In this document: positions 1 to 32,844 of the stretch, one piece after another
Layout: the number at the start of each line of letters is the position of its first letter
Position numbering within the stretch: position 1 is the stretch's first letter
The notes under the pieces: generated by a model
Told to the model about the DNA's origin: nothing
Databases searched by the model: none
The model's input: the letters and a program-made list of their open reading frames with translations, nothing else
Virus genome (UHGV): UHGV-0314203
Reading direction: 5' to 3' (one strand)
Length of the DNA stretch: 32,844 nucleotides
DNA from: a virus
Program-made: the position numbers and the translations under genes

Positions 1-126
1 TTTGAACCCGGAACCGCCCGCGCGCTTGATGCGTTTATTGAGGGGATGACGCTGCATTTTGTCACCGACCGTAAGCCGCTATCGCGCGAGGAGATTTTGA
101 GGATGGTTGAGAGGGTTGCAGGGTAG
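1..126 (+). CDS. 3' end of a flanking (probably host) gene, partial; product unknown
   Basis: Open frame from the window edge to TAG at 124-126 (…[15 protein letters not shown]); not in the ORF track because it lacks a start in the window; followed by an imperfect hairpin at about 150-172. Confidence 0.4.
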
Positions 127-175
127 TAGATAAATTTTAGATAACAAAAAACCCATTTATGTAAACGGGTTAATG

Positions 176-207
176 AAAACAATAAGTTATAGTAAAAACA
201 ATAAGTT
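176..207. repeat. 13-bp direct repeat aaaacaataagtt x2 (176-188 and 195-207) in the AT-rich junction next to int
   Basis: Read directly in the sequence; position is consistent with integrase arm or IHF-type sites near attL, but that is inference. Confidence 0.35.
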
Positions 208-276
208 GGGTTGGTGGTCAGTGGTGGTTATTACGGGGTAATGCCAACCGCTGCCGCCACTTTGTCGCCACTTGTT

Positions 277-546
277 TTACCTTAGACGCCATGGGCCTTT
301 TTCTTCAACCTGCTCGACTAAACCTTCGTCTTCTAGTTCACGCAATAACGCAACAACCCAATATTGTTGGTTCGAACTTGTTGCTTTTCGTTTTTCTCCC
401 CAATCTAGGCCACTAAGGCGAAATACTTCAGCTTGTTTAACCCCTTTACCGTTTTTTTGACCATCTGGGTGAGTTCTGAGTACGGATAAAGCCAATTCTT
501 TGGCTTTGTTGCGTAGCTCAGCTCCCTGATGCTGTAACTCATTCAT
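277..546 (-). CDS. small hypothetical protein (89 aa), possibly winged-helix-like
   Basis: ORF-track frame 277-600; internal ATG at 546 has a GGAG 8 nt upstream (MNELQHQGAELRNK…); co-directional with and downstream of int; function not recognised. Confidence 0.4.
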   Translation of the reverse strand: MNELQHQGAELRNKAKELALSVLRTHPDGQKNGKGVKQAEVFRLSGLDWGEKRKATSSNQQYWVVALLRELEDEGLVEQVEEKGPWRLR

Positions 547-606
547 TGGTCGTGCTCCATGTGAAAGAAAAAAGAATATTAGCTCAATAGGGCAGAACAC
601 GCATTT

Positions 607-1638
607 TCAAACAGTTGCTGTTGATGTTGGTAGTGTTGCCAGCGGATTAAACCGTAATGCAGTTTCCAGGTGATCCGGTGCCAGATGTGCGTAACGCATG
701 GTCATTTTTATGTCGTGATGTCCGAGGATTTTTTGCAAAGCAAGGATGTTTCCACCCGACATCATGAAGTGCGCCGCAAACGTATGGCGCAGAACGTGTG
801 TCAGTTGACCGCGAGGGAGCACGATAGACGTTTTTTCCATCACGGATAAAAATTGAAAATAGCAGTCTGTGAAGAAATTGAACCCATCAAGCGCCATAAT
901 CTCTTCATAAAGCTCTTTACTGATAGGGATGCTTCTGTTTTTCTTCCCCTTCGTTCTTACAAAGGTAATTCGGTATTTGGTCACCTGTGATCGGGTAAGG
1001 TTTATTGCTTCTCGCCAGCGTGCGCCTGTGCTTAAGCATATCTTGACTACCAGTGCCAGAATTGGGTCCTGACGTTTGCAATCAGCCAGCAGTTCAACAA
1101 TCTGCTCATGGGTAAGCCATGCCATCTCTTTTTCTGCGATGGTGAATTTTCGCATATTCTCCAGTGGGTTCGGATACGACCATTCGCCCAGGCGGGATAG
1201 TTCGCTAAAAACACTACTAAGATAGCTTTGCTCCAGGTTAATGGTGACCGGGCTGGCTCCTTTCTTCCATTTCTCGCTGAAGTAGATCTCACCTGTCAGG
1301 CGTTTATCTCGATAGTGAGCAAACATTTTAGATGTGAGATCGGTTGCAAGGGGATTGCCCAGGGCGTCAACCATCAGCAGCAATTTGTCATAGACATGCC
1401 GCCCAGCAGTCAGAGATTTACCATGTAGTTTGAACCATAGCTCAACCACGTCTTTCAGCGTTCGACGATCCACTGATTCGCCTAGCCAGGGCTTCGCTTC
1501 GGTTTCTTCCATCGTGTGACGCTCAAAAGCCAGAGCCTCGCCTTTGGTGGCGAATTGTTTACGCACACGACGCCCACTACGTCCGGCGGGATAACATTCG
1601 CAAAGCCATTTTCCTGTGGTGAGTTTTCGTACTGCCAT
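607..1638 (-). CDS. int: tyrosine recombinase / integrase, P2-186 type
   Basis: 343 aa; N-terminus MAVRKLTTGKW… and C-terminal LGHHDIKMTMRYAHL (H-x-x-R…Y catalytic region) typical of P2-family Int; sits at the prophage edge. Confidence 0.9.
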   Translation of the reverse strand: MAVRKLTTGKWLCECYPAGRSGRRVRKQFATKGEALAFERHTMEETEAKPWLGESVDRRTLKDVVELWFKLHGKSLTAGRHVYDKLLLMVDALGNPLATDLTSKMFAHYRDKRLTGEIYFSEKWKKGASPVTINLEQSYLSSVFSELSRLGEWSYPNPLENMRKFTIAEKEMAWLTHEQIVELLADCKRQDPILALVVKICLSTGARWREAINLTRSQVTKYRITFVRTKGKKNRSIPISKELYEEIMALDGFNFFTDCYFQFLSVMEKTSIVLPRGQLTHVLRHTFAAHFMMSGGNILALQKILGHHDIKMTMRYAHLAPDHLETALRFNPLATLPTSTATV

Positions 1639-1663
1639 AAAAAAGCCCTCATATCAGAGGGCT
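1639..1663 (-). terminator. rho-independent terminator-like hairpin (stem gccctc/gagggc, loop atatca) followed by T6 on the minus strand, abutting the int start codon
   Basis: Read in sequence; on the minus strand the T-run runs straight into the int ATG and the only SD-like GAGGG lies in the 3' stem arm. Confidence 0.5.
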
Positions 1664-1718
1664 AAATTTAACTGTATGTTTGACCAGTGGTCAATGTATG
1701 GTTTGTGAAATCCATACA

Positions 1719-2249
1719 TTACCTTAATTTATCAAGCTCTCGTTTATTTCTTTTATCATGTATATCATTAAGAAATAATATATTACTAGCAATGATACTA
1801 AATAACGCTATTATTTGTAGATATACTAATAACGCTGTGATAAAAAATCCAAACTTGCAGAACATGTGCTTATGCAAGGAAATGAAATCCAGATTTGAAA
1901 ATATAGGTTTCGTTAAATTTATTATAACAATAGAAAATATTACAATAGCTGAAATTATAATGGTTTTCACTATCAGCGTAATTCGCTCAATATCTTTTTC
2001 TGTTTCCTTATGATAGTTTATACTAGTTATTGTTGATGGCTTTACAATTGAACTTACAGCTGCAGGGTAAATATATGCAAGCCAAATACCTGCAATAGTG
2101 AAGATCATTGCAGAAATGTTTTGCAAGGTAGATAAAATATCTTTTATATCTGCATACGTATATTTGTCTCCGAACAAATAAGCAATAGCTATAATTGTTA
2201 GGAGAAAACATATGTGCAAAATTTTAGGTTTTATAATCATACTATGCAC
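1719..2249 (-). CDS. small integral membrane protein, about 4 predicted TM helices (cassette A, gene 2)
   Basis: 176 aa with four long hydrophobic segments (e.g. ILHICFLLTIIAIAYLF, FGFFITALLVYLQIIALFSIIASNILFL); very AT-rich; overlaps the upstream gene by 8 nt. Confidence 0.7.
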   Translation of the reverse strand: MHSMIIKPKILHICFLLTIIAIAYLFGDKYTYADIKDILSTLQNISAMIFTIAGIWLAYIYPAAVSSIVKPSTITSINYHKETEKDIERITLIVKTIIISAIVIFSIVIINLTKPIFSNLDFISLHKHMFCKFGFFITALLVYLQIIALFSIIASNILFLNDIHDKRNKRELDKLR

Positions 2250-3444
2250 CTATTTTATGAATCTGCACTGCTGTATCATTATCAGCTTCTGGTTGTTCTA
2301 TTATATCTTCATTTTTAAAACAATTCACCAAATCATTTCTATGAGCTTTTACTACACTCATTAAATATGAAGAAGAGTAATGTTTGTTTCTGTTAGAAAG
2401 GTCAACGTGAATTTCATGGCGATAAACATATTCATCTAACCAAGTAGTTGAACCATTTTTCCCATTTATTTTGAATCCGATGCGTGCGTGATCATTCCCT
2501 ACATTCTCATTGTTATTTTCTGTACCTTCTGAAATAGGATTATGGTTTTCTATATATTCATCGATGAGTTTAGTGAACTCTTCAGGCGTAGGCGTTCCTT
2601 CGACTAATAATTCAACGCGATGTTTTTTTGATAAAATAGGAGAGCTTCTTGAGAAAACATCTCCAACTGCATCAAATAACTTCTGCCATTTTTCCCGTGT
2701 ATCAGGTATGTTTGTTTCTATTACGTCATGGTAAACAATGTGAGTGATTTTTTTACACAGTTCTTCTATGTTTGCTCCACTCGTGATCATCCTTGTTTGT
2801 TTAGTCTGTACTTTAAAAACTAAACTTTCATCATCACCTTGAGAAAAAAGAACACGTTTGTAATGAACGTCTTCAGGTGAGTCATTACGAGGGCGAGTCA
2901 TATCTATGACTTTTTTATTAGGATGCTCCATCCTAAAGTCAACGTATGCTTTAATATAATGACAGAAAAGATCTGTATCCGTATTAGAACTTGGGAATCG
3001 TATGGATGCAATTTTGTTATACTCTGGAATTACCCAATAGTAGCAAGGTACGCCCCAGATATATTTACCGCCACCTTGAGTATCAGAGGCGGATACAACA
3101 TTATCTGAAGTGCCGTCAATCTTACTTTCAGCATCTATACCTTGAATATTTCCAGAGTTATCACCAAGCGTTTTCCAGATAACAAATAGATAATCTCCTG
3201 TCGTACTGTCATATGAAATATTTTTACAGTATGCTTTTGTTCTTCTATTATTATCCTTTCCCCATGGAACAGATTGTTCAACTGTTCTTGAACAGATCCA
3301 GCTATATAAGTTACACAGAACATGGGATAAGTTCTTTTCGACTAATTCCGGCGATTTGCCTTGTCGTATTTTATAAAGGCCAAACATTTCTAAATCAAAA
3401 AATGTTATAATGCCGCGTTCAGTTTTAAAGTTGGTTTTACTCAT
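2242..3444 (-). CDS. hypothetical 400-aa protein, no recognisable catalytic motif (cassette A, gene 1)
   Basis: Long ORF in AT-rich DNA, same strand as cI and int, 80 bp downstream of the cI stop; Asn/Asp/Lys-rich composition unlike the phage backbone. Confidence 0.7.
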   Translation of the reverse strand: MSKTNFKTERGIITFFDLEMFGLYKIRQGKSPELVEKNLSHVLCNLYSWICSRTVEQSVPWGKDNNRRTKAYCKNISYDSTTGDYLFVIWKTLGDNSGNIQGIDAESKIDGTSDNVVSASDTQGGGKYIWGVPCYYWVIPEYNKIASIRFPSSNTDTDLFCHYIKAYVDFRMEHPNKKVIDMTRPRNDSPEDVHYKRVLFSQGDDESLVFKVQTKQTRMITSGANIEELCKKITHIVYHDVIETNIPDTREKWQKLFDAVGDVFSRSSPILSKKHRVELLVEGTPTPEEFTKLIDEYIENHNPISEGTENNNENVGNDHARIGFKINGKNGSTTWLDEYVYRHEIHVDLSNRNKHYSSSYLMSVVKAHRNDLVNCFKNEDIIEQPEADNDTAVQIHKIGA

Positions 3445-3524
3445 TGTTATTGCTTCTCTTCACCTTTTAAATCTTTCGCTTAATATAATCACTTCTATTA
3501 GAATGACATTTGTTGAATGTCACT

Positions 3525-4406
3525 TTAATTCGAAATGATTGTGCTTCTTATGCATGCAACTACCTCGATATCAGAAAATGCACATTCAAAGTAAGTTTCT
3601 TTACTTCTGATATTTATCATACCTTTAGGTAGCCTAGTAATTTGTCTGACGGAATAGGTTCCATCAATATTAATTAACCAGTATCCATCTAATACATCAG
3701 AAAATTTCTGATCACAGATGTATGCCACTAAACCATCCTGAACGACAATTGGTGCTGAAAGATTAGCGGGTAAAAATGACGAATCGAAAATATATGAGCC
3801 ACTCTCAACCATTTTACCTGCATTGAGATGAAATTTAGGCAGTTCTTTTACCGATGTTGTGAGAGCATTGTGCTCGCTGCCTTGTCCAGTGGCTAGCCAT
3901 AAAAGAGAATTTCCTGTTTCCAACGAACATTTTATGATCCAATCAGCCGGGAATGTGTCTCGCAAATATCTATTTGCCATAGTGCTTTTAGATACATTCA
4001 GATGGTCGGCAAGTTCCTGTCTTGTTTTAAAGCCATACGCTTTCATTAGCCTGTCTATTGCATCACGTCCGCCTGAGTCCAAATTCAGATCGTTCCCAAT
4101 TGGGGACTTCAGGGTGGTGGCTTGGGAAGCGTGCTGAACCTTTGATGCAGTTGCCTTTGACATAACCGGAGCCTCAGTACTCTGAGGGAATGGTACGCCT
4201 TTTCCGAATGAGAGCCACTCGATAGATGCACCCGTTTCAATTGCACACTGAATTACCCAGTCAGCAGGAAATACGTCACGCATCCAGCGCGTGCCCATAG
4301 TGCTTGCAGATACGTTGAACTGTTCGCACAGAGCTTGCCTTGTCTTGAATCCATACGCTTCAAGCATGCGCGTTATGACTGCTTGTCCTCCGTTTTTGAA
4401 ATTCAT
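3525..4406 (-). CDS. cI: phage 186 CI-type immunity repressor with a tandemly duplicated N-terminal HTH domain
   Basis: 293 aa; two copies of an about 60-aa unit (…MLEAYGFKTRQALCEQFNVSASTMGTRWMRDVFPADWVIQCAIETGASIEWL… and …LMKAYGFKTRQELADHLNVSKSTMANRYLRDTFPADWIIKCSLETGNSLLWL…) plus a C-terminal domain; divergent from the early operon. Confidence 0.75.
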   Translation of the reverse strand: MNFKNGGQAVITRMLEAYGFKTRQALCEQFNVSASTMGTRWMRDVFPADWVIQCAIETGASIEWLSFGKGVPFPQSTEAPVMSKATASKVQHASQATTLKSPIGNDLNLDSGGRDAIDRLMKAYGFKTRQELADHLNVSKSTMANRYLRDTFPADWIIKCSLETGNSLLWLATGQGSEHNALTTSVKELPKFHLNAGKMVESGSYIFDSSFLPANLSAPIVVQDGLVAYICDQKFSDVLDGYWLINIDGTYSVRQITRLPKGMINIRSKETYFECAFSDIEVVACIRSTIISN

Positions 4407-4432
4407 TTATTACGCCTTTGAGTAATTTTTGG

Positions 4433-4461
4433 TTGACACTTCTCAAATGAAGAATTAGTGT
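4433..4461 (+). promoter_or_regulatory. sigma70-like early lytic promoter: TTGACA (4433-4438), 17-nt spacer, TAGTGT (4456-4461)
   Basis: Consensus -35 with a plausible -10, in the cI/early divergent intergenic region, oriented toward the Apl/Cox-like gene. Confidence 0.45.
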
Positions 4462-4530
4462 GTGCGAAAGTGAACTGAACAGGATTAATCACCAGTTACC
4501 ACACATCTTGTTAAACGAGGAATCTTGCAT

Positions 4531-4753
4531 CATGGCTCCACATATTTCAATCACCTTAGCTGTCCCATCTGTTTCTATTGAGAAATACAGTGAACTGACT
4601 GGGTTATCTATCGATACTATCAATGACATGCTGGCTGATGGACGCCTTATTCGCCATCGTCTCCGTAAAGATAAAAAGCGAGAAAAGGTAATGATCAATA
4701 TCGCAGCAATGACCGTTGATGCGCTCTCTGAATGCAATTTGAGTATTAACTAG
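4531..4753 (+). CDS. small Apl/Cox-like excisionase-regulator candidate
   Basis: 74 aa from ATG 4531 with GAGGA 10 nt upstream; first gene of the rightward operon, divergent from cI, as for 186 apl / P2 cox; sequence-level assignment is weak. Confidence 0.45.
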
Positions 4754-4785
4754 TTCCATTTTGGGATACATCAGGGGTGTCGACT

Positions 4786-5295
4786 ATGTTTGATTACCAA
4801 GTTTCCAAACATCCACATTTTGATGAAGCCTGTCGAGTATTCGCACTGCGCCACAACCTGGTGCAACTGGCAGAACGTGCAGGCATGAATGTGCAGATTC
4901 TGCGGAACAAGCTGAACCCAGCTCAACCTCATTTATTAACCGCACCAGAAATCTGGCTGCTTACCGATCTGACTGAAGATTCAACGCTTGTAGACGGTTT
5001 TCTGGCACAGATTCATTGTCTGCCATGTGTACCGATTAATGAGGTGGCAAAAGAGAAACTGCCACATTACGTCATGAGTGCAACCGCAGAGATCGGGCGT
5101 GTTGCTGCAGGTGCGGTATCTGGCGATGTAAAAACCAGTGCAGGTCGTCGTGATGCCATCAGCAGCATTAACTCTGTAACACGACTGATGGCGTTGGCTG
5201 CTGTTTCATTGCAGGCCCGTTTACAGGCTAACCCTGCGATGGCGAGTGCAGTTGATACCGTGACTGGCCTCGGTGCTTCATTCGGTTTGCTGTGA
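4786..5295 (+). CDS. cII: phage 186 CII-like regulatory protein
   Basis: About 169 aa from ATG 4786 ([24 protein letters not shown]…); size and N-terminus match my recollection of 186 CII; position after the apl-like gene. Confidence 0.65.
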
Positions 5296-5302
5296 GGTGC
5301 TT

Positions 5303-5599
5303 ATGCTGACGAAAGAACCATCATTTGCATCGCTGCTGGTAAAACAAAGCCCGGCAATGCACTACGGTCACGGCTGGATCACGGGTGAGGATGGAAAACG
5401 CTGGCATCCATGTCATTCACAAGATGAATTGCTGTCTGAATTGACCACGAGGAAACGGAGAAAGTCCAAATGTATGCGGCAGAAAGTGAAGTGGTTTATC
5501 AGTTTCGTTACAGAGGGGAGAGTTATTCAGTACCTGAAGATGATTTGCTCTGTTGCTATCCGTCATTGTCGGGCGATGGCAGTTACTTTTTCACGTTAA
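5303..5599 (+). CDS. hypothetical small protein; 3' extent uncertain, overlaps the next ORF in another frame
   Basis: ATG 5303 within ORF-track frame 5273-5599; the C-terminal third is low-complexity and may not be translated. Confidence 0.3.
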   Translation: MLTKEPSFASLLVKQSPAMHYGHGWITGEDGKRWHPCHSQDELLSELTTRKRRKSKCMRQKVKWFISFVTEGRVIQYLKMICSVAIRHCRAMAVTFSR

Positions 5600-5694
5600 A
5601 GGATGGGACGTTTTTACGGGGAGAGCAGGTTAAAGAGACGATACGAAAAAATGTATCTCCTCTTGAGCGTTACCGTAAGAACAAAGAACGATAG
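5470..5694 (+). CDS. hypothetical small protein (74 aa)
   Basis: ATG 5470 with GGAG about 10 nt upstream; protein-like composition (MYAAESEVVYQFRYRGESY…). Confidence 0.45.
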   Translation: MYAAESEVVYQFRYRGESYSVPEDDLLCCYPSLSGDGSYFFTLKDGTFLRGEQVKETIRKNVSPLERYRKNKER

Positions 5695-5716
5695 CTGCGT
5701 TTGGGGGATATGAAGT

Positions 5717-6058
5717 ATGGCAATTAATGGCGCTGCAGCAACTGTTCCATTAAGCCCCGGTGAACGCCTGAATGGACTTAATCACATTGCGGAGTTAAGG
5801 GCGAAAGTTTTTGGCCTGAATATTGAGTCAGAGCTTGAGCGGTTTATTAAGGATATGCGTGATCCACGGGATATCAATAATGAAAAAAATAAACGGGCAC
5901 TGGCTGCAATATTCTTTATGGCAAAAATTCCAGCTGAACGTCATAGCATCAGCATTAATGAGCTGACCACTGACGAAAAGCGGGAGTTGATTAAAGCAAT
6001 GAATCATTTTCGTGCAGTGGTGAGCTTATTTCCCAGACGGCTAACCATGCCGAATTAA
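5717..6058 (+). CDS. hypothetical early-region protein (113 aa)
   Basis: ATG 5717 preceded by GGGGG; backbone-like GC content. Confidence 0.55.
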   Translation: MAINGAAATVPLSPGERLNGLNHIAELRAKVFGLNIESELERFIKDMRDPRDINNEKNKRALAAIFFMAKIPAERHSISINELTTDEKRELIKAMNHFRAVVSLFPRRLTMPN

Positions 6059-6125
6059 CCAACTAATGAAATTAATGGCGTAAACCCGCCGGGCATCCCT
6101 TTATCTAAATTCAGGAGAATTGATT

Positions 6126-6359
6126 ATGCGTAATATTGAAACCCTCACGACTAAAACCGAACCGGATGACGCAGGGCTTAATATTTTACTGACAGAGGTT
6201 CGTCTGGAAGAACGCCGGGCAAGGGCTGAGGCAATGGCTGCCCGCCTTGATAGTCTGGCGTGTCATATCACATCCCGCCAGCTAAACCACGTCGAAGCAG
6301 CAGAACTGCTGCGTGTGACCGCTGAAGCAATCCAGAACGAAGCGCAGGAGATCCACTAA
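6126..6359 (+). CDS. hypothetical early-region protein (77 aa)
   Basis: ATG 6126 with AGGAG 8 nt upstream; stop overlaps the next start (TAATG). Confidence 0.5.
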   Translation: MRNIETLTTKTEPDDAGLNILLTEVRLEERRARAEAMAARLDSLACHITSRQLNHVEAAELLRVTAEAIQNEAQEIH

Positions 6360-6586
6360 TGGCTGATGCAATGGATCTCGTACAGCAGCGCGTTGAAGAA
6401 AAACGCCAGCGCCACATCCGTGCTGCCCGTGCCAAAACGCCGGGCGTGTCCCGCGTGCTTTGCATTGAGTGTGAAGCGCCAATTCCACCAGCACGCCGCC
6501 GCGCCATTCCGGGAGTGCAGCTTTGCATTACCTGTCAGGAAATAGCAGAGCTGAAAGGTAAACATTACAACGGAGGTGCTGTATGA
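6359..6586 (+). CDS. TraR/DksA-family C4 zinc-finger protein
   Basis: 75 aa with CIECEAPIP…CITCQ (CxxC-N17-CxxC), as in phage/plasmid TraR-type proteins. Confidence 0.7.
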   Translation: MADAMDLVQQRVEEKRQRHIRAARAKTPGVSRVLCIECEAPIPPARRRAIPGVQLCITCQEIAELKGKHYNGGAV

Positions 6587-7440
6587 GCACCATCCTGAAA
6601 TGGGCGGGAAATAAAACCGCAATTATGTCCGAACTGAAAAAACACCTTCCTGCTGGCCCGCGACTGGTTGAACCTTTCGCGGGTTCCTGTGCAGTGATGA
6701 TGGAGACGGATTACCCCAGCTATCTGGTTGCGGATATTAATCCTGATTTAATCAACCTCTATAAAAAGGTTGCCGCTGATTGTGAATCGTTTATATCTCG
6801 CGCCAGAGTTTTATTTGAGAACGCAAGCAGGGAGATGGATTATTACAACATAAGGCAGGAGTTTAATTACTCAACTGAAATTACTGATTTCATGAAAGCG
6901 GTATATTTCCTGTATCTCAATCGTCACGGTTACCGTGGTTTATGTCGCTATAACAAGAGCGGGCATTTCAACATTCCCTACGGTAATTATAAAAATCCGT
7001 ATTTCCCTGAAAAAGAAATTCGCGAATTTGCAGAAAAAGCCCAGCGAGCAACGTTTATCTGCGCCAGCTTTGATGAAACGCTGGCGATGTTGAAGGCGGG
7101 GGATGTGGTGTATTGCGATCCGCCGTATGACGGCACGTTTTCCGGTTATCACACTGACGGCTTCACTGAAGATGACCAGTATCACCTGGCATCCGTTCTT
7201 GAACATCGGTCATCAGAAGGACATCCGGTCATTGTTTCTAACAGTGACACATCCCTGATCCGTTCGCTGTATCGCAATTTTATTCACCACTACATCAAGG
7301 CAAAACGCAGCATCGGTGTGGCAGCTGGCGAGGGTAAATCAGCAACAGAAATCATTGCTGTTTCCGGGCCGCGCTGCTGGGTGGGATTTGATTATTCGCG
7401 TGGCGTGGACAGTTCTGCCGTGTACGGAGTACGTGCATGA
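6583..7440 (+). CDS. dam: DNA adenine (N6) methyltransferase, Dam-like orphan methylase
   Basis: 285 aa; N-terminal LKWAGNK…FAGSCAV (AdoMet-binding) and catalytic DPPY (YCDPPYDG) motifs. Confidence 0.85.
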
Positions 7441-9851
7441 GTCATGCCGATATGAACAACTGCTGCGGCTTTAACGAGGCTGCCGCAGCATTCTCATGGA
7501 ACAGCCCGAAAAAGGCCATTAACCCTTATCTGGACCCGGCGGAAGTTGCGCCGGTTTCTGCGCTTTCAAACCTGATCACTCTGTACGCTGCCGATAACGA
7601 GCAGGAACAACTGCGCCGCGAGGCACTGAGTGATCAGGTCTGGGAGCGTTATTTCTTTAATGAATCCCGTGATCCTGTCCAGCGCGAAATGGAGCAGGAT
7701 AAGCTAATTAGCCGGGCAAAGCTGGCGCATGAGCAGCAGCGTTTTAATCCAGACATGGTCATTCTGGCAGATGTCAACGCCCAGCCTTCCCATATCAGCA
7801 AGCCGCTGATGCAACGTATTAAATACTTCAGCAATCTGGGCAGGCCAAAGGCTTATTCCCGCTATTTGCGTGAGACGATTAAGCCATGCCTGGAACGACT
7901 GGAGCATGTACGCGACAGCCAGCTATCTGCATCTTTTCGTTTTATGGCAAGCCATGAAGGGCTGGACGGTCTGCTGATCCTGCCTGAAATGAGTCAGGAT
8001 CAGGTGAAACGCCTGTCCACCCTTGTCGCTGCGCATATGAGCATGTGTCTTGATGCCGCTTGTGGTGATTTGTACGCCTCCGATGATGTTAAGCCGGAAG
8101 AAATCCGCAAGACATGGGAAAAGGTGGCAGCAGAAACCCTGCGACTGGATGTCATACCACCTGCGTTTGAGCAACTCCGCCGGAAAAGAAACCGCCGCAA
8201 ACCTGTGCCCTATGAACTCATTCCGGGTTCGCTGGCGCGTATGTTGTGCGCCGACTGGTGGTACCGGAAATTATGGAAGATGCGTTGCGAATGGCGGGAA
8301 GAGCAGTTGCGTGCTGTCTGTCTGGTCAGCAAAAAAGCATCTCCCTATGTCAGCTATGAAGCCGTGATGCATAAACGTGAGCAGCGCCGTAAGTCGCTGG
8401 AGTTTTTCCGTTCTCATGAACTGGTGAACGAAGACGGCGACACGCTGGACATGGAGGATGTGGTAAACGCCAGCAGCAGCAACCCGGCGCATCGCCGCAA
8501 TGAGATGATGGCCTGCGTTAAAGGTCTGGAGCTTATCGCGGAAATGCGTGGTGACTGCGCCGTTTTCTACACCATCACCTGTCCGTCACGTTTCCATTCC
8601 ACGCTAAATAACGGCAGGCCAAACCTGACCTGGACCAACGCGACAGTAAGACAAAGCAGCGATTATCTGGTCGGCATGTTTGCTGCATTTCGTAAGGCTA
8701 TGCACAAAGCCGGATTGCGCTGGTATGGCGTGCGGGTGGCTGAGCCGCATCATGACGGTACAGTTCACTGGCACCTGTTGTGTTTTATGCGCAAAAAAGA
8801 TCGCCGCGCCATTACTGCTTTGTTGCGTAAGTTTGCCATTCGTGAAGACCGCGAGGAGCTGGGGAATAACACGGGACCACGCTTTAAGTCTGAGTTGATT
8901 AACCCGCGCAAAGGAACGCCGACAAGCTACATCGCGAAATATATCAGCAAGAACATTGACGGGCGTGGTCTGGCTGGCGAGATCAGCAAGGAAACGGGTA
9001 AATCTCTGCGTGATAACGCTGAATACGTGAATGCCTGGGCGTCTTTGCATCGTGTTCAGCAATTCCGCTTCTTTGGCATTCCGGGGCGCCAGGCTTACCG
9101 TGAACTGCGATTGCTGGCTGGTCAGGCGGCAAGGCAACAGGGTGACAAAAAAGCAGGTGCGCCGGTACTGGATAACCCGCGCCTTGATGCAATCCTGGCT
9201 GCTGCTGATGCTGGTTGTTTTGCCACCTACATCATGAAGCAGGGCGGCGTACTGGTTCCCCGCAAATATCACCTCATCAGAACTGCTTATGAAATTAACG
9301 AAGAGCCGACCGCCTATGGCGATCACGGCATTCGTATTTATGGCATCTGGTCACCCATTGCAGAGGGCAAGATCTGCACTCATGCCGTGAAGTGGAAAAT
9401 GGTTCGTAAGGCCGTTGACGTTCAGGAGGCGGCAGCCGACCAGGGCGCTTGCGCCCCTTGGACTCGTGGCAATAACTGTCCCCTTGCTGAAAATTTGAAC
9501 CAACAAGGGAAAGACAAATCAGCTGATGGGGATACCAGGACGGACATTACCCGCATGGATGACAAGGAGTTGCACGATTACCTGCACAGTATGAGCAAAA
9601 AAGAGCGCCGGGAACTGGCTGCAAGGTTACGCCTGGTGAAGCCGAAACGGCGTAAAGACTACAAACAGCGAATTACAGACCATCAGCGACAGCAACTCGT
9701 CTATGAACTGAAGTCCAGAGGATTTGATGGCAGCGAGAAAGAGGTCGATTTACTCCTTCGCGGCGGCAGTATTCCGTCAGGAGCAGGCCTGCGTATCTTC
9801 TATCGGAACCAGCGTTTGCAGGAAGATGATAAGTGGCGAAACCTGTATTAA
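7437..9851 (+). CDS. A: replication initiation endonuclease, P2 gene A type
   Basis: 804 aa, the largest early ORF, at the position of P2 A / 186 A; the internal minus-strand ORFs are antisense artefacts. Confidence 0.8.
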
Positions 9852-9945
9852 TTACGCGGGTTAACAATTCGTGCTCTTAATAATACTAGGCATATCAGGC
9901 TGATGAACGTAAAAAAACGTTTTACATCAGTAAGATTATTATATA

Positions 9946-9961
9946 CTGTAAATATAAACAG
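9946..9961 (+). promoter_or_regulatory. LexA (SOS) box CTGT-N8-ACAG (ctgtaaatataaacag)
   Basis: Perfect CTGT/ACAG half-sites with an 8-nt AT-rich spacer, about 45 nt upstream of the ORF at 10005. Confidence 0.6.
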
Positions 9962-10004
9962 TGGTTAAGTATACAGTATTGCTTGTGGTGTCATAGGAGG
10001 AAAG

Positions 10005-10193
10005 ATGCAGGACTATTTTTTGGAGTCTTTGAAGCTCCAGCGCATTGATTTTTTTCTTAAGCTTGTAGCGGCTAGTGAGTGTAGTGATGAAGAGAAGGGG
10101 CTGGCTTTGCAGTGGGTTTCTGAACTAACAGATGAACTCATGGCAAAAATCAGAACCCACGAATACAACCGCTCAATGGATGTCATCAGCTGA
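10005..10193 (+). CDS. small hypothetical protein (62 aa), first gene of the SOS-controlled pair
   Basis: ATG 10005 with AGGAGG upstream (tcataggaggaaag-ATG); directly downstream of the LexA box. Confidence 0.45.
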   Translation: MQDYFLESLKLQRIDFFLKLVAASECSDEEKGLALQWVSELTDELMAKIRTHEYNRSMDVIS

Positions 10194-10203
10194 GGTGACT
10201 TTT

Positions 10204-10437
10204 ATGCGCATTGAAATAATGATCGATAAAGAGCAGAAGATTAGCCAGTCTACCCTGGACGCCCTTGAATCCGAGCTTTACCGCAATCTGCGCCCCCTGT
10301 ATCCAAAAACGGTAATTCGTATCCGCAAAGGTAGCTCTAACGGTGTGGAACTGACTGGGCTGCAACAGGACGAAGAAAGAAAACAAGTGATGAAAATTAT
10401 GCAGAAGGTGTGGGAAGACGACAGCTGGCTGCATTAA
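10204..10437 (+). CDS. DinI-family protein
   Basis: 77 aa from ATG 10204 (MRIEIMIDKEQ…KIMQKVWEDDSWL), closely following the pattern of E. coli DinI; GAGGTGA 6 nt upstream. Confidence 0.75.
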   Translation: MRIEIMIDKEQKISQSTLDALESELYRNLRPLYPKTVIRIRKGSSNGVELTGLQQDEERKQVMKIMQKVWEDDSWLH

Positions 10438-10572
10438 GAAACGTTGCTGGCGTCTGAACTTGCTTCTGGCGTCAGCAAGGTTGAACAACGAGCCCTTGCG
10501 AGGCGTTAGCTCTGTAGTGCATGTCTATGCCGCATGAGATCGCATGATCGTTTGAGGATCGTTTTTGCTAAG

Positions 10573-10596
10573 GCCCGCCAGAACTGGCGGGCTTTT
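10573..10596 (+). terminator. rho-independent terminator (gcccgccag / ctggcgggc stem, then TTTT)
   Basis: Perfect inverted repeat followed by a T-run, downstream of the DinI-like gene. Confidence 0.6.
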
Positions 10597-10636
10597 GCGT
10601 AGATCATGCAGGTGCATGAAAACCACTACATAAAGC

Positions 10637-10660
10637 GGGCAGGCGTGGCGGGGATACGAG
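10637..10660. other. candidate cos (cohesive-end) region, G-rich gggcaggcgtggcggggatacgag
   Basis: Contains GGCGTGGCGGGGA, which matches my recollection of the start of the 186/P2 19-nt cohesive end; lies between the replication region and portal Q as expected; unverified. Confidence 0.3.
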
Positions 10661-10687
10661 CGCGCGTATTAGGTTTTATTTGAGAAC

Positions 10688-10717
10688 TTGTTAAATATGA
10701 TGTTTCACAATTAGAAT
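10688..10717 (+). promoter_or_regulatory. sigma70-like promoter for cassette B: TTGTTA, 18-nt spacer, TAGAAT
   Basis: Read in sequence about 30 nt upstream of the first cassette gene; spacer length is at the upper limit. Confidence 0.35.
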
Positions 10718-10746
10718 TGTCCGTAAATCATTCTGTTGGAGGCATT

Positions 10747-10929
10747 ATGGAATACTTAAGCGAAATCATTAGTTTTTTGGCAGGGGCGGGTATCAGTTGG
10801 GCTATTACTTTCAATGTGTATAATTACAAAGTAAAGCAAATTTGTATGAACCAAAGTTCTCCCATTCAAAATGGAAATACAGTGACAAACGGAAGCATTG
10901 TCGGTAGAGATCAGACTAATTCTCACTAA
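10747..10929 (+). CDS. small single-TM protein (60 aa) ending in an NGSIVGxxQTN motif (cassette B, gene 1)
   Basis: ATG 10747 with GGAGG upstream; hydrophobic IISFLAGAGISWAITFNVY; the C-terminal motif recurs at the start of the next ORF. Confidence 0.5.
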   Translation: MEYLSEIISFLAGAGISWAITFNVYNYKVKQICMNQSSPIQNGNTVTNGSIVGRDQTNSH

Positions 10930-10942
10930 GGGAGTGATTGGT

Positions 10943-11509
10943 GTGTTTAGTAAACAGGAGCAATCAGGTAATAGAGTAAGAAATGGGAGTATTGTTGGAG
11001 GGAGTCAAACAAACCACATTACCAATATAGTTCGTAGTAGTAATCGAACTTTAGAGCGTTTGTACCAAAAGTTCTCTCAAGAAGATGGAACTATGGGGGG
11101 GCAGGATTTTTGTGATAAGTTAAAGCACTATTTAGCCTCGGATACCAATCCAGATATAAGAGATTTAGCTACAAAGCTAACTGATAGTGATAGAACTGAA
11201 TTAATTTACTTTGCAACTGCTCTTAAAGAGCAAGCCCTCAAGGCGATAATGAAGTGCCAATCTTCCAAAACCGCACAAGAAATATATGCGTTTATTCTTG
11301 ATAAAATTCATGCTGATTTTATGCTCAAAATTATACCTCTTATTCAGAAGGATGAGGACCGAGTAATTGTTGATGAAAAAATTTCATTGGTATTAGAAAA
11401 TATTAGTGAAATGTTGGGCGATAATTTGTTAAACTTATCCGAAAAGGATCTTTTGGGACTGTTGTATTTTTTAGGCGGAAATTGTTATATAAGGTGGGAT
11501 AAATGTTAG
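10943..11509 (+). CDS. hypothetical mostly alpha-helical protein (about 188 aa; cassette B, gene 2)
   Basis: GTG 10943 with AAGGGAG 8 nt upstream (the ORF track starts it at TTG 10898); N-terminus repeats the NGSIVGxxQTN motif; stop overlaps the next start. Confidence 0.55.
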   Translation: MFSKQEQSGNRVRNGSIVGGSQTNHITNIVRSSNRTLERLYQKFSQEDGTMGGQDFCDKLKHYLASDTNPDIRDLATKLTDSDRTELIYFATALKEQALKAIMKCQSSKTAQEIYAFILDKIHADFMLKIIPLIQKDEDRVIVDEKISLVLENISEMLGDNLLNLSEKDLLGLLYFLGGNCYIRWDKC

Positions 11510-12003
11510 TTTATCATCCAGCATATGATGCCTATCATTGTCTATTTAGAATGATGGCAATTATGGAAAATACAAATCGGCTTGAGATTGATAAGCTTAA
11601 AATATTGGATTTTTACATTTTATTTCCTGCGTTATTAAGTGAAGTGAAAATGCCGAGAGAATTTATTAAAATTAAAAAAACAGCAAAGCTACATCATAAT
11701 GAATATCATGATCCATTGAGTCCAAGGATTATTTTCAAGGAAATGCGTCAAATACAGGATGCAGCACTAAAATGTATGCTTGCGACTGGTTATATTGATT
11801 CTGATGATTTCAGCAATGGTTTTGTCTCAAGAACAAATAAACAATTACCACTGAACCTAGCCTTAGAAATGGGCGTTTTTTTAGAGCGCAAAGAACCGTT
11901 TTCATCTTTCATTACACAAAAGATGGCTAAATTTCATCTGACTGGACCTGATGGATTGAAGGCTAGAACTAAACTTATGGAGTATAGATATGACACTTAT
12001 TAA
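11503..12003 (+). CDS. hypothetical protein (166 aa; cassette B, gene 3)
   Basis: ATG 11503 with AAGGTGGG upstream; overlaps gene 2 by 7 nt and gene 4 by 14 nt (translational coupling). Confidence 0.65.
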   Translation: MLVYHPAYDAYHCLFRMMAIMENTNRLEIDKLKILDFYILFPALLSEVKMPREFIKIKKTAKLHHNEYHDPLSPRIIFKEMRQIQDAALKCMLATGYIDSDDFSNGFVSRTNKQLPLNLALEMGVFLERKEPFSSFITQKMAKFHLTGPDGLKARTKLMEYRYDTY

Positions 12004-13894
12004 GCCTACTCTTATTGTAACCAGATTAACAGTTTTTCAACACGGACATCGTGCATTTGATTGTGAATTCCACAAAGGTGTTAACATTATTCGTGGGCGA
12101 AATAGTTCTGGTAAAACTACAATAATGGATATGCTGGCATTTTCATTGGGAGCTGAAAATATCAGGTGGAAACCACAGGCTTTGAAATGCACTAGAACAA
12201 TCGTTGAAGTGCTTCTCAATAATGAGAAAGCATGCTTTAAACGAGAGATATCTATTGAGCAAATGCGACCTCTTTATATTTATTGGGGAGCGATGGATAA
12301 GGCTTTGAATGCTGGGGAACACGAATGGGAATTATACCCATTCAAGAGAACTGAGAGTAAAATTAGCTTCACCCAAGCTATTTTCAATGCATTATCAATG
12401 CCCTTGGCACAAGGTGCTGGTTCTTCTAATTTGACATTGCATCAGATTTTACGTGTCTTGTATGCAGATCAGCCGTCGTTACATAGTCCAATTTTTCGAT
12501 TTGACAGATTTGATAATGCTCTTACCCGTGAGACGGTAGGTGGATACTTATGTGGTGTTTATAATGATGAGTTGTACAATGCACAACTTTCTTTAAGAGA
12601 TGTTGAGACCGAACTAACAAAGAAAGTTACTGAATTAAAAAGTATCTTTACTGTATTAGGTAGATCTGGACAGGCTCCAGATTTACAAGGTATTGATGAG
12701 AAAATAAAGCATCTAAATAAATTGAGAGCTATTGAGAATGTAAAACTAACAAATAGAGCTATTATAACTAATGAAGAAGGGGCTGATTCTGAAAAACGAA
12801 TGGGTACTATCAGGGAGGAACTCAATGAAGCTAAAAGGAAATTATCTTCCCTAAAAGATAAAATCCAATCTTTGGATTTTGAAATTTCAGATTCTGATAT
12901 GTTTATATCAGAATTAAATGAGCGGCTAAAAAACTTAGAACAGTCTGGAGAAACGCGTGCTATATTTGATAGTATGAATTTTGATTTTTGCCCTAGTTGT
13001 CTTTCCAAAATAGATAAGGCTCATAATGATCATGTTTGTCATCTATGTAAAGTGGAACAATTAGATGATAAAGCTGAAAATCAGTTATTAAGAATGAAAA
13101 ATGAATTAACTCTTCAAATCAAAGAATCTCTTCAATTAATGGATAGAAGAAAAGAAGAGTTGGTAAGATTAAAGCGAGATGTTCCTTTAGCTGAGAGTGA
13201 ATTAAAAAGGCTTGAACAGGATTATTTCAAAGAGTCACACTATTGGTCTTCACCGCAAGAGTTAGCTGTAGGTAAAATATATAGGGAAATTGGACGGCTT
13301 GATGAAGAAATAAAAAGAGCTTATGAAGATAAGAAGCTTATTGTTGTTATTAATGAACTTCAAGAGCGTCGCGATGAACTTCAGGCGGAAAAAAATAGAC
13401 TTGATGATCTTATTGAACTTTATGAAGAAAAAGAGGAAGTTCTTAAAGATAAAATTTATGCTTCAGTGAGCTCAATAGCACAAGAGCTTTTACAAGAAGA
13501 TTTGCCTTTGCAAAAAGAGTTTATGTCTCCTGAAAGTGTGGAGTTTAGTTTTACTGATAATAGCGTTTATGTGAATGGTAGTAAGAACTTTTCTGAAAGT
13601 TCAGCTGTAGTATTAAGGCATATATTCCATTTGGCACTACTTTCAGCAAGTATAGAGAACCACTCAATGCGACTTCCAAGATTTATGATGTTAGATGGGA
13701 TCGACGATGGTGGAATGGAAAAAGAACGGAGTCACAATTTACAGGAAATAATAATTGATGAGTGCTCACGTTATGAACATGATTATCAGTTGATATTTGC
13801 AACATCTGAAATAAATCCCAAATACAGTGAGAGTGAATATATTGTTGGTGAGTATTATTCGCCAGATAATTATTCATTGAAAATAATTGAGTGA
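11990..13894 (+). CDS. SMC/Rad50/RecF-like ABC ATPase with a long coiled coil and paired CxxC motifs (cassette B, gene 4)
   Basis: 634 aa; N-terminal Walker A GRNSSGKTT in an SMC_N-like context; central Glu/Lys/Leu-rich coiled coil; CPSC-x14-CHLC at 12989-13048; C-terminal signature-like FSESS and Walker-B-like FMMLDGIDD. Confidence 0.8.
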   Translation: MTLIKPTLIVTRLTVFQHGHRAFDCEFHKGVNIIRGRNSSGKTTIMDMLAFSLGAENIRWKPQALKCTRTIVEVLLNNEKACFKREISIEQMRPLYIYWGAMDKALNAGEHEWELYPFKRTESKISFTQAIFNALSMPLAQGAGSSNLTLHQILRVLYADQPSLHSPIFRFDRFDNALTRETVGGYLCGVYNDELYNAQLSLRDVETELTKKVTELKSIFTVLGRSGQAPDLQGIDEKIKHLNKLRAIENVKLTNRAIITNEEGADSEKRMGTIREELNEAKRKLSSLKDKIQSLDFEISDSDMFISELNERLKNLEQSGETRAIFDSMNFDFCPSCLSKIDKAHNDHVCHLCKVEQLDDKAENQLLRMKNELTLQIKESLQLMDRRKEELVRLKRDVPLAESELKRLEQDYFKESHYWSSPQELAVGKIYREIGRLDEEIKRAYEDKKLIVVINELQERRDELQAEKNRLDDLIELYEEKEEVLKDKIYASVSSIAQELLQEDLPLQKEFMSPESVEFSFTDNSVYVNGSKNFSESSAVVLRHIFHLALLSASIENHSMRLPRFMMLDGIDDGGMEKERSHNLQEIIIDECSRYEHDYQLIFATSEINPKYSESEYIVGEYYSPDNYSLKIIE

Positions 13895-13910
13895 TTGTGT
13901 ATGTGGCTGC

Positions 13911-13928
13911 TATTTTTGTAGCCACATA
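13911..13928. terminator. hairpin (atgtggct…agccacat) between convergent cassette B and portal gene; possible bidirectional terminator
   Basis: 8-bp inverted repeat with an 11-nt T-rich loop in the 65-bp convergent intergenic space. Confidence 0.35.
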
Positions 13929-13959
13929 TAAATTACTGTCTGAACTTTATTGTTTTTGT

Positions 13960-14988
13960 TCAAAGTACGTATGGTCTAAATCTAATTATTTCTATTTCAA
14001 GCCAGTCGTTTAATTGATCAAATCTTTTCTGCATGGGCACCAATTCATTGCGCATAAATACCTTACTAGCCTTCTCCACATCCCCAAACCCCCCAACATT
14101 ATTCGGCAAAATTCCCATCATCTGAGGCGGTACGCGGTGTGCAGCCATCATGTCGTCCCGGCTCACGTTCTTGATGTTCAGAAATTCATCTTTCGCTGCG
14201 ACTTCTGACAACGGGATAATCTGAAGTCCGTCCTTTTTGCCGTTAGGCGAGTACATAAACAGATTGCGGAAGTTGCCTGGACCTTTGGCGCTTTTCATCG
14301 CGTTGCGGAGGTTGTTCACATCCTCCTGATTCTGCGCGGCGTCGGTCATGTACATGATGAAGCCTGCATGACTACCGTTGATGTAATACTTACGGCGGAA
14401 CAGCGTGGCGGATTCGTTGAGCAGGGCGGATGGAATGGCAGAAAGATAGCCGGGCAGGCCGTAGATCTCCTGGTTGATGTCCGGTTCCATCAGATGAAAA
14501 ATGCTGCCTTTCGTGAACTGATACGGCTGGGTTGTCATACCGTATTGCACAAACCAGTAGGTATCCAGGTCTAACCCGCGTCGGGTGTATTTTGCCAGCG
14601 CAGGCTCAAGGGCGATAACTTCACCGAATCGGTTCGTGCGTTTCTCCAGGTAGGCGTTACCAAATACCAGATAGTCCTGCACAAAACGCGAAAAAGCCTG
14701 TTGGCTGAGCAGCGGATGAGGGATATAGGTACTGGTCAGAATGTTGCACTTTACTGCAATCGGGGAACTGTGATGCACGGCAGCGCGGAAGGTGCGCGCC
14801 AGTCCGTCAAAGCTGACGGGAGGCTCATACCAGCGATCTGTCTGAACACATTCCACATAGTCCAGCAGTTCGCGGCGGTCAAGTACTGGAACGGGATCAC
14901 CGAAGCTGAATGCTTCGGCTGAAGTCTGGTTTTTATGCTGGATCTGATTCGTCGCCGCAGTGCGGTTCTTCTTACTCTTTCCCATCAA
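13960..14988 (-). CDS. Q: portal protein (P2 gpQ-like)
   Basis: 342 aa, size and position as P2 Q; stop overlaps the terminase gene start. Confidence 0.85.
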   Translation of the reverse strand: MMGKSKKNRTAATNQIQHKNQTSAEAFSFGDPVPVLDRRELLDYVECVQTDRWYEPPVSFDGLARTFRAAVHHSSPIAVKCNILTSTYIPHPLLSQQAFSRFVQDYLVFGNAYLEKRTNRFGEVIALEPALAKYTRRGLDLDTYWFVQYGMTTQPYQFTKGSIFHLMEPDINQEIYGLPGYLSAIPSALLNESATLFRRKYYINGSHAGFIMYMTDAAQNQEDVNNLRNAMKSAKGPGNFRNLFMYSPNGKKDGLQIIPLSEVAAKDEFLNIKNVSRDDMMAAHRVPPQMMGILPNNVGGFGDVEKASKVFMRNELVPMQKRFDQLNDWLEIEIIRFRPYVL

Positions 14989-16751
14989 AAAATCTCCACA
15001 ATATTGCTGGTATTGGCGGATTCGCCCTGCAGCGGTTCGTTAAACAGTGCGTGCATCGTTGCCCAGGCCAGATCGGCGTGGCTGGCTTCTTCGCTGCGGC
15101 TGGCTTCATAGGTCGGGCGGTTGCCACTGGCGGTGGTGGCGCGACGTATTGCCATAAAGGACTGCGCTATGTCGGTGTGTCCGGCGTCAAACTCCAGACG
15201 GCGGTGGCTGATAATGTCGTAGGCCTTGAGTACCAGGGCGTTTTTAACGTTGGGGTTGTAGACAAACTCCCGGACGGCAGGAAAAAACGCTTTCACGTTC
15301 TCGTAAACCCCGTGACCAACGCCGGTTGAGTCGATACCGATATAGGTCACGTTGTACTGTTCGGTCAGTTTTTTGATGGCGTCAGCCTGGGCGCGGAAGT
15401 CCATCCCGCGCCACTGGTGACGCTCAAGAATGCGGAACTTACCACCCGGCACGGCTGGCGGTGCCACCACCACGCATCCGGCGCTGTCGCCGTTTTGCGT
15501 GCCTTTTGCCGGGTCATAACCGATCCACACTTCGCGCCAGCCAAACGGGCGCAGCGCCAGTGCATGAAAGTCGGTCCAGACTTCCCAACTGTCCACCATG
15601 CACGCCTGCAGCTCGCTGAGCGGAAACACGGACGCGAGATCGTCCACAAACTCGCACATCAGCAGGTTCTGGTATTCGTCCGGGCTGTACTCCATGCGTA
15701 GCTGGTCGAGGTCGAACAGGTTACAGCCGCCGCGCACCGCATCTTCCACGGTGACTATCTGGCGGTATTGCCCGTCTGCGCACAGCAGGCCGGGGGCCAG
15801 ATTGCTGTGGGACAGGTCGATGTCCACCTTATCGGCTTTGTTGCGCCCACGGTTGAACAGCGCACCGGACCAGAACGGATAAGCACTGTGTGTCAGACTG
15901 GATGGCGTGGAAAAATAGGTTTGTCGCCATTTTTTGTGAATAGCCATACCGGAAGCCACTTTGCGCAGCTCCTGGAATTTTGGTATCCAGAAATATTCAT
16001 CCAGATACAGGTTGCCGTGATAACTCTGGGCCGTGCGGGCATTGGTGCCGAGGAAATACAGTGTGGCCCCGTTGGGAAGCACCATCGGATCGCCTTTCAG
16101 CTCCACCTCTACTTCTTTGGCAAAGTCGATGATGTACTGTTTGAAGACGTGGGCCTGTGCCTTACTGGCAGAAAGGAAAATCTGGTTACGTCCGGTCAGC
16201 AGGGCGTCAATCAGGGCTTCACGGGCAAAATAGAAGGTCGCGCCGATCTGGCGTGACTTCAGCAGGTTGCGGATGCGGTTGGTTTTTCCGGCTTCCCACC
16301 AGTGGCGCTGGTAGTTGAACATGGAGGAATGGAAGATTTCTTCCAGCTTCTCAATCTGTTCATCGGTGAAAACATTCTTTTCCGGCTGACGGCGTGGGCC
16401 TTTGTTGCGGTTGGCGACGTTAGGGTTTAAGTCGGCTTCGTTGCCGCCATTGTTAAACTTGCCGATCCGCGCGTGGCGCTCAGACTGGCGCGCCAGCAGG
16501 TCAATCTCTTTGAAATCTTTCCCTTCTTTGTGCTCCTTCATAATGAGCTGGCAGTAGCGTGCGGCGGTGGTGAGCTGCATCTGATCCAGCGGCCCATAGT
16601 CACCCCACTTGTCGCGTTTTTTCCAGCTGTGAACGGTTGCAACTTTCTCGCCCAGCATTTCAGCAATGCGGGCTACGCGGTATCCCTGAAAGTACAGCAG
16701 CATGGCCTGCCGACGGGGATCGAGATCTGCGGGTGTCAGTGTGGTGTTCAT
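14985..16751 (-). CDS. P: terminase large (ATPase) subunit (P2 gpP-like)
   Basis: 588 aa, size and position as P2 P, divergent from the capsid operon. Confidence 0.85.
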   Translation of the reverse strand: MNTTLTPADLDPRRQAMLLYFQGYRVARIAEMLGEKVATVHSWKKRDKWGDYGPLDQMQLTTAARYCQLIMKEHKEGKDFKEIDLLARQSERHARIGKFNNGGNEADLNPNVANRNKGPRRQPEKNVFTDEQIEKLEEIFHSSMFNYQRHWWEAGKTNRIRNLLKSRQIGATFYFAREALIDALLTGRNQIFLSASKAQAHVFKQYIIDFAKEVEVELKGDPMVLPNGATLYFLGTNARTAQSYHGNLYLDEYFWIPKFQELRKVASGMAIHKKWRQTYFSTPSSLTHSAYPFWSGALFNRGRNKADKVDIDLSHSNLAPGLLCADGQYRQIVTVEDAVRGGCNLFDLDQLRMEYSPDEYQNLLMCEFVDDLASVFPLSELQACMVDSWEVWTDFHALALRPFGWREVWIGYDPAKGTQNGDSAGCVVVAPPAVPGGKFRILERHQWRGMDFRAQADAIKKLTEQYNVTYIGIDSTGVGHGVYENVKAFFPAVREFVYNPNVKNALVLKAYDIISHRRLEFDAGHTDIAQSFMAIRRATTASGNRPTYEASRSEEASHADLAWATMHALFNEPLQGESANTSNIVEIF

Positions 16752-16797
16752 GGCACAAACCTACAGCCTTGAATGAAGGCTTTCCCCGCCTGCGGTT

Positions 16798-16815
16798 TGT
16801 GTGGTTGTCGGTACA
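16798..16815. promoter_or_regulatory. Ogr/Delta-type late-promoter activator site TGT-N12-ACA (tgtgtggttgtcggtaca) in the P/O divergent region
   Basis: Exact TGT-N12-ACA spacing read in sequence, in the intergenic region where P2 has its P and O late promoters. Confidence 0.5.
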
Positions 16816-16893
16816 AATACCGCGCATTGTTTCACTGCCCCCATCACCGCAACCATAAGGCTCCAGTAAGTTTTTTCTAACGGAGCACGGCTC

Positions 16894-17727
16894 ATGACAG
16901 TGAAAGCAAAGCGTTTTCGCATCGGGGTGGAAGGTGCCACCACCGACGGACGCGAAATCCAGCGTGAATGGCTGGAACAGATGGCAGCCAGCTACAACCC
17001 GGCGGTGTATACCGCGCTGATTAACCTTGAGCACATCAAGTCTTATCTGCCGGACAGCACCTTTAACCGCTACGGCAAGGTGACGGCGCTGTTTGCTGAA
17101 GAAATCACGGAAGGTCCGCTGGCAGGCAAGATGGCGCTGTATGCCGACGTTGAGCCAACGGAGTCCCTGGTGGAACTGGTGAAAAAAGGCCAGAAATTAT
17201 TCACCTCTATGGAAGTCAGCCCGAAGTTCGCTGATACGGGTAAAGCCTACCTGGTCGGCCTGGCTGCCACTGATGATCCCGCCAGTCTGGGTACGGAAAT
17301 GCTGACATTCAGCGCCAGTGCAGCCCATAACCCGCTGGCAAACCGCAAGCAGAATCCCGCCAATCTTTTTACCGCTGCAGAGGAAACGGTGATCGAACTG
17401 GAAGAAATCCAGGAGGACAAGCCGTCCCTGTTTGCCCGTGTCACGGCGCTGTTTACCAAAAAAGAGCAGTCCGATGACGCCCGGTTCTCTGATGTGCATA
17501 AGGCCGTGGAGCTGGTCGCCACTGAGCAGCAGAACCTGAGCGCACGCACCGAAAAATCCCTGTCTGAGCAGGAAGAACGCTTGTCTGAGCTGGAGACTGC
17601 TCTGCAGGAGCAGCAAACCGCCTTTAACGAACTGGTGAATAAGCTGAGTCATGAAGACAGCCGCCAGGACTACCGCCAGCGTGCAACAGGCGGTAACGCC
17701 CCCGCTGACACTCTGACCAATTGCTGA
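16894..17727 (+). CDS. O: capsid scaffolding protein (P2 gpO-like)
   Basis: 277 aa, first gene of the rightward capsid operon; size and order as P2 O. Confidence 0.8.
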   Translation: MTVKAKRFRIGVEGATTDGREIQREWLEQMAASYNPAVYTALINLEHIKSYLPDSTFNRYGKVTALFAEEITEGPLAGKMALYADVEPTESLVELVKKGQKLFTSMEVSPKFADTGKAYLVGLAATDDPASLGTEMLTFSASAAHNPLANRKQNPANLFTAAEETVIELEEIQEDKPSLFARVTALFTKKEQSDDARFSDVHKAVELVATEQQNLSARTEKSLSEQEERLSELETALQEQQTAFNELVNKLSHEDSRQDYRQRATGGNAPADTLTNC

Positions 17728-17743
17728 TGGAGCACAAAACCCG

Positions 17744-18802
17744 ATGAAGAAGAATACCCGCTTTGCTTTTAACGCTTACCTGCAGCAGCTGGCGCGTCTG
17801 AACGGTGTGGCAGTTGAAGAACTGTCCAGCAAGTTCACCGTGGAGCCGTCTGTGCAGCAGACGCTGGAAGACCAGATCCAGCAGTCCGTCGCTTTCCTGA
17901 CGCTGATTAACGTCACGCCAGTGACTGAGCAGTCCGGTCAGCTGCTGGGGCTGGGTGTTGGCAGCACCATTGCCGGAACCACTGACACCACCGCGAAAGA
18001 GCGTGAACCTGTCGATCCGACGCTGATGGTCGATGTGGAATATAAATGCGAGCAGACCAACTTTGACACGGTGCTGACCTACGCGAAGCTGGACCTGTGG
18101 GCGAAGTTTCAGGATTTCCAGGTGCGCATCCGTGACGCCATCGTGAAACGTCAGGCTCTGGACCGCATCATGATCGGCTTTAACGGCGTGAAGCGTGCGA
18201 AAACCTCCAACCGTAGCGAAAACCCGCTGCTGCAGGATGTGAACAAAGGCTGGCTGCAGAAAATCCGTGAAGATGCACCGGATCACGTCATGGGCAGCAC
18301 CACCACGGGCGGTGAAACCACACCGGGCGCGGTGAAAGTCGGGAAAGGTGGCGAATATGCCAACCTGGACGCCGTGGTGATGGATGCCGTCAATGAGCTT
18401 ATCGATGTGGTCTACCAGGACGATGACGATCTGGTGGTGATTTGCGGTCGTGAACTGCTGTCTGACAAGTATTTCCCGCTGGTCAACAAAGAGCAGGAAA
18501 ACAGTGAAAAACTGGCTGCCGATATGATCATCAGTCAGAAACGCATGGGTGGCCTGCAGGCCGTGCGTGCGCCGTTCTTCCCGCCGAATGCACTGCTGAT
18601 CACCCGTCTGGATAACCTGTCCATCTACTGGCAGGAAGACACCCGCCGCCGCTCAGTTATCGACAACCCGAAACGTGACCGGATTGAAAACTTTGAATCC
18701 GTTAACGAAGCCTATGTGGTTGAGGACTACCGCTGCGCCGCACTGGTGGAAAACATCCAGATTGGCGACTTCAGCGCCGCCGCAGCAGAAACCGGAGCGT
18801 AA
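17744..18802 (+). CDS. N: major capsid protein (P2 gpN-like)
   Basis: 352 aa, size and position as P2 N. Confidence 0.85.
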   Translation: MKKNTRFAFNAYLQQLARLNGVAVEELSSKFTVEPSVQQTLEDQIQQSVAFLTLINVTPVTEQSGQLLGLGVGSTIAGTTDTTAKEREPVDPTLMVDVEYKCEQTNFDTVLTYAKLDLWAKFQDFQVRIRDAIVKRQALDRIMIGFNGVKRAKTSNRSENPLLQDVNKGWLQKIREDAPDHVMGSTTTGGETTPGAVKVGKGGEYANLDAVVMDAVNELIDVVYQDDDDLVVICGRELLSDKYFPLVNKEQENSEKLAADMIISQKRMGGLQAVRAPFFPPNALLITRLDNLSIYWQEDTRRRSVIDNPKRDRIENFESVNEAYVVEDYRCAALVENIQIGDFSAAAAETGA

Positions 18803-18805
18803 TTC

Positions 18806-19456
18806 ATGAGCCTGAGTCCCGCACGGCAGCATCGCCTGCGCGTTCAGGCTGAACAGGCCGCCCGCGAGGGCGGCAGCGTTCGCCACGCGTCGGGCTATGA
18901 CCTGATGCTGCTGCAACTGGCGGAAGACCGCCGCCGTCTCAAGGGCGTTCAGTCCACGGTCAAAAAAGCGGAAATCAAGGTGGAGCTGCTGCCGAAGTAC
19001 GCCGCCTGGGCGGAGGGTGTCCTGGCTGCCGGAGGCGCTCAACAGGATGACGTGCTGATGTACGTGATGCTGTGGCGCATTGATGCCGGAGATTATGCCG
19101 GGGCGCTGGAGATCGGGCGTCACGCCCTGCGTCATGGCTGGGTGATGCCGTTAGGTAACCGCAACGTGCAGACCGTGCTGGCAGAGGAAATGGCAGATGC
19201 AGCCCAGAGCGCAATGCTTGCCGCCACCGGCTTTGATGCCGATCTGTTGTTGCAGACGCTGGAGCTGACAGACGGTCTGGATATGCCGGACCAGTCACGG
19301 GCGCGTCTGCATAAAGCGATTGGCGCTGTCCTGAGTGAAAGAAATCCGGCGTCTGCCCTTAATCATCTCAACCATGCGTTACAGCTCGATCCCCGCTGTG
19401 GCGTGAAAAAAGACAAACAGCAGCTGGAGCGCAGACTGCGCAATGACAGCCGCTGA
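18806..19456 (+). CDS. M: terminase small / endonuclease subunit (P2 gpM-like)
   Basis: 216 aa, follows N as in P2. Confidence 0.75.
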   Translation: MSLSPARQHRLRVQAEQAAREGGSVRHASGYDLMLLQLAEDRRRLKGVQSTVKKAEIKVELLPKYAAWAEGVLAAGGAQQDDVLMYVMLWRIDAGDYAGALEIGRHALRHGWVMPLGNRNVQTVLAEEMADAAQSAMLAATGFDADLLLQTLELTDGLDMPDQSRARLHKAIGAVLSERNPASALNHLNHALQLDPRCGVKKDKQQLERRLRNDSR

Positions 19457-19551
19457 CAGAACGTGCCCCCGCGCACGGGCGGCACGGGGTGGCGAAAGGC
19501 ACTGCCACATCAAAACCCCGTCCACCGCCCTCTATTTCAGGAGAAAGCAGC

Positions 19552-20016
19552 ATGAAGTTTGTTGCGCCAGAACAGGCACCGGAACAGGCGGAAATCATCA
19601 GGAATACGCCGTTCTGGCCTGATGTGGACCTGTCGGAGTTTCGCAGTGTGATGCGCACTGACGGCACGGTGACGCAGCCGCGTTTAAAACAGGTTGCCCT
19701 GTCGGCAATTTCGGAGGTCAACGCAGAGCTGTATGAGTTTCGCAGACGCCAGCAGATGCTGGGGTATGCCTCGCTGGCAGAAGTCCCGGCGGAACAACTG
19801 GACGGCAAAAGCGAGCGCATTCAGCACTATTTCAACGCGGTTTACTGCTGGGCACGCGCCATGCTCAACGAACGTTACCAGGACTATGACGCCACGGCAT
19901 CCGGTGCGAAGCGAGGCGAGGAACTGGCGGAAGCAAGCGGTGATTTATGGCGTGACGCCCGCTGGGCCATCAGCCGGGTGCAGGATGCGCCGCACTGCAC
20001 AGTGGAGCTTATCTGA
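19552..20016 (+). CDS. L: head completion/stabilisation protein (P2 gpL-like)
   Basis: ATG 19552 with GGAG 8 nt upstream (the ORF track's alternative start at 19489 has no good SD); stop overlaps the X start. Confidence 0.75.
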   Translation: MKFVAPEQAPEQAEIIRNTPFWPDVDLSEFRSVMRTDGTVTQPRLKQVALSAISEVNAELYEFRRRQQMLGYASLAEVPAEQLDGKSERIQHYFNAVYCWARAMLNERYQDYDATASGAKRGEELAEASGDLWRDARWAISRVQDAPHCTVELI

Positions 20017-20219
20017 TGAAAGTGCGTGCGCATCAGTATGACACGGTGGACGCACTTTGCTGGCGTCATTACGGGCGCACGCAGGGTGTCACGGAGCAGG
20101 TACTGAAGGCAAATCCGGGGCTTGCCGAATACGGCCCCTTTTTACCTCACGGGCTGCAGGTGGAGCTGCCGGACATTCCGACAACCACCACCGTGCAGAC
20201 CGTCCAGCTATGGGACTGA
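20016..20219 (+). CDS. X: tail protein X (P2 gpX-like)
   Basis: 67 aa, same length and position as P2 X. Confidence 0.8.
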   Translation: MKVRAHQYDTVDALCWRHYGRTQGVTEQVLKANPGLAEYGPFLPHGLQVELPDIPTTTTVQTVQLWD

Positions 20220-20222
20220 ATT

Positions 20223-20438
20223 ATGACGCTTGAGCGAATCAGCGCCTTTATCACGTATTGCATCGCCGTCGTGCTGGCCTGGCTGGGCGATTTGTCCATC
20301 AAGGATGCCTCAACGCTGGGCGGCCTGATGATCGGTGTGCTGATGCTGGCTATCAACTGGTACTACAAACACAAAGCCTACCAGCTTCTGCGCGACGGGC
20401 AGATCTCGCGGGAGGACTATGAATCCATCAATCGTTAA
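20223..20438 (+). CDS. holin
   Basis: 71 aa with two hydrophobic helices and a charged C-terminus, immediately upstream of the endolysin. Confidence 0.7.
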   Translation: MTLERISAFITYCIAVVLAWLGDLSIKDASTLGGLMIGVLMLAINWYYKHKAYQLLRDGQISREDYESINR

Positions 20439-20931
20439 ACGCTGCCTTGTCGGGGCCGTGCTGGCTATTGCTGCCACGCTGCCGGGGTTTCAGCAGCTTC
20501 ACACCTCCGTGGAGGGGCTGAAACTGATTGCCGATTACGAAGGCTGTCGTCTGCAGCCGTATCAGTGCAGCGCGGGCGTCTGGACCGACGGCATTGGTAA
20601 CACGTCAGGCGTCATTCCCGGCAAAACCATTACGGAACGACAGGCAGCAGAAGGACTGATTTCCAACGTGCTGCGTGTGGAGCGGGCGCTGGAAAGGTGT
20701 GTGAAACAACAGCCGCCGCAGAAGGTATATGACGCTGCGGTGTCGTTTGCCTTCAACGTGGGAACGGGCAATGCCTGCAGTTCCACGCTGGTGAAATTAC
20801 TCAATCAGCGGCGCTGGGCGGATGCGTGCCGACAGTTGCCGCGCTGGGTTTATGTGAAAGGTGTGTTTAATCAGGGGCTGGATAACCGCCGTGCGCGGGA
20901 GATGGCCTGGTGTTTACAGGGAGCAAACTGA
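20419..20931 (+). CDS. endolysin, T4-lysozyme-like muramidase with an N-terminal hydrophobic SAR-like segment
   Basis: 170 aa; N-terminal CLVGAVLAIAATLPGF followed by YEG…GVWTDGIGNT, a lysozyme-type catalytic region. Confidence 0.8.
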   Translation: MNPSIVKRCLVGAVLAIAATLPGFQQLHTSVEGLKLIADYEGCRLQPYQCSAGVWTDGIGNTSGVIPGKTITERQAAEGLISNVLRVERALERCVKQQPPQKVYDAAVSFAFNVGTGNACSSTLVKLLNQRRWADACRQLPRWVYVKGVFNQGLDNRRAREMAWCLQGAN

Positions 20932-20932
20932 A

Positions 20933-21310
20933 ATGAAAAAGAAATTAATCAGCGGGCTGTTTCTGATGTTATGGATGGCGCTGTTAATCGCAGCAATGGT
21001 GTATCCGCAGGGGATTTTTCCGGTACTGGCAGCGTCCGGCGTTTGGGTAGCCTGTTTACTGACATGGGCGGTAATTCCGGTAGCACTGGCTGCGTTAATT
21101 AAGAATGGCCCGCTCTGGCAGGAGTTGAGGGCATCTTTGCTGAAGACCATTACCCGAAAAGAAAACGTATTTATCAGCTGGGTGATGCGATTGCTGATTG
21201 TCGTAAGTCTCGCCTGGACGGGGTGGGCTGTTACCCTGGTCTTTTATCTACTGACCGTTATTGCCTTCTGGATCACCCGTAATCAGATGGCGCAACAGGT
21301 AGCAGCATGA
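20933..21310 (+). CDS. lysA: LysA-like membrane protein (lysis timing / antiholin candidate)
   Basis: 125 aa with multiple TM segments, between endolysin and spanin genes as in P2. Confidence 0.6.
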   Translation: MKKKLISGLFLMLWMALLIAAMVYPQGIFPVLAASGVWVACLLTWAVIPVALAALIKNGPLWQELRASLLKTITRKENVFISWVMRLLIVVSLAWTGWAVTLVFYLLTVIAFWITRNQMAQQVAA

Positions 21311-21735
21311 ACCGGTTGCTGCTGGTTATGCTGGCGTTATTACTGGCGGCGCTGGGCTGGCAGACGTGGCGGCTGGCTGATGCCAGCCAGACCATCAGCA
21401 CGCAGGCAGACGAGCTGCAGAGCAAAAGCCAGGCACTGGCAAAGAGCAACAGCCAGCTTATCAGCCTGTCCATTCTGACTGAAACCAATAACCGGGAGCA
21501 GGCGCGGCTCTATGCCGAAGCAGAACAGACCAGCGCGCTGCTGAGACAACGACAACACCGGATAGAGGAACTGAAACGTGAGAACGAGGATTTACGCCGC
21601 TGGGCTGATACTCCTTTGCCTGCTGACATTATCCGGCTGCGGGAACGTCCGACGCTCACCGGAGGTGCAGCTTACCGTCAGTGGTTGTCCGCGAGTGACG
21701 CCGTGTCGGCTGGATCAGGCAGCGCCGCGCACTAA
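21307..21735 (+). CDS. lysB: i-spanin (LysB / Rz-like)
   Basis: 142 aa; N-terminal TM (LLLVMLALLLAALGW) then a coiled-coil periplasmic domain. Confidence 0.65.
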   Translation: MNRLLLVMLALLLAALGWQTWRLADASQTISTQADELQSKSQALAKSNSQLISLSILTETNNREQARLYAEAEQTSALLRQRQHRIEELKRENEDLRRWADTPLPADIIRLRERPTLTGGAAYRQWLSASDAVSAGSGSAAH

Positions 21736-21868
21736 CGGTGATCTGAACGCGTTGCTGGATGAAACGGAGGCCGCCTGGGCGGTCTGTGCAGACAAAGTGG
21801 ACATGATTATTGCGTGTCAGGAGCGAAACAGTGAACAAACCACAATCCCTGCGCCACGCCCTCAATAA
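21578..21868 (+). CDS. lysC: o-spanin lipoprotein (LysC / Rz1-like), embedded out of frame in lysB and overlapping R
   Basis: Lipobox LTLSGC after a signal-like N-terminus; alternate-frame position typical of Rz1-type genes. Confidence 0.5.
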   Translation: MRTRIYAAGLILLCLLTLSGCGNVRRSPEVQLTVSGCPRVTPCRLDQAAPRTNGDLNALLDETEAAWAVCADKVDMIIACQERNSEQTTIPAPRPQ

Positions 21869-22262
21869 AGCGGTGCCTTATGTCCGCAATAACCCGGACA
21901 AACTGCATCTGTTTGTGGATAACGGTTCGCTGGTTGCCACGGGGGCCGGCTCCATGTCATGGGAGTACCGTTACACCCTGAACGCGGTGATTGAGGATTT
22001 CAGCGGGGACCAGAATCTGCTGATGGCCCCGGTTTTGCTGTGGCTGCGGGATAACCAGCCCGATGCCATCAATAATCCGGCGTTACGGGAAAAACTATTC
22101 ACCTTTGAGGTGGATATTCTGCGCAACGATGTCTGTGATATCAGCCTTAACCTGCAACTGACGGAGCGTGTGCTGGTCAGCACTGACGGCAGTGTGTCGA
22201 GCGTTGAAGCTGTAGCAGAACCCGATGAACCTGAAGAAATGTGGACGGTGAAACGTGGCTGA
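21831..22262 (+). CDS. R: tail completion protein (P2 gpR-like)
   Basis: GTG 21831 with AGGAG 9 nt upstream (the ORF track starts at 21810); position as P2 R. Confidence 0.75.
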   Translation: MNKPQSLRHALNKAVPYVRNNPDKLHLFVDNGSLVATGAGSMSWEYRYTLNAVIEDFSGDQNLLMAPVLLWLRDNQPDAINNPALREKLFTFEVDILRNDVCDISLNLQLTERVLVSTDGSVSSVEAVAEPDEPEEMWTVKRG

Positions 22263-22701
22263 ACTGCAGAAGGTGGACGACTGGCTGAGTGCTTTGCTGG
22301 CGAATCTGGAGCCAGCCGCCAGAAGCCGCATGATGCGCCAGCTGGCGCAGGAACTGCGCCGGGCACAGCAGCAGAACATCAGGATGCAACGCAATCCTGA
22401 TGGCAGCAGCTATGAACCGAGGCGAGTAACAGCACGCAGTAAAAAAGGCCGCATCAAACGGCAGATGTTTACAAAACTTCGCACCAAAAAATACCTGAAA
22501 ACCGCCGCCAGCACGGATTCTGCCAGCGTGCAGTTTGAAGGTAAGGTGCAGCGTATTGCCCGCGTTCACCATTACGGCCTGCGTGATCGCGTCAGTCGCA
22601 AAGGACCTGAGGTCCGTTACGCAGAGCGTCGTCTTCTGGGCGTAAATGATGATGTTGAGGCAATGACCCGCGACATGATTCTGCAATGGCTGGCGGGGTG
22701 A
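22255..22701 (+). CDS. S: tail completion protein (P2 gpS-like)
   Basis: 148 aa, follows R with an overlapping start. Confidence 0.75.
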   Translation: MAELQKVDDWLSALLANLEPAARSRMMRQLAQELRRAQQQNIRMQRNPDGSSYEPRRVTARSKKGRIKRQMFTKLRTKKYLKTAASTDSASVQFEGKVQRIARVHHYGLRDRVSRKGPEVRYAERRLLGVNDDVEAMTRDMILQWLAG

Positions 22702-22705
22702 TCTT

Positions 22706-22723
22706 TGTATCAGCACTGATACA
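22706..22723 (+). promoter_or_regulatory. Ogr/Delta-type late-promoter site TGT-N12-ACA (tgtatcagcactgataca) upstream of V
   Basis: Near-perfect palindrome with exact spacing, at the position of the P2 V promoter. Confidence 0.55.
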
Positions 22724-22769
22724 AGTTGCAGCACTGCCGCCTTTCTTCCCCTGATGGCAACCTTTCCCT

Positions 22770-23348
22770 ATGAACGCACAATTAACCGAAATCATGCGCC
22801 TTATCACCAACCTGATCCGCACTGGGGTAGTCACCGAAGTGGACCGGGAAAACTGGCTTTGTCGGGTGAAAACGGGCGACCTTGAAACCAACTGGATTAA
22901 CTGGCTGACGCTGCGCGCGGGTAATGCCCGCACATGGTGGAAACCATCGGAAGGTGAGCAGGTGGTGCTGCTGAGTCTGGGCGGCAATCTGGAGACCGCC
23001 TTTGCGCTGCCCGCTGTCTATTCGAATCAGTTCGCACCACCGTCGACGTCGGCGGACGCCTGCGTGACAGAACATCCTGACGGTGGCTGGTTTGAATACG
23101 AACCCGCCACCGGGCGCTGGTATGTCAGGGGCATCAAATCAATGGTCATTGAGGCCGCTGACAACATCACCCTGAAAACCAGTGAGTTTGTACTGGAGGC
23201 TGACCGCACGCGCATTAACAGCGAAGTGGTGATCAATGGTGGCGTTACCCAGGGCGGCGGAGCGATGAGTTCTAACGGGATCGTGGTTGATGCGCATCAG
23301 CATACTGGCGTCCTGAAAGGCGGCGATACAACCGGAGGCCCGGTATGA
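22770..23348 (+). CDS. V: baseplate spike protein (P2 gpV-like)
   Basis: 192 aa, position and size as P2 V. Confidence 0.8.
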   Translation: MNAQLTEIMRLITNLIRTGVVTEVDRENWLCRVKTGDLETNWINWLTLRAGNARTWWKPSEGEQVVLLSLGGNLETAFALPAVYSNQFAPPSTSADACVTEHPDGGWFEYEPATGRWYVRGIKSMVIEAADNITLKTSEFVLEADRTRINSEVVINGGVTQGGGAMSSNGIVVDAHQHTGVLKGGDTTGGPV

Positions 23349-23704
23349 CGCTTTATAGCGGGATGAACAATACCAGCGGCAAAGCCATTACTGATATTGA
23401 CCATCTGCGCCAGTCGGTGCGGGACATTCTGCTGACGCCGCAGGGTAGCCGCATTGCTCGCCGTGAATATGGTTCCCTGCTGTCGGCACTGATAGACCAG
23501 CCACAAAATCCGGCGTTACGCCTGCAGGTCATGTCGGCAGTGTATGTGGCGCTGAGTCGCTGGGAGCCACGGCTGACGCTGGATTCCATGACCATTAACA
23601 GCAATTTTGACGGTTCAATGGTGGTGGGACTGACTGGGCGGCGTAATAACGGTGTGCCTGTTTCCCTTTCCGTATCAACAGGAGCAGAGAATGGCAGTGA
23701 TTGA
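23345..23704 (+). CDS. W: baseplate wedge protein (P2 gpW-like)
   Basis: 119 aa, overlapping start, order as in P2. Confidence 0.8.
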   Translation: MTLYSGMNNTSGKAITDIDHLRQSVRDILLTPQGSRIARREYGSLLSALIDQPQNPALRLQVMSAVYVALSRWEPRLTLDSMTINSNFDGSMVVGLTGRRNNGVPVSLSVSTGAENGSD

Positions 23705-24599
23705 CCTTTCGCAGTTGCCTGCGCCGCAGATTGTCGATGTGCCGGACTTTGAGACGTTGCTTGCCGAACGCAAGGCCGAATTTGTTGCGCTTCATCCGAA
23801 AGATGAGCAGGAAGCCGTGATCCGCACGCTGGAACTTGAATCTGAACCCGTCACCAAATTGCTGCAGGAGAACGCTTACCGTGAGTTGCTTCTGCGCCAG
23901 CGCATTAACGAAGCCGCGCTGGCGGTGATGGTGGCTTACGCGATGGGCGGCGATCTTGACCAGCTCGCTGCCAACTACAACGTGACACGCCTGACGGTGA
24001 CGCCTGCTGATAATGACGCTGTGCCACCCGTTGCGGCTGTGATGGAAAGTGATGAAGCGTTACGCCTGCGTGTGCCTGCAGCCTTTGAAGGGCTTTCAGT
24101 TGCGGGGCCAACTGCAGCTTATGAATTTCATGCCCGAAGCGCCGACGGTCGGGTGGCAGATGCCAGTGCAACCAGCCCGGCACCTGCAGAAGTGGTGCTG
24201 ACTGTCCTTAGCCGCGAAGGCGATGGAACTGCAGAAAAAGATCTGCTGGACGTGGTGGAAAAAGCTCTGAACAGTGAGAACGTCCGCCCGGTGGCTGACC
24301 GTCTGACGGTTCGCAGCGCAGAAATCATCCCGTATCGCGTGGAAGCCACCATTTTTCTCTATCCGGGACCGGAAGCAGAGCCGGTAATGGCAGCGGCAAA
24401 AGCCAGCCTGCAGAAGTACATCGCCAGTCAGACGCGTCTTGGTCGGGATATTCGCCGTAGCGCCATCTTTGCTGCTCTGCATGTTGAGGGTGTTCAACGT
24501 GTGGAACTGGCTTCTCCGCTGGCGGATGTGGTCCTGAACAAAACACAGGCGGCATCATGTACGCAGTGGAGCGTAACCAACGGAGGAACGGATGAATAG
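23691..24599 (+). CDS. J: baseplate protein (P2 gpJ-like)
   Basis: 302 aa from ATG 23691 with AGGAG upstream (the ORF track's longer frame begins at 23652). Confidence 0.8.
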   Translation: MAVIDLSQLPAPQIVDVPDFETLLAERKAEFVALHPKDEQEAVIRTLELESEPVTKLLQENAYRELLLRQRINEAALAVMVAYAMGGDLDQLAANYNVTRLTVTPADNDAVPPVAAVMESDEALRLRVPAAFEGLSVAGPTAAYEFHARSADGRVADASATSPAPAEVVLTVLSREGDGTAEKDLLDVVEKALNSENVRPVADRLTVRSAEIIPYRVEATIFLYPGPEAEPVMAAAKASLQKYIASQTRLGRDIRRSAIFAALHVEGVQRVELASPLADVVLNKTQAASCTQWSVTNGGTDE

Positions 24600-25197
24600 T
24601 CTGCTGCCACCGGGTTCAACACCACTGGAGCGCCGACTGGCGCAAACCTGCAGCGGGATTTCTGATTTGCAGGTGCCGCTGCGTGACTTGTGGAATCCGA
24701 CTACCTGCCCGGTCAGTTTCCTGCCTTATCTCGCCTGGGCGTTCTCTGTGGATCGCTGGGACGAAGGCTGGACAGAAAGCGTCAAGCGCCAGGTGGTGAA
24801 GGATGCTTTTTATATTCATCAGCATAAAGGGACCACCAGTGCCGTGCGGCGGGTGGTGGAGCCGTTCGGCTTTCTGATCCGCATTATTGAGTGGTGGCAG
24901 ACCGGAGAGGCACCGGGCACGTTTCGTCTGGATATCGGCGTGCAGGACCAGGGCATCACTGAAGATACCTATCTGGAACTTGAGCGACTGATAAGCGATG
25001 CCAAACCATGTAGCCGCCACATGATCGGCATGTCCATCAATCTGCAGACCAGCGGCCCGCATTGGGTGGGAGCCGCCAGCTATCTTGGCGAAGAAATCAC
25101 GATCTATCCGTATATCAACGAAACAATTATTTCCGGCGGCACCGCGCATGAAGGCGGGGCGGTCCATGTTATTGACACAATGAGAGTGAATCCATGA
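24592..25197 (+). CDS. I: baseplate protein (P2 gpI-like)
   Basis: 201 aa, overlapping starts and stops on both sides. Confidence 0.8.
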   Translation: MNSLLPPGSTPLERRLAQTCSGISDLQVPLRDLWNPTTCPVSFLPYLAWAFSVDRWDEGWTESVKRQVVKDAFYIHQHKGTTSAVRRVVEPFGFLIRIIEWWQTGEAPGTFRLDIGVQDQGITEDTYLELERLISDAKPCSRHMIGMSINLQTSGPHWVGAASYLGEEITIYPYINETIISGGTAHEGGAVHVIDTMRVNP

Positions 25198-26945
25198 GCA
25201 CAAAATTTTATACCCTGCTGACGGATATTGGCGCGGCGAAACTTGCCAGCGCCGCCGCGCTTGGTGTGCCGCTAAAAATTACCCATATGGCGGTGGGCGA
25301 TGGCGGCGGAGTATTGCCAACGCCGGACGCAAAGCAGACGGCACTGGTAAATGAGAAACGCCGGGCTGCGCTGAATATGCTCTATATCGACCAGCAAAAC
25401 AGCAGCCAGATTATTGCTGAACAGGTGATCCCTGAAAACGAGGGCGGTTGGTGGATACGTGAAGTGGGCCTGTTTGATGAATCCGGGGCACTAATTGCCG
25501 TGGGCAACTGCCCGGAAAGCTATAAGCCGCAACTGGCTGAAGGCAGCGGGCGCACCCAGACCGTGCGCATGGTGCTGATTACCAGCAGTACGGACAATAT
25601 CACCCTGAAAATTGACCCTGCCGTAGTGCTGGCAACCCGCAAGTATGTGGATGACAAAATATCAGAGCACGAACAGTCACGACGTCACCCGGACGCCTCG
25701 CTGACCGCAAAAGGTTTTACTCAGTTAAGCAGTGCGACCAACAGTGAATCCGAAATACTGGCCGCAACACCGAAGGCTGTAAAGGCTGCATATGATCTTG
25801 CAGCAGGTAAAGCATCCGCCAGTCACACACACCCGTGGAATCAGATAACAGGTGTACCTGCAGCCTCGCTGACGGTAAAAGGCACTGTGCAACTCAGCAG
25901 CGCCACTAACAGCACATCAGAAACGCAGGCTGCCACTCCAAAGGCAGTGAAGGCGGCATATGACCTTGCAGCAGGTAAGGCACCTGTCAGTCACACACAC
26001 CCGTGGAATCAGATAACGGATGTGCCTGCAGCTTCACTGACGGTAAAAGGCACCGTGCAACTCAGCAGCGCCACTAACAGCACGTCAGAAACGCAGGCTG
26101 CCACACCAAAAGCCGTGAAGGCTGTATATGACCTTGCCAATGGAAAACAACCTGCCGACGCCACACTGACCGCACTGGCAGGCCTTGCCACTGCGGCAGA
26201 CAAACTACCGTATTTTACGGGGAATGATACAGCCAGCCTGACAACCCTGACTAACGTTGGACGGAATATTCTGGATAAAGCAAGCACACAGGCGGTTATT
26301 CAATATCTTGGTCTGAGCGATGCAAGTGGATACGTTGGACGCTGGCTGAATACCCGGGTTTTCACCTCATCAGGTACGTACACCCCGACGCCAGGAACAA
26401 AACGGATTAGGGTCACAATAACGGGCGGCGGTGGCGGAGGGGGCGGCTGCAAGGCTATATCCAATAATGAAACGTTTTTCGGTGCTGGCGGTGGGGCCGG
26501 TGGAACAATAATTTCAATAATGACCCCGACACAGAATAGTTATCCAGTCACTATCGGCGCAGGTGGGGCTGGTGGTGTTAGTGCGACGAACGGCACCAGT
26601 GGCGGGAATAGCGTATTCGCATCGTTAATTGCTCCTGGTGGCGCAGGTGGCGGGAAAGTGGGAGTTACAAACACAAACGGCGGTAACGGAGGTGTGCCGA
26701 GTACTGGCGATATCCGCATCACTGGTGGAAATGGAGGCGACGGTCAGTCCGGAAATATCGGCGTCAGCGGTGAAGGCGGAACATCGCACTGGGGCGGCGG
26801 TGGACGCGCAGGCGCTGGCGGTGGTGTTAGTGGTAAGGCATATGGTTCAGGTGGCGGTGGCGCATACGATGCCGGTTATAGCGGAACCAGTATGACAGGC
26901 GGGAAAGGTGCCGCTGGGATTTGTATTATCGAGGAGTTTGCATAA
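25194..26945 (+). CDS. H: tail fiber protein (P2 gpH-like) with internal tandem repeats and a glycine-rich C-terminal domain
   Basis: 583 aa; conserved gpH-type N-terminus (MSTKFYTLLTDIGAAKLA…); about 57-aa repeats in the middle; C-terminal G-rich region. Confidence 0.85.
   Translation: MSTKFYTLLTDIGAAKLASAAALGVPLKITHMAVGDGGGVLPTPDAKQTALVNEKRRAALNMLYIDQQNSSQIIAEQVIPENEGGWWIREVGLFDESGALIAVGNCPESYKPQLAEGSGRTQTVRMVLITSSTDNITLKIDPAVVLATRKYVDDKISEHEQSRRHPDASLTAKGFTQLSSATNSESEILAATPKAVKAAYDLAAGKASASHTHPWNQITGVPAASLTVKGTVQLSSATNSTSETQAATPKAVKAAYDLAAGKAPVSHTHPWNQITDVPAASLTVKGTVQLSSATNSTSETQAATPKAVKAVYDLANGKQPADATLTALAGLATAADKLPYFTGNDTASLTTLTNVGRNILDKASTQAVIQYLGLSDASGYVGRWLNTRVFTSSGTYTPTPGTKRIRVTITGGGGGGGGCKAISNNETFFGAGGGAGGTIISIMTPTQNSYPVTIGAGGAGGVSATNGTSGGNSVFASLIAPGGAGGGKVGVTNTNGGNGGVPSTGDIRITGGNGGDGQSGNIGVSGEGGTSHWGGGGRAGAGGGVSGKAYGSGGGGAYDAGYSGTSMTGGKGAAGICIIEEFA
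25700..26160 (+). repeat. about 2.7 tandem copies of an approximately 171-bp (57-aa) repeat inside the tail fiber gene
   Basis: Protein-level repeat SLTVKGTVQLSSATNSTSETQAATPKAVKA[AV]YDLA[AN]GKA…SHTHPWNQIT[GD]VPAA read directly; boundaries approximate. Confidence 0.6.
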
Positions 26946-27358
26946 TGAATGCGTCATATGCAGTTATTGAAAATGGGATGGTTGTGAATGTCATTGTCTG
27001 GGATGGCGAGGCTGAATTCACAGTGCCGGATAATCAGCAGCTCATTAATATTTCTGATATCAGTGAGCAGCCCGGAATCGGCTGGGTTTATTCAGACGGG
27101 GGGTTTACTGCACCACCCACTCAGGAACGTTCTCATGATGAACTGGTAGCTGACGCTGAACAGAAAAAACAGTCGCTGTTAGACGCAGCAATGGCCAATA
27201 TCAGCGTGATTCAGTTAAAGCTGCAGGCCGGGCGCAAACTGACGCAAGAGGAAACTACCCGACTTAACGTTGTGCTGGATTATATCGAGGCTGTGACGGC
27301 AACAGATACCAGCACCGCACCTGATATTATTTGGCCTGTTTTCCCTGCAAGCAGATAA
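26945..27358 (+). CDS. G: tail fiber assembly chaperone (P2 gpG / Tfa-like)
   Basis: 137 aa from ATG 26945 (TAATG overlap with the H stop); N-terminus MNASYAVIENGMVVNVIVWDG typical of Tfa proteins. Confidence 0.8.
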   Translation: MNASYAVIENGMVVNVIVWDGEAEFTVPDNQQLINISDISEQPGIGWVYSDGGFTAPPTQERSHDELVADAEQKKQSLLDAAMANISVIQLKLQAGRKLTQEETTRLNVVLDYIEAVTATDTSTAPDIIWPVFPASR

Positions 27359-27370
27359 ATACCGTCATTT

Positions 27371-27388
27371 TGTGTGAATAACGGTACA
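27371..27388 (+). promoter_or_regulatory. Ogr/Delta-type late-promoter site TGT-N12-ACA (tgtgtgaataacggtaca) upstream of FI
   Basis: Exact motif spacing in the G-FI intergenic region, at the position of the P2 F promoter. Confidence 0.5.
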
Positions 27389-27464
27389 ACTGCGCTTAGC
27401 TGCTTGTCAGACACAATCACTTCAACATAGGGCGAAGCCTAATCCAATCAGGAGGTTCGCCACT

Positions 27465-28637
27465 ATGGCTCAGGATTACCACCACGGAGTGCGCGTTGTT
27501 GAAGTCAACGAAGGCACTCGATCCATTACCACGGTGAGCACCGCCATCGTGGGCATGGTCTGCACGGGCGATGATGCCGATGCAAAAATGTTCCCTCTTA
27601 ATAAACCCGTGCTGATCACTGATGTGCTTACTGCCAGCGGTAAGGCGGGTGAATCCGGTACGCTGGCCCGCTCGCTGGATGCCATCGCTGACCAGGCAAA
27701 ACCCGTGACCGTTGTTGTGCGTGTGCCGCAGGGTGAAACGGAAGAAGAAACCACGACCAATATCATCGGCGCAGTGACTGCTGAAGGTAAAAAAACTGGT
27801 ATGAAAGCCCTGTTATCTGCCCAGTCACAGCTCGGTGTTAAACCGCGCATCCTCGGCGTGCCGGGGCACGATAATAAAGCCGTTGCTACTGAGTTGCTGG
27901 GCGTGGCGCAAAGCCTGCGTGGGTTTGCTTACCTGTCAGCGTATGGTTGCAAGACGGTGCAGGAAGCAATCACTTACCGTAAAAACTTCAGCCAGCGTGA
28001 AGGGATGCTGATCTGGCCCGACTTTACTGGCTGGGACACGGTGCTGAATGCCGAAGCAACGGCATATGCCACCGCCCGTGCGCTTGGTCTGCGCGCCAAA
28101 ATTGATGAGCAGACCGGATGGCACAAAAGCCTGTCCAACGTGGGCGTGAACGGTGTCACCGGAATTTCTGCTGATGTGTTCTGGGATCTGCAGGACCCGG
28201 CAACAGATGCGGGACTGCTGAACCAGAACGACGTCACCACGCTTGTGCGCAAGGACGGTTTCCGCTTCTGGGGTTCCCGCTGTCTGAGTGATGACCCGCT
28301 CTTTGCCTTCGAAAACTACACCCGCACAGCGCAGGTACTGATGGACACAATGGCAGAAGCGCACATGTGGGCGGTGGACAAACCGCTGAACCCGTCGCTG
28401 GCGCGCGACATTATCGAAGGTATCCGCGCCAAAATGCGCAGCCTGGTCAGTCAGGGCTATCTCATTGGTGGTGATTGCTGGCTGGATGAGTCGGTGAACG
28501 ATAAAGACACGCTGAAAGCCGGAAAACTCACCATCGATTACGACTACACGCCAGTACCGCCACTTGAAAACCTGATGCTGCGTCAGCGCATCACCGATCA
28601 GTACCTGGTGAATTTCGCCAGCCAGGTCAGCGCGTAA
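27465..28637 (+). CDS. FI: contractile tail sheath protein (P2 gpFI-like)
   Basis: 390 aa, size and order as P2 FI; AGGAGG upstream. Confidence 0.85.
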
Positions 28638-28646
28638 GGGGACAAC

Positions 28647-29162
28647 ATGGCTTTACCACGCAAATTAAAACATCTGAACCTGTTTAACGACGGGAACAAC
28701 TGGCAGGGGATCGTAGAGTCGCTGACGCTGCCGAAATTCACCCGCAAATATGAGAAGTATCGCGGCGGCGGAATGCCTGGTGCAGTTGATGTGGATCTGG
28801 GGCTTGATGACAGTGCGCTGGACACAGAATTTTCCATTGGTGGTACTGAACTGCTGCTGTTTAAGCAGATGGGTAAAGCCACGGTGGATGGCATCCAGTT
28901 GCGCTTTACCGGCTCTATCCAGCGTGACGATACCGGAGAAGTGCAGGCCGTGGAGCTTGTGGTGCGTGGACGTCACAAAGAAGTGGATTCCGGCGAGTGG
29001 AAGACGGGCGAAAGCAACACCACCAAAGTGACCAGTACCAACAGCTACGCGAAGCTGACCATCAATGGTGAGGTGCTCTATGAAGTGGACCTTATCAACA
29101 TGGTGGAAATTGTGGACGGTATGGACCTGATGGAAGCGCACCGCAACGCCCTCGGCCTCTGA
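28647..29162 (+). CDS. FII: tail tube protein (P2 gpFII-like)
   Basis: 171 aa, follows the sheath gene. Confidence 0.85.
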   Translation: MALPRKLKHLNLFNDGNNWQGIVESLTLPKFTRKYEKYRGGGMPGAVDVDLGLDDSALDTEFSIGGTELLLFKQMGKATVDGIQLRFTGSIQRDDTGEVQAVELVVRGRHKEVDSGEWKTGESNTTKVTSTNSYAKLTINGEVLYEVDLINMVEIVDGMDLMEAHRNALGL

Positions 29163-29216
29163 TATATCTGAACGGCGCGGGATACCGCGCCAGAACCCAA
29201 TTTACAGGACAGCAAA

Positions 29217-29519
29217 ATGAGCGATAAGCAGACTGAAAAGACTATTCAACTGGATACCCCCATCAAGCGCGGTAAAACAGAAATCACCGAAATTGTGCTG
29301 CGTAAACCGCAGTCCGGTGCGCTGCGCGGTACACGCCTGCAGGCCATTATGGATATGGATGTGAACGCGATGATAACCGTGATCCCCCGCATCTCCAGTC
29401 CGGCACTGACTTCACAGGAAATTGCAGAGATGGACCCGGCAGATCTCACTGCCATGTCGGTTGAGATTGTCACTTTTTTGTTGAAGAAGTCGGTGCTTGC
29501 CGGTTTACCGACAGCCTGA
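29217..29519 (+). CDS. E: tail assembly chaperone (P2 gpE-like), zero-frame product
   Basis: 100 aa; immediately upstream of the tape-measure gene; contains the slippery site near its 3' end. Confidence 0.75.
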   Translation: MSDKQTEKTIQLDTPIKRGKTEITEIVLRKPQSGALRGTRLQAIMDMDVNAMITVIPRISSPALTSQEIAEMDPADLTAMSVEIVTFLLKKSVLAGLPTA

Positions 29520-29653
29520 CGGTTGACGATCTGGTGGCAGATATCGCCACCATTTTTCACTGGCCGCCATCCGTTACTGACGTTATGCCGCTGACCGAAG
29601 TGCTGGAATGGCGGTATAAAGCGATTCAGAGAAGTGGGGCCAGCCATGAGTGA
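29474..29653 (+). other. programmed -1 frameshift site TTTTTTG (29474-29480) and the E' extension in the -1 frame, ending at TGA 29651-29653
   Basis: T6G heptamer read in sequence; the -1 frame is open from the slip site to a TGA overlapping the T start, giving an E+E' product of about 145 aa. Confidence 0.6.
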
Positions 29654-32600
29654 CAATAACTTGCGTCTGCAGGTCATTCTTAATGCGGTTGACAAGCTCA
29701 CCCGCCCATTTCGATCTGCGCAGGCCAGTTCAAGAGAACTGGCTGCTGCTGTCAAAAAATCCCGCGATGCAATAAAGCAGCTTGATCAGGCCGGGAGCAG
29801 TCTGGACAGCTTCCGAAAGCTGCAGGCAGAAAATCAGAAATTAGGCGACAGGCTGAGCTATGCCCGCCAGCGTGCAAATTTGCTCAGTCAGGAACTGGGA
29901 GCGATGGGGCCGCCTTCGCAACGTCAGGTTGTTGCTCTGGGCCGTCAACGGCTGGCTGTTCAGCGCCTGGAAGAACGCCAGAAAAAGCTGCAGCAGCAGA
30001 CGGCGCTTGTGCGTGCAGAACTTTATCGTGCTGGTATTTCAGCTAATGATGGTGCCAGTGCGACGGCCCGCATTACCCGTGAAACGATGCGTTATAACAG
30101 GCAGCTTTCTGAGCAGGAAGCGAGGTTACGACGTGTCGGGGAGCAACAGCGAAAAATGCACGCCGCCCGAGGGGCTTACGCCAGGCGTCTTGAAGTAAGG
30201 GATCGGATTGCAGGTGCCGGAGCCACCACCACGGCTGCAGGGCTGGCAATGGGCGCACCAGTGATGGCGGCAGTAAAAAGCTATACCAGCATGGAAGATG
30301 CCATGAAAGGTGTGGCAAAGCAGGTCAATGGTCTGCGTGACGATAATGGCAACCGCACTGCACGTTTTTATGAAATGCAGGATGCCATCAAGGCTGCCAG
30401 CGAACAATTGCCGATGGAAAACGGTGCGGTGGATTTCGCTGCACTGGTTGAAGGTGGTGCGCGCATGAACGTCGCAAACCCTGACGACAGCTGGGAAGAC
30501 CAGAAACGTGACCTGCTGGCCTTCGCCAGTACGGCAGCAAAGGCGGCAACAGCCTTTGAGCTGCCAGCGGATGAACTGTCAGAAAGTCTGGGGAAAATCG
30601 CCCAGCTCTACAAAATCCCTACCCGCAATATTGAACAGCTCGGTGATGCGCTGAACTATCTGGATGATAACGCCATGTCGAAAGGGGCAGACATCATTGA
30701 TGTCATGCAACGCCTGGGCAGTGTGGCTGATCGTCTGGATTATCGTAAAGCGGCGGCGCTGGGTTCCACCTTCCTGACACTGGGTGCTGCGCCAGAGGTT
30801 GCAGCCAGTGCAGCAAACGCGATGGTGCGTGAATTGTCCATTGCCACCATGCAAAGCAAGAGTTTCTTTGAAGGGATGAATCTGCTGAAACTCAATCCTG
30901 AAGTGATTGAAAAGCAGATGACGAAGGATGCGATGGGAACTATCCAGCGTGTGCTGGAGAAGGTGAACGCACTGCCGCAGGACAAGCGTCTGTCTGCCAT
31001 GACCATGTTGTTTGGTAAAGAGTTTGGTGATGACGCGGCGAAACTGGCAAACAACCTTCCGGAACTGCAGCGCCAGCTAAAACTGACAGCGGGCAATGAT
31101 GCGCTCGGTTCCATGCAGAAAGAATCCGACATCAACAAAGACTCACTTTCTGCTCAGTGGTTGCTGGTCAAAACCGGAGCGCAGAACACCTTCAGCAGCC
31201 TGGGCGAAACGCTGCGCCAACCGCTGATGGATATTCTGTACACGGTGAAAAGCATCACGGGGGCGTTGCGCCGCTGGGTGGAAGCTAACCCGGAACTGAC
31301 AGGCACACTGATGAAAGCAGCGGCTGTTGTGGCTGCGGTTACTGTCGGCCTCGGCACCTTAGCGGTGGCGCTGGCTGCAGTGCTGGGGCCGCTGGCAGTG
31401 ATCCGTCTGGGATTCTCTGTGCTGGGTATCAAAACGTTACCTTCCGTTACGGCAGCAGTAACTCGAACCAGCAGCGCGTTGTCCTGGTTAGCTGGCGCAC
31501 CACTGATACTGCTGCGACGCGGGCTTGCTTCATCGGGCAACGCTGCGGGTTTACTTACTGCACCGTTGTCATCTTTGCGCCGCACGGCATCACTGACGGG
31601 AAATGTCATGAAAACTGTAGCAGGTGCGCCGGTTGCACTTTTGCGGTCTGGATTATCCGGTTTACGTGCTGTTGCTGTGATGTTTATGAATCCTCTGGCG
31701 GTACTGCGCGGTGGACTGGTCGCCGCAGGCACGGTGCTGCGAGTACTGGCATCTGGTCCACTGGCGATGCTGCGCGTTGCCCTGTATGCCGTATCTGGTC
31801 TGTTAGGTGCTCTGCTCAGTCCGATAGGTCTTGTGGTTACTGCACTGGCGGGCGTGGCGCTGGTTGTCTGGAAATACTGGCAACCCATCACCGCATTTCT
31901 TGGTGGCGTGGTGGAAGGATTCAAAGCGGCGGCAGGTCCCGTCAGTGCAGCATTCGAACCACTTAAGCCTGTGTTTCAGTGGATTGGCGACAAAGTGCAG
32001 GCGCTCTGGGGCTGGTTTACTGATCTGCTGACGCCCGTTAAGTCGACCTCTGCCGAACTGCAGAGCGCAGCGGCAATGGGGCGACGATTCGGGGAGGCAC
32101 TGGCGGAAGGGCTGAATATGGTCATGCATCCGCTGGACTCCCTGAAATCCGGCGTTTCCTGGTTGCTGGAGAAGCTCGGCATTGTCAGTAAAGAGGCCGC
32201 AAAGGCAAAACTGCCGGAAAGCGTGACGCGTCAGCAAACTGCGACGGTGAATGCAGACGGTAAAGTGATGATGCCATCGGGTGGTTTTCCGTCATGGGGA
32301 TATGGCTTTGCGGGGATGTATGACAGCGGCGGCTATATCCCGCGTGGGCAGTTTGGCATCGTCGGTGAAAACGGGCCGGAAATTGTTAACGGCCCGGCAA
32401 ATGTGACCAGCCGGAGAAATACAGCTGCACTGGCTGCCGTTGTTGCCGGAATGATGGGCGTTGCTGCCGCGCCAGCAGAGCTTCCACCGTTGCACCCTTT
32501 GGCACTTCCCGCGAAAGGTGGAGAAGCAATTGTGAGTCGCGCAGCCACTGTGCCGCTCGTTCAACGGATTGAGGCACCGACGCAGATCATCATTCAGACG

Positions 32601-32844
32601 CAGCCAGGACAAAGTGCGCAGGATATTGCGCGGGAGGTGGCACGCCAGCTTGATGAACGTGAACGCAGGCTGAAGGCAAAAGCCAGGAGTAACTACAGCG
32701 ATCAGGGGGATACGACGCATGATGATGGTGCTGGGATTGTACGTGTTTATGCTGCGCACCGTTCCGTATCAGGAACTGCAGTATCAACGCAGCTGGCGAC
32801 ATGCGGCAAACAGCCGGGTAAACCGTCGTCCGTCCACGCAGTTT
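29646..32844 (+). CDS. T: tail tape measure protein (P2 gpT-like), 3' end beyond the window or frameshifted
   Basis: ATG 29646 overlapping the E' stop; my manual translation found no in-frame stop to the window edge (hence absent from the ORF track); Ala/Leu-rich helical sequence with hydrophobic segments; only antisense ORFs in the track across this span. Confidence 0.75.
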   Translation, partial: MSDNNLRLQVILNAVDKLTRPFRSAQASSRELAAAVKKSRDAIKQLDQAGSSLDSFRKLQAENQKLGDRLSYARQRANLLSQELGAMGPPSQRQVVALGRQRLAVQRLEERQKKLQQQTALVRAELYRAGISANDGASATARITRETMRYNRQLSEQEARLRRVGEQQRKMHAARGAYARRLEVRDRIAGAGATTTAAGLAMGAPVMAAVKSYTSMEDAMKGVAKQVNGLRDDNGNRTARFYEMQDAIKAASEQLPMENGAVDFAALVEGGARMNVANPDDSWEDQKRDLLAFASTAAKAATAFELPADELSESLGKIAQLYKIPTRNIEQLGDALNYLDDNAMSKGADIIDVMQRLGSVADRLDYRKAAALGSTFLTLGAAPEVAASAANAMVRELSIATMQSKSFFEGMNLLKLNPEVIEKQMTKDAMGTIQRVLEKVNALPQDKRLSAMTMLFGKEFGDDAAKLANNLPELQRQLKLTAGNDALGSMQKESDINKDSLSAQWLLVKTGAQNTFSSLGETLRQPLMDILYTVKSITGALRRWVEANPELTGTLMKAAAVVAAVTVGLGTLAVALAAVLGPLAVIRLGFSVLGIKTLPSVTAAVTRTSSALSWLAGAPLILLRRGLASSGNAAGLLTAPLSSLRRTASLTGNVMKTVAGAPVALLRSGLSGLRAVAVMFMNPLAVLRGGLVAAGTVLRVLASGPLAMLRVALYAVSGLLGALLSPIGLVVTALAGVALVVWKYWQPITAFLGGVVEGFKAAAGPVSAAFEPLKPVFQWIGDKVQALWGWFTDLLTPVKSTSAELQSAAAMGRRFGEALAEGLNMVMHPLDSLKSGVSWLLEKLGIVSKEAAKAKLPESVTRQQTATVNADGKVMMPSGGFPSWGYGFAGMYDSGGYIPRGQFGIVGENGPEIVNGPANVTSRRNTAALAAVVAGMMGVAAAPAELPPLHPLALPAKGGEAIVSRAATVPLVQRIEAPTQIIIQTQPGQSAQDIAREVARQLDERERRLKAKARSNYSDQGDTTHDDGAGIVRVYAAHRSVSGTAVSTQLATCGKQPGKPSSVHAV
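32719..32844 (+). CDS. U: probable start of tail protein gpU-like gene (partial)
   Basis: ATG triplet at 32719-32727 opening MMMVLGLYVFMLRTVPYQELQYQRSWRHAANSRV…, which I recognise as the P2 gpU family N-terminus from memory; open to the window edge. Confidence 0.45.
   Translation, partial: MMMVLGLYVFMLRTVPYQELQYQRSWRHAANSRVNRRPSTQF

Follow-up and report, generated by a model that had tools for sequence, protein, structure and literature searches.

The CI repressor of phage 186 is a model for cooperative repression, in which DNA is wrapped and looped on a protein wheel, and to our knowledge all of the work on this wheel concerns a one-headed protein. Single-chain 434 repressors illustrate that two covalently linked heads can serve as one DNA reader, and the POU domain carries two helix-turn-helix (HTH) modules on a flexible tether, although it belongs to an unrelated family and offers an analogy only. 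The same holds for Wmk of the Wolbachia prophage WO, which has two HTH domains on a flexible linker and is unrelated in both family and function. The lambda-186 hybrid repressor (PDB 7JVT), which was a Foldseek match to the C-terminal domain modeled below, indicates that the HTH head is exchangeable on the 186 C-terminal scaffold. Both the hybrid and the single-chain 434 proteins are laboratory constructs, whereas the natural repressor described here keeps its oligomerization domain and carries two different heads. A search for a described two-HTH repressor of the 186 type found none in the searchable, and incomplete, literature.

This repressor is encoded by cI (3525..4406, minus strand; 293 aa plus stop) in a 32,844-nucleotide stretch of the virus genome UHGV-0314203, the whole of which we call the window. 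The locus resembles that of phage 186 (CI structures PDB 2FJR and 2FKD; GenBank U32222) in the PF07022 family of its HTH domains and the fold of its C-terminal domain (CTD), in the arrangement of int, cI and a divergent apl-cII pair, in a candidate central operator at the same anchored position within the pR spacer, in a candidate intragenic site that lies away from pR by about 300 bp (FL in 186) and in a probable LexA-controlled module of the DinI/Tum type. In contrast to the single HTH per chain and 192 aa of 186 CI, the protein has two HTH units and a 38-residue linker, and the two sequences are no more than about 28-35% identical. The three pR sites of 186 span 57 bp and are about two turns apart, whereas the candidate sites here and in closer relatives are about 30 bp apart.

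The surrounding gene context is P2/186-like (Peduoviridae), with int (607-1638), cI and the divergent apl-cII pair as well as repA, portal and terminase genes. Between int and cI the window carries an inserted PDC-M18 cargo pair. Divergent from cI stands apl (4532..4753, plus strand; phrog_575, 3e-28), which encodes a Cox-like excisionase/repressor and whose position is taken by 73-aa genes in all related loci, followed by cII (Phage_CP76; 4777..5295, plus strand; PF06892, 2.2e-41). A probable SOS-induction module (9946..10437, plus strand) has a split Tum-like arrangement, in which CTGTAAATATAAACAG (9946-9961), the one sequence of the window that fits the LexA box perfectly, precedes a 62-aa ORF (10005-10193, plus strand) and a DinI-like gene (10204-10437, plus strand; DinI PF06183; phrog_189 profile positions 71-148 of 151; phrog_698). 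To judge from this arrangement, induction is probably SOS-dependent via the LexA-controlled Tum-like module, as in 186.

A repressor chain with two HTH heads

The cI protein contains two stretches of PF07022 (Phage_CI_repr; 197 bits in total against a Pfam cutoff of 22), followed at residues 189-285 by PF16452 (Phage_CI_C; 90 bits). A BLASTP comparison of residues 1-102 with residues 103-293 pairs 1-70 with 107-176 at 38 identities in 70 positions (54%, E 9e-32), and the AlphaFold2 model places five-helix bundles at 7-67 and 113-173 ahead of a beta-rich CTD at 186-291. All three analyses bear out the original prediction that two mutually similar HTH units are followed by a C-terminal domain, and the interval it gave, 3882-4379, does correspond to residues about 10-175. 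That prediction had also considered that the second unit might be of a different fold, or that single-domain relatives might be mis-annotated longer proteins. With two predicted five-helix bundles the second unit is not of a different fold, and the short length of the single-HTH relatives is genuine, as their cI genes start right beside the operators and the divergent apl. The solved 186 CI (2fjr, 189 aa) covers no more than residues 114-284 in the alignment, with its N-terminal domain on the second head; this agrees with the original description of 186 CI as a single-HTH protein and makes the first head and the linker the extra part. Against the one HTH per chain and about 190 aa of 186 CI, this chain has two units and 293 aa.

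Four modules make up the protein. The first head, HTH1 (residues 1-70; 4197..4406, minus strand), has the recognition helix S-A-S-T-M-G-T-R-W-M-R-D, and its helices at 7-67 are modeled with a pLDDT of about 85-92. An inter-head linker of ~38 residues (residues 71-108; 4083..4196, minus strand) includes, at about 96-108, the relic N-terminal tail of a CI of the 198-aa type. It is followed by HTH2 (residues 109-178; 3873..4082, minus strand), with the recognition helix S-K-S-T-M-A-N-R-Y-L-R-D, and by a 186-type oligomerization domain (PF16452; residues 179-293; 3528..3872, minus strand). The model of this last domain superimposes on the CTD of 186 CI (2fkd_A) with a TM score of 0.94 and an rmsd of 1.2 Å over 109 columns (Foldseek), whereas the LexA and lambda CTDs are merely distant structural neighbors (TM about 0.6, 10-14% identity). 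The protein gave no Pfam match to Peptidase_S24 at E <= 1, and in this respect differs from the self-cleaving repressors of the LexA and lambda CI type. Linker residues 75-106 (32 residues) have a pLDDT below 50, which indicates very low confidence and disorder, and the model (pTM 0.49) gives neither a defined inter-head geometry nor a fixed contact of the heads.

Each head has the HTH fold of CI repressors, and purifying selection on both is strong (omega 0-0.13), with values of 0-0.02 for HTH1 and 0.02-0.125 for HTH2. Their recognition helices are the same in all three query-type lineages. The HTH2 helix differs by one residue from that of the single-HTH repressor P0005. The linker is nearly neutral (omega 0.55-0.72). 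An internal start at M82, with GAGG 8 nt upstream, would yield an isoform with one head; sister lineage L010 has this ATG and L008 lacks it, so this start is not conserved and the candidate was rejected. We likewise rejected the linker as a read-through relic of a 198-type pR/operator region (ATGTCAA at M82 and the -10-like AGTACT): local alignment of linker DNA with the upstream regions of the single-headed loci was no better than with shuffled sequences (p about 0.17), and MAFFT settled on another register.

The protein is a real variant within a known repressor family. Twelve complete E. coli genomes carry the intact ORF at ≥99% DNA identity, and RefSeq lists the 293-aa 'phage repressor protein CI' WP_001682733.1 from a 99.6% identical E. 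coli prophage. Two-HTH repressors account for 44 of the 177 cI ORFs in the loci that we fetched, are found in 10 or more distant representative clusters, have at least 3 HTH1 lineages, and are all annotated simply as 'repressor CI'. Hosts of prophages that encode them include E. coli, Klebsiella and Salmonella, and many more distant clusters have them too. The main, large group, which we call the N-clade, comprises two-HTH CIs from Kapieceevirus phages of Klebsiella and from many enterobacterial prophages, examples being QBP27897.1 of phage ST11-OXA48phi15.3 and the repressor of phage 4LV2017. N-clade proteins share with cI two PF07022 domains and PF16452, a disordered linker of similar length, the gene context and a 198-type HTH2. 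They differ from it in an HTH1 of another lineage (51-62% identical; recognition helix SQSTMANRYARD as opposed to SASTMGTRWMRD), in an extra N-terminal tail that in many of them begins at the pR -35, and in their operators (TCACA-WWW-CGG), overall CI identity being 43-49%. Within the N-clade the HTH1 helix is nearly constant and the HTH2 helix variable, with one HTH1 paired with several HTH2 types.

Relationship of the two heads to single-headed repressors

Although the original prediction was right that the two units are homologous, its term 'tandem duplication' is less apt, as the heads are 54% identical to one another and each is far closer to a different single-HTH repressor. HTH1 is 89% identical to the sole HTH of the 206-aa CIs P0113 and P0099, and it scores 167 bits on the profile of the P0113-type lineage as opposed to 117 on that of N-clade HTH1, placing it by sequence in the lineage of the 206-aa single-headed proteins. 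HTH2 is 75-79% identical to the HTH of the 197/198-aa single-HTH CIs P0005 and P0090. The similarity extends further, with residues about 96-293 aligning with the entire 198-aa CI, tail included, at 73% identity to the P0005 type along its whole length; in the alignment the relic tail ATTLKSPIGNDLNLDSGG of the linker pairs with MSTSKYPIGDGMTFESGG of P0090. HTH2 and its N-terminal tail match a complete CI of the 198-aa type. These separate lineages rule out a recent duplication in situ. Rather, since the heads are closer to different single-HTH repressors than to each other, cI is a chimera or module fusion, or else an old duplication with later exchange of modules.

Both kinds of single-headed protein are found in enterobacterial 186-like prophages, and their operator sets differ from one another. 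The apl-operator-HTH region is collinear with the window in the P0113 type, with contiguous alignment over 4198-4861 (HTH1, operators and apl) at 71%. The P0005-type locus aligns to the window over apl and HTH2 plus CTD only, and the pR -35 of the 198-aa type is overlapped by the start codon of cI. The CTD has its own history: it is 77% identical to that of single-HTH P0005 and only 27% identical to that of P0003, even though P0003 shares both heads (98.6% identity in HTH1, 82% in tail plus HTH2). In this comparison dS is 0.3-0.6 across the heads and saturated across the CTD. Together these alignments show inheritance of operators, HTH1, linker and HTH2 as one block, with the CTD exchanged independently.

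Candidate operators around pR and inside cI

A putative pR (4433..4461, plus strand, towards apl) can be read from the sequence as TTGACA (4433-4438), a 17-nt spacer and TAGTGT (4456-4461). A generic promoter scan did not report it; it was found by eye and by conservation, the GTCAA core of the -35 being invariant among all classes aligned. The pR spacer holds the candidate central operator '-9' (4439..4454; cI-sense TTCTTCATTTGAGAAG), which occupies the anchored position of the annotated central pR operator of 186, TATCTCCCAATTGAGAGATA. It is identical at 12-13 of 17 positions to the -9 sites of single-headed loci with an HTH1-type head, its halves equal those of intragenic sites in the related loci L002 and L012, and it matches exactly the consensus TYYYCWNNWGRRRA. 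Between the -35 and the cI start, a palindrome scan gave the candidate operator '+20' (4409..4426; cI-sense ATTACTCAAAGGCGTAAT), homologous to ATTTCCCGAGGCGTAAT and TTTTCTCAAAGGCGGATT in HTH1-type single-HTH loci. The '-39' region (4462..4480; cI-sense GTTCAGTTCACTTTCGCAC), over the pR start, is an uncertain operator with TTCAC half-sites, and includes the 8-mer CAGTTCAC, which recurs at 4590-4597 and of which the window has 6 copies where 1.0 is expected. An operator-like site inside apl (4571..4584) has one mismatch to the consensus and corresponds in relative position to a site of single-HTH loci with an HTH1-type head, although its conservation could instead come from the apl coding sequence. 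The consensus itself has 3 matches against 0.30 expected, two of them the pR site and an intragenic site, a 10-fold enrichment that may be inflated because the consensus was picked after the sites had been seen.

By sequence, the candidate operators at pR are similar to the pR operators of single-headed phages of the HTH1 type. The layout of the candidates, at about -39, -9 and +20 from the pR -35 with one more in apl and one inside cI, equals that in single-HTH relatives, so the changed operator spacing envisaged originally finds no support; an effect of the two heads on immunity specificity is plausible. We infer which head reads which site from resemblance to the sites of relatives. Assignment by best match to a library of these sites was discarded, as identities of 10-12 in 16 are about chance for the size of the library; semi-global comparison of the sites gave noisy identities, and the +20 site failed to separate the classes. 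Asymmetric operators were also rejected as diagnostic of two heads, because single-HTH relatives have them too, with the same three-site spacing. Near the switch, the 186-type FL/FR (ATTCAC-N5-GTGAAT) and 186 pR-type TCTCNCAANNGNGAGA patterns gave nothing beyond chance, and a search for P0113-type palindromes with 3 mismatches allowed was near chance.

Within the linker/HTH2-tail codons lies a perfect palindrome, GTTCCCAATTGGGGAC (4092..4107), which is the only match in the 32.8-kb window to the operator pattern of 198-type repressors with an HTH2-type head, GTNCCCAANNGGGNAC, and also fits TYYYCWNNWGRRRA; the pR region of this phage has no such HTH2-type palindrome. The position of GTTCCCAATTGGGGAC is homologous to that of the +11/+14 operator in the 198-aa single-headed repressors, and in the single-HTH locus L167 the sequence GTTCCCAATTGGGAAC lies over pR. 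The palindrome is about 336 bp from the pR -35, compared with +270 for the intragenic FL of 186, and is a candidate for an FL-like distal operator or a relic one. Both sister lineages, L010 and L008, have it in degraded form, so we rejected a conserved intragenic operator, and given this loss it may be a mere relic of the ancestral +11/+14 operator within inherited coding sequence.

How the two heads might be used

We propose, with slightly less than even confidence in the scheme as a whole, that the two heads carry different specificities on a 186-like oligomer. The CTD would build dimers and, as its similarity of fold suggests, probably 186-like wheels, each dimer showing two HTH2 heads beside the scaffold and, flexibly tethered, two HTH1 heads. 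HTH1 would read the co-inherited pR operators (-9 at 4439-4454 and +20 at 4409-4426) and so set the phage's own immunity, and HTH2 would provide a second specificity, for which the palindrome at 4092-4107, at an FL-like distance from pR, is the best candidate cognate site here. One oligomer could then hold pR and the distal site together by looping, HTH2 might also recognize operators of 198-type phages, and induction would proceed through the Tum-like module.

The same co-inheritance of both heads with the operators would fit the intramolecular pseudo-dimer suggested originally, if this is taken to mean that the two heads of a chain bind the two half-sites of each operator; a monomer would then do the work of a dimer of single-headed CI, and asymmetric operators would become possible. 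The linker of about 38 residues could span adjacent half-sites, the halves of the -9 site differ (TCTTCA and TTCTCA), its right half TGAGAA resembles half-sites of single-headed repressors with an HTH2-like helix, and the three N-clade operator positions are asymmetric and in one orientation (TCACA-WWW-CGG), whereas the operators of the 198-aa proteins are symmetric (GTNCCCA..TGGGNAC). However, AlphaFold gives a disordered linker and no head-to-head packing, the CTD expected to form dimers and wheels is retained in full, site-similarity scores are at chance level, and the three-site spacing and asymmetry (TTCAC-TTTT-CGAGAT in L033) are found with one-headed proteins as well, and we consider this arrangement quite improbable. 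Only a little less doubtful is the idea that HTH1 runs the phage's own switch and that HTH2 and the CTD are kept to repress superinfecting heteroimmune phages of the 198 type. Such phages share hosts with this one (e.g. Escherichia phage vB_EcoM-813R9), residues about 96-293 amount to an entire CI of the 198-aa type whose helix is intact and under strong constraint, and the window's pR region is without an HTH2-type palindrome. Against this, exchange of the CTD leaves HTH2 together with HTH1 and the operators, a sign that HTH2 has a part in the switch of this phage itself, and the N-clade pairing of one HTH1 with several HTH2 types is not obviously explained.

It is very unlikely, in our estimate, that one head does not bind DNA and instead acts as a spacer, serves a Tum-like antirepressor as decoy or docking site, or is a tolerated relic of recombination, in which case the finding would be merely an annotation curiosity. 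The LexA-controlled Tum-like module, the want of a clear HTH2 cognate site at pR and the decay of the internal palindrome in sister lineages are consistent with an idle head. Both heads, however, have omega <= 0.13 with synonymous change saturated or substantial and with conserved recognition helices, the architecture persists in many diverged clusters, and since single-headed forms are viable a relic head would be lost.

Implications for the 186-type switch

A chain with two different heads, both kept by selection, alters the valency of the 186-type machine and may alter its specificity. The near-constant HTH1 helix and varied HTH2 of the N-clade fit poorly with a general rule that HTH1 sets immunity. 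A broader suggestion, which we regard as speculative and rather unlikely, is that two-headed CIs are natural intermediates on the way to new immunity specificities, the present one being bispecific, with HTH1 acting on pR and HTH2 on an FL-like operator, on heteroimmune 186-like phages, or on both. If this is true, a second head and new operators would be gained while the old head was kept, such that the phage was never non-immune, and heads, operators and scaffolds would afterwards be shuffled or lost. With this pattern of modules, the old question of how pairs of repressor and operator diversify to give new types of immunity can be put to the test. The pattern also bears on the prediction of superinfection immunity between prophages, and its modules are parts ready for use in synthetic repressors.

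Architecture of the two-headed CI

The cI ORF (3525..4406, minus strand) encodes a 293-aa protein, labeled "phage repressor protein CI" in RefSeq and "transcriptional repressor" in PHROGs, in which Pfam recognizes PF07022 (Phage_CI_repr) twice and PF16452 (Phage_CI_C, residues 189-285) once. The two helix-turn-helix units, HTH1 (residues 1-70) and HTH2 (109-178), align over 70 residues with 54% identity (E 9e-32). The solved structure of 186 CI (2fjr) aligns only to residues 114-284, so that the extra part of the protein is HTH1 and the linker (71-108). An AlphaFold2 model, computed from an alignment of 41 two-HTH homologues (mean pLDDT 81, pTM 0.49), predicts three confident modules of undefined mutual orientation, namely five-helix bundles at 7-67 and 113-173 and a β-rich domain at 186-291, with residues 75-106 at pLDDT < 50. 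The modeled C-terminal domain (CTD) superimposes on that of 186 CI (2fkd_A) with a TM score of 0.94 and an rmsd of 1.2 Å. Pfam, the unit alignment and the model thus all bear out the original prediction of two DNA-binding units; HTH2 has the same fold as HTH1, and the single-HTH relatives are genuinely short. An in-frame internal ATG (4161-4163, codon M82), with GAGG 8 nt upstream, could yield a one-headed isoform of 212 aa; the related cI locus L010 shares this ATG but L008 lacks it, so that it is probably not functional.

The heads belong to separate lineages

The two units had been taken for a tandem duplication. They are indeed homologous, but each is closer to a different single-HTH CI than to the other, and a simple duplication was ruled out by the HTH-unit tree, identity statistics and profile scores, all in agreement. 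Window HTH1 matches the only HTH of the CIs of 204-206 aa (P0113, P0099, P0101) at 83-89% identity, against just 51-62% for HTH1 of the N-clade, which holds most two-headed proteins (profile scores of 167 bits for the P0113 type versus 117 bits for the N-clade). HTH2 clusters with its counterpart in single-headed CIs of 197/198 aa (75-79% identity), and residues ∼96-293 match a 198-aa CI over its whole length, N-terminal tail included; the relic of that tail is ATTLKSPIGNDLNLDSGG, which aligns to MSTSKYPIGDGMTFESGG. The window CI is therefore a chimeric subtype whose HTH1 lineage differs from that of the main clade; Edwardsiella-type two-headed proteins carry a third HTH1 lineage, closest to 186-189-aa singles.

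At the DNA level, 4198-4861 (HTH1, intergenic region, apl and the start of cII) aligns contiguously to a P0113-type locus (71%), whereas a P0005-type, single-headed locus aligns over HTH2 plus CTD (75%) and apl (79%), with no alignment over the operators. The related P0003 is 98.6% identical to the window CI in HTH1, 82% in tail plus HTH2 and 27% in the CTD, and the window CTD is 77% identical to that of P0005. From this mosaic of module identities, operators, HTH1, linker and HTH2 move as one inherited block, with the CTD scaffold exchanged independently. Synonymous sites of HTH1 are saturated against P0113-type relatives (dN 0.07), which indicates that the fusion is old.

In the comparison of the window with L010, ω is 0 for HTH1, 0.02 for HTH2, 0.55 for the linker and 0.32 for the CTD; with L008 the corresponding values are 0.02, 0.125, 0.72 and 0.44. 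Neither recognition helix (SASTMGTRWMRD, SKSTMANRYLRD) differs among the three query-type lineages. By these sequence measures both heads are maintained, which opposes the alternative that one is an idle or decoy head.

The pR switch and candidate operators

The invariant -35 core of pR, GTCAA when read in the cI sense, served as the anchor for all switch regions. The GenBank record of phage 186 gave the calibration: its annotated region of three CI sites runs from -37 to +19, with the central operator TATCTCCCAATTGAGAGATA centered at -9, FL inside cI at +270 and FR at the apl/cII junction. Single-headed relatives have operator-like palindromes centered at about -39, -9 and +20. The putative window pR (TTGACA, 4433-4438; 17-nt spacer; TAGTGT, 4456-4461) is accompanied by candidate operators TTCTTCATTTGAGAAG at -9 (4439-4454) and ATTACTCAAAGGCGTAAT at +20 (4409-4426), and by TTCAC half-sites in the -39 region; TTCAC is the half-site of FL and FR in 186. 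In single-headed phages whose helix is of the HTH1 type, the -9 sites are CTTTCCATTTGCGAAG, CTTCTCAAATGCGAAG and CTCTTCAAATACGAAG, and intragenic palindromes lie at +217 to +259 (TCTTCAATTGAAGA, ATCTCAAATGAGAA, TTTCCTTATGGAAA). Both halves of the window -9 site are identical to halves of the intragenic sites of L002 and L012.

The consensus TYYYCWNNWGRRRA, chosen after inspection of the sites, has three exact matches in the 32.8-kb window against 0.30 expected (three reached by 0/100 shuffles): the pR -9 site, an intragenic palindrome (4093-4106) and one at 11072 that is probably fortuitous. With one mismatch it also matches 4571-4584 inside apl, where HTH1-type singles share a site. A best-match library test of window sites against relatives' sites stayed at chance level. 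The intragenic palindrome GTTCCCAATTGGGGAC (4092-4107) is the only window match to the operator GTNCCCAANNGGGNAC of 198-type (HTH2-type) phages, is positionally homologous to their +11/+14 operator, and is separated from the pR -35 by ∼336 bp, a distance similar to that of FL in 186; locus L167 carries GTTCCCAATTGGGAAC over pR. It is degraded in sister lineages.

Several other repeats were seen. A perfect 16-bp palindrome, GCAAATAGATATTTGC (3962-3977), coincides with codons of the HTH2 recognition helix (A-N-R-Y-L-R), and a linker palindrome, CCCTCAG-AGTA-CTGAGGC (4171-4188, +219), lies near the intragenic operator position of HTH1-type singles and is not conserved in L010 or L008. The 8-mer CAGTTCAC occurs six times against 1.0 expected (six reached by 0/100 shuffles), twice on the minus strand 120 bp apart in the switch/apl region (4470-4477, 4590-4597) and also at 8761, 9100, 14513 and 18450. 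On the apl side of the pR -35, ∼45 bp away, HTH1-type single loci L002, L012 and L178-L183 carry an inverted repeat with 7-bp arms, the two arms having changed in a compensatory manner (GTGAACA-N13-TGTTCGC versus GTGAGCA-N12-TGCTCAC). This repeat could act as an operator with widely spaced half-sites or, in the early transcript, form an RNA hairpin.

In the N-clade the HTH1 helix is almost constant (SQSTMANRYARD), as is the asymmetric -39 and +20 motif (TCACA-WWW-CGG, one orientation), whereas the -9 site varies along with the HTH2 helix, ATRY types having GTTCACATAAAGAAT as in ATRY singles. This covariation, among lineages that may not be independent, is only suggestive of a role for both heads in reading the phage's own switch there. 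In 198-aa single-HTH loci (L006, L014, L017-L020, L105 and others) the pR -35 and the start codon of cI overlap (ATGTCAAC, read as Met-Ser-Thr), with one operator palindrome falling within the first 10 codons. The long called N-terminal extension of N-clade loci (L001, L130-L147) begins at the same ATGTCAAC, making the true start ambiguous; the GenBank start of QBP27897.1 is a later ATG.

Prophage setting

The window is a 186-like (Peduoviridae) prophage with the order int (607-1638), PDC-M18 pair, cI, apl (4532-4753), cII (4777-5295), DUF5347, TraR, repA (7437-9851), LexA box, 62-aa ORF, DinI-like gene, ABC-3C/Lamassu-like set, portal, terminase and structural genes. The candidate defense pair between int and cI (1719-3444, minus strand) is a PADLOC match to PDC-M18 (A, 400 aa, 1.3e-35; B, 176 aa, 6e-24). 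Related prophages fill the same slot differently: L010 has AAA_15 plus DUF4276, a PARIS-like domain content, L005 has a SNIPE/T5orf172 protein, L008 and L015 have unknown genes, and P0113-type loci leave it empty. The slot looks like a defense hotspot. Between repA and portal, a three-gene ABC-3C/Lamassu-like defense system (10898-13894, plus strand) encodes proteins of 203 aa (ABC-3C CTD9, PF20285), 166 aa (weak LmuC match) and 634 aa (LmuB, 4.5e-43). At 9946-10437 (plus strand) the 62-aa ORF (phrog_698, no function annotated) is preceded at 45 bp by a perfect LexA box, CTGTAAATATAAACAG, and a separate DinI-like gene starts 11 nt after the ORF. The 151-position PHROG profile has the DinI part as its C-terminal half, so the pair looks like a Tum-type antirepressor divided into two genes.

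Near-identical cI regions occur in 12 of 5,426 complete E. coli genomes, and 80-95% identical versions in 19 more. From ∼4577, inside apl, through cII, fil and the methylase region, the window shares 95% DNA identity with Klebsiella phage 4LV2017 and E. coli phage vB_EcoM-813R9, which are of other immunity types and whose cI and operators are unrelated at the DNA level; the immunity module thus has an abrupt mosaic edge.

Distribution and proposed function

The query together with the best 120 clusters (90% identity) comprises 47 two-HTH and 74 single-HTH proteins, with bimodal lengths (186-229 and 291-330 aa); 44 of 177 cI ORFs in loci fetched from genomes and viral contigs are two-headed. 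All 10 distant representatives tested from a 50%-identity library (285-358 aa, 27-36% identical) have two PF07022 stretches, 9 of them also PF16452. Truncated relatives (P0107, 229 aa; P0072, 257 aa; L023, 229 aa; L162, 237 aa), with two HTH units and no full CTD or with a partial HTH1, may be pseudogenes or miscalled genes.

Given the observed architecture, lineages, module inheritance and selection, a modular two-headed repressor is the best-supported reading. The 186-type CTD would drive oligomerization into a wheel, HTH1 would read the pR operators co-inherited with it, and HTH2 would supply a second specificity, which could be directed at the intragenic FL-like site (by looping), at extra switch contacts and/or at 198-type phage operators; wheel formation, looping and the assignment of heads to sites we infer. 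Its rivals, besides the idle head opposed by the ω values and constant helices, are the intramolecular pseudo-dimer of the original prediction and a second head serving cross-immunity alone.

The 186 CI family is well known, and its two-headed members are numerous in databases, where they go by a generic name, as in Klebsiella Kapieceevirus phages ("repressor protein CI"). We found no two-HTH 186-type CI described or tested in the searchable literature; a survey of the regulatory genes of P2-like phages from 2011 refers only to "longer couplers" and to C-terminal domains of greater length. For a 186 or P2 specialist the two-headed CI is notable rather than astonishing, and it opens both the evolution of immunity specificity and the valency of the CI wheel to direct testing.

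Follow-up and report, generated by a model that had tools for sequence, protein, structure and literature searches.

The short region lying directly downstream of the gene A replicase homologue in this 32.8 kb P2/186-like (Peduoviridae) prophage is very probably the SOS-induction operon of a P2-like prophage of the Fels-2/PSP3 type, in which a LexA-repressed antirepressor (TumA) is encoded together with an accessory DinI-family protein (TumB). The whole 32.8 kb stretch of DNA that was analyzed is referred to below as the window. The sequence elements, homologies, conservation and genomic context described here were observed directly. The module is already known, ordinary and very common, and a split tum gene had been described for both Fels-2 and PSP3, a precedent that the initial annotation did not mention. 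That annotation had pointed to a perfect CTGT-N8-ACAG box preceding a 62-aa ORF (ORF62) and a DinI-family ORF in another frame, and all three are present as it described. It had also proposed a Tum-like, LexA-controlled antirepressor with its function either split between the two products or residing in one of them, and this is borne out by a profile alignment of ORF62, by the 41% identity of the DinI-family protein to the C-terminal half of 186 Tum, and by a promoter similar to p95 of phage 186.

The coordinates of the relevant features are given in Table 1. The tum module directly follows gene A, an order that matches those of 186, PSP3, Fels-2 and DuoHS, and beyond it lie more cargo, the portal and terminase genes (minus strand) and then the late genes. 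The cargo downstream of tumA and tumB is, in this prophage, a Lamassu/ABC-3C-like set. The DNA sequences most closely related to positions 9852–10650 come from P2-like phages of Escherichia, Klebsiella, Salmonella and Yersinia. The initial annotation had suggested comparisons with 186 Tum and with the product of 186 orf97; both ORFs match Tum (ORF62 by profile), whereas no homologue of orf97 was found in the window. An Rfam scan of the whole window returned no RNA family.

Table 1. Features of the prophage early region and of the tumA-tumB operon, in window coordinates.
Feature	Position	Strand	Description and basis
Integrase	607-1638	-	
Two-gene cargo	1719-3444	-	
cI	3525-4406	-	Immunity repressor of the 186 type, 293 aa, tandem pair of HTH domains; presumed TumA target; Pfam
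apl/cox-position ORF	4460-4753		
cII	4777-5295		
Small early genes and Dam methylase	6583-7440		
Gene A replicase homologue	7437-9851		
-35 hexamer	9921-9926	+	TTTACA of p95-like promoter, 17 nt upstream of TACTGT; read from sequence
LexA (SOS) box	9944-9963	+	TACTGTAAATATAAACAGTG; 17/20 positions match consensus TACTGTATATATATACAGTA
-10 hexamer	9944-9949	+	TACTGT, coinciding with bases 1-6 of the LexA box
tumA ribosome-binding site	9995-10000	+	AGGAGG; sequence
tumA	10005-10193	+	62-aa ORF, ATG 10005 to TGA 10193; 186 Tum N-domain homologue
tumB ribosome-binding site	10192-10197	+	GAGGTG; sequence
tumB	10204-10437	+	77-aa DinI-family protein; Pfam PF06183, start from tblastn
Hairpin	10444-10478	+	Strong, without U-tract, directly 3' of tumB; fold
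Intrinsic terminator	10573-10596	+	GCCCGCCA-GAAC-TGGCGGGC-TTTT, end of the two-gene operon; sequence and fold

The core of the LexA box, CTGTAAATATAAACAG (9946–9961), is the sole CTGT-N8-ACAG motif in the window. By itself, this 8-base core is only weakly improbable, since 0.35 copies are expected in the window and at least one was found in 32 of 100 shuffled sequences; the complete 20-mer TACTGTAAATATAAACAGTG is the only site in the window with three or fewer mismatches (0/100 shuffles). The overlapping promoter was not listed by a generic promoter scan, its match to the consensus being weak, because TACTGT fits TATAAT at only three of six positions. The -35 hexamer shows no variation in 34 distinct related sequences, 81 of 83 near-identical loci have kept the LexA box, and among close loci the -35, spacer, box and ribosome-binding site are almost invariant, the most variable stretch being the leader from 9964 to 9990. 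Across the wider family, a perfect CTGT-N8-ACAG lies within 150 nt upstream of the gene in 173 of 183 loci, representing 61 distinct TumA-like proteins (some only ~35% identical), and the distance from box to start codon is usually 34–59 nt. The arrangement of box, ORF62 and DinI ORF is not a chance occurrence. A second LexA site was considered at TATACAGTA, near 9972–9980, and rejected, as it is only a half-site and lies where the leader varies most.

Downstream of tumB, the RNA fold of positions 10438–10600 has an energy of -68.5 kcal/mol (z = -3.4), and none of 200 shuffled sequences was equally stable. The hairpin nearest the gene is possibly a partial terminator or stabilizer, predicted at a position corresponding to that of t95a, which is annotated directly after tum in the 186 record. 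The intrinsic terminator that follows is nearly invariant among relatives. The terminator scan also flagged a hairpin at 10182–10199, considered as a structure that hides the tumB ribosome-binding site or acts as an attenuator, and this was discarded (z of -1.2 against shuffles, and two stem substitutions that are uncompensated).

Pairwise BLASTP gave no alignment of ORF62 with either 186 Tum or PSP3 TumA. A lack of Tum similarity, which the initial annotation had named as grounds for abandoning its reading, would in a pairwise comparison be a false negative, because BLASTP finds nothing. Profiles were compared for two families: an ORF62 family from an exhaustive search (66 representatives after clustering at the 50% level, almost all of them 55–75 aa long), and a Tum N-domain family collected with the N-terminal 69 residues of 186 Tum. 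When 30 diverse sequences of the former were aligned with 19 of the latter using hhalign, the match had a probability of 95.9% (E 5e-9) and paired residues 3–44 with residues 3–44. Common to both families is the pattern E-x3-(L/I)-(Q/E)-R-(I/V)-(D/E)-h-h-x-(R/K)-L-x-A-x3-C-x3-(D/E)-(K/R)-x-h-A-h-x-W/L-h-x-E-h. The ORF62 profile also matched PSP3 TumA alone, weakly. In the PHROGs database, ORF62 belongs to phrog_698 and cross-matches phrog_1993 as well as phrog_8554, a family that has a Yersinia phage 'tum protein' among its members. The N-domain of 186 Tum, in turn, matches phrog_698, the family of ORF62 (E 6.4e-6, residues 7–44), as well as phrog_189 (Tum itself), phrog_1993 (the PSP3 TumA family) and phrog_8554. 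Because the hhalign result and the PHROG cross-matches agree, ORF62 is assigned to the Tum N-domain superfamily as a diverged member, and is referred to here as TumA.

Searches of Pfam and NCBIfam with ORF62 found no family in either. The AlphaFold model of TumA is a two-helix hairpin (helices 2–23 and 28–61, pLDDT 89), and its composition is acidic (12 D/E and 7 K/R residues). Foldseek searches of the PDB with this model returned generic helical hairpins only, all with E > 2, and no solved structure related to TumA by sequence was found. Among relatives, the substitutions in tumA and tumB are almost all synonymous.

The mechanically called DinI ORF spans 10132–10437, and the real start of tumB is the ATG at 10204, which is not the first ATG. 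The gene is in a different frame from ORF62, with a gap of 10 nt after the ORF62 stop codon. Its product matches Pfam PF06183 (DinI) over the entire profile (positions 1–63 of 63; 82.3 bits against a cut-off of 24.2, 3.1e-23), is 77% identical to PSP3 TumB, and is 41% identical over 75 residues to the C-terminal half of 186 Tum (residues 71–145, E 8e-25). It also has the conserved C-terminal VWEDDSW motif that is shared with the Tum C-domain. Against the NCBIfam equivalog for chromosomal E. coli DinI (NF007893), it scored 43.8 bits, below the cut-off of 111. By these comparisons, TumB is classed as a phage paralogue of the TumB/Tum C-domain type and not as an orthologue of host dinI. The alignment of 186 Tum with TumB begins exactly at the residue of the GTG start at 29292 from which, in the 186 record, a DinI-only product is annotated; that product is described as a modulator of SOS induction and not as an antirepressor.

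To survey the module, 80 loci from IMG/VR (found with the DinI protein) and 95 found with four diverged TumA-like proteins were combined with phage and genome records. Among the 183 loci, 95 carry TumA only, 86 have the split arrangement and one (186) is fused. Examples of the TumA-only type are Cronobacter phage ESSI-2, Escherichia phage ESSI2_ev015 and Yersinia phage vB_YenM_06.16-2. Judged from these loci, the module has a conserved core, made up of TumA and its LexA box, to which a DinI part may or may not be added. The existence of DinI-free TumA loci fits an antirepressor activity that resides in TumA. Of 5426 complete E. coli genomes, 1146 carry the module, a single genome having as many as four copies, and its products are annotated there as a 'hypothetical protein' and a 'DinI-like family protein'.

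The nearest characterized relatives are the prophages Fels-2, from Salmonella, and DuoHS, from E. coli HS. TumA is identical at 61 of 62 residues to STM2728 of Fels-2 and to the tum product of DuoHS (ECHS_RS04495, the difference being T51S), and TumB at 76 of 77 residues to STM2726.1 and to the DinI protein ECHS_RS04500, respectively. Their upstream regions, comprising the -35, LexA box and ribosome-binding site, match the window almost base for base, and their modules likewise follow the Dam methylase and gene A. They differ in the downstream cargo and in the partner CI, which has 293 aa and tandem HTH domains in the window but 210 aa in Fels-2 and 189 aa in DuoHS. In DuoHS, induction by mitomycin C is abolished both by an in-frame Δtum and by lexA(Ind-), and the Δtum strain shows neither lysis nor virions after mitomycin C while its SOS reporter still responds (PMC12055606).

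PSP3 (NC_005340) has the same organization as the window, with a LexA box over the promoter, a gene of ~60 aa and a 77-aa DinI-like gene, all following gene A, and its CI has tandem HTH domains like those of the window CI (286 aa). In the PSP3 record, tumB is annotated and tumA carries the comment 'similar to 5' end 186 tum; UV induction of prophage'. The two TumA proteins are highly diverged (phrog_1993 versus phrog_698), and while PSP3 tumA and tumB share a frame, with a stop codon and 3 nt between them, those of the window are in different frames and 10 nt apart. According to a statement in Lemire et al. 2011 (PMC3121763, citing Bunny et al. 2002 and G. Christie, personal communication), a stop codon splits tum in Fels-2 and PSP3, and the antirepressor activity of PSP3 is in the upstream gene.

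In 186 itself, tum is driven by the LexA-regulated promoter p95 and its product sequesters CI (PMC7708051); Tum binds CI reversibly and blocks operator binding without cleavage (cited in PMC3121763 and PMC7708051). As in the window, p95 follows gene A and its annotated -10, TACTGT, is overlapped by a LexA box, and the CI targeted by 186 Tum is of the same type as that of the window. The two promoters differ in the -35 (TTCACA, 18 nt upstream of TACTGT in 186; TTTACA, 17 nt, in the window) and in the leader from box to start (18 nt against 41 nt). In place of two ORFs, 186 has a single 146-aa Tum with the two domains fused, for which internally initiated shorter products are annotated, and its operon carries orf97, which the window lacks. 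Lemire et al. 2011 described 186 Tum as roughly double the length of other antirepressors, its second half being DinI-like (PMC3121763). The same study provides a more distant parallel in Gifsy-1, -2 and -3 (GfoA, GftA, GfhA), where, as here, a LexA-repressed operon specifies a DinI homologue and a small non-proteolytic antirepressor. These are lambdoid phages with dinI as the first gene of the operon, and their antirepressors and repressors are, as far as tested, unrelated in sequence to TumA and the 186-type CI. Non-polar deletions of dinI left the induction of Gifsy-1 and Gifsy-3 unaffected (PMC3121763).

By analogy with these systems, host LexA in an undamaged lysogen would bind the box overlapping the -10 and keep the promoter shut; because TACTGT forms the first six bases of the box, LexA bound there would occlude the -10. 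DNA damage would activate RecA, LexA would cleave itself, and the promoter would fire to give a short bicistronic tumA-tumB transcript ending at the intrinsic terminator. TumA would then bind the prophage CI non-covalently and stop it from binding its operators, with CI remaining uncleaved, and derepression of the early lytic promoter would lead to prophage induction. TumB is probably an accessory protein, dispensable for antirepression, whose most likely role is to modulate RecA filaments and, through them, the SOS signal; its counterparts in 186 are the C-terminal half of Tum and the annotated, internally initiated short products. The need for tum and for a cleavable LexA comes from published experiments on genes 98% identical or homologous to those of the window, and probably holds here too. 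We infer the direct binding of TumA to CI in the window phage, which CI domain it touches, and what TumB does.

Of the two possibilities raised in the initial annotation, the comparisons favor an activity located in the upstream ORF alone, because of the published statement on PSP3, the phenotype of DuoHS Δtum and the many TumA-only loci. An antirepressor made of two polypeptides, in which TumA and TumB act jointly as a complex that re-creates full-length Tum and neither is enough alone, is an improbable arrangement here. It would agree with 186, where both domains are on one polypeptide, and with the lineage of the window, in which tumA and tumB are always adjacent, 10 nt apart, and served by one promoter and one terminator. 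The DuoHS deletion does not strictly separate the two genes, because Δtum might also reduce translation of tumB and so lower its expression. Against joint action are the 95 of 183 loci (ESSI-2 and Yersinia phages among them) in which a LexA-boxed TumA-like gene has no downstream DinI gene, the annotation of the 186 DinI-only product as a modulator rather than an antirepressor, and, in the statements of Lemire et al. 2011, the activity of the PSP3 upstream gene and the lack of effect of Gifsy dinI deletions on induction (PMC3121763).

The operon might instead be an SOS accessory cassette unrelated to induction, with the DinI protein tuning the host SOS response, ORF62 a passenger, and the prophage induced by other means or never. 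The prototype phage P2 is not known to be SOS-inducible, and ORF62 is a 'hypothetical protein' in public annotation, without a Pfam family and of unknown function in PHROGs. Such a cassette is nevertheless very unlikely, given that ORF62 is homologous to the Tum N-domain, that the repressor belongs to the 186 CI type and not to the P2 C type, that TumA divergence tracks the divergence of the CI N-domain (see below), and that DuoHS is no longer induced by mitomycin C once its nearly identical tum gene is deleted in frame (PMC12055606). Least credible of all, to the point of being nearly negligible, is induction of the lambda style, in which activated RecA would cleave CI and the LexA-controlled operon would be dispensable. 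Cleavage by RecA is the default model for temperate phages, and nothing specific to this prophage speaks for it. The window CI consists of two Phage_CI_repr HTH domains (4.6e-59) and a Phage_CI_C domain (1.2e-25); since the Pfam scan reported no match to an S24 (LexA-like) peptidase, autocleavage as in lambda is not expected. In DuoHS, moreover, lexA(Ind-) and Δtum each block induction despite an intact RecA (PMC12055606).

The CI of the window is 30% identical to PSP3 CI (full length), 44% to that of Fels-2 and 49% to that of DuoHS, and the identical CI/TumA pair recurs in another locus (L054). Because the phages used for testing tum have CIs different from this one, a productive pairing with TumA is something we infer. 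TumA proteins at least 96.8% identical to ORF62 adjoin 16 CI types (85% identity clustering threshold), which range from 177 to 318 aa, are often only 35–60% identical to each other, and include five with tandem HTH domains. Across the 16 types, the operator-proximal HTH domain has a mean identity of 72.6% (54.5–97%) and the C-terminal domain one of 33%. The CIs of 186 and PSP3, which are paired with other Tum N-domain variants, have HTH domains only 42–46% identical to those of the 16-type group.

When 125 distinct TumA/CI combinations were compared (7750 pairs), the identity of TumA was correlated with that of the CI N-domain (Pearson 0.44, Mantel p 0.001), with a partial correlation of 0.375 when the C-domain is controlled for; the partial correlation with the C-domain, controlling for the N-domain, is -0.02, in a sample of loci that were collected by similarity and are phylogenetically non-independent, and with C-domain divergence near saturation. 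In these values, TumA divergence tracks the HTH domain of CI and not its C-terminal domain. They suggest a contact of TumA with the HTH domain and perhaps an action across immunity types, and because of the biased sampling, the kinship of the loci and the near saturation of the C-domain, this is a lead and not a result. The co-variation is compatible with a reversible binding of TumA to CI that blocks the operators without cleavage. A more far-reaching reading, which we regard as tentative and somewhat doubtful, is that TumA of the Fels-2 type is a broad-spectrum antirepressor that recognizes the HTH N-domain of CI rather than its oligomerization domain, and that could thereby inactivate many heteroimmune CIs and cross-induce co-resident P2-like prophages. 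On this reading, the tandem-HTH CIs of the window and PSP3 may represent a variant with an altered TumA stoichiometry or threshold for induction.

To the picture drawn from 186, PSP3 and Fels-2, this operon adds nothing new, and the main practical value of the analysis is a correction of annotation. For annotators, the module would indicate a prophage that is SOS-inducible via an antirepressor and not via repressor cleavage, and the 62-aa 'hypothetical protein' that roughly one in five complete E. coli genomes encodes is probably the induction trigger; the same protein occurs in many P2-like prophages of Salmonella, Klebsiella and Yersinia. Current family resources miss the link: PHROGs 698, 8554 and 1993 are labeled 'unknown function', and Tum in its full length appears under 'DinI'. 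Thousands of annotations would be mended by one common family named 'Tum N-domain antirepressor'. If it is true that one TumA serves many CI immunity types through their HTH domains, this would bear on the cross-induction of prophages in polylysogens.

The leader that separates the LexA box of the tum operon from its ribosome-binding site is 41 nt long, compared with 18 nt in phage 186, and includes a segment containing TATACAGTA, which resembles a LexA half-site. This segment is the most variable stretch of the module when close relatives are compared, and it may be the leftover of a duplicated box, or else be unconstrained. At the other end of the operon, the 3' untranslated region that follows tumB is almost without variation among relatives and is unusually structured, with a hairpin lacking a U-tract, an imperfect stem in the centre and then the terminator. 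An Rfam scan of the whole window gave no match. In PSP3, a hairpin of different sequence is found in the same position, and the region may be the counterpart of t95a, a partial terminator annotated directly after tum in 186.

Directly 3' of the tum operon terminator lies a set of three ABC-3C/Lamassu-like genes (10898–13894), which is bordered on its other side by two minus-strand ORFs interpreted, from their position and size, as the genes for portal and terminase. The cargo carried at the same place in the Salmonella prophage Fels-2, the E. coli HS prophage DuoHS and phage 500465-1 differs from this set. Two further genes, situated between the integrase gene and cI, match a candidate defence pair of PADLOC, and a Pfam domain was found in neither of the encoded proteins. 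The adjacent repressor, CI, carries two HTH domains in tandem followed by a CI_C domain, a layout shared with the CI of PSP3 and with four further CI types (IMG/VR loci L020, L035, L042 and L077), whereas the CI proteins of Fels-2, DuoHS and 186 have a single HTH domain.

Features of the tum operon flanks, the repressor and the neighbouring cargo genes
Feature	Position	Strand	Details
PDC-M18A match, 400 aa	within 1719–3444	-	PADLOC, E 1.3e-35
PDC-M18B match, 176 aa	within 1719–3444	-	PADLOC, E 6.2e-24
CI repressor	3525–4406	-	Phage_CI_repr HTH at residues ~5–70 and ~111–176
Leader segment	9964–9990	+	
tumB 3' untranslated region	10438–10600	+	-68.5 kcal/mol, z -3.4
Hairpin, 11 bp	10444–10478	+	
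ABC-3C CTD9-domain protein, 203 aa	10898–11509	+	domain match
MC5 middle component	11503–12003	+	plus weak LmuC match
LmuB-like ABC/SMC ATPase, 634 aa	11990–13894	+	similarity
Minus-strand ORF	13960–14988	-	
Minus-strand ORF	14985–16751	-	

The Tum N-domain superfamily is spread across four PHROGs (698, 8554, 1993 and 189), three of which are labelled 'unknown function', and full-length Tum is listed there under 'RecA filament binding protein DinI'. ORF62 (tumA) is a 'hypothetical protein' in RefSeq and a 'levan regulatory domain protein' in one phage record. This scattered labelling is a gap in annotation and not a biological surprise. Among the close homologues of the N-domain of 186 Tum, many are short proteins in their own right (63–90 aa), and some of these bear the name 'Tum protein' in Salmonella, Kluyvera, Klebsiella, Enterobacter and Edwardsiella. 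Fused and split forms of Tum therefore appear to have interconverted inside the 186-type lineage as well.

Follow-up and report, generated by a model that had tools for sequence, protein, structure and literature searches.

A short Lamassu-type operon in a P2-like prophage hotspot encodes a small membrane protein that shares a co-varying motif with its LmuA-like component

Introduction

In solved Lamassu complexes, LmuB2-LmuC sequesters the oligomerisation domain of LmuA. Once set free, LmuA forms tetramers, and dimerising its head by force suffices for toxicity (10.1101/2025.03.14.643221; PMC12663957; 10.1101/2025.06.23.660979). The head makes minimal contacts in these complexes and is active only once released (PMC12663957). 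Among the short Lamassu systems, Haudiquet et al. (2025) described a "Clade O" with more than 100 sequences from more than 40 species, in which LmuA has "seemingly lost the effector domain" (PMC12663957). A P4 variant that may be related to the operon analysed here failed to protect against 28 phages (PMC13586616). A different logic is found in amyloid-signalling pairs. In Bab/Agp of E. coli, a membrane-targeting abortive-infection effector is triggered through a motif at its C-terminus that recurs at the N-terminus of the sensor (10.1101/2024.11.07.622273). The BASS1-10 motifs have been reported in multicellular bacteria only, namely Actinobacteria and Cyanobacteria (10.1101/2020.01.06.895854).

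The interval between gpA and gpQ is a documented hotspot of P2, occupied by old and tin in P2 itself (PMC9122126). Here we analysed the cargo of this interval in the virus genome UHGV-0314203 (32,844 nucleotides, hereafter the window), following a preliminary description that had been made from the sequence alone.

Results

A mobile four-gene cargo in the gpA-gpQ interval

The cargo and the elements at its left border are as follows.

10573..10596, + strand: terminator-like hairpin GCCCGCCAG-AA-CTGGCGGGC followed by TTTT, read from the sequence
10680..13950, no strand assigned: AT-rich cargo block in the gpA-gpQ hotspot of a P2/186-like prophage
10688..10717, + strand: promoter-like element TTGTTA-18 nt-TAGAAT upstream of ORF1 (9/12 match, weak)

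The GC content falls to 0.32-0.39 over about 10.7-14.0 kb, compared with 0.45-0.55 upstream and 0.50-0.59 downstream, and the block holds four coupled ORFs of 60, 188, 166 and 634 aa, all on the + strand, as the preliminary description had stated. To its left lie the gpA replication endonuclease (7437-9851) and then a DinI-like ORF, whose transcription unit is terminated by the hairpin just left of the variable cargo; to its right lie the portal gene (13960-14988, - strand) and then the terminase. The promoter-like element described previously does exist, but such sites are no more frequent in the region than in shuffled sequences (15 versus 13.9).

The stretch 10600-10680, right after which the cargo starts, is common to about 1,276 genomes of E. 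coli. Of 5,426 complete E. coli genomes, just four matched the cargo over its full length. Since only these four genomes carry the cargo against about 1,276 with the left flank, the block is not part of the phage core, an alternative that the preliminary description had itself put forward. It consists of variable non-core genes between gpA and gpQ, near cos, as expected of P2-like hotspot cargo, and its initial assignment as cargo of the documented hotspot (PMC9122126) and as a defence-type operon is borne out. A P2-type portal adjoins just 23 of the 156 related loci, which shows a mobile cassette that is not restricted to P2.

ORF2, ORF3 and ORF4 form a Lamassu sensor module

The features of the three downstream genes are listed below.

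10943..11509, + strand: ORF2, 188 aa, GTG start preceded by AAGGGAG; RefSeq start identical
10958..11014, + strand: ORF2 head motif EQSGNRVRNGSIVGGSQTN, with Q7, N10, G15 and V18 nearly invariant; counterpart of the ORF1 tail motif
11045..11479, + strand: ORF2 helical bundle, residues 35-179, equivalent of the C-terminal docking/oligomerisation domain of LmuA
11503..12003, + strand: ORF3, LmuC, ABC-3C Middle Component 5, 166 aa, overlapping ORF2 by 7 nt
11990..13894, + strand: ORF4, LmuB, short-type SMC/Rad50-like ABC ATPase, 634 aa, overlapping ORF3 by 14 nt
12095..12118, + strand: ORF4 Walker A GRNSSGKT (residue 36; K42), with G41, K42 and T44 at least 97% conserved
12989..13048, + strand: two CxxC of ORF4, CPSC 334-337 and CHLC 350-353, zinc-hook-like, at the predicted coiled-coil apex
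13592..13717, + strand: C-terminal ATPase half of ORF4, with signature-like FSESS 535-539, Walker B-like FMMLDG (D569) and D573/G575

Residues 5-572 of the protein encoded by ORF4 align with positions 4-566 of the 643-position PADLOC LmuB profile (4.5e-43). Conservation was assessed in 113 unique homologues of 627-653 aa. It reaches at least 97% at S535, S537, S538, D569, D573, G575 and the four cysteines of the two CxxC, and both CxxC are present in 113 of 113. Coiled-coil-type profile matches cover residues ~190-520 and, together with the near full-length LmuB matches, support a predicted long coiled coil. ORF4 has the split head of an SMC/Rad50-like ABC ATPase, as LmuB does, together with a predicted coiled coil, in line with its first identification as such an ATPase. 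The protein encoded by ORF3 matches Pfam PF20291 (MC5) at 2e-57, with residues 2-164 on profile positions 1-167 of 167, and PADLOC LmuC at 8.7e-4; it is encoded between LmuA and LmuB, as LmuC is in Lamassu, and LmuC/MC5 was found in every related locus.

ORF2 comprises a short head motif and a C-terminal CTD9 domain (Pfam CTD9, 5.2e-30), the latter corresponding to the docking/oligomerisation domain of LmuA. The N-terminal enzymatic domain of LmuA (Cap4, Mrr, HNH, Sir2, protease, lipase etc.) has no counterpart in ORF2, for which Pfam and PADLOC gave no effector match at E<=1 and PADLOC gave no LmuA match; the partner had rightly been called too small for a canonical LmuA and devoid of an enzymatic domain. 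Residues 1-33 adopt no regular structure in an AF2 model. All close homologues measure 171-208 aa, and an exhaustive CTD9 search returned 567 clusters at 50% identity, with a median length of 189 aa among the best 150 of the 567. Of 137 short CTD9 representatives, 125 were positive for the head motif with a motif HMM, above every control.

The three profile matches (LmuB, LmuC/MC5 and CTD9) bear out the Lamassu/ABC-3C-like architecture suggested earlier, and ORF4, ORF3 and the helical C-terminal domain of ORF2 constitute the canonical sensor/sequestration module. The proposal of an uncharacterised or new family went too far: the labels "ABC-three component system protein / middle component 5" had already been given to the genes by the NCBI pipeline, and published work mentions a short-Lamassu clade that lacks the LmuA effector domain (PMC12663957).

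ORF1 encodes a conserved single-pass membrane protein

Directly upstream of ORF2 lies a small gene that has no annotation in RefSeq.

10747..10929, + strand: ORF1, 60 aa, ATG start with GGAGG 5 nt upstream; single-pass membrane protein
10756..10821, + strand: ORF1 transmembrane (TM) helix, residues ~4-25, LSEIISFLAGAGISWAITFNVY, Kyte-Doolittle maximum 1.54
10864..10920, + strand: ORF1 tail motif IQNGNTVTNGSIVGRDQTN, with Q41 and N44 invariant in the family

The ORF1 family comprises 191 clusters of 47-114 aa; it has no Pfam domain, and ORF1 matches phrog_17975 (function unknown). Its layout is a bare TM helix with a small-residue G/A pattern, a basic linker and the motif, which falls within the final 35 residues in 120 of the 120 TM-family matches listed. 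In 134 homologues a median of 6 residues precede the TM helix, and K+R average 0.40 ahead of the helix and 3.56 over the 15 residues that follow. Based on this charge difference, ORF1 is oriented N-out/C-in with a cytoplasmic tail, which is thereby able to meet ORF2.

Related loci were inspected in two sets. In set 1, a strict filter placed ORF1 immediately before the CTD9 gene in 63 of the 73 loci; inspection of the other ten by eye showed ORF1 intact with a co-varying tail in seven, frameshifted in one and present as a partial tail at a contig end in one, and the remaining locus begins at the contig start. L050 is the only set-1 locus without ORF1. In set 2, which consists of independent metagenome loci to which no motif filter was applied, ORF1 is upstream in 71 of 71, and three reverse look-ups starting from TM proteins all led to genes adjoining CTD9-MC5-LmuB. 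ORF1 with intact TM helix and motif occurs across Gamma-, Beta- and Alphaproteobacteria and in metagenome-assembled Bacteroidota and Firestonebacteria. Judged by this conservation, ORF1 is a real fourth component of the system.

Since ORF1 and ORF2 are only 13 nt apart in the window, and in several loci (L005, L008, L019 and L030) are in-frame with a single stop codon between them, programmed frameshifting or stop readthrough might yield one protein of the order TM-motif-motif-CTD9, equivalent to a conventional LmuA whose head is a TM segment. We give this almost no weight: the frames differ in the window and in L002, the gaps in set 2 vary between -18 and +73 nt, a conserved slippery site did not emerge, a Shine-Dalgarno sequence and a start codon of its own precede and open ORF2, and no natural fusion occurs among the best 150 of the 567 CTD9 representatives.

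The ORF1 tail and the ORF2 head share a co-evolving motif

A G/N/D-rich motif of about 20 residues is common to the cytoplasmic tail of ORF1 and the unstructured N-terminus of ORF2, with an identical position-specific profile in 110 tails and 88 heads. It contains 13.8% G and 12.3% N with alternating aliphatic residues. Conserved charges (D, R, D, K) are abundant in it, as they less commonly are in classical amyloid cores. Tails resemble the heads of their own locus more than those of other loci, both in set 1 (57.0 within versus 39.8 between loci; 0/20,000 permutations) and in set 2 (62.9 versus 49.6, z = 12; 0/20,000 permutations), and the co-variation persists when set 2 is dereplicated to 37 lineages (z = 9.6; 0/20,000 permutations). 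Rare motif variants are common to both partners of the pair in L046, L112, L128 and L140. Identical tail and head residues use the same codon in 43% of cases versus 38% expected, which means that selection acts on the peptide and that gene conversion is not the cause. At the level of the aligned sequences, tail and head motifs co-evolve as peptides, and a direct head-tail binding can be inferred from their co-variation. This shared, co-evolving motif is new relative to the preliminary description, which had taken the small TM protein for the putative effector, a guess that the present evidence strongly reinforces.

A globular EAD adaptor pair (Aravind lab) was considered for the shared element and ruled out, as the element is an unstructured motif and not a globular domain; the Pfam scan of ORF1 and ORF2 at E<=1 contained no EAD adaptor family (EAD1-11, Death-like). 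Decoy copies of the motif may be carried by some phages (L157-L160).

The operon might also be a decayed Lamassu that has lost its LmuA head, in which case ORF1 would be unrelated or spurious and the tail-head resemblance a duplication remnant. The published wording quoted above (PMC12663957), the missing RefSeq annotation of ORF1 and one related construct without protection all fit such decay. However, it is already contradicted by conservation and co-variation and is very improbable: ORF1 keeps its TM helix and motif from Proteobacteria to Bacteroidota and Firestonebacteria, its motif follows the head in sequence although synonymous sites have been scrambled, constraint acts on all four genes, and the family extends to 567 clusters at 50% identity.

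Adjacency, tight translational coupling and a co-varying interface would also suit a toxin-antitoxin-like arrangement, in which ORF1 is a holin-like toxic peptide whose tail is capped 1:1 by the ORF2 head at rest, and activation withdraws ORF2 and leaves ORF1 free to oligomerise. Small single-TM toxins are common. Such capping is nevertheless improbable in our estimate, as the solved LmuB2C holds one LmuA with its head free at rest, so that withdrawal is hard to picture, and known Lamassu activation is a gain of oligomerisation. In addition, the tail and head motifs are identical in kind rather than complementary, and co-assembly is favoured over capping because both partners have the same motif.

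The distribution of effector heads bears on what the motif is for. In L050 an esterase (DUF676) head is fused to CTD9 and both motif and TM partner are missing, and elsewhere in the CTD9 family esterase- or protease-type heads take the position of the motif, which suggests that motif and TM protein substitute for an effector and do not serve as a localisation signal. This weighs against a reading of ORF1 as an anchor and not a killer, whose constitutive head-tail pairing keeps LmuA-LmuC-LmuB at the inner membrane, for example near the site of phage DNA entry, with defence, if any, exerted through DNA-end binding or sequestration by LmuB/LmuC or through a host factor. A stable heterotypic tether would also account for the co-variation and the topology, ORF1 has no recognisable pore-forming domain, and the clade has been read as effector-less in published work. 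Yet a toxic effector head is needed in every characterised Lamassu, where head mutation abolishes defence, and the LmuA head of solved complexes has minimal contacts and acts only after release; in our estimate the anchor is as improbable as the capped toxin.

A proposed split-effector mechanism

Taken together, we propose that the four genes of the cargo encode a short Lamassu (ABC-3C) system of abortive infection whose effector has been split off from LmuA, a reading to which we assign a probability of about 0.58, with ORF1 as the putative split effector. By analogy with solved Lamassu, LmuB2-LmuC would hold one ORF2 at rest. Sensing of phage DNA ends or replication intermediates would lead to the ATP-dependent release of ORF2, and the C-terminal domain of freed ORF2 would oligomerise, as a tetramer in solved systems. 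Oligomerised ORF2 would cluster its head motifs into a homotypic nucleus, probably beta-rich and possibly cross-beta, that recruits or templates ORF1 tails as in amyloid-signalling pairs, and the clustered TM helices of ORF1 would permeabilise or depolarise the inner membrane, aborting the infection.

Three points count against parts of this model. CTD9 shares 7-9% identity with distant LmuA C-terminal domains, from which its tetramerisation is extrapolated, the motif has the conserved charges noted above, and ORF1 is a bare TM helix with no Bell/HeLo-type pore-forming domain. A stronger version, tentative and in our view rather unlikely, is that Lamassu immunity can signal by prion-like templating: the head would be a one-rung beta motif, release and tetramerisation of an LmuA made up of this motif and the C-terminal domain alone would nucleate a cross-beta fold, and this fold would spread onto ORF1 tails to give a lethal pore. 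If such templating were true, the whole "effector-less" Lamassu clade would be explained.

Discussion

Among the closest relatives of the operon are the short (type II) Lamassu/ABC-3C systems, for which we compared V. cholerae DdmABC, Salmonella LmuACB and E. coli Lamassu Ec-Lipase, although the proteins described here had no sequence-level match to any solved chain. Unlike those systems, the LmuA presented here carries a motif of only ~25 residues where a head of the nuclease, lipase, protease or Sir2 kind would be, the motif of LmuA recurs on a small TM protein that is the product of a fourth gene, and the Walker B-like sequence is hhhhDG where hhhhD[Q/S/T/E] has been reported. Clade O resembles the operon in that LmuB is short, LmuC has its full length and LmuA retains the C-terminal domain only, a likeness that rests on description, the clade being defined in a figure only, and its account mentions neither an upstream TM gene nor a shared motif (PMC12663957). 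On the comparative evidence obtained here, the effector appears to have been split off and not lost.

The proposed killing of the cell by oligomerisation of a small TM protein is also reminiscent of other immune systems. In CBASS, Pycsar and Thoeris, induced oligomerisation of small TM effectors disrupts the membrane and kills the cell. There, nucleotide second messengers bind a sensor domain, whereas we propose a peptide-motif assembly with an oligomerised adaptor.

Several features of amyloid-signalling pairs are found in the operon. A motif recurs at the C-terminus of the putative effector and at the N-terminus of the sensor-side protein, the two genes are adjacent (71/71 in set 2), and motifs are more alike within than between pairs, which does not stem from DNA identity. 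ORF1, with no Pfam family, lacks the HeLo/Hell/Bell, TIR or CHAT effector domain of such pairs, and the sensor side is LmuA-CTD/LmuC/LmuB and not an NLR/STAND or TPR-GreA/B-PIN protein. In fungal NWD2/HET-S and bacterial NLR/Bell pairs, as proposed here, oligomerisation of the sensor nucleates an N-terminal motif that templates a membrane executioner encoded next to it (10.1101/2020.01.06.895854), and the FASS and BASS1-10 motifs are likewise G/N/Q-rich and about 20 residues long. In contrast to NWD2/HET-S and NLR/Bell, no NLR/STAND ATPase is present here and the motif has conserved charged residues, and in contrast to BASS1-10 the pair is mainly proteobacterial. If the prion-like templating considered above is true, amyloid signalling would reach beyond multicellular bacteria and their NLR-type sensors to DNA sensors of the SMC type throughout Proteobacteria.

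Bab/Agp (BASS11) also consists of adjacent genes in a prophage hotspot, pairs the C-terminus of a small membrane-targeting effector with a sensor-side N-terminal motif, co-evolves as a pair and is proposed to result in abortive infection. The sensor is an SMC-type three-protein complex here and a TPR-GreA/B-PIN protein there, the putative effector has just one bare TM helix instead of a Bell-like helical domain, and the motif differs in sequence from the published description of BASS11. The "missing" effector of LmuA would appear to be encoded on its own, as a membrane protein of 60 residues whose motif links it to the sensor complex much as in these amyloid-signalling immune systems.

An AT-rich cargo block at one landing site of a mobile cassette

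Over about 10.7-14.0 kb of the window, the GC content drops to 0.32-0.39 versus 0.45-0.59 in the flanks, and this block carries four co-directional ORFs, in agreement with the preliminary description:

10747-10929, + strand: ORF1, 60 aa, own Shine-Dalgarno sequence
10943-11509, + strand: ORF2, 188 aa, GTG start, own Shine-Dalgarno sequence
11503-12003, + strand: ORF3, 166 aa, overlaps ORF2
11990-13894, + strand: ORF4, 634 aa, overlaps ORF3

The GTG start of ORF2 is also the start used by RefSeq at L001, a 99.7% identical prophage locus of E. coli AR_0085 (NZ_CP029741.1). A promoter-like element is present upstream of ORF1 as had been described, but in the promoter scan it was statistically indistinguishable from background, with site counts equal to those of shuffled sequence.

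Upstream of the block lie the gpA replication endonuclease and a DinI-like gene, and downstream of it lies the portal gene. This gpA-portal interval has been documented as a hotspot in P2, whose own old and tin genes occupy it (PMC9122126), so the proposed insertion at the tin/old position stands. The possibility that the block is conserved core of P2-like phages does not hold: the cargo was carried by just 4 of 5,426 complete E. coli genomes versus about 1,276 sharing the left flank, and is therefore accessory. A P2-type portal adjoins only 23 of the 156 related loci. The P2 hotspot is thus one landing site of a mobile cassette that occurs across Proteobacteria and beyond.

Two further features of this prophage type were observed. 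At L001, an otherwise near-identical prophage, an extra 141-aa hypothetical gene (5275-5700, - strand) lies on the opposite strand between DinI and the Lamassu operon. It is absent from the window (about 10440-10600), so the hotspot has a mosaic make-up even where the cargo is the same. Another AT-rich cargo island (1719-3444, - strand, GC 0.31-0.37) sits between the integrase (607-1638) and the 186-type CI repressor (3525-4406) of the window, and encodes two proteins that PADLOC lists as a candidate defence pair, PDC-M18B (176 aa, 6e-24) and PDC-M18A (400 aa, 1.3e-35), in which no Pfam domains were found.

The operon is assigned to short-type Lamassu

Roughly 10-15% of genomes contain Lamassu, which ranks among the commonest bacterial defence families and whose mechanism of activation was not solved until 2025. 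ORF3 matched the Pfam family "ABC-3C Middle Component 5" (MC5) over its full length (2e-57), the C-terminal part of ORF2 matched "CTD9 of ABC-3C systems" (5e-30), a family of LmuA C-terminal domains, and ORF4 matched the PADLOC LmuB profiles over nearly the full length (4.5e-43). In the NCBI annotation, three of the genes already carry ABC-three component system names. ORF4 has the Walker A motif GRNSSGKT and two CxxC motifs, and its Walker A residues, FSxSS signature, Walker B aspartate and four cysteines are at least 97% conserved among 113 unique LmuB-like homologues, which bears out its description as an ABC ATPase of the SMC/Rad50 kind. Because of these profile matches, labels and conserved ATPase motifs, the operon can be assigned, from its sequence, to short-type Lamassu; of the two options left by the preliminary description, a Lamassu/ABC-3C variant is retained and a new family is dropped. 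The family is large and had been catalogued before, and the operon is an ordinary member of it. When ORF2, ORF3 and ORF4 were compared with PDB sequences using phmmer or hmmsearch, no meaningful match was obtained.

The Walker B-like sequence of ORF4, FMMLDG (window 13679-13696, residues 564-569), has Gly after the conserved Asp, whereas this residue is Glu in canonical ABC ATPases and, according to published work on short Lamassu, Q/S/T/E in those systems. Shortly after this putative Walker B, D573 and G575 are invariant.

ORF2 is an LmuA without an enzymatic head

An AF2 model of ORF2 built on a 146-sequence alignment predicted no regular structure for residues 1-33 (an earlier 20-sequence alignment gave a weak pLDDT of 56). 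No effector profile of Pfam or PADLOC matched ORF2, in line with the earlier remark that this partner carries no recognisable nuclease, Sir2 or protease motif. Its close homologues are all 171-208 aa long, and when 1.84 billion representatives were searched exhaustively with a profile, 567 CTD9 clusters were obtained, with a median of 189 aa among the best 150. On this evidence, ORF2 is an LmuA that has kept the C-terminal domain and lacks the enzymatic head. Haudiquet et al. (PMC12663957) described a sizeable short-Lamassu clade whose LmuA "seemingly lost the effector domain", a description, compared as such, that fits the operon.

The LmuA heads given in reviews are enzymatic only. At L050 (Azospirillum tabaci NZ_JACCJY010000042.1, 4014-5363), CTD9 is fused to a DUF676 putative serine esterase head (2.4e-6), and neither the motif described below nor a transmembrane (TM) partner is present. 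Among the CTD9 representatives, a trypsin-like head is seen on P0298 (397 aa), and a head to which no type was assigned on P0242 (349 aa). One CTD9 family therefore has either an enzyme or the motif as its head.

A small membrane protein precedes the CTD9 gene

The C-terminus of ORF1, IQNGNTVTNGSIVGRDQTN (the tail), resembles the N-terminus of ORF2, EQSGNRVRNGSIVGGSQTN (the head). Of the 73 loci found with a CTD9 protein in genome and viral collections (set 1), 63 passed a strict filter; each has, upstream and on the same strand, a 43-83-aa ORF in which an N-terminal TM helix is followed by a basic linker and the motif. Inspection of the other ten by eye showed seven intact ORFs, one frameshifted, one whose tail is only partial because the contig ends there, and one locus that begins at a contig end with its upstream region missing; the TM partner was absent only from L050. 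At L028 (Ottowia flava NZ_JBHUEJ010000036.1, about 4700-4940), a frameshift puts the TM helix and the linker with motif in different frames, so that the ORF has either decayed to a pseudogene or been split by an assembly error.

Set 2 was drawn independently, from a metagenome scan that started from 38 distant CTD9 proteins and used no motif filter. It comprised 80 loci, 71 of which had at least 260 nt of upstream sequence. All 71 carried a small hydrophobic ORF upstream of CTD9 with a tail mirroring the head. A true loss of the effector in Lamassu of the window's type is, in view of this conservation and of the co-variation described below, very improbable. The upstream ORF ended between 18 nt inside and 73 nt before the CTD9 start. 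A recoded ORF1-ORF2 fusion, made by programmed frameshift or readthrough, was rejected because the frame relation of the two ORFs differs between loci, which argues against conserved recoding; we give it even less credence than effector loss.

Reverse look-ups from three divergent TM proteins all (3/3) led to genes adjoining CTD9-MC5-LmuB, in non-prophage contexts. The TM family comprises 191 clusters; among the matches listed, lengths are 47-114 aa, no Pfam domain was found, nearly all entries are unnamed or hypothetical, and the motif lies in the last 35 residues of 120/120. A motif HMM recognised the head motif, at levels exceeding all controls, in 125 of the 137 short representatives of CTD9. 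The strict motif expression undercounts (63/73 loci, 58/150 representatives) and was superseded by inspection, the filter-free procedure and the motif HMM.

In PHROGs, ORF1 and ORF2 belong to families of unknown function. The RefSeq/PGAP annotation of L001 includes ORF2-ORF4 and leaves out the 60-aa ORF1 (6148-6330 equivalent); constructs and defence-finder calls based on annotated genes would therefore miss the fourth gene. A "Lamassu missing a known effector" construct from P4, which may or may not be of the operon's subtype, gave no protection against 28 phages (PMC13586616), and given this omission it is worth asking whether it contained the small ORF.

ORF1 family members have a median of 6 residues before the TM helix, and K+R number 0.40 before the helix versus 3.56 in the 15 residues after it. 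Given this skew and the positive-inside rule, the tail is predicted to be cytoplasmic, on the same side as ORF2. Such a topology would also suit a constitutive membrane tether via ORF1, which we consider unlikely.

Tail and head motifs co-evolve

Tails and heads share one position-specific profile, V.Q.(G/N)N.(V/A)GGD(I/Q/M)(A/V)G(R/G)D(I).K. We compared the local-alignment score of each tail against the head of its own locus with its scores against the heads of other loci. In set 1 the mean was 57.0 within and 39.8 between loci, and 0 of 20,000 permutations reached the observed mean; in set 2 the values were 62.9 and 49.6 (z = 12), and after dereplication to 37 lineages under 60% identity z was still 9.6 (0/20,000 permutations). 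Under independent drift, a tail would be expected to match the heads of other loci as well as it matches its own, so the within-locus excess is a signature of co-evolution. Rare or clade-specific variants occur on both partners, including an enteric one-residue insertion "NGSIVG", the alphaproteobacterial "GHM.GRDVNV", and "AGRDVAGRDI" (L112), "AGRDVIGGD" (L128) and "INGDN.GRD" (L140). Co-evolving partners might also form an inhibitory, toxin-antitoxin-like pair; we regard this as no more probable than the tether.

Gene conversion or recent duplication as the source of the match was ruled out by a codon test, in which the same codon was used at 43% of 1,357 identical aligned tail/head residues versus 38% expected for independent codon choice. 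In the window, the two motif copies (10864-10920 and 10958-11014) share a codon at only 3 of 13 identical residues and are too diverged to recombine as direct DNA repeats.

Motif copies in other phage proteins

The exact back-translated GGDQAGRDI pattern gave no match in viral contigs. A looser pattern matched four loci (L157-L160), with about 0.4 chance matches expected by estimate:

IMGVR_UViG_2721755344 (L157/L158): looser motif pattern
IMGVR_UViG_3300037421_000060 (L159): motif at 451-492
IMGVR_UViG_3300010411_000004 (L160): motif at 3690-3731

These represent three distinct phage proteins, none adjoining a CTD9 gene: a 116-aa multi-TM protein ending in ...NIVLGDQAGRDLEKA, one of 226 aa or more that belongs to phrog_3657, a family of unknown function, and has the near-consensus VKQTGNVVSGDQAGRDINK mid-chain, and a 128-aa protein ending in ...GNVVFGDCAGRDLIKPEVRS. 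They could be decoys that disturb head-tail pairing, or parts of other systems with the same motif.

Proposed mechanism and comparison with known systems

Three independent structural studies concur on the Lamassu switch: at rest, LmuB2-LmuC grips one LmuA via its C-terminal domain; DNA-end sensing and ATP hydrolysis liberate LmuA, whose free C-terminal domain tetramerises and so gathers the effector heads; and the nuclease head alone is toxic once dimerisation is forced (10.1101/2025.03.14.643221; PMC12663957; 10.1101/2025.06.23.660979). We propose that "effector-less" Lamassu does have an effector, a separate membrane protein of 60 residues that annotation usually omits and that a short co-evolving motif couples to LmuA. 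Once ORF2 is liberated, several head motifs would be clustered and would bind and co-assemble with ORF1 tails; the gathered ORF1 TM helices would then cause a membrane lesion and abort the infection.

For the steps after liberation, the closest precedent is amyloid signalling, in which oligomerisation nucleates a short N-terminal motif on the sensor side, and the motif then templates its C-terminal counterpart, identical in kind, on a membrane-targeting executioner from the adjacent gene (fungal NWD2/HET-S and bacterial NLR/Bell, 10.1101/2020.01.06.895854; the E. coli Abi pair Bab/Agp, 10.1101/2024.11.07.622273). The amyloid nature of the assembly is the most conjectural element of our proposal, and caution is advised because the motif has conserved D/R/D/K and ORF1 has no Bell-type domain.

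What the operon brings to light is a fourth component that had gone unremarked and a principle of coupling. In the literature searched, which did not extend to the paper that introduced ABC-3C (Krishnan et al. 2020, NAR), where the TM gene may be mentioned, no link of Lamassu, LmuA or CTD9 to a TM partner, amyloid motifs or the motif sequence was found. How, or whether, the clade described as effector-less works is now directly testable. If the proposal is true, Lamassu gains a membrane-targeting output, and a liberation-and-oligomerisation switch can drive a trans-acting effector via a peptide motif. It would account for annotation pipelines and defence finders scoring such loci as incomplete, and constructs made from annotated genes may leave out an essential gene. 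It may also connect SMC-based immunity to amyloid-type signalling, which to our knowledge has been demonstrated in bacteria so far only for Bab/Agp.

Compared with Lamassu/ABC-3C systems, the operon shows three of the four structural hallmarks and departs from them in the enzymatic LmuA head. ORF1 and ORF2, likened from sequence alone to amyloid-signalling pairs, resemble them in the terminal motif shared by adjacent genes and in its co-variation within pairs, and differ from them in the type of sensor and in the effector domain.

Follow-up and report, generated by a model that had tools for sequence, protein, structure and literature searches.

Two adjacent genes in the analysed window, a 32,844-nucleotide stretch of the virus genome UHGV-0314203, encode a small peptide (gene 1) and an LmuA-like CTD9 protein (gene 2) that carry the same short motif at their facing termini. 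Judging from sequence, genes 1 and 2 lead a four-gene cassette (genes 1-4) of the Lamassu/ABC-3C type, and we cautiously favour the view that they are separate cistrons whose motif acts homotypically, recruiting the putative membrane peptide to the released, oligomerised CTD9 adaptor. Lamassu systems, which defend against phages or plasmids by abortive infection, are reported from ~10-15% of prokaryotic genomes, and their known effectors are enzymes fused to a docking domain. In the CTD9 subfamily, which comprises hundreds of clusters at 50% identity, the effector appears to be outsourced to a separate mini-peptide, joined to the rest of the system only by a short co-evolving motif.

Two copies of one motif in the peptide and the CTD9 protein

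Gene 1 (10747-10929; all features described here lie on the plus strand) encodes a 60-aa peptide and extends from ATG 10747, the most likely start, with GGAGG upstream, to TAA 10927-10929. The N-terminal part of the peptide is a hydrophobic helix, MEYLSEIISFLAGAGISWAITFNVY; this is followed by a basic linker, predicted to be cytoplasmic, and by the C-terminal motif, and the peptide ends in ...QNGNTVTNGSIVGRDQTNSH at the stop codon. The helix has a small-xxx-small pattern and an acidic residue at position 2, and a hand count from the locus listing gave D or E at this position in 37 of 43 loci. In the window the hydropathy of the segment is moderate (Kyte-Doolittle ~1.5 over 19 residues), making constitutive membrane insertion of this particular peptide uncertain. 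The AF2 models of both genes are of low confidence (pLDDT 67 for gene 1 and 60 for gene 2); that of gene 1 has a helix at residues 2-36 (pLDDT ~77) and short, low-confidence strands at 44-47 and 50-52 (pLDDT 52-61), which flank an NG turn inside the motif. Neither gene 1 nor the motif matches any family in Pfam, NCBIfam or padloc. Of the nine homologous protein clusters of gene 1, eight are 60 aa long and the ninth is a 45-aa fragment; they are unnamed and none has a Pfam match, and PHROGs returned only families of unknown function, placing gene 1 in phrog_17975. A candidate sigma-70 promoter, TTGTTA-18-TAGAAT (10688-10717), lies upstream of gene 1; it is a weak match to the consensus, and the count of promoter-like sites across the region is not above shuffle expectation. 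The mini-peptide is usually missed by genome annotation; for instance, RefSeq has no CDS at the gene 1 position in the E. coli AR_0085 locus.

Gene 2 (10943-11509) encodes a 188-aa LmuA-like ABC-3C component with the motif at its N-terminus and an all-helical CTD9 at residues 74-185 (nt 11162-11497), the latter matching the whole Pfam profile PF20285 (E = 4.3e-30, profile 1-113/113). Residues 1-73 are without an enzymatic effector domain and have no match in Pfam, NCBIfam or padloc; gene 2 as a whole has no padloc or NCBIfam family match. Its frame is +1 relative to gene 1, the longest ORF opening at TTG 10898, and GTG 10943 is the annotated RefSeq start in the 99.7%-identical E. coli AR_0085 locus, yielding MFSKQEQSGNRVRNGSIVGGSQTNHITN. 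In the AF2 model residues 1-33 are disordered (pLDDT <50) and the remainder is helical, residues 1-73 being disordered or short-helical. A Foldseek search of this model against the PDB gave only noise (E of at least 2.8), and no PDB sequence was matched significantly by the gene 2 profile or by gene 3 or gene 4; neither solved nor predicted structures gave a match. The 30 close homologues of gene 2 are all 171-208 aa long. Clustered at 50%, the CTD9-protein family comprises 567 representatives. Nearly all of the best 150 are 180-200 aa long, and most of these 150 carry a gene 2-type motif at the extreme N-terminus, as suggested by inspecting the N-termini by eye, a loose regular expression having matched 72 of 149. 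No gene 2 relative was found in deposited phage genomes, and four distant matches lie on plasmids. We assign the CTD9 domain as the docking/oligomerisation domain of LmuA, with the motif of ~20 residues occupying the slot of the effector domain.

The first motif copy (10867-10920), QNGNTVTNGSIVGRDQTN, forms the C-terminal tail of gene 1, predicted to face the cytoplasm, and the second (10961-11014), QSGNRVRNGSIVGGSQTN, lies at the N-terminus of gene 2. The first-pass annotation had reported a peptide repeated across the gene 1 stop, and both strings were indeed found as quoted; the consensus QxGNxVxNGSIVGxxQTN spans 18 residues and is thus longer than the 11 given there. The local BLOSUM62 score of the pair is 64, above all of 20000 composition-preserving shuffles (24 +/- 4.8, maximum 57). 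The copies are identical at 13/18 residues and 35/54 nucleotides, with 15/18, 14/18 and 6/18 identities at codon positions 1, 2 and 3, a pattern that points to an old duplication with selection at the peptide level and not to an assembly artefact, and that agrees with the earlier remark on the divergence of the repeat in its DNA. Copy 1 is (near-)invariant among enterobacterial gene 1 homologues, and in the alignment of gene 2 homologues copy 2 is kept down to ~48% identity; both copies are evidently under purifying selection. It is plausible that one ancestral sequence lies behind them, in which case their origin would be ancient.

A conserved four-gene Lamassu/ABC-3C cassette

Gene 3 (11503-12003), which overlaps gene 2 by 7 nt, encodes a 166-aa ABC-3C middle component 5 that is LmuC-like and matches Pfam MC5 (PF20291) over its full length (E = 2e-57), with a weak padloc LmuC match (E = 9e-4). 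Gene 4 (11990-13894) encodes a 634-aa LmuB-like SMC/Rad50-type ABC ATPase (padloc LmuB, E = 4.5e-43, residues 5-572) with partial SMC/Rad50/AAA_23 matches. It has a Walker A motif GRNSSGKT, a zinc-hook-like CPSC...CHLC and a Walker B motif FMMLDG without the catalytic Glu; LmuB ATPases generally possess a coiled-coil insert and, in most cases, a zinc hook. Gene 3 is flanked by genes 2 and 4, and at both boundaries the stop of one gene overlaps the start of the next. Comparison was extended to 46 related loci from Gamma-, Beta- and Alphaproteobacteria, Bacteroidota and Firestonebacteria. The MC5 gene is directly 3' of the CTD9 gene in 46/46 of them and an LmuB gene is present in 45/46, the last locus being cut by a contig end; the order peptide-CTD9-MC5-LmuB is found in 42 intact loci of these five bacterial lineages. 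In the window, the cassette constitutes low-GC cargo (34.5% vs 50% for the window) of a P2-like prophage, between a replication gene and the portal gene; the prophage-hotspot site and the low GC are circumstantial evidence for a role in defence. Two relatives have an "all-in-one" arrangement, one (L044) being an alpha/beta-hydrolase-CTD9 fusion with no upstream peptide and the other (P0137) a CTD9 protein with a different N-terminal domain.

Co-variation of the motif pairs

The counterparts of gene 1 in the related loci were picked with a profile made from the helix part alone, and the motif always lies at their extreme C-terminus. Among 33 dereplicated loci, the motifs of the same locus score 56.3 against each other, compared with 39.4 for motifs from other loci (z = 9.3; 0/20000 permutations) and 19.4 for composition-shuffled controls; loci count as independent units in this test, and the truly independent co-variation events number fewer than 33. 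Lineage-specific variants match between gene 1 and gene 2, for instance GHMSGRDVNV / GHMGGRDVNV in Bradyrhizobium, GGDIIVGNK / GEDIVVGIK in Acidovorax and QKNIQARGDVVGGNKTTTIN / QKGIRADGDVVAGDKHTTIN in Comamonas. On average, the shared motif of a pair is ~20 aa long at 54% identity. Gene conversion as a source of this within-locus likeness is ruled out, since identical residues use the same codon in 40% of cases vs 44% expected from codon usage; nucleotide identity of the pairs at codon positions 1, 2 and 3 is 0.66, 0.70 and 0.38. The motifs are enriched in G (x3.1), N (x3.5) and V (x1.8), nearly free of L (x0.1) and P (~0), and neither enriched in Q (x1.3) and I (x0.9) nor depleted in K (x1.1).

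A possible mode of action and its alternatives

Published work on Lamassu describes how LmuB2-LmuC sequesters the C-terminal domain of LmuA, which oligomerises once it is released, and predicts cyclic oligomers for lipase effectors with CTD8 or CTD9 (10.1101/2025.03.14.643221). By analogy, LmuB2-LmuC would hold the CTD9 protein as a monomer at rest, and the sensing of phage DNA structures by LmuB would free it and allow its CTD9 domains to oligomerise. The N-terminal motifs gathered in this way could assemble into a nucleus of beta structure, to which the same motif of the membrane peptides would bind and by which it might be templated, the two motif copies binding each other and the signal passing from the CTD9 protein to the peptide. 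Clustering of the hydrophobic helices would then breach the inner membrane, so that the peptide would kill the cell and abort the infection. A stronger version, in which CTD9 adaptors pass a cross-beta fold to the 60-aa membrane peptide by prion-like, amyloid-type templating, is a doubtful extension of this scheme.

The co-variation would be predicted equally well if both motifs docked on one third site, such as an LmuB/LmuC groove or a host or phage protein, with the peptide acting as a competitor or regulator. The cassette partners MC5 and LmuB are always co-inherited, and a receptor encoded in the same cassette would impose the same matching of variants. Against this, the solved resting complexes show the N-terminal part of LmuA free of visible contacts to LmuB and LmuC (10.1101/2025.03.14.643221), a motif at the facing termini of neighbouring gene products is a hallmark of homotypic signalling pairs, and the system would be left without any effector. 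We regard a common docking site as rather unlikely.

A second possibility is that the peptide serves as a membrane anchor or inhibitor and not as the killer, using the motif to tether the Lamassu complex or the CTD9 protein to the inner membrane, for instance to survey entering DNA, and that toxicity resides in another component such as the oligomerised CTD9 protein. No toxic domain is recognisable in this tiny peptide, and a hydrophobic helix followed by a basic linker fits a simple N-out/C-in topology. On the other hand, effectors occupy the N-terminal slot of CTD-bearing proteins, as in the hydrolase fusion mentioned above and in the published lipases, and the conserved cassette encodes no other candidate effector. 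Small single-helix peptides with small-xxx-small patterns are, as is generally known, common membrane-disrupting effectors. A purely anchoring or inhibitory peptide seems improbable.

Two separate genes and not a split one

The first-pass annotation had suggested that genes 1 and 2 may derive from a single effector gene, now interrupted by a frameshift or stop codon or else expressed through recoding, and had kept a genuine pair of small peptide plus partner as a fallback. Some features of the loci could be read in favour of a single gene, its two halves being separated in a pseudogene or by a sequencing error, or joined during translation through programmed frameshifting or readthrough. The frame of gene 2 in the window has no stop in the 45 nt 5' of the start and overlaps the end of gene 1; in 12 related loci the two genes share a frame, with as little as one stop codon between them; and sporadic true frameshifts exist, in gene 1 of one locus (L022) and in gene 2 of another (L037).

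The comparison of homologous cassettes for a single fused ORF gave the opposite picture. An intact small ORF lies immediately 5' of the CTD9 ORF in 42/46 loci of five lineages, the other four being frameshifted (one), cut by contig ends (two) or enzyme-fused (one). Among these 42 loci the relative frames 0/+1/+2 are distributed 12/8/22, and gene 1 stops with TAA, TAG and TGA are all used. In most loci gene 2 has its own ATG, GTG or TTG, often ATG, at -4 to +12 nt from the gene 1 stop, often with an in-frame stop just 5' of it. No fusion of a hydrophobic helix to CTD9 was found among the 30 close homologues or the best 150 of the 567 representatives. Furthermore, the motif is present in two copies, both apparently maintained by selection, where a single copy would be expected after a simple split. 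As homologous loci consistently have two separate ORFs, the split, frameshift or recoding interpretation is ruled out as a general explanation of the layout and keeps only a very slight probability, while the fallback of a peptide-plus-partner pair is upheld. At the junction itself (10928-10945), the gene 1 stop TAA 10927-10929 overlaps AAGGGAG 10928-10934, within which an SD-like GGGAG (10930-10934) is followed, after a gap of 8 nt, by GTG 10943, a layout that suggests translational coupling of the two genes. Finally, a chance match of two G/N-rich stretches of low complexity, conceivable for a short and compositionally biased motif, is ruled out by the shuffle scores of both the window pair and the same-locus pairs and by the retention of the motif on both sides across the family, leaving it a negligible probability.

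Relationship to known systems

The cassette resembles Lamassu/ABC-3C (DdmABC) in its CTD9, MC5 and LmuB families, in its gene order and in its location at a prophage defence hotspot. It differs in that the LmuA-like protein has a motif of ~20 aa in place of the enzymatic N-terminal domain, and in the presence of an extra upstream hydrophobic-helix peptide of 50-70 aa, mostly unannotated, that bears the same motif. The accessible portions of the published effector lists name nucleases, proteases, hydrolases/lipases, TIR, SIR2, monooxygenase, dehydrogenase and SMEK, and within these portions no trans-encoded membrane peptide is named. A literature search covering sources other than Krishnan et al. 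2020 (NAR), which may already mention the arrangement, found no link of Lamassu to amyloid motifs or to a membrane-peptide effector; that paper is said to have defined ABC-3C and its CTD and MC families.

The gene pair also resembles the amyloid signalling pairs of bacteria (BASS Bell/NLR) and fungi (HET-S/NWD2), in which the C-terminus of a membrane-targeting executioner bears a short motif of ~20-25 aa that recurs at the N-terminus of the product of the neighbouring collinear gene. The likeness extends to the tiny spacers or overlaps between the genes, to motifs more alike within a locus than across loci, to the existence of "all-in-one" versions with an enzyme fused directly to the receptor, in part to composition, the motif being G/N/V-rich and P/L-poor, and to a hydrophobic helix at the N-terminus of the executioner that has an acidic residue at position 2-3, an early acidic trait also seen in the N-terminal helices of Bell, HeLo, MLKL and RPW8. 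For bacterial amyloid signalling motifs and beta-helices a bias towards Q/N/G/V/I and away from K/P/L has been reported (10.1101/2020.01.06.895854), and it is partly matched here: G, N, V, L and P follow it, but the enrichment of Q and I and the depletion of K seen in BASS motifs are missing. The beta propensity expected of such motifs is represented by the short, low-confidence strands in the AF2 model of gene 1. Also unlike BASS, the partner is the adaptor of an SMC-like ABC ATPase system and not an NLR/STAND NTPase: gene 2 carries only CTD9, with no NB-ARC or NACHT, and the NTPase of the system is encoded two genes downstream. In contrast to the five-helix Bell or HeLo bundles of BASS and HET-S, the presumed executioner is a single helix; gene 1 shares with Bell/HeLo only the acidic position 2 and the hydrophobic helix, and has no Pfam match. 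BASS has been reported as specific to multicellular Actinobacteria and Cyanobacteria, whereas the hosts here are mostly unicellular Proteobacteria, together with a temperate phage.

In CBASS and Thoeris, transmembrane effectors, like holin-like abortive-infection peptides, disrupt the inner membrane when their helices cluster, which results in abortive infection. The same outcome would be expected here by analogy. Effectors of these kinds are coupled to a nucleotide-signal sensor domain by fusion or binding, whereas here the coupling would be provided by the motif held in common with the adaptor.

If the motif is homotypic, the missing effector would be found for Lamassu systems described as "effector-less" or "hypothetical", and the two proteins would constitute a compact, swappable adaptor-executioner pair. 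It would also become testable whether motif signalling nucleated by oligomerisation, so far tied to NLRs, is general in prokaryotic immunity. Should the more doubtful templating prove true, amyloid signalling would reach beyond NLRs and multicellular bacteria to unicellular Proteobacteria and temperate phages, and the 60-aa peptide would be the smallest executioner yet seen. Furthermore, a peptide repeated across a stop codon can flag a functional gene pair and not a broken gene.

Organization of the cassette

All four genes of the cassette lie on the + strand. Gene 1 is best read from the ATG at 10747 to the TAA at 10927-10929 (60 aa, GGAGG ahead of the ATG) and its product is MEYLSEIISFLAGAGISWAITFNVYNYKVKQICMNQSSPIQNGNTVTNGSIVGRDQTNSH. 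Gene 2 (188 aa, GGGAG 8 nt ahead) starts at the GTG at 10943, as RefSeq annotates it at the E. coli AR_0085 locus (99.7% identical), in frame +1 relative to gene 1. The Pfam family CTD9, 'C-terminal domain 9 of the ABC-3C systems', covers its residues 74-185 (E = 4e-30), and residues 1-73 have no family match in Pfam, NCBIfam or padloc; in ordinary Lamassu effectors, this N-terminal slot is occupied by a nuclease, lipase, protease, SIR2 or similar domain. Gene 3 (11503-12003) encodes the ABC-3C middle component 5, MC5 (E = 2e-57), and gene 4 (11990-13894) matches the padloc LmuB models (E = 4.5e-43), with a Walker A motif and two CxxC motifs. The CTD9, MC5 and LmuB matches identify a Lamassu/ABC-3C system, filed here as a Lamassu variant since the fused enzymatic effector is missing. 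In the P2-like prophage that carries it, the cassette is flanked by the replication endonuclease/DinI-like genes on one side and by the portal gene on the other, and its GC content of 34.5%, versus 50% for the window, indicates that it is cargo. The Walker B position of the LmuB-like ATPase reads FMMLDG, without the catalytic glutamate, which agrees with the published description of Lamassu LmuB proteins as poor ATP hydrolysers.

Two genes rather than one broken gene

The first-pass annotation had proposed, as its main reading, one gene that is split, frameshifted or recoded and, as a fallback, a small peptide plus partner. With one genome scanned per species, 46 related loci were found, from Enterobacterales, Pseudomonas, Xanthomonadales, many Burkholderiales, Rhizobiales/Rhodobacterales, one Bacteroidota MAG and one Firestonebacteria MAG. 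The upstream ORF was chosen by a profile built from the hydrophobic N-terminal part only, so that the choice is independent of the motif. An intact peptide gene of 44-72 aa was found directly upstream of the CTD9 gene in 42 of the 46 loci; in the remaining four, gene 1 is frameshifted (L022), the locus is cut by a contig end (L029 and L042, the latter still showing the motif) or a hydrolase is fused to CTD9 (L044). Downstream of the CTD9 gene, MC5 is present in 46/46 loci and LmuB in 45/46, so that the four-gene layout of this Lamassu variant is conserved.

The frame of gene 2 relative to gene 1 varies (0, +1 and +2 in 12, 8 and 22 loci), gene 1 ends with TAA, TAG or TGA, and most loci have their own gene 2 ATG, GTG or TTG at -4 to +12 nt from the gene 1 stop, often with an in-frame stop just upstream. 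No conserved recoding site was found at this junction among the related loci. The 30/30 close homologues of gene 2 span 171-208 aa, with the motif at their start. When 1.84 billion cluster representatives were searched exhaustively with a profile, 567 family members were recovered (E <= 1e-3); the best 150 of these are almost all 180-200 aa long, most with this type of motif at the start, and none fuses a hydrophobic helix to CTD9, the longer proteins among them being over-extended ORF calls or carrying an unrelated N-terminal domain. The conserved two-ORF layout, varying frames, varied stops and own gene 2 starts thus refute a split or recoded gene, and it is the fallback that holds. We are highly confident that both genes are genuine and that the motif they share is under functional constraint.

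Two loci have broken frames. In the MAG locus L037 (4917-5080), the gene 2 motif (QRDNSAGGDIAGRDV) is out of frame with its own CTD9 part and, in L022 (Ottowia flava, 4660-4960), a frame change separates the helix part of gene 1 from its motif part; both cases reflect either an assembly error or a copy in decay. Other N-terminal arrangements were also seen: Azospirillum tabaci (L044, 3969-5366) has an all-in-one alpha/beta-hydrolase (GHSLGG) fused to CTD9, without an upstream peptide gene, and P0137, a 349-aa CTD9 cluster representative, has a different N-terminal domain of ~170 aa.

The small peptide

Gene 1 has no match in Pfam, NCBIfam or padloc families, falls in phrog_17975 (function unknown) in PHROGs and is absent from the RefSeq annotation of the AR_0085 locus; in a collection of 5.8 billion proteins, its homologues form only nine clusters, all nameless. 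Annotation systematically misses the small partner gene of this CTD9 Lamassu subfamily. The peptide begins M-(D/E)-(Y/W), with an acidic position 2 in 37/43 loci (hand count from the locus listing), followed by a hydrophobic helix of ~20 residues with small-xxx-small patterns (FIAGLGAGW; Ala-rich in Betaproteobacteria), a Ser/Arg/Lys-rich linker, the motif and 2-8 residues before the stop. The helix is only moderately hydrophobic in the window (about 1.5 Kyte-Doolittle), whereas betaproteobacterial versions reach 2.0-2.7. By the positive-inside rule, the tail is predicted on the cytoplasmic side of the membrane, the compartment of the gene 2 product. AF2 models residues 2-36 as helical (pLDDT about 77) and, at low confidence, short strands NTVT and SIV flanking an NG turn. 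For gene 2, it gives disorder over residues 1-33 and an all-helical remainder (overall pLDDT 60).

Co-variation of the motif copies

The peptide repeat across the gene 1/gene 2 stop, reported by the first-pass annotation, is present and both genes were confirmed; it spans 18 residues, not 11, with QNGNTVTNGSIVGRDQTN (10867-10920) facing QSGNRVRNGSIVGGSQTN (10961-11014) at 13/18 identity. Their local alignment scores 64, against 24 +/- 4.8 for 20000 composition-preserving shuffles (maximum 57), and chance resemblance is refuted. At the DNA level, 35/54 bases are alike (15/18, 14/18 and 6/18 at codon positions 1, 2 and 3), so that the copies are diverged and no assembly duplicate, as had been stated; the pattern points to an old duplication maintained by selection on the peptide. 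The consensus is (V/T)(S/T)QxxNx(A/V)xGGD(I/L)(V/A)G(G/R)(D/N), enriched in G (x3.1), N (x3.5) and V (x1.8), with L down to x0.1 and P nearly absent, and in gene 2 it starts within the first ~10 residues.

All gene 1 C-termini (30 aa) were scored against all gene 2 N-terminal regions (42 aa) under one scheme. The mean was 56.3 for same-locus pairs, 39.4 for other-locus pairs and 19.4 for composition-shuffled controls. For 33 dereplicated loci (<80% CTD identity), z was 9.3 and 0/20000 permutations matched the observed mean, though the loci are phylogenetically related and independent co-variation events are fewer than loci. Distinct variants that are mirrored nevertheless number at least six: NGSIVG in both genes of Enterobacterales; GHMSGRDVNV/GHMGGRDVNV (gene 1/gene 2) in Bradyrhizobium; GNLSGRDVN/GNLAGRDVN in Paracoccus; GGDIIVGNK/GEDIVVGIK in Acidovorax and Variovorax; QKNIQARGDVVGGNKTTTIN/QKGIRADGDVVAGDKHTTIN in Comamonas; and GGDIAGRDV, facing GGDFAGRDI and GGDIAGRDV, in L028 and L037. 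Agreement at several variable columns is far higher within than across loci (for example, G/R 0.84 vs 0.55 and D/S/H 0.90 vs 0.63), but this alignment leans slightly to same-locus pairs, and the all-pairs permutations are the unbiased test. Gene conversion as the source of this likeness is ruled out: over 32 loci, nucleotide identity at codon positions 1/2/3 is 0.66/0.70/0.38, and identical residues share a codon in 40% of cases versus 44% expected from codon usage. The motif thus co-evolves on the two genes.

A second, partial motif copy follows a short loop in alphaproteobacterial CTD9 proteins (GGRDVNVFAPGGDLHI in L040, GGKDVYANGGDVNIY in L046; the N-terminal regions of L042 and L045 resemble these), recalling the pseudo-repeats of HET-s and BASS1.

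Possible mechanism and known systems

In published Lamassu structures, LmuB2-LmuC sequesters the effector C-terminal domain in monomeric form, with the N-terminal domain contact-free; DNA-end sensing frees LmuA, which becomes active as its C-terminal domains oligomerise, and larger cyclic oligomers are predicted for CTD8/CTD9 lipase effectors (10.1101/2025.03.14.643221). In this variant, the role of effector seems to fall to a mini-peptide with a gene of its own, linked to the adaptor through a terminal motif that co-evolves. Once released, CTD9 proteins would oligomerise and so gather several N-terminal motifs; these could capture, and perhaps template, the motif copies carried by the membrane peptides, whose clustered helices would then permeabilise the inner membrane and abort infection. 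We lean, with some reserve, towards such homotypic recruitment of a membrane-active peptide.

This scheme follows the logic of NLR-driven amyloid signalling, where oligomerisation nucleates the receptor-side motif, which then converts the effector-side motif. The signature by which amyloid motifs were discovered, a motif shared by effector C-terminus and receptor N-terminus, adjacent collinear genes (spacers of 10 bp or less, or overlaps) and all-in-one relatives, is reproduced by gene 1/gene 2, with L044 as the all-in-one relative. However, the G/N/V-rich, P/L-poor composition only partially matches the published bias, and the cassette has no NLR, Bell or HeLo domain. By analogy, the two genes may work like an amyloid-signalling pair yet stand outside that family, and true amyloid or prion-like templating between the copies is unlikely. 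Binding of both copies to one common third site, with the peptide as competitor or regulator, is compatible with their co-variation, but it leaves the system without an effector and is at odds with the free N-terminal part in solved Lamassu complexes; we consider it improbable. A role for the peptide as no more than a membrane anchor or inhibitor seems quite doubtful. In the literature searched, the ABC-3C-defining paper excepted, neither motifs of this kind nor a membrane peptide encoded in trans are connected with Lamassu; given that exception, the connection is provisionally new.

Other features of the prophage

After the DinI-like gene and ahead of the cassette, a GC-rich hairpin, GCCCGCC-AGAACT-GGCGGGC followed by TTTT (10573-10596), looks like an intrinsic terminator that may part the early genes of the phage from the cargo; its T run is short, which is why the consensus scan passed over it. 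A second cargo cassette lies on the - strand at 1719-3444 (ORFs of 176 and 400 aa, GC 32.7%), adjoining the integrase (607-1638) on one side and the CI repressor (3525-4406) on the other. In padloc, its ORFs hit PDC-M18B (E = 6e-24) and PDC-M18A (E = 1e-35) of a candidate defence system; in Pfam, they have no match. This cassette, probably the 'cassette A' of the first-pass annotation, occupies the other hotspot of the P2-like prophage.

Follow-up and report, generated by a model that had tools for sequence, protein, structure and literature searches.

The sensor ATPases of Lamassu systems, termed LmuB, are described as having a deviant Walker B motif in which the catalytic Glu is replaced by Gln (PMC10586767; bioRxiv 10.1101/2025.03.14.643221), and PMC12663957 gives this motif as hhhhDD or hhhhD[Q/S/T/E]. 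The SalEnt LmuACB complex turns over about 1 ATP per minute, and only when DNA is present, while defence by this system depends on the Lys of Walker A and on the Ser of the signature (bioRxiv 10.1101/2025.03.14.643221). In vitro, SalEnt LmuACB binds and cleaves DNA without ATP. For the Vc Lamassu system, PMC12663957 reports that activation is stimulated by ATP and not by ATP-gamma-S, and that Walker A mutants of this system (K40A) and of the Ec-Lipase system (K42A) are impaired in defence. A 2023 review argued that defective hydrolysis would likely make activation irreversible (PMC10586767).

Solved structures of Salmonella LmuACB (9HQU/9HQX) and of V. cholerae DdmC/LmuB (9NYG, 9UXH) contain LmuBs of about 630 aa that have a Rad50-like split ABC head, a short folded coiled coil and a Zn-hook, with genes in the order LmuA, middle component, LmuB. 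We describe here an ATPase that has all of these features in common with the solved proteins, and that is likewise without the catalytic Glu when compared at Walker B, even though it is only 12-16% identical to them. There are also differences. The solved LmuBs are DUF3732-type D-Q proteins with MC3/CTD7 partners and a Cap4 nuclease as LmuA, whereas the protein described here has D-G at Walker B and two CxxC pairs, its partners are of the MC5/CTD9 type, and no nuclease is present. Note that Pfam describes DUF3732 as a C-terminal domain with a 'DQP' Walker B motif, and that a Pfam search of the present ATPase returned no DUF3732 match at E<=0.1.

An LmuB-type ATPase in the AT-rich cargo of a P2-like prophage

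The window, a stretch of 32,844 nucleotides from the virus genome UHGV-0314203, contains a plus-strand ORF at 11990-13894 that codes for a 634-aa Rad50/SMC-like ABC ATPase composed of an N-lobe, an antiparallel coiled coil with a Zn-hook at its apex, and a C-lobe. The PADLOC model for LmuB (PDLC03862) matches this protein with an E value of 4.5e-43. An AlphaFold2 model (pLDDT 79) places the N-lobe at residues 1-190, the helices at 193-503 and the C-lobe at 509-634, and a Foldseek search with the model returned the solved LmuB chain 9hqu_A as best match (E 3.5e-20), followed by 9hqx, 9uxh, 9nyg and 9ux7 and then by Rad50, SMC and JetC. Solved LmuB structures thus ranked before Rad50 and SMC, with E values between 1e-20 and 1e-12. 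We identify the ORF as encoding the LmuB sensor ATPase in a CTD9/MC5-type Lamassu/ABC-3C operon. Its start is overlapped by 14 nt by the end of the gene for the middle component, a 166-aa MC5 protein that is the LmuC equivalent (11503-12003, plus strand; Pfam MC5 E 2e-57; phrog_13252) and that matches the PADLOC LmuC model weakly (E 9e-4).

With Rad50/SbcC and SMC proteins this ATPase has in common the overall fold, Walker A, the Q-loop, the CxxC hook and the logic of DNA-end sensing. However, canonical members of those families have an hhhhDE motif, an H-loop His, hydrolysis as part of their cycle, and Mre11/SbcD or kleisin partners, all of which are absent here. No Mre11/SbcD nuclease or kleisin is encoded beside the ATPase gene, where the neighbors are MC5, a CTD9 protein, a small membrane ORF and the phage portal gene.

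The operon is an AT-rich cargo in a P2-like prophage, situated in the hotspot between gpA/DinI and the portal gene, with a GC content of 32-38% as compared to 52-60% in the flanks. Promoter and terminator scans of the locus gave signals at chance level, and a search of the INPHARED phage collection returned no match. Relatives lie beside other defence genes, namely GmrSD, Fic, DarT, SIR2 and PIN. It is this context, the P2 hotspot together with the defence genes beside relatives, from which we assign the operon a putative role in abortive-infection defence against phages or plasmids.

The Walker B and H-loop positions have Gly and Ser

The N-lobe has a canonical Walker A (GRNSSGKTT, aa 36-44, 12095-12121, with the Lys at K42) and a Q-loop at D160-Q161 (12467-12472), which ends a short strand in the AlphaFold2 model. 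At the coiled-coil apex, which has low pLDDT in the model, two CxxC pairs, C334-P-S-C337 and C350-H-L-C353 (12989-13048), mark the Zn-hook region, with C334, P335, C337 and C350 being invariant and C353 almost invariant. The departures from canonical motifs lie in the last 111 codons (13560-13894, aa 524-634), all on the plus strand. A divergent signature, FSESS (aa 534-538, 13589-13603; within NFSESSAVVL, aa 533-542), replaces LSGGQ/E and pairs with S793-GGE of Rad50; its S537 is invariant and S535 and S538 nearly so. The Walker B strand and D-loop read RFMMLDGIDDGGME (aa 564-577, 13679-13720), that is, RFMML followed by D569-G570-I-D572-D573-G-G-M-E577, with D569 at 13694-13696 and G570, at the position of the catalytic Glu, at 13697-13699. 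The H-loop position lies in A604-T605-S606-E607 (13799-13810), which overlaps LIFATSE (aa 601-607), and it has a Ser (S606, 13805-13807) in place of His. Thus, the ATPase is without the catalytic Glu and without the H-loop His, as the original prediction had claimed for both positions.

The register of these motifs was assigned from an alignment to Rad50 and the topology of the model taken together. In the model, the C-lobe follows the canonical ABC order, with a helix that begins at the signature-like motif (536-556), a strand (565-568) that ends at D569, a loop, a helix (578-592) and a strand (600-605) after which comes S606; structure prediction, proposed as a check, therefore puts D569 and S606 where an ABC fold would have the Walker B Asp and the H-loop residue. 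Profile alignment (hhalign) to the C-lobe of P. furiosus Rad50, in a sequence that matches PDB 1F2T_B, pairs S535 with S793, D569 with D822, G570 with E823, E577 with D829 and S606 with H855, an alignment that is statistically non-significant when taken alone (probability 0.2%). When the PDB was searched by sequence, using the protein and close-family, C-lobe and heads-only profiles, Rad50, SMC and 9hqu_A were matched in the Walker A region only; the N-lobe alone matches 9hqu_A in sequence (E 4e-4), and the C-lobe profile found no PDB chain. The C-lobe is too divergent for a residue-level alignment to the solved LmuBs.

The original prediction would have failed had an alignment placed canonical motifs elsewhere, and we obtained no such alignment. 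The one candidate for a true Walker B is IIIDE (aa 587-591, 13748-13762), which fits hhhhDE literally and has H582 and H597 close by as possible H-loop residues. We nevertheless rejected IIIDE as Walker B: the model has a helix at 578-592, E591 is Leu or Ile in most relatives, D590 is variable, and an hhhhDE string occurs anywhere in the C-lobe in just 2 of 146 relatives. The two His residues fare no better, with H582 varying among His, Gln, Arg and Lys and H597 replaced by Val, Ile or Ala, and no conserved His occurs near the H-loop among the relatives aligned. The invariant D569, on the other hand, ends the strand that adjoins the signature helix, as it does in every ABC fold. A mis-registration of the motifs is for these reasons scarcely credible.

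The substitutions are conserved, and they are ordinary within Lamassu

The analysis shows which motifs are present, how far they are conserved, the fold of the protein and the operon to which it belongs. Among 120 homologues that are 53% or more identical, D569, G570, D572, D573, G574, G575, M576, E577, A604, T605 and S606 are all invariant. The Walker B Asp remains invariant in 145 representatives at 28-54% identity, while the +1 residue in these representatives plus the query is Asn in 93, Gly in 28, Thr in 9, Ser in 7, Asp in 4, Ala in 2, Cys in 1 and Gln in 2, and is a Glu in none of the 146. In the same 146 sequences the H-loop position is Ser in 119, Ala in 15, and Lys, Thr, Gln or Glu in a few, with no His at all.

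The residues for nucleotide binding and head engagement are conserved as well. G41 and K42 of Walker A are invariant where covered, Q161 of the Q-loop is invariant in 146/146, and the signature S537 and Walker B D569 are likewise kept down to 28% identity, with G36 nearly so. Conservation of the motif residues rules out chance or decay, and we rejected a pseudogene or decayed site on the grounds that the ATP-binding residues are invariant. The same residues bear on the proposal that the nucleotide site is vestigial, with the protein acting solely as a coiled-coil scaffold or DNA clamp in which ATP has no role. Two catalytic residues are gone, the signature is divergent, and SalEnt LmuACB handles DNA in vitro without ATP, all of which would fit such a proposal. 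However, a dead site would not keep G41, K42, Q161, S537 and D569, and three other Lamassu systems have their defence impaired or abolished when Walker A or the signature is mutated. A vestigial site is therefore very improbable.

Although the residues themselves were read correctly, the original prediction also held that such a catalytic core is unusual for an SMC-like defence component, and this does not hold, since published work already gives a deviant Walker B as a hallmark of LmuB. In four unrelated plasmid LmuBs from Bacillus, Streptomyces and Methylocystis, all confirmed with PADLOC, the Walker B Asp is followed by Thr, Gly, Ser and Ser and the H-loop position is in no case a His; the Streptomyces protein is D-G, as is the one described here. 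Lipase-type short Lamassu systems, which were located by tblastn on plasmids and consist of an esterase-CTD9 LmuA, MC5 and an LmuB of a sister clade, have the CTD9 and MC5 families in common with the present operon; their LmuB is about 31% identical to the 634-aa ATPase, has a Zn-hook, and reads D-N-IEDKGM and TTSM, again with no Glu and no His. Absence of both the Glu and the His is thus ordinary within Lamassu, being seen in every other Lamassu ATPase sampled here. These lipase-type relatives probably correspond to the published 'Ec-Lipase' system, clade H of PMC12663957, and the K42 numbering of Walker A here is the same as in the Ec-Lipase K42A mutant, which we give as a lead only. As stated, then, the loss of the motifs matters little; what the finding adds to the published picture of Lamassu sensors as poor ATPases is the Gly variant (Asn in relatives) together with the missing H-loop His.

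ATP is likely to act as a binding switch

Since the Walker A Lys, Q-loop Gln, Walker B Asp and signature Ser are kept, the elements for binding Mg-ATP and for forming a two-head sandwich are intact. In the reading that we favor as likely, the protein is the LmuB sensor of a CTD9/MC5 Lamassu system in which ATP would most likely serve mainly as a switch for binding and head engagement, while hydrolysis would be very slow and perhaps stimulated by DNA. The original prediction of an ATPase that is competent to bind, poor at hydrolysis and perhaps activated by partners is reasonable from the sequence, in that binding and engagement residues are invariant and the catalytic pair is systematically absent. 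A complete loss of hydrolysis cannot be assumed, because the solved D-Q LmuBs hydrolyze ATP slowly. Residual catalysis could also be supported by D573 and by the near-invariant acidic residue three positions past the Walker B Asp.

Degenerate sites of heterodimeric ABC transporters bind ATP stably, hydrolyze it very poorly and act as structural or regulatory switches. In CFTR NBD1, for example, Ser stands in for both the Walker B Glu and the H-loop His. This is the same pair of positions that is substituted here, and the likeness is a mechanistic analogy with no kinship beyond the ABC superfamily. Moreover, transporters pair a degenerate site with a consensus site, whereas both sites of an LmuB homodimer would be degenerate.

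Hydrolysis could instead be competent if other residues substitute for the missing ones, such as D572 at +3 or D573, or residues supplied in trans by the partner-head D-loop, by MC5/LmuA, or upon DNA binding. The +3 position is a Glu in 140/146 sequences (96%; D572 here) and acidic in 99%, and D573, G575, R580, Q585 and Q600 around the ATP site are invariant or nearly so. It is also the case that D-Q LmuBs hydrolyze ATP when given DNA, and that ATP-gamma-S fails to replace ATP in the Vc system (PMC12663957). Against this, Gly offers no side chain, and loss of the H-loop His removes a second catalytic element. An acidic +3 residue is also found in ABC ATPases that have the +1 Glu, such as SMC ('DEVD') and OLD/AAA_15 ('DEPE'), so conservation at +3 does not imply a catalytic role. 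We consider a competent hydrolase of this kind rather unlikely.

For the favored reading of ATP as a slowly hydrolyzed switch, we infer the kinetics, the DNA trigger and the mechanism of release as follows. By analogy with the solved Lamassu complexes, an LmuB dimer would hold LmuC/MC5 and the LmuA CTD near the Zn-hook. Release of LmuA would then follow when phage DNA ends or replication intermediates are recognized and ATP drives head engagement, and the freed LmuA would oligomerize through its CTD. With an ATP step that is slow and almost one-way, activation would be a committed event and not a cycling motor. Steps further downstream may differ from those of the solved Cap4 systems, given that LmuA here has no enzymatic effector. 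The question sharpened from the 2025 structural papers is whether hydrolysis is needed at all for Lamassu activation, and for this question a naturally occurring D-G/S protein, in which the position of the catalytic base has no side chain, is a cleaner test case than are the D-Q proteins.

A membrane mini-protein is encoded ahead of an LmuA that lacks an enzymatic domain

The LmuA-like protein (188 aa, 10943-11509, plus strand; phrog_13193) has a CTD9 docking domain at aa 74-185 (Pfam CTD9 E about 4e-30). Pfam and PADLOC found no enzymatic effector domain in it, and only about 73 aa precede CTD9. Its homologues are all 171-208 aa long, and a search for lipase-fused CTD9 relatives with this protein returned only close homologues in that same size range. 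In lipase-type systems, by contrast, LmuA has a DUF676 alpha/beta-hydrolase effector and is 398-423 aa long, whereas LmuA here has a short N-terminal motif. Unlike the lipase-type operon, a separate gene for a 60-aa membrane protein precedes LmuA in this operon.

This small ORF, the first gene of the operon (10747-10929, plus strand; phrog_17975 E 5e-9), has a transmembrane helix, MEYLSEIISFLAGAGISWAITF, in its N-terminal part and, in its C-terminal part, a motif, NGNTVTNGSIVGRDQTNSH, that is repeated in the N-terminal ~25 aa of the LmuA-like protein (SGNRVRNGSIVGGSQTNH) ahead of CTD9. A Pfam search of the small ORF returned no match. An equivalent ORF is present at the same position in 24 of the 25 relatives' loci processed. 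We rejected the possibility that the small ORF and LmuA are a single frameshifted gene, as the arrangement of two genes recurs: in each of the 24 loci that yielded the pair, the small ORF has its own stop and is separated from LmuA by -4 to +11 nt.

We regard the 60-aa membrane mini-protein as a candidate for a detached membrane effector. A more far-reaching version, which we hold to be doubtful, is that the CTD9/MC5 branch works as a one-shot latch without ATP turnover, with the mini-protein being, in the four-gene subtype present here, the missing effector that LmuA motifs assemble into a membrane-damaging oligomer. Each oligomer of released LmuA would display the short G/N/D-rich motif of its N-termini several times over, and these copies would act as a template for, or recruit, the same motif on the cytoplasmic tail of the mini-protein to give a membrane-damaging assembly. 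If true, this would couple amyloid-like or homotypic-motif signaling to an SMC-like sensor, an arrangement that is undescribed for Lamassu.

PMC12663957 also describes a 'Clade O' of short Lamassu with >100 sequences from >40 species, in which LmuC and LmuB are intact and LmuA has lost its effector domain. By its description this clade fits the present operon; in the sections of the paper covered here, neither an upstream membrane mini-protein nor Asn or Gly at Walker B +1 is mentioned. A mini-protein that shares a motif with LmuA offers a possible explanation for Lamassu systems with an effector-less LmuA. This conserved fourth gene, a by-product of examining the operon, could matter more than the motif loss. 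The small ORF is annotated in Allorhizobium and is without PGAP annotation in E. coli, where PGAP names the LmuA-like protein of identical loci 'ABC-three component system protein'.

Identity of the ATPase and its partners

The 634-aa ORF at 11990-13894 (+), whose last 111 codons occupy 13560-13894 of the window, best matches the PADLOC models of LmuB, an ATPase of Lamassu defence operons, with an E-value of 4.5e-43 over nearly its full length; Pfam and NCBIfam matches are restricted to the N-terminal P-loop region and to SMC/Rad50-type families. A Foldseek search of the PDB placed solved Lamassu LmuB chains at the top (9hqu_A with an E-value of 3.5e-20, then 9hqx, 9uxh, 9nyg and 9ux7), with one non-LmuB integrative model (9a6c_A) among them and Rad50, SMC and JetC ranking below. 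The coiled-coil apex carries two invariant CxxC pairs (aa 334-337 and 350-353). Upstream, one gene codes for the ABC-3C middle component MC5 (E 2e-57), the equivalent of LmuC, and another for a 188-aa LmuA-like protein in which the ABC-3C docking domain CTD9 makes up the C-terminal 113 aa. The PGAP names of both genes agree in the complete E. coli genomes that contain the operon, which are only 4 of 5,426. The LmuB matches together with MC5 and CTD9 thus identify the operon as a CTD9/MC5-type Lamassu/ABC-3C system.

LmuB lacks the canonical Walker B Glu and H-loop His

The original prediction held that this ATPase has Gly in place of the catalytic Walker B Glu and Ser in place of the H-loop His, as read from the peptides NFSESSAVVL (aa 533-542), RFMMLDGIDDGGME (564-577) and LIFATSE (601-607). 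In an AlphaFold2 model of LmuB (pLDDT 79) the C-lobe elements follow the standard ABC order. Specifically, a helix starting at the signature-like FSESS (536-556) is followed by the Walker B strand (565-568), which ends in D569 and a loop, then by a helix (578-592) and by the last strand (600-605), which leads to S606 at the H-loop position. A C-lobe profile aligned to the Rad50 C-lobe of P. furiosus, the sequence of which matches PDB 1F2T_B, pairs S535 with S793, D569 with D822, G570 with E823, E577 with D829 and S606 with H855. This alignment is weak (probability 0.2%), so the register rests on the alignment and the model topology together, and by both the ATPase has G570 and S606 at the two catalytic positions.

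Canonical motifs were not found elsewhere in the protein. The one candidate Walker B, IIIDE (aa 587-591, window 13748-13762), lies inside a predicted helix, and its E591 is Leu or Ile in most relatives. Among 146 relatives (best 150 of 1,567), any hhhhDE in the C-lobe occurs in 2, and no conserved His was found near the H-loop. The non-canonical core is therefore confirmed. Note that IIIDE imitates a canonical Walker B and is a pitfall for motif-based annotation.

The deviant site is conserved

Across 120 homologues with identities of 53% or more, no change is seen at D569, G570, D572, D573, G574, G575, M576 and E577, or at A604, T605 and S606. For a wider comparison, 1.84 billion cluster representatives were searched with a profile; this gave 1,567 relatives, and from the best 150 of these we compared 145 near-full-length sequences with 28-54% identity to the query. 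Within this set the Walker B Asp has no exception. The residue that follows it is N in 93, G in 28 (query included), T in 9, S in 7, D in 4, A in 2, Q in 2 and C in 1, and is Glu in none of the 145 relatives or the query. The H-loop position is S in 119 and A in 15, with few others, and is His in none of the 145. Walker A G41 and K42, Q-loop Q161, signature S537, G575, R580 and Q600 are unvarying wherever covered. The pattern is that of a site kept for nucleotide binding and engagement but without the two residues that usually speed up hydrolysis.

Loss of both residues is the rule among the Lamassu ATPases sampled

In four distant plasmid LmuBs from Bacillus, Streptomyces and Methylocystis (PADLOC E 1.7e-56 to 5.7e-184), all four with a LmuA partner, the Walker B Asp is followed by T, G, S and S, and the place of the H-loop His is taken by S/G, D/N, N and D/Q. 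A sister clade on alphaproteobacterial plasmids (LmuB ~31% identity) has a D-N Walker B, D-N-IEDKGM, and an H-loop of TTSM. Every Lamassu clade sampled thus lacks both Glu and His as a rule. Deviation of the LmuB Walker B is also already published, as Glu to Gln (PMC10586767; bioRxiv 10.1101/2025.03.14.643221) and as hhhhDD for long Lamassu and hhhhD[Q/S/T/E] for the short type (PMC12663957). The proposal that an SMC-like defence component would be unusual in having such a core is thus not supported. D-G does fall outside that short-Lamassu summary and also occurs in a Cap4-nuclease-type LmuB of a Streptomyces sp. NBC_00690 plasmid (L037 2947-4866; PADLOC E 5e-90; Walker B ILIIDGLSNN), so at least two distant Lamassu clades have acquired D-G. 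At most, the novelty is that N and G join the residues allowed after the Walker B Asp; no mention of the missing H-loop His was found in the LmuB structural literature searched.

A possible role for ATP as a latch

A conserved ATP-binding and engagement site with neither general base nor His switch, an LmuB fold with Zn-hook and an MC5 and CTD9 operon are the observations on which a mechanism can be drawn. By analogy with solved Lamassu complexes, an LmuB dimer would hold back LmuA through its CTD, together with LmuC, in the vicinity of the hook; ATP-dependent head engagement, along with DNA ends or replication intermediates, would release LmuA, and freed LmuA would oligomerise through its CTD. 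Since the catalytic positions hold Gly and Ser, hydrolysis is expected to be very slow, so ATP would be a latch and activation effectively one-way. The same substitution pair is seen at a degenerate site that retains ATP in CFTR NBD1, which serves as an analogy only. The other part of the original prediction, a hydrolysis-deficient or partner-activated enzyme, is plausible from sequence as a poor or regulated hydrolase. Reported LmuB hydrolysis is slow, at ~1 ATP per minute with DNA required (bioRxiv 10.1101/2025.03.14.643221), and a second study calls the rate 'moderate'. The Walker A Lys and signature Ser are required for Lamassu defence (bioRxiv 10.1101/2025.03.14.643221 and PMC12663957). 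The main rival to a latch is that some catalysis persists, carried out by D572/D573 or by a residue donated in trans; the acidic residue at +3 from the Walker B Asp is 99% conserved (best 150 of 1,567), and one Lamassu system is activated by ATP and not by ATP-gamma-S (PMC12663957).

A membrane mini-protein precedes an effector-less LmuA

The LmuA-like protein lacks an effector domain, unlike LmuA of the sister clade on alphaproteobacterial plasmids (DUF676 esterase plus CTD9), which is followed by MC5 and LmuB. Directly upstream of the LmuA-like gene, a 60-aa ORF (10747-10929, +) encodes a transmembrane helix at the N-terminus and, at the C-terminus, a motif, NGNTVTNGSIVGRDQTNSH, that recurs as SGNRVRNGSIVGGSQTNH in the N-terminal 25 aa of the LmuA-like protein (10943-11020, +). 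The gene pair was extracted in 24 of the 25 loci processed, at intergenic distances of -4 to +11 nt, from Enterobacterales, Burkholderiales, Pseudomonas, Acinetobacter, Elusimicrobia and a CTnDOT-like element. The mini-protein is 51-72 aa long with a G/N/D-rich motif (window and relatives' loci L003-L024, L033-L035 and L040) and matches phage protein family phrog_17975; an Allorhizobium plasmid includes the ORF among its annotated genes, and PGAP leaves it unannotated in E. coli. Local alignments of tail with LmuA N-terminus score a mean of 53.5 for cognate pairs, 40.8 for non-cognate pairs and 19.1 +/- 4.4 for shuffled tails.

Since an esterase or lipase occupies the position of the motif in LmuA of sister clades, we suspect that the mini-protein is an effector that has become detached and that the common motif recruits or templates it when LmuA oligomerises. 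Adjacent-gene amyloid-signalling pairs have a similar layout. The mini-protein may thus supply the effector that is missing from Lamassu systems with an effector-less LmuA, and this operon-level by-product merits separate study. The operon may correspond to the short Lamassu group 'clade O', whose effector domain is described as lost (PMC12663957).

Genomic setting and variant loci

The window is a P2-like prophage. The positions of its integrase (607-1638), CI repressor (3525-4406), replication endonuclease gpA (7437-9851) and DinI-like gene (10132-10437), and of the portal (13960-14988, -) and terminase (14985-16751, -), place the LmuB ORF in a variable cargo slot that runs from gpA/DinI to the portal. 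GC content is 32-38% in the cargo stretch versus 52-60% in the phage backbone. A search of the INPHARED phage collection for the operon gave no match. The interval from DinI to the operon also varies (10437-10747; L001 1698-2123; L002 1750-2622), and in the four E. coli genomes it contains a gene missing from the window, coding for a 141-aa hypothetical protein (-) or a DUF6236 protein.

Between integrase and CI, two genes at 1719-3444 (-) match the PADLOC candidate defence system PDC-M18 (M18B, E 6e-24; M18A, E 1e-35) and have no Pfam domains; they are presumably what was earlier termed cassette A. Directly upstream of gpA is a D12-class (Dam-like) N6-adenine methyltransferase (6583-7440, +; Pfam E 1e-76; PADLOC orphan MTase E 1e-109).

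Among relatives, a Balneolaceae MAG (L031 2615-4000) has a variant locus with a truncated, 147-aa CTD9 protein, a 168-aa ORF with no Pfam match replacing the mini-protein before it, and an MC5-like reading frame visible where no MC5 gene was called. Two further relatives are located in defence islands: one (L033 6017-8663) has an AAA_15/AAA_21 ATPase and a Fic protein downstream and GmrSD and a methylase upstream, and in the other (L040 4961-7713) DarT, SIR2 and HNH genes adjoin the operon.

What the first reader, a model, noticed from the sequence alone, without database searches (positions are those of the whole stretch)
12989..13048. Paired CxxC motifs (CPSC-x14-CHLC) in the middle of the coiled coil: zinc-hook or zinc-ribbon-like element
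Seen in sequence: four cysteines in two CxxC pairs sit within the heptad-rich central region of the 634-aa ATPase. Established knowledge: Rad50 and SbcC use a CxxC zinc hook at the coiled-coil apex for dimerisation or tethering. Inference: this protein may dimerise through a zinc-coordinated apex, or carry a compact four-Cys zinc ribbon there.
Basis: partly seen in the sequence, partly recalled or inferred. Interest (0 to 1): 0.5.

Follow-up and report, generated by a model that had tools for sequence, protein, structure and literature searches.

The report
Two-CxxC zinc apex of Lamassu LmuB
The four cysteines are real and strongly conserved, and they form the zinc-binding tip of the coiled coil of LmuB, the Rad50-like sensor of a Lamassu anti-phage system carried by a P2-like prophage; LmuB proteins with two CxxC motifs have already been described, so this is a known feature whose exact zinc geometry is still unsolved.

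Summary
C334-P-S-C337 and C350-H-L-C353 lie at nt 12989-13048 of the 634-aa ORF 11990..13894. The spacer is 12 residues, not 14.

The ORF is LmuB, the SMC/Rad50-like ABC ATPase of a short Lamassu (ABC-3C) system. Upstream lie LmuC (Pfam MC5) and a short LmuA (Pfam CTD9). The cassette has 34.5% GC and sits in the gpA-gpQ defence hotspot of an E. coli P2-like prophage.

All four Cys are invariant in 120/120 homologues. Both CxxC motifs are kept in 148/150 distant cluster representatives. AlphaFold2 puts them in a 32-residue non-helical cap between the two coiled-coil arms, but at low confidence. The best fold matches are solved Lamassu LmuB chains, then Rad50.

The literature already describes an LmuB zinc hook that is required for defence in one system. 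It also records short LmuBs with zero, one or two CxxC copies. The feature is therefore already known.

Still open is whether the two knuckles form one Cys4 mini zinc ribbon within each protomer (my preferred reading, about 0.55) or zinc bridges between protomers.

Side finding: a conserved, mostly unannotated small membrane-protein gene precedes the effector-less LmuA.

The parts
12989..13000 (+). Knuckle 1: C334-P-S-C337. Family consensus is F-x-[FY]-C-P-x-C-[LFY], with Pro335 invariant in the A1 alignment of 81 sequences. It corresponds to the 'CPxC' zinc-hook motif of LmuB/Rad50.
   Evidence: the review PMC10586767 gives the LmuB hook motif as 'CPxCG or similar'.
13037..13048 (+). Knuckle 2: C350-H-L-C353. 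Family consensus is C-x-L-C-[KTG]. This is the second CxxC copy.
12974..13069 (+). Non-helical apex cap (aa 329-360) between the two coiled-coil arms; it holds both knuckles.
   Evidence: AF2 full-length model: no helix at 329-360, pLDDT 52-59. Fragment model: pLDDT 61-66, with isolated beta-bridge residues at 333/340 and 349/356 flanking each CxxC.
12566..12973 (+). Ascending coiled-coil arm (aa 193-328), with breaks near 224-234 and 255-266.
   Evidence: Heptad-type periodicity for aa 267-328, p=0.0055.
13070..13495 (+). Descending coiled-coil arm (aa 361-502), with a break at 417-421.
   Evidence: Periodicity for aa 361-416, p=0.035.
11990..13894 (+). lmuB: a 634-aa SMC/Rad50-like ABC ATPase. 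Walker A is G36-x4-G41-K42-T43 (nt 12095-12118). The signature-like motif is F534-S-E-S-S538 (nt 13589-13603). Walker B is F565-M-M-L-D569 followed by G570 (nt 13682-13699).
   Evidence: PADLOC LmuB models, E=4.5e-43; Pfam AAA_15/SMC_N/AAA_23; Foldseek top hits 9hqu, 9uxh, 9hqx, 9nyg and 9ux7; motif residues.
11503..12003 (+). lmuC: a 166-aa ABC-3C middle component 5.
   Evidence: Pfam PF20291 MC5, E=2e-57. PGAP names it 'ABC-three component system middle component 5' in a 99.7% identical E. coli locus.
10943..11509 (+). lmuA: 188 aa from the GTG at 10943 (203 aa if read from the TTG at 10898). It consists of the CTD9 domain plus a short N-terminal 'QSGNxVxNGSIVGG' motif; no enzymatic effector domain was detected.
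   Evidence: Pfam PF20285 CTD9, E=5e-30, covering aa 89-200 of the 203-aa reading; PGAP start; alignment A4.
10747..10929 (+). Small upstream ORF of 60 aa. It has one predicted transmembrane helix and a C-terminal 'NGNTVTNGSIVGRD' motif. It is conserved as a fourth gene and is not annotated by PGAP.
   Evidence: gene order in L003, L006, L008, L010, L011 and L012.
13960..16751 (-). P2-type portal (gpQ) and terminase ATPase (gpP) genes. They form the right border of the prophage defence hotspot; gpA (7437..9851, +) is the left border.
   Evidence: PGAP annotation of the 99.7% identical locus; hotspot defined in PMC9122126. GC is 34.5% in the cassette against 51-54% in the flanks.

Best explanation
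The element is the zinc-binding tip (the 'zinc-hook region') of LmuB. LmuB is the SMC/Rad50-like ABC ATPase that acts as DNA sensor in a short Lamassu (ABC-3C) anti-phage system, here carried as cargo in the gpA-gpQ hotspot of an E. coli P2-like prophage.

Knuckle 1 (C-P-x-C) corresponds to the Rad50/SbcC hook motif. Knuckle 2 (C-x-L-C), 11-13 residues later, is a second copy typical of this LmuB clade.

My preferred mechanism is inferred, not shown. The two knuckles of one protomer together bind one Zn(II) through four cysteines, forming a mini zinc ribbon. This ribbon caps and stiffens the hairpin turn of the antiparallel coiled coil. The two caps of an LmuB dimer then pack against each other and against LmuC (MC5) and the LmuA CTD9 domain. 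In solved Lamassu complexes that region is where the effector subunit is held in check until LmuB senses DNA ends.

On this reading zinc is a structural cofactor within each protomer, not a bridge between protomers.

Confidence by part: about 0.9 that this is the LmuB apex zinc module; about 0.55 that coordination is within one protomer.
For: Identity of the system:
- PADLOC LmuB E=4.5e-43.
- MC5 E=2e-57 and CTD9 E=5e-30 in the two upstream genes.
- Foldseek top hits are solved LmuB chains 9hqu, 9uxh, 9hqx, 9nyg and 9ux7 (E 6e-18 to 1e-13), followed by Rad50.
- PGAP names in a 99.7% identical locus flanked by gpA and the portal gene.

Position and conservation:
- Helices 193-328 and 361-502, with the four Cys in the non-helical cap 329-360.
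- Four Cys invariant in 120/120 homologues; both CxxC in 148/150 representatives.

Function of the hook region in relatives:
- Defence by Salmonella LmuACB required the LmuB zinc hook, and LmuA/LmuC sit next to the hook region (bioRxiv 10.1101/2025.03.14.643221).

For coordination within one protomer:
- Four Cys lie within 20 residues as two knuckles, with a tightly conserved 11-13 residue spacer (251/263).
- Indels fall in the middle of the spacer, as expected for a hairpin loop.
- The four Cys are kept together in nearly every family member.
- Sub-threshold Pfam hits that span both knuckles all go to zinc-ribbon families: DZR, DZR_2, Zn_Ribbon_TF, Zn_ribbon_6 (E 0.005-0.2). None goes to Rad50_zn_hook.
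- The fragment model has beta-bridge residues flanking each CxxC.
- V. cholerae LmuB has no CxxC at all yet is present as two protomers in the LmuA1B2C1 complex, so a zinc bridge is not needed for LmuB pairing (PMC12663957).
- From established chemistry, chelation by four nearby ligands in one chain is favoured over chelation between chains.
Against: - The apex is the least confident part of both AF2 models (pLDDT 52-66). No coordinates were available, so Cys-Cys distances could not be measured.
- Only monomers could be modelled.
- Pfam zinc-ribbon hits are all below gathering thresholds.
- Fold searches with the apex fragment gave nothing significant.
- The authors who catalogued two-copy LmuBs treat both copies as 'zinc-hook' motifs and suggest 'divergent dimerization strategies', which leaves zinc bridges between protomers open.
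- No metal analysis exists for any two-copy LmuB. Zinc density was not resolved even in the solved one-copy LmuB structures.
Confidence: 0.55

Rival explanations
1. Zinc hooks between protomers, of the Rad50 type but doubled. Two zinc ions would bridge the two LmuB protomers. Either the pairs are like-with-like (CPSC-A + CPSC-B and CHLC-A + CHLC-B) or they are swapped (CPSC-A + CHLC-B and the reverse). This would give a stronger or asymmetric zinc-dependent dimerisation latch.
For: Knuckle 1 keeps the Rad50/LmuB hook motif C-P-x-C at the coiled-coil apex. In solved one-copy LmuB structures the hook motifs of the two protomers are closely juxtaposed. PMC12663957 counts the second motif as a second zinc-hook copy and suggests divergent dimerisation strategies. 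Rad50 hook chains 1l8d and 7zqy appear among the nine Foldseek hits for the apex fragment, though not significantly (E 2.9-7.8).
Against: Four ligands within 20 residues of one chain normally close on one metal. No hit to Pfam Rad50_zn_hook even at E<=10. The apex is a 32-residue non-helical cap, not a short hook loop. LmuB without any CxxC is still present as two protomers in the V. cholerae complex.
Confidence: 0.3
2. A nucleic-acid-binding or partner-binding zinc ribbon with a sensing role. The Cys4 module would fold within one protomer, but its main job would be to touch DNA or RNA, or to read out a phage cue, rather than to stabilise the apex. This would resemble the coiled-coil-plus-zinc-ribbon proteins of the HP0958/CT398/MSMEG_4306 group.
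Against: The 5y05 and 4ilo matches rest mostly on coiled coil and are not significant for the ribbon itself. In solved Lamassu-DNA complexes DNA is described at the LmuB head/LmuC side, while the apex contacts LmuC and the LmuA CTD. The spacer and flanks are not conserved as a basic surface.
Confidence: 0.1
3. No metal site. The cysteines would form disulfides or act as a redox switch, or be conserved for another reason.
For: No direct evidence of metal for this protein. Zinc density is unresolved in the solved LmuB structures.
Against: The protein is cytoplasmic. The paired CxxC pattern with an invariant Pro and hydrophobic flanks is the classic zinc-knuckle signature. The four Cys are conserved across clusters below 50% identity. 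The motif corresponds in position to the Rad50 hook.
Confidence: 0.05

Closest known systems
Short Lamassu LmuB with two CxxC 'zinc-hook' copies (Haudiquet et al., PNAS 2025, PMC12663957)
   Same: Short (~600-650 aa) LmuB with a prototypical Walker A, a deviant Walker B and an apex carrying two CxxC motifs. It is partnered with LmuC and an LmuA CTD. The LmuA lacks an effector domain, as in their 'clade O'.
   Different: I could not check clade assignment against their tree because the supplement is not held. The residue after the Walker B Asp is G here and N/G/T/S across the clade, whereas they give Q/S/T/E. They do not describe the small upstream membrane-protein gene in the text I could read.
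Solved Lamassu LmuB chains: Salmonella LmuACB (9hqu, 9hqx), type II LmuACB (9uxh), V. cholerae LmuABC-DNA (9nyg), LmuAB-DNA complex (9ux7)
   Same: Best structural matches to the full-length model (Foldseek E 6e-18 to 1e-13). Same head / folded coiled coil / apex layout. The breaks in the modelled arms (about 255-266 and 417-421) lie close to the folding point reported for the Salmonella protein (aa 266-276 and 416-432).
   Different: Only 12-16% sequence identity, and no hit by sequence search. The papers report a hook motif in the Bacillus LmuB (one canonical motif, CQYC) and in the Salmonella LmuB, and none in the V. cholerae LmuB. No solved LmuB is described as carrying two CxxC.
Rad50 / SbcC zinc hook
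   Same: A C-P-x-C motif at the apex of an antiparallel coiled coil inserted in an ABC ATPase head. Rad50 chains are the next-best fold matches after LmuB.
   Different: Rad50 has one CxxC per chain, and zinc is shared by two chains. Here there are two CxxC per chain within a 32-residue non-helical cap. There is no match to Pfam Rad50_zn_hook. The coiled coil is much shorter.
Coiled-coil hairpin plus C4 zinc-ribbon proteins (MSMEG_4306 5y05, CT398 4ilo, HP0958 group)
   Same: An antiparallel coiled coil joined to a CxxC...CxxC zinc ribbon. There is a marginal profile hit to 5y05 (E=0.0015).
   Different: Those proteins are not ABC ATPases. From my recollection of them, the ribbon follows the coiled coil at the C-terminus rather than sitting as an insert at its turn. 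The similarity is not significant for the ribbon part.

Membership tests
Lamassu LmuB (short type) | ABC ATPase head with Walker A Gx4GK[S/T] | tested here: met
   G36-R-N-S-S-G41-K42-T43. K42 is present in every representative that has a residue at this column (147; the other 4 rows are gaps).
Lamassu LmuB (short type) | Head split by an antiparallel coiled-coil insert; fold similar to solved LmuB | tested here: met
   AF2 model with pLDDT 82 and helices 193-328 / 361-502. Foldseek top hits are LmuB chains 9hqu, 9uxh, 9hqx, 9nyg and 9ux7.
Lamassu LmuB (short type) | Match to curated LmuB profiles | tested here: met
   PADLOC LmuB PDLC03862 E=4.5e-43, PDLC03859 2.8e-42, PDLC03863 6.9e-38, nearly full length.
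Lamassu LmuB (short type) | Operon with LmuC (middle component) and an LmuA carrying an ABC-3C C-terminal domain | tested here: met
   MC5 E=2e-57 and CTD9 E=5e-30 in the two overlapping upstream genes. The same order occurs in six other loci.
Lamassu LmuB (short type) | Deviant Walker B hhhhD[Q/S/T/E] (PMC12663957) | tested here: inconclusive
   FMMLD569 is followed by G570. Across 150 representatives the residue is N 93, G 31, T 9, S 7. It is deviant (no Glu) but mostly outside the published residue set.
Lamassu system (complete, as usually defined) | LmuA with an N-terminal enzymatic effector domain (nuclease, lipase, Sir2, protease and others) | tested here: not met
   LmuA is 188-203 aa. 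Only CTD9 is detected, with no PADLOC LmuA hit. [quoted passage not shown]
Lamassu system | Protection against phage or plasmid | not testable with these tools
   Needs plaque or plasmid-stability assays. A similar effector-less variant gave no protection against one 28-phage panel.
Rad50/SbcC-type zinc hook | CxxC (usually CPxC) at the apex of the antiparallel coiled coil | tested here: met
   C334-P-S-C337 lies in the cap between the two arms. Pro335 is invariant in A1.
Rad50/SbcC-type zinc hook | Match to Pfam Rad50_zn_hook (PF04423) | tested here: not met
   No hit at E<=10 for four apex fragments; only sub-threshold zinc-ribbon families were returned.
Rad50/SbcC-type zinc hook | One zinc shared by two CxxC from two chains | not testable with these tools
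   Only monomer models could be run and no coordinates are returned. Needs multimer modelling with Zn, metal analysis or a structure.
Cys4 zinc ribbon | Two CxxC knuckles separated by a short hairpin, with hydrophobic flanks | tested here: met
   The pattern is F-x-[FY]-C-P-x-C-[LFY]-x-x-[LIV]-x(7-9)-C-x-L-C-[KTG]-x-x-[LIV]. The spacer is 11-13 residues in 251/263 sequences, and indels fall mid-spacer.
Cys4 zinc ribbon | Significant match to a curated zinc-ribbon family, or a confident ribbon fold | tested here: inconclusive
   DZR, DZR_2, Zn_Ribbon_TF and Zn_ribbon_6 hit at E 0.005-0.2, all below gathering scores. AF2 apex pLDDT is 52-66 with only isolated bridge residues. Fold searches were uninformative.
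Cys4 zinc ribbon | One Zn bound by four Cys of one chain | not testable with these tools
   Needs metal stoichiometry on the isolated apex, or a structure.

The most novel reading that the evidence does not exclude
In this large LmuB clade the ancestral Rad50-type hook, which bridges two protomers, may have been converted into a self-contained Cys4 zinc ribbon. LmuB pairing would then be zinc-independent. The ribbon would serve as the docking platform for LmuC-MC5 and LmuA-CTD9. The 'missing' effector of these Lamassu systems would be the conserved small membrane protein encoded just upstream, coupled to LmuA through the shared, co-varying 'N-x-x-x-G-D-I-V-G-G-D' motif.
Probability: 0.35. Interest if true: 0.5.

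Novelty: already known. Interest (0 to 1): 0.25.

Why it matters
The result places the gene firmly: the cysteines mark a Lamassu LmuB, not an orphan ATPase, and the cassette is prophage-borne defence cargo.

The open point is modest but real. Nobody has shown how an LmuB with two CxxC motifs binds zinc. The answer would say whether SMC-like immune sensors can swap a zinc bridge between chains for a zinc cap within one chain while keeping the same complex architecture.

That matters for reading the many Lamassu variants and for choosing mutants. It would not change the general picture of Lamassu.

The side observation, a conserved small membrane-protein gene in front of the 'effector-less' LmuA, may be the more useful lead. 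It offers a testable candidate for the missing effector of that clade.

Tried and rejected
- Sequence search of LmuB against PDB chains (phmmer): no hit at E<=0.01.
- Profile search with alignment A1: only coiled-coil noise and the Rad50/AriA P-loop region. The one suggestive hit, 5y05, is marginal.
- Pfam on apex fragments: only sub-threshold zinc-ribbon hits.
- The structure tool returns no coordinates and takes only monomers. Neither Cys-Cys distances nor a dimer could be examined.
- tblastn of LmuB against 50,697 deposited phage genomes: no match. The 'phage cargo' statement rests on prophage context only.
- The original ABC-3C classification paper (Krishnan et al. 2020) is not held, nor is the PNAS supplement. 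Clade labels could not be checked.
- The promoter/terminator scan of the cassette gave no more sites than shuffles.
- The minus-strand ORF 12559..13008, which overlaps the motif, I regard as an antisense reading-frame artefact. The plus-strand protein is conserved end to end in hundreds of homologues, and PGAP annotates no gene there.
Full report
OBSERVATION

ORF 11990..13894 (+) encodes 634 aa. Its translation contains C334-P-S-C337 at nt 12989-13000 and C350-H-L-C353 at nt 13037-13048. These are exactly the coordinates given.

The protein has only 9 Cys. In 200,000 shuffles of its own sequence, two CxxC within 30 residues arose at a frequency of 3.3e-4. The pattern is not a composition effect.

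WHAT THE GENE IS

- PADLOC profiles for LmuB match almost the whole protein (E=4.5e-43).
- Pfam sees the SMC/Rad50-type P-loop head (AAA_15, SMC_N, AAA_23).
- The two overlapping upstream genes are an ABC-3C middle component 5 (PF20291, E=2e-57; window 11503..12003) and a protein with ABC-3C C-terminal domain 9 (PF20285, E=5e-30; window 10943..11509).
- This is therefore an LmuA-LmuC-LmuB operon, a short Lamassu (ABC-3C) system.

A 99.7% identical locus in E. coli AR_0085 is annotated by PGAP as 'ABC-three component system protein', 'ABC-three component system middle component 5' and 'ATP-binding protein'. It lies between the P2-type replication endonuclease (gpA) with a DinI-like gene on one side and the portal and terminase genes on the other. 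That interval is the gpA-gpQ defence hotspot of P2-like prophages (PMC9122126).

The cassette is present in only 4 of 5426 complete E. coli genomes. Its GC content is 34.5%, against 51-54% in the flanking phage genes. No deposited phage genome carries a homologue.

CONSERVATION

- A word-indexed search returned 561 homologues. The best 120 (53-100% identity, many genera) keep all four Cys without exception.
- A profile search over 1.84 billion cluster representatives found 415 proteins at E<=1e-30. Of the best 150, which are mutually below 50% identity, 148 keep both CxxC motifs. The two exceptions lost only the fourth Cys.
- The family pattern is F-x-[FY]-C-P-x-C-[LFY]-x-x-[LIV]-x(7-9)-C-x-L-C-[KTG]-x-x-[LIV].
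- The spacer is 11-13 residues in 251 of 263 full-length sequences. Length changes fall in the middle of the spacer.

STRUCTURE

- The AlphaFold2 model, built from 81 aligned sequences, has mean pLDDT 82. It shows a split ABC head, an ascending helix at 193-328, a descending helix at 361-502 and a non-helical stretch at 329-360 between them.
- The four Cys (334-353) sit in the centre of that cap.
- The arms next to the cap have significant 3.5-residue hydrophobic periodicity.
- Breaks in the arms (255-266 and 417-421) lie close to the coiled-coil folding point reported for Salmonella LmuB.
- Foldseek against the PDB ranks solved Lamassu LmuB chains first (9hqu, 9uxh, 9hqx, 9nyg, 9ux7; E 6e-18 to 1e-13). 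One integrative model, 9a6c, ranks fourth among them. Rad50, JetC/MukB and SMC heads follow.
- Sequence identity to these chains is only 12-16%, which explains why sequence searches of the PDB found nothing.
- The cap itself is the weak part: pLDDT 52-59 in the full model and 61-66 in a 100-residue fragment model. The fragment model shows single bridge residues at 333/340 and 349/356, one on each side of each CxxC, as in two zinc knuckles.
- Fold searches with the fragment were uninformative.

LITERATURE

[quoted passage not shown] Defence by Salmonella LmuACB required the hook. LmuA and LmuC sit beside the hook region. Zinc density was not resolved (bioRxiv 10.1101/2025.03.14.643221).
- A review gives the motif as 'CPxCG or similar', present in many but not all LmuBs (PMC10586767).
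- In the Bacillus LmuAB structure, a canonical CQYC of the two protomers is juxtaposed at the distal end (bioRxiv 10.1101/2025.06.23.660979).
- Most relevant is Haudiquet et al. (PMC12663957). They report that long LmuBs have one CxxC, while short LmuBs have zero, one or two copies, 'suggesting divergent dimerization strategies'. [quoted passage not shown]
- The two-CxxC state is thus already on record. Its structural meaning is not.

MECHANISM

Shown: the position at the apex, the family-wide conservation of four Cys, and membership of LmuB.

Inferred: zinc binding, and its geometry.

I favour one zinc bound by four Cys of the same chain, forming a mini zinc ribbon that caps the coiled-coil turn. 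The reasons are:
1. Four ligands within 20 residues, arranged as two knuckles with a fixed short spacer, is the signature of a single-chain Cys4 site.
2. The four Cys are retained together in nearly every member.
3. The only Pfam similarities that span both knuckles are to zinc-ribbon families. They are sub-threshold, and there is none to Rad50_zn_hook.
4. The cap is 32 residues long, not a tight hook loop.
5. V. cholerae LmuB lacks CxxC entirely yet is present as two protomers in its complex, so LmuB pairing does not need a zinc bridge.

The ribbon would give a rigid surface for apex-apex contact and for docking LmuC-MC5 and LmuA-CTD9. By analogy with the solved complexes, that region is where the effector subunit is sequestered until DNA-end sensing and the ATPase cycle release it.

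The main rival is a doubled hook between chains, with two zinc ions shared by two chains, either like-with-like or swapped. I cannot exclude it because only low-confidence monomer models were available. Less likely rivals are a nucleic-acid-binding role for the ribbon (marginal 5y05 hit) and a site with no metal.

COMPARISON AND MEMBERSHIP

- The protein meets the tested LmuB criteria: Walker A, split head with coiled coil, profile match, partner genes and fold.
- Its Walker B is deviant. Asp569 is followed by Gly, and by N/G/T/S across the clade, which is mostly outside the published Q/S/T/E set.
- The system fails the usual requirement for an enzymatic LmuA effector, as in the published effector-less clade.
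- As a Rad50-type hook, it meets the criterion 'CPxC at the apex'. It does not match the Pfam hook model, and it has a second CxxC. The defining zinc shared between chains could not be tested.

NOVELTY AND SCORE

The feature is already known in kind. The exact protein sequence is in public databases. The only open element is the zinc geometry of two-copy LmuBs. Interest is 0.25.

SEEN IN PASSING

A 60-aa ORF (10747..10929) with a Shine-Dalgarno-like GGAGG upstream lies 13 nt before lmuA. It encodes one transmembrane helix and a C-terminal 'NGNTVTNGSIVGRD' motif. PGAP does not annotate it.

The same small gene precedes the short CTD9 LmuA in P. aeruginosa, B. pseudomallei, Proteus mirabilis and three metagenomic contigs.

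Its tail motif recurs at the N-terminus of LmuA and changes in step with it within each locus. In L012, for example, the two read 'AGGHIAGGNI' and 'AGGHIAGGNI'. This may be the missing effector or a membrane anchor for the 'effector-less' Lamassu clade.

Noticed in passing
window 10747-10929 (+): A 60-aa ORF (MEYLSEIISFLAGAGISWAITFNVYNYK...NGNTVTNGSIVGRDQTNSH) lies 13 nt upstream of lmuA and is not annotated by PGAP. It has a GGAGG upstream, one predicted transmembrane helix and a conserved C-terminal motif. A small ORF of the same kind (49-70 aa) precedes the CTD9 LmuA in six other loci: P. aeruginosa L003, B. pseudomallei L006, Proteus mirabilis L008, and metagenomic L010, L011 and L012. It is a candidate fourth component or missing effector of the 'effector-less' Lamassu clade.
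   Followed up: partly
window 10943-11010 (+) compared with 10880-10920 (+); L012 513-707 and 712-840: The tail motif of the small protein (N-x-x-x-G-[DSH]-[IM]-[VA]-G-[GR]-[DN]) is repeated at the N-terminus of LmuA and co-varies with it within each locus. Window: 'TNGSIVGRDQTN' and 'RNGSIVGGSQTN'. L012: 'AGGHIAGGNI' in both. This suggests strand pairing between the two proteins, or a split of an ancestral membrane-anchored LmuA.
   Followed up: partly
window 13682-13699 (+), LmuB aa 565-570: Walker B is FMMLD followed by Gly. Across 150 cluster representatives the residue after the Asp is N (93), G (31), T (9) or S (7). It is not among the four commonest residues as Glu or Gln, so it lies mostly outside the published hhhhD[Q/S/T/E] set. 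An acidic residue follows two positions later (E in 141, D here). This suggests ATP binding with very slow hydrolysis.
   Followed up: partly
window 10747-13894 compared with flanks 6583-9851 and 13960-16751: The Lamassu cassette has 34.5% GC, against 51-54% in the neighbouring P2-type genes. It occurs in only 4 of 5426 complete E. coli genomes, which points to recently acquired cargo of the gpA-gpQ hotspot.
   Followed up: yes
window 10575-10600 (+): A GC-rich inverted repeat followed by a T run (ggcccgccagaactggcgggcttttg) lies between the DinI-like gene region and the cassette. It looks like an intrinsic terminator that insulates the cassette from upstream transcription. The simple scan did not list it.
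   Followed up: no
L001 5275-5700 (-) = window about 9874-10299 (-): In the near-identical E. coli locus, PGAP annotates a 141-aa hypothetical protein on the minus strand between the DinI-like gene and the Lamassu cassette. It could be further hotspot cargo and was not examined.
   Followed up: no
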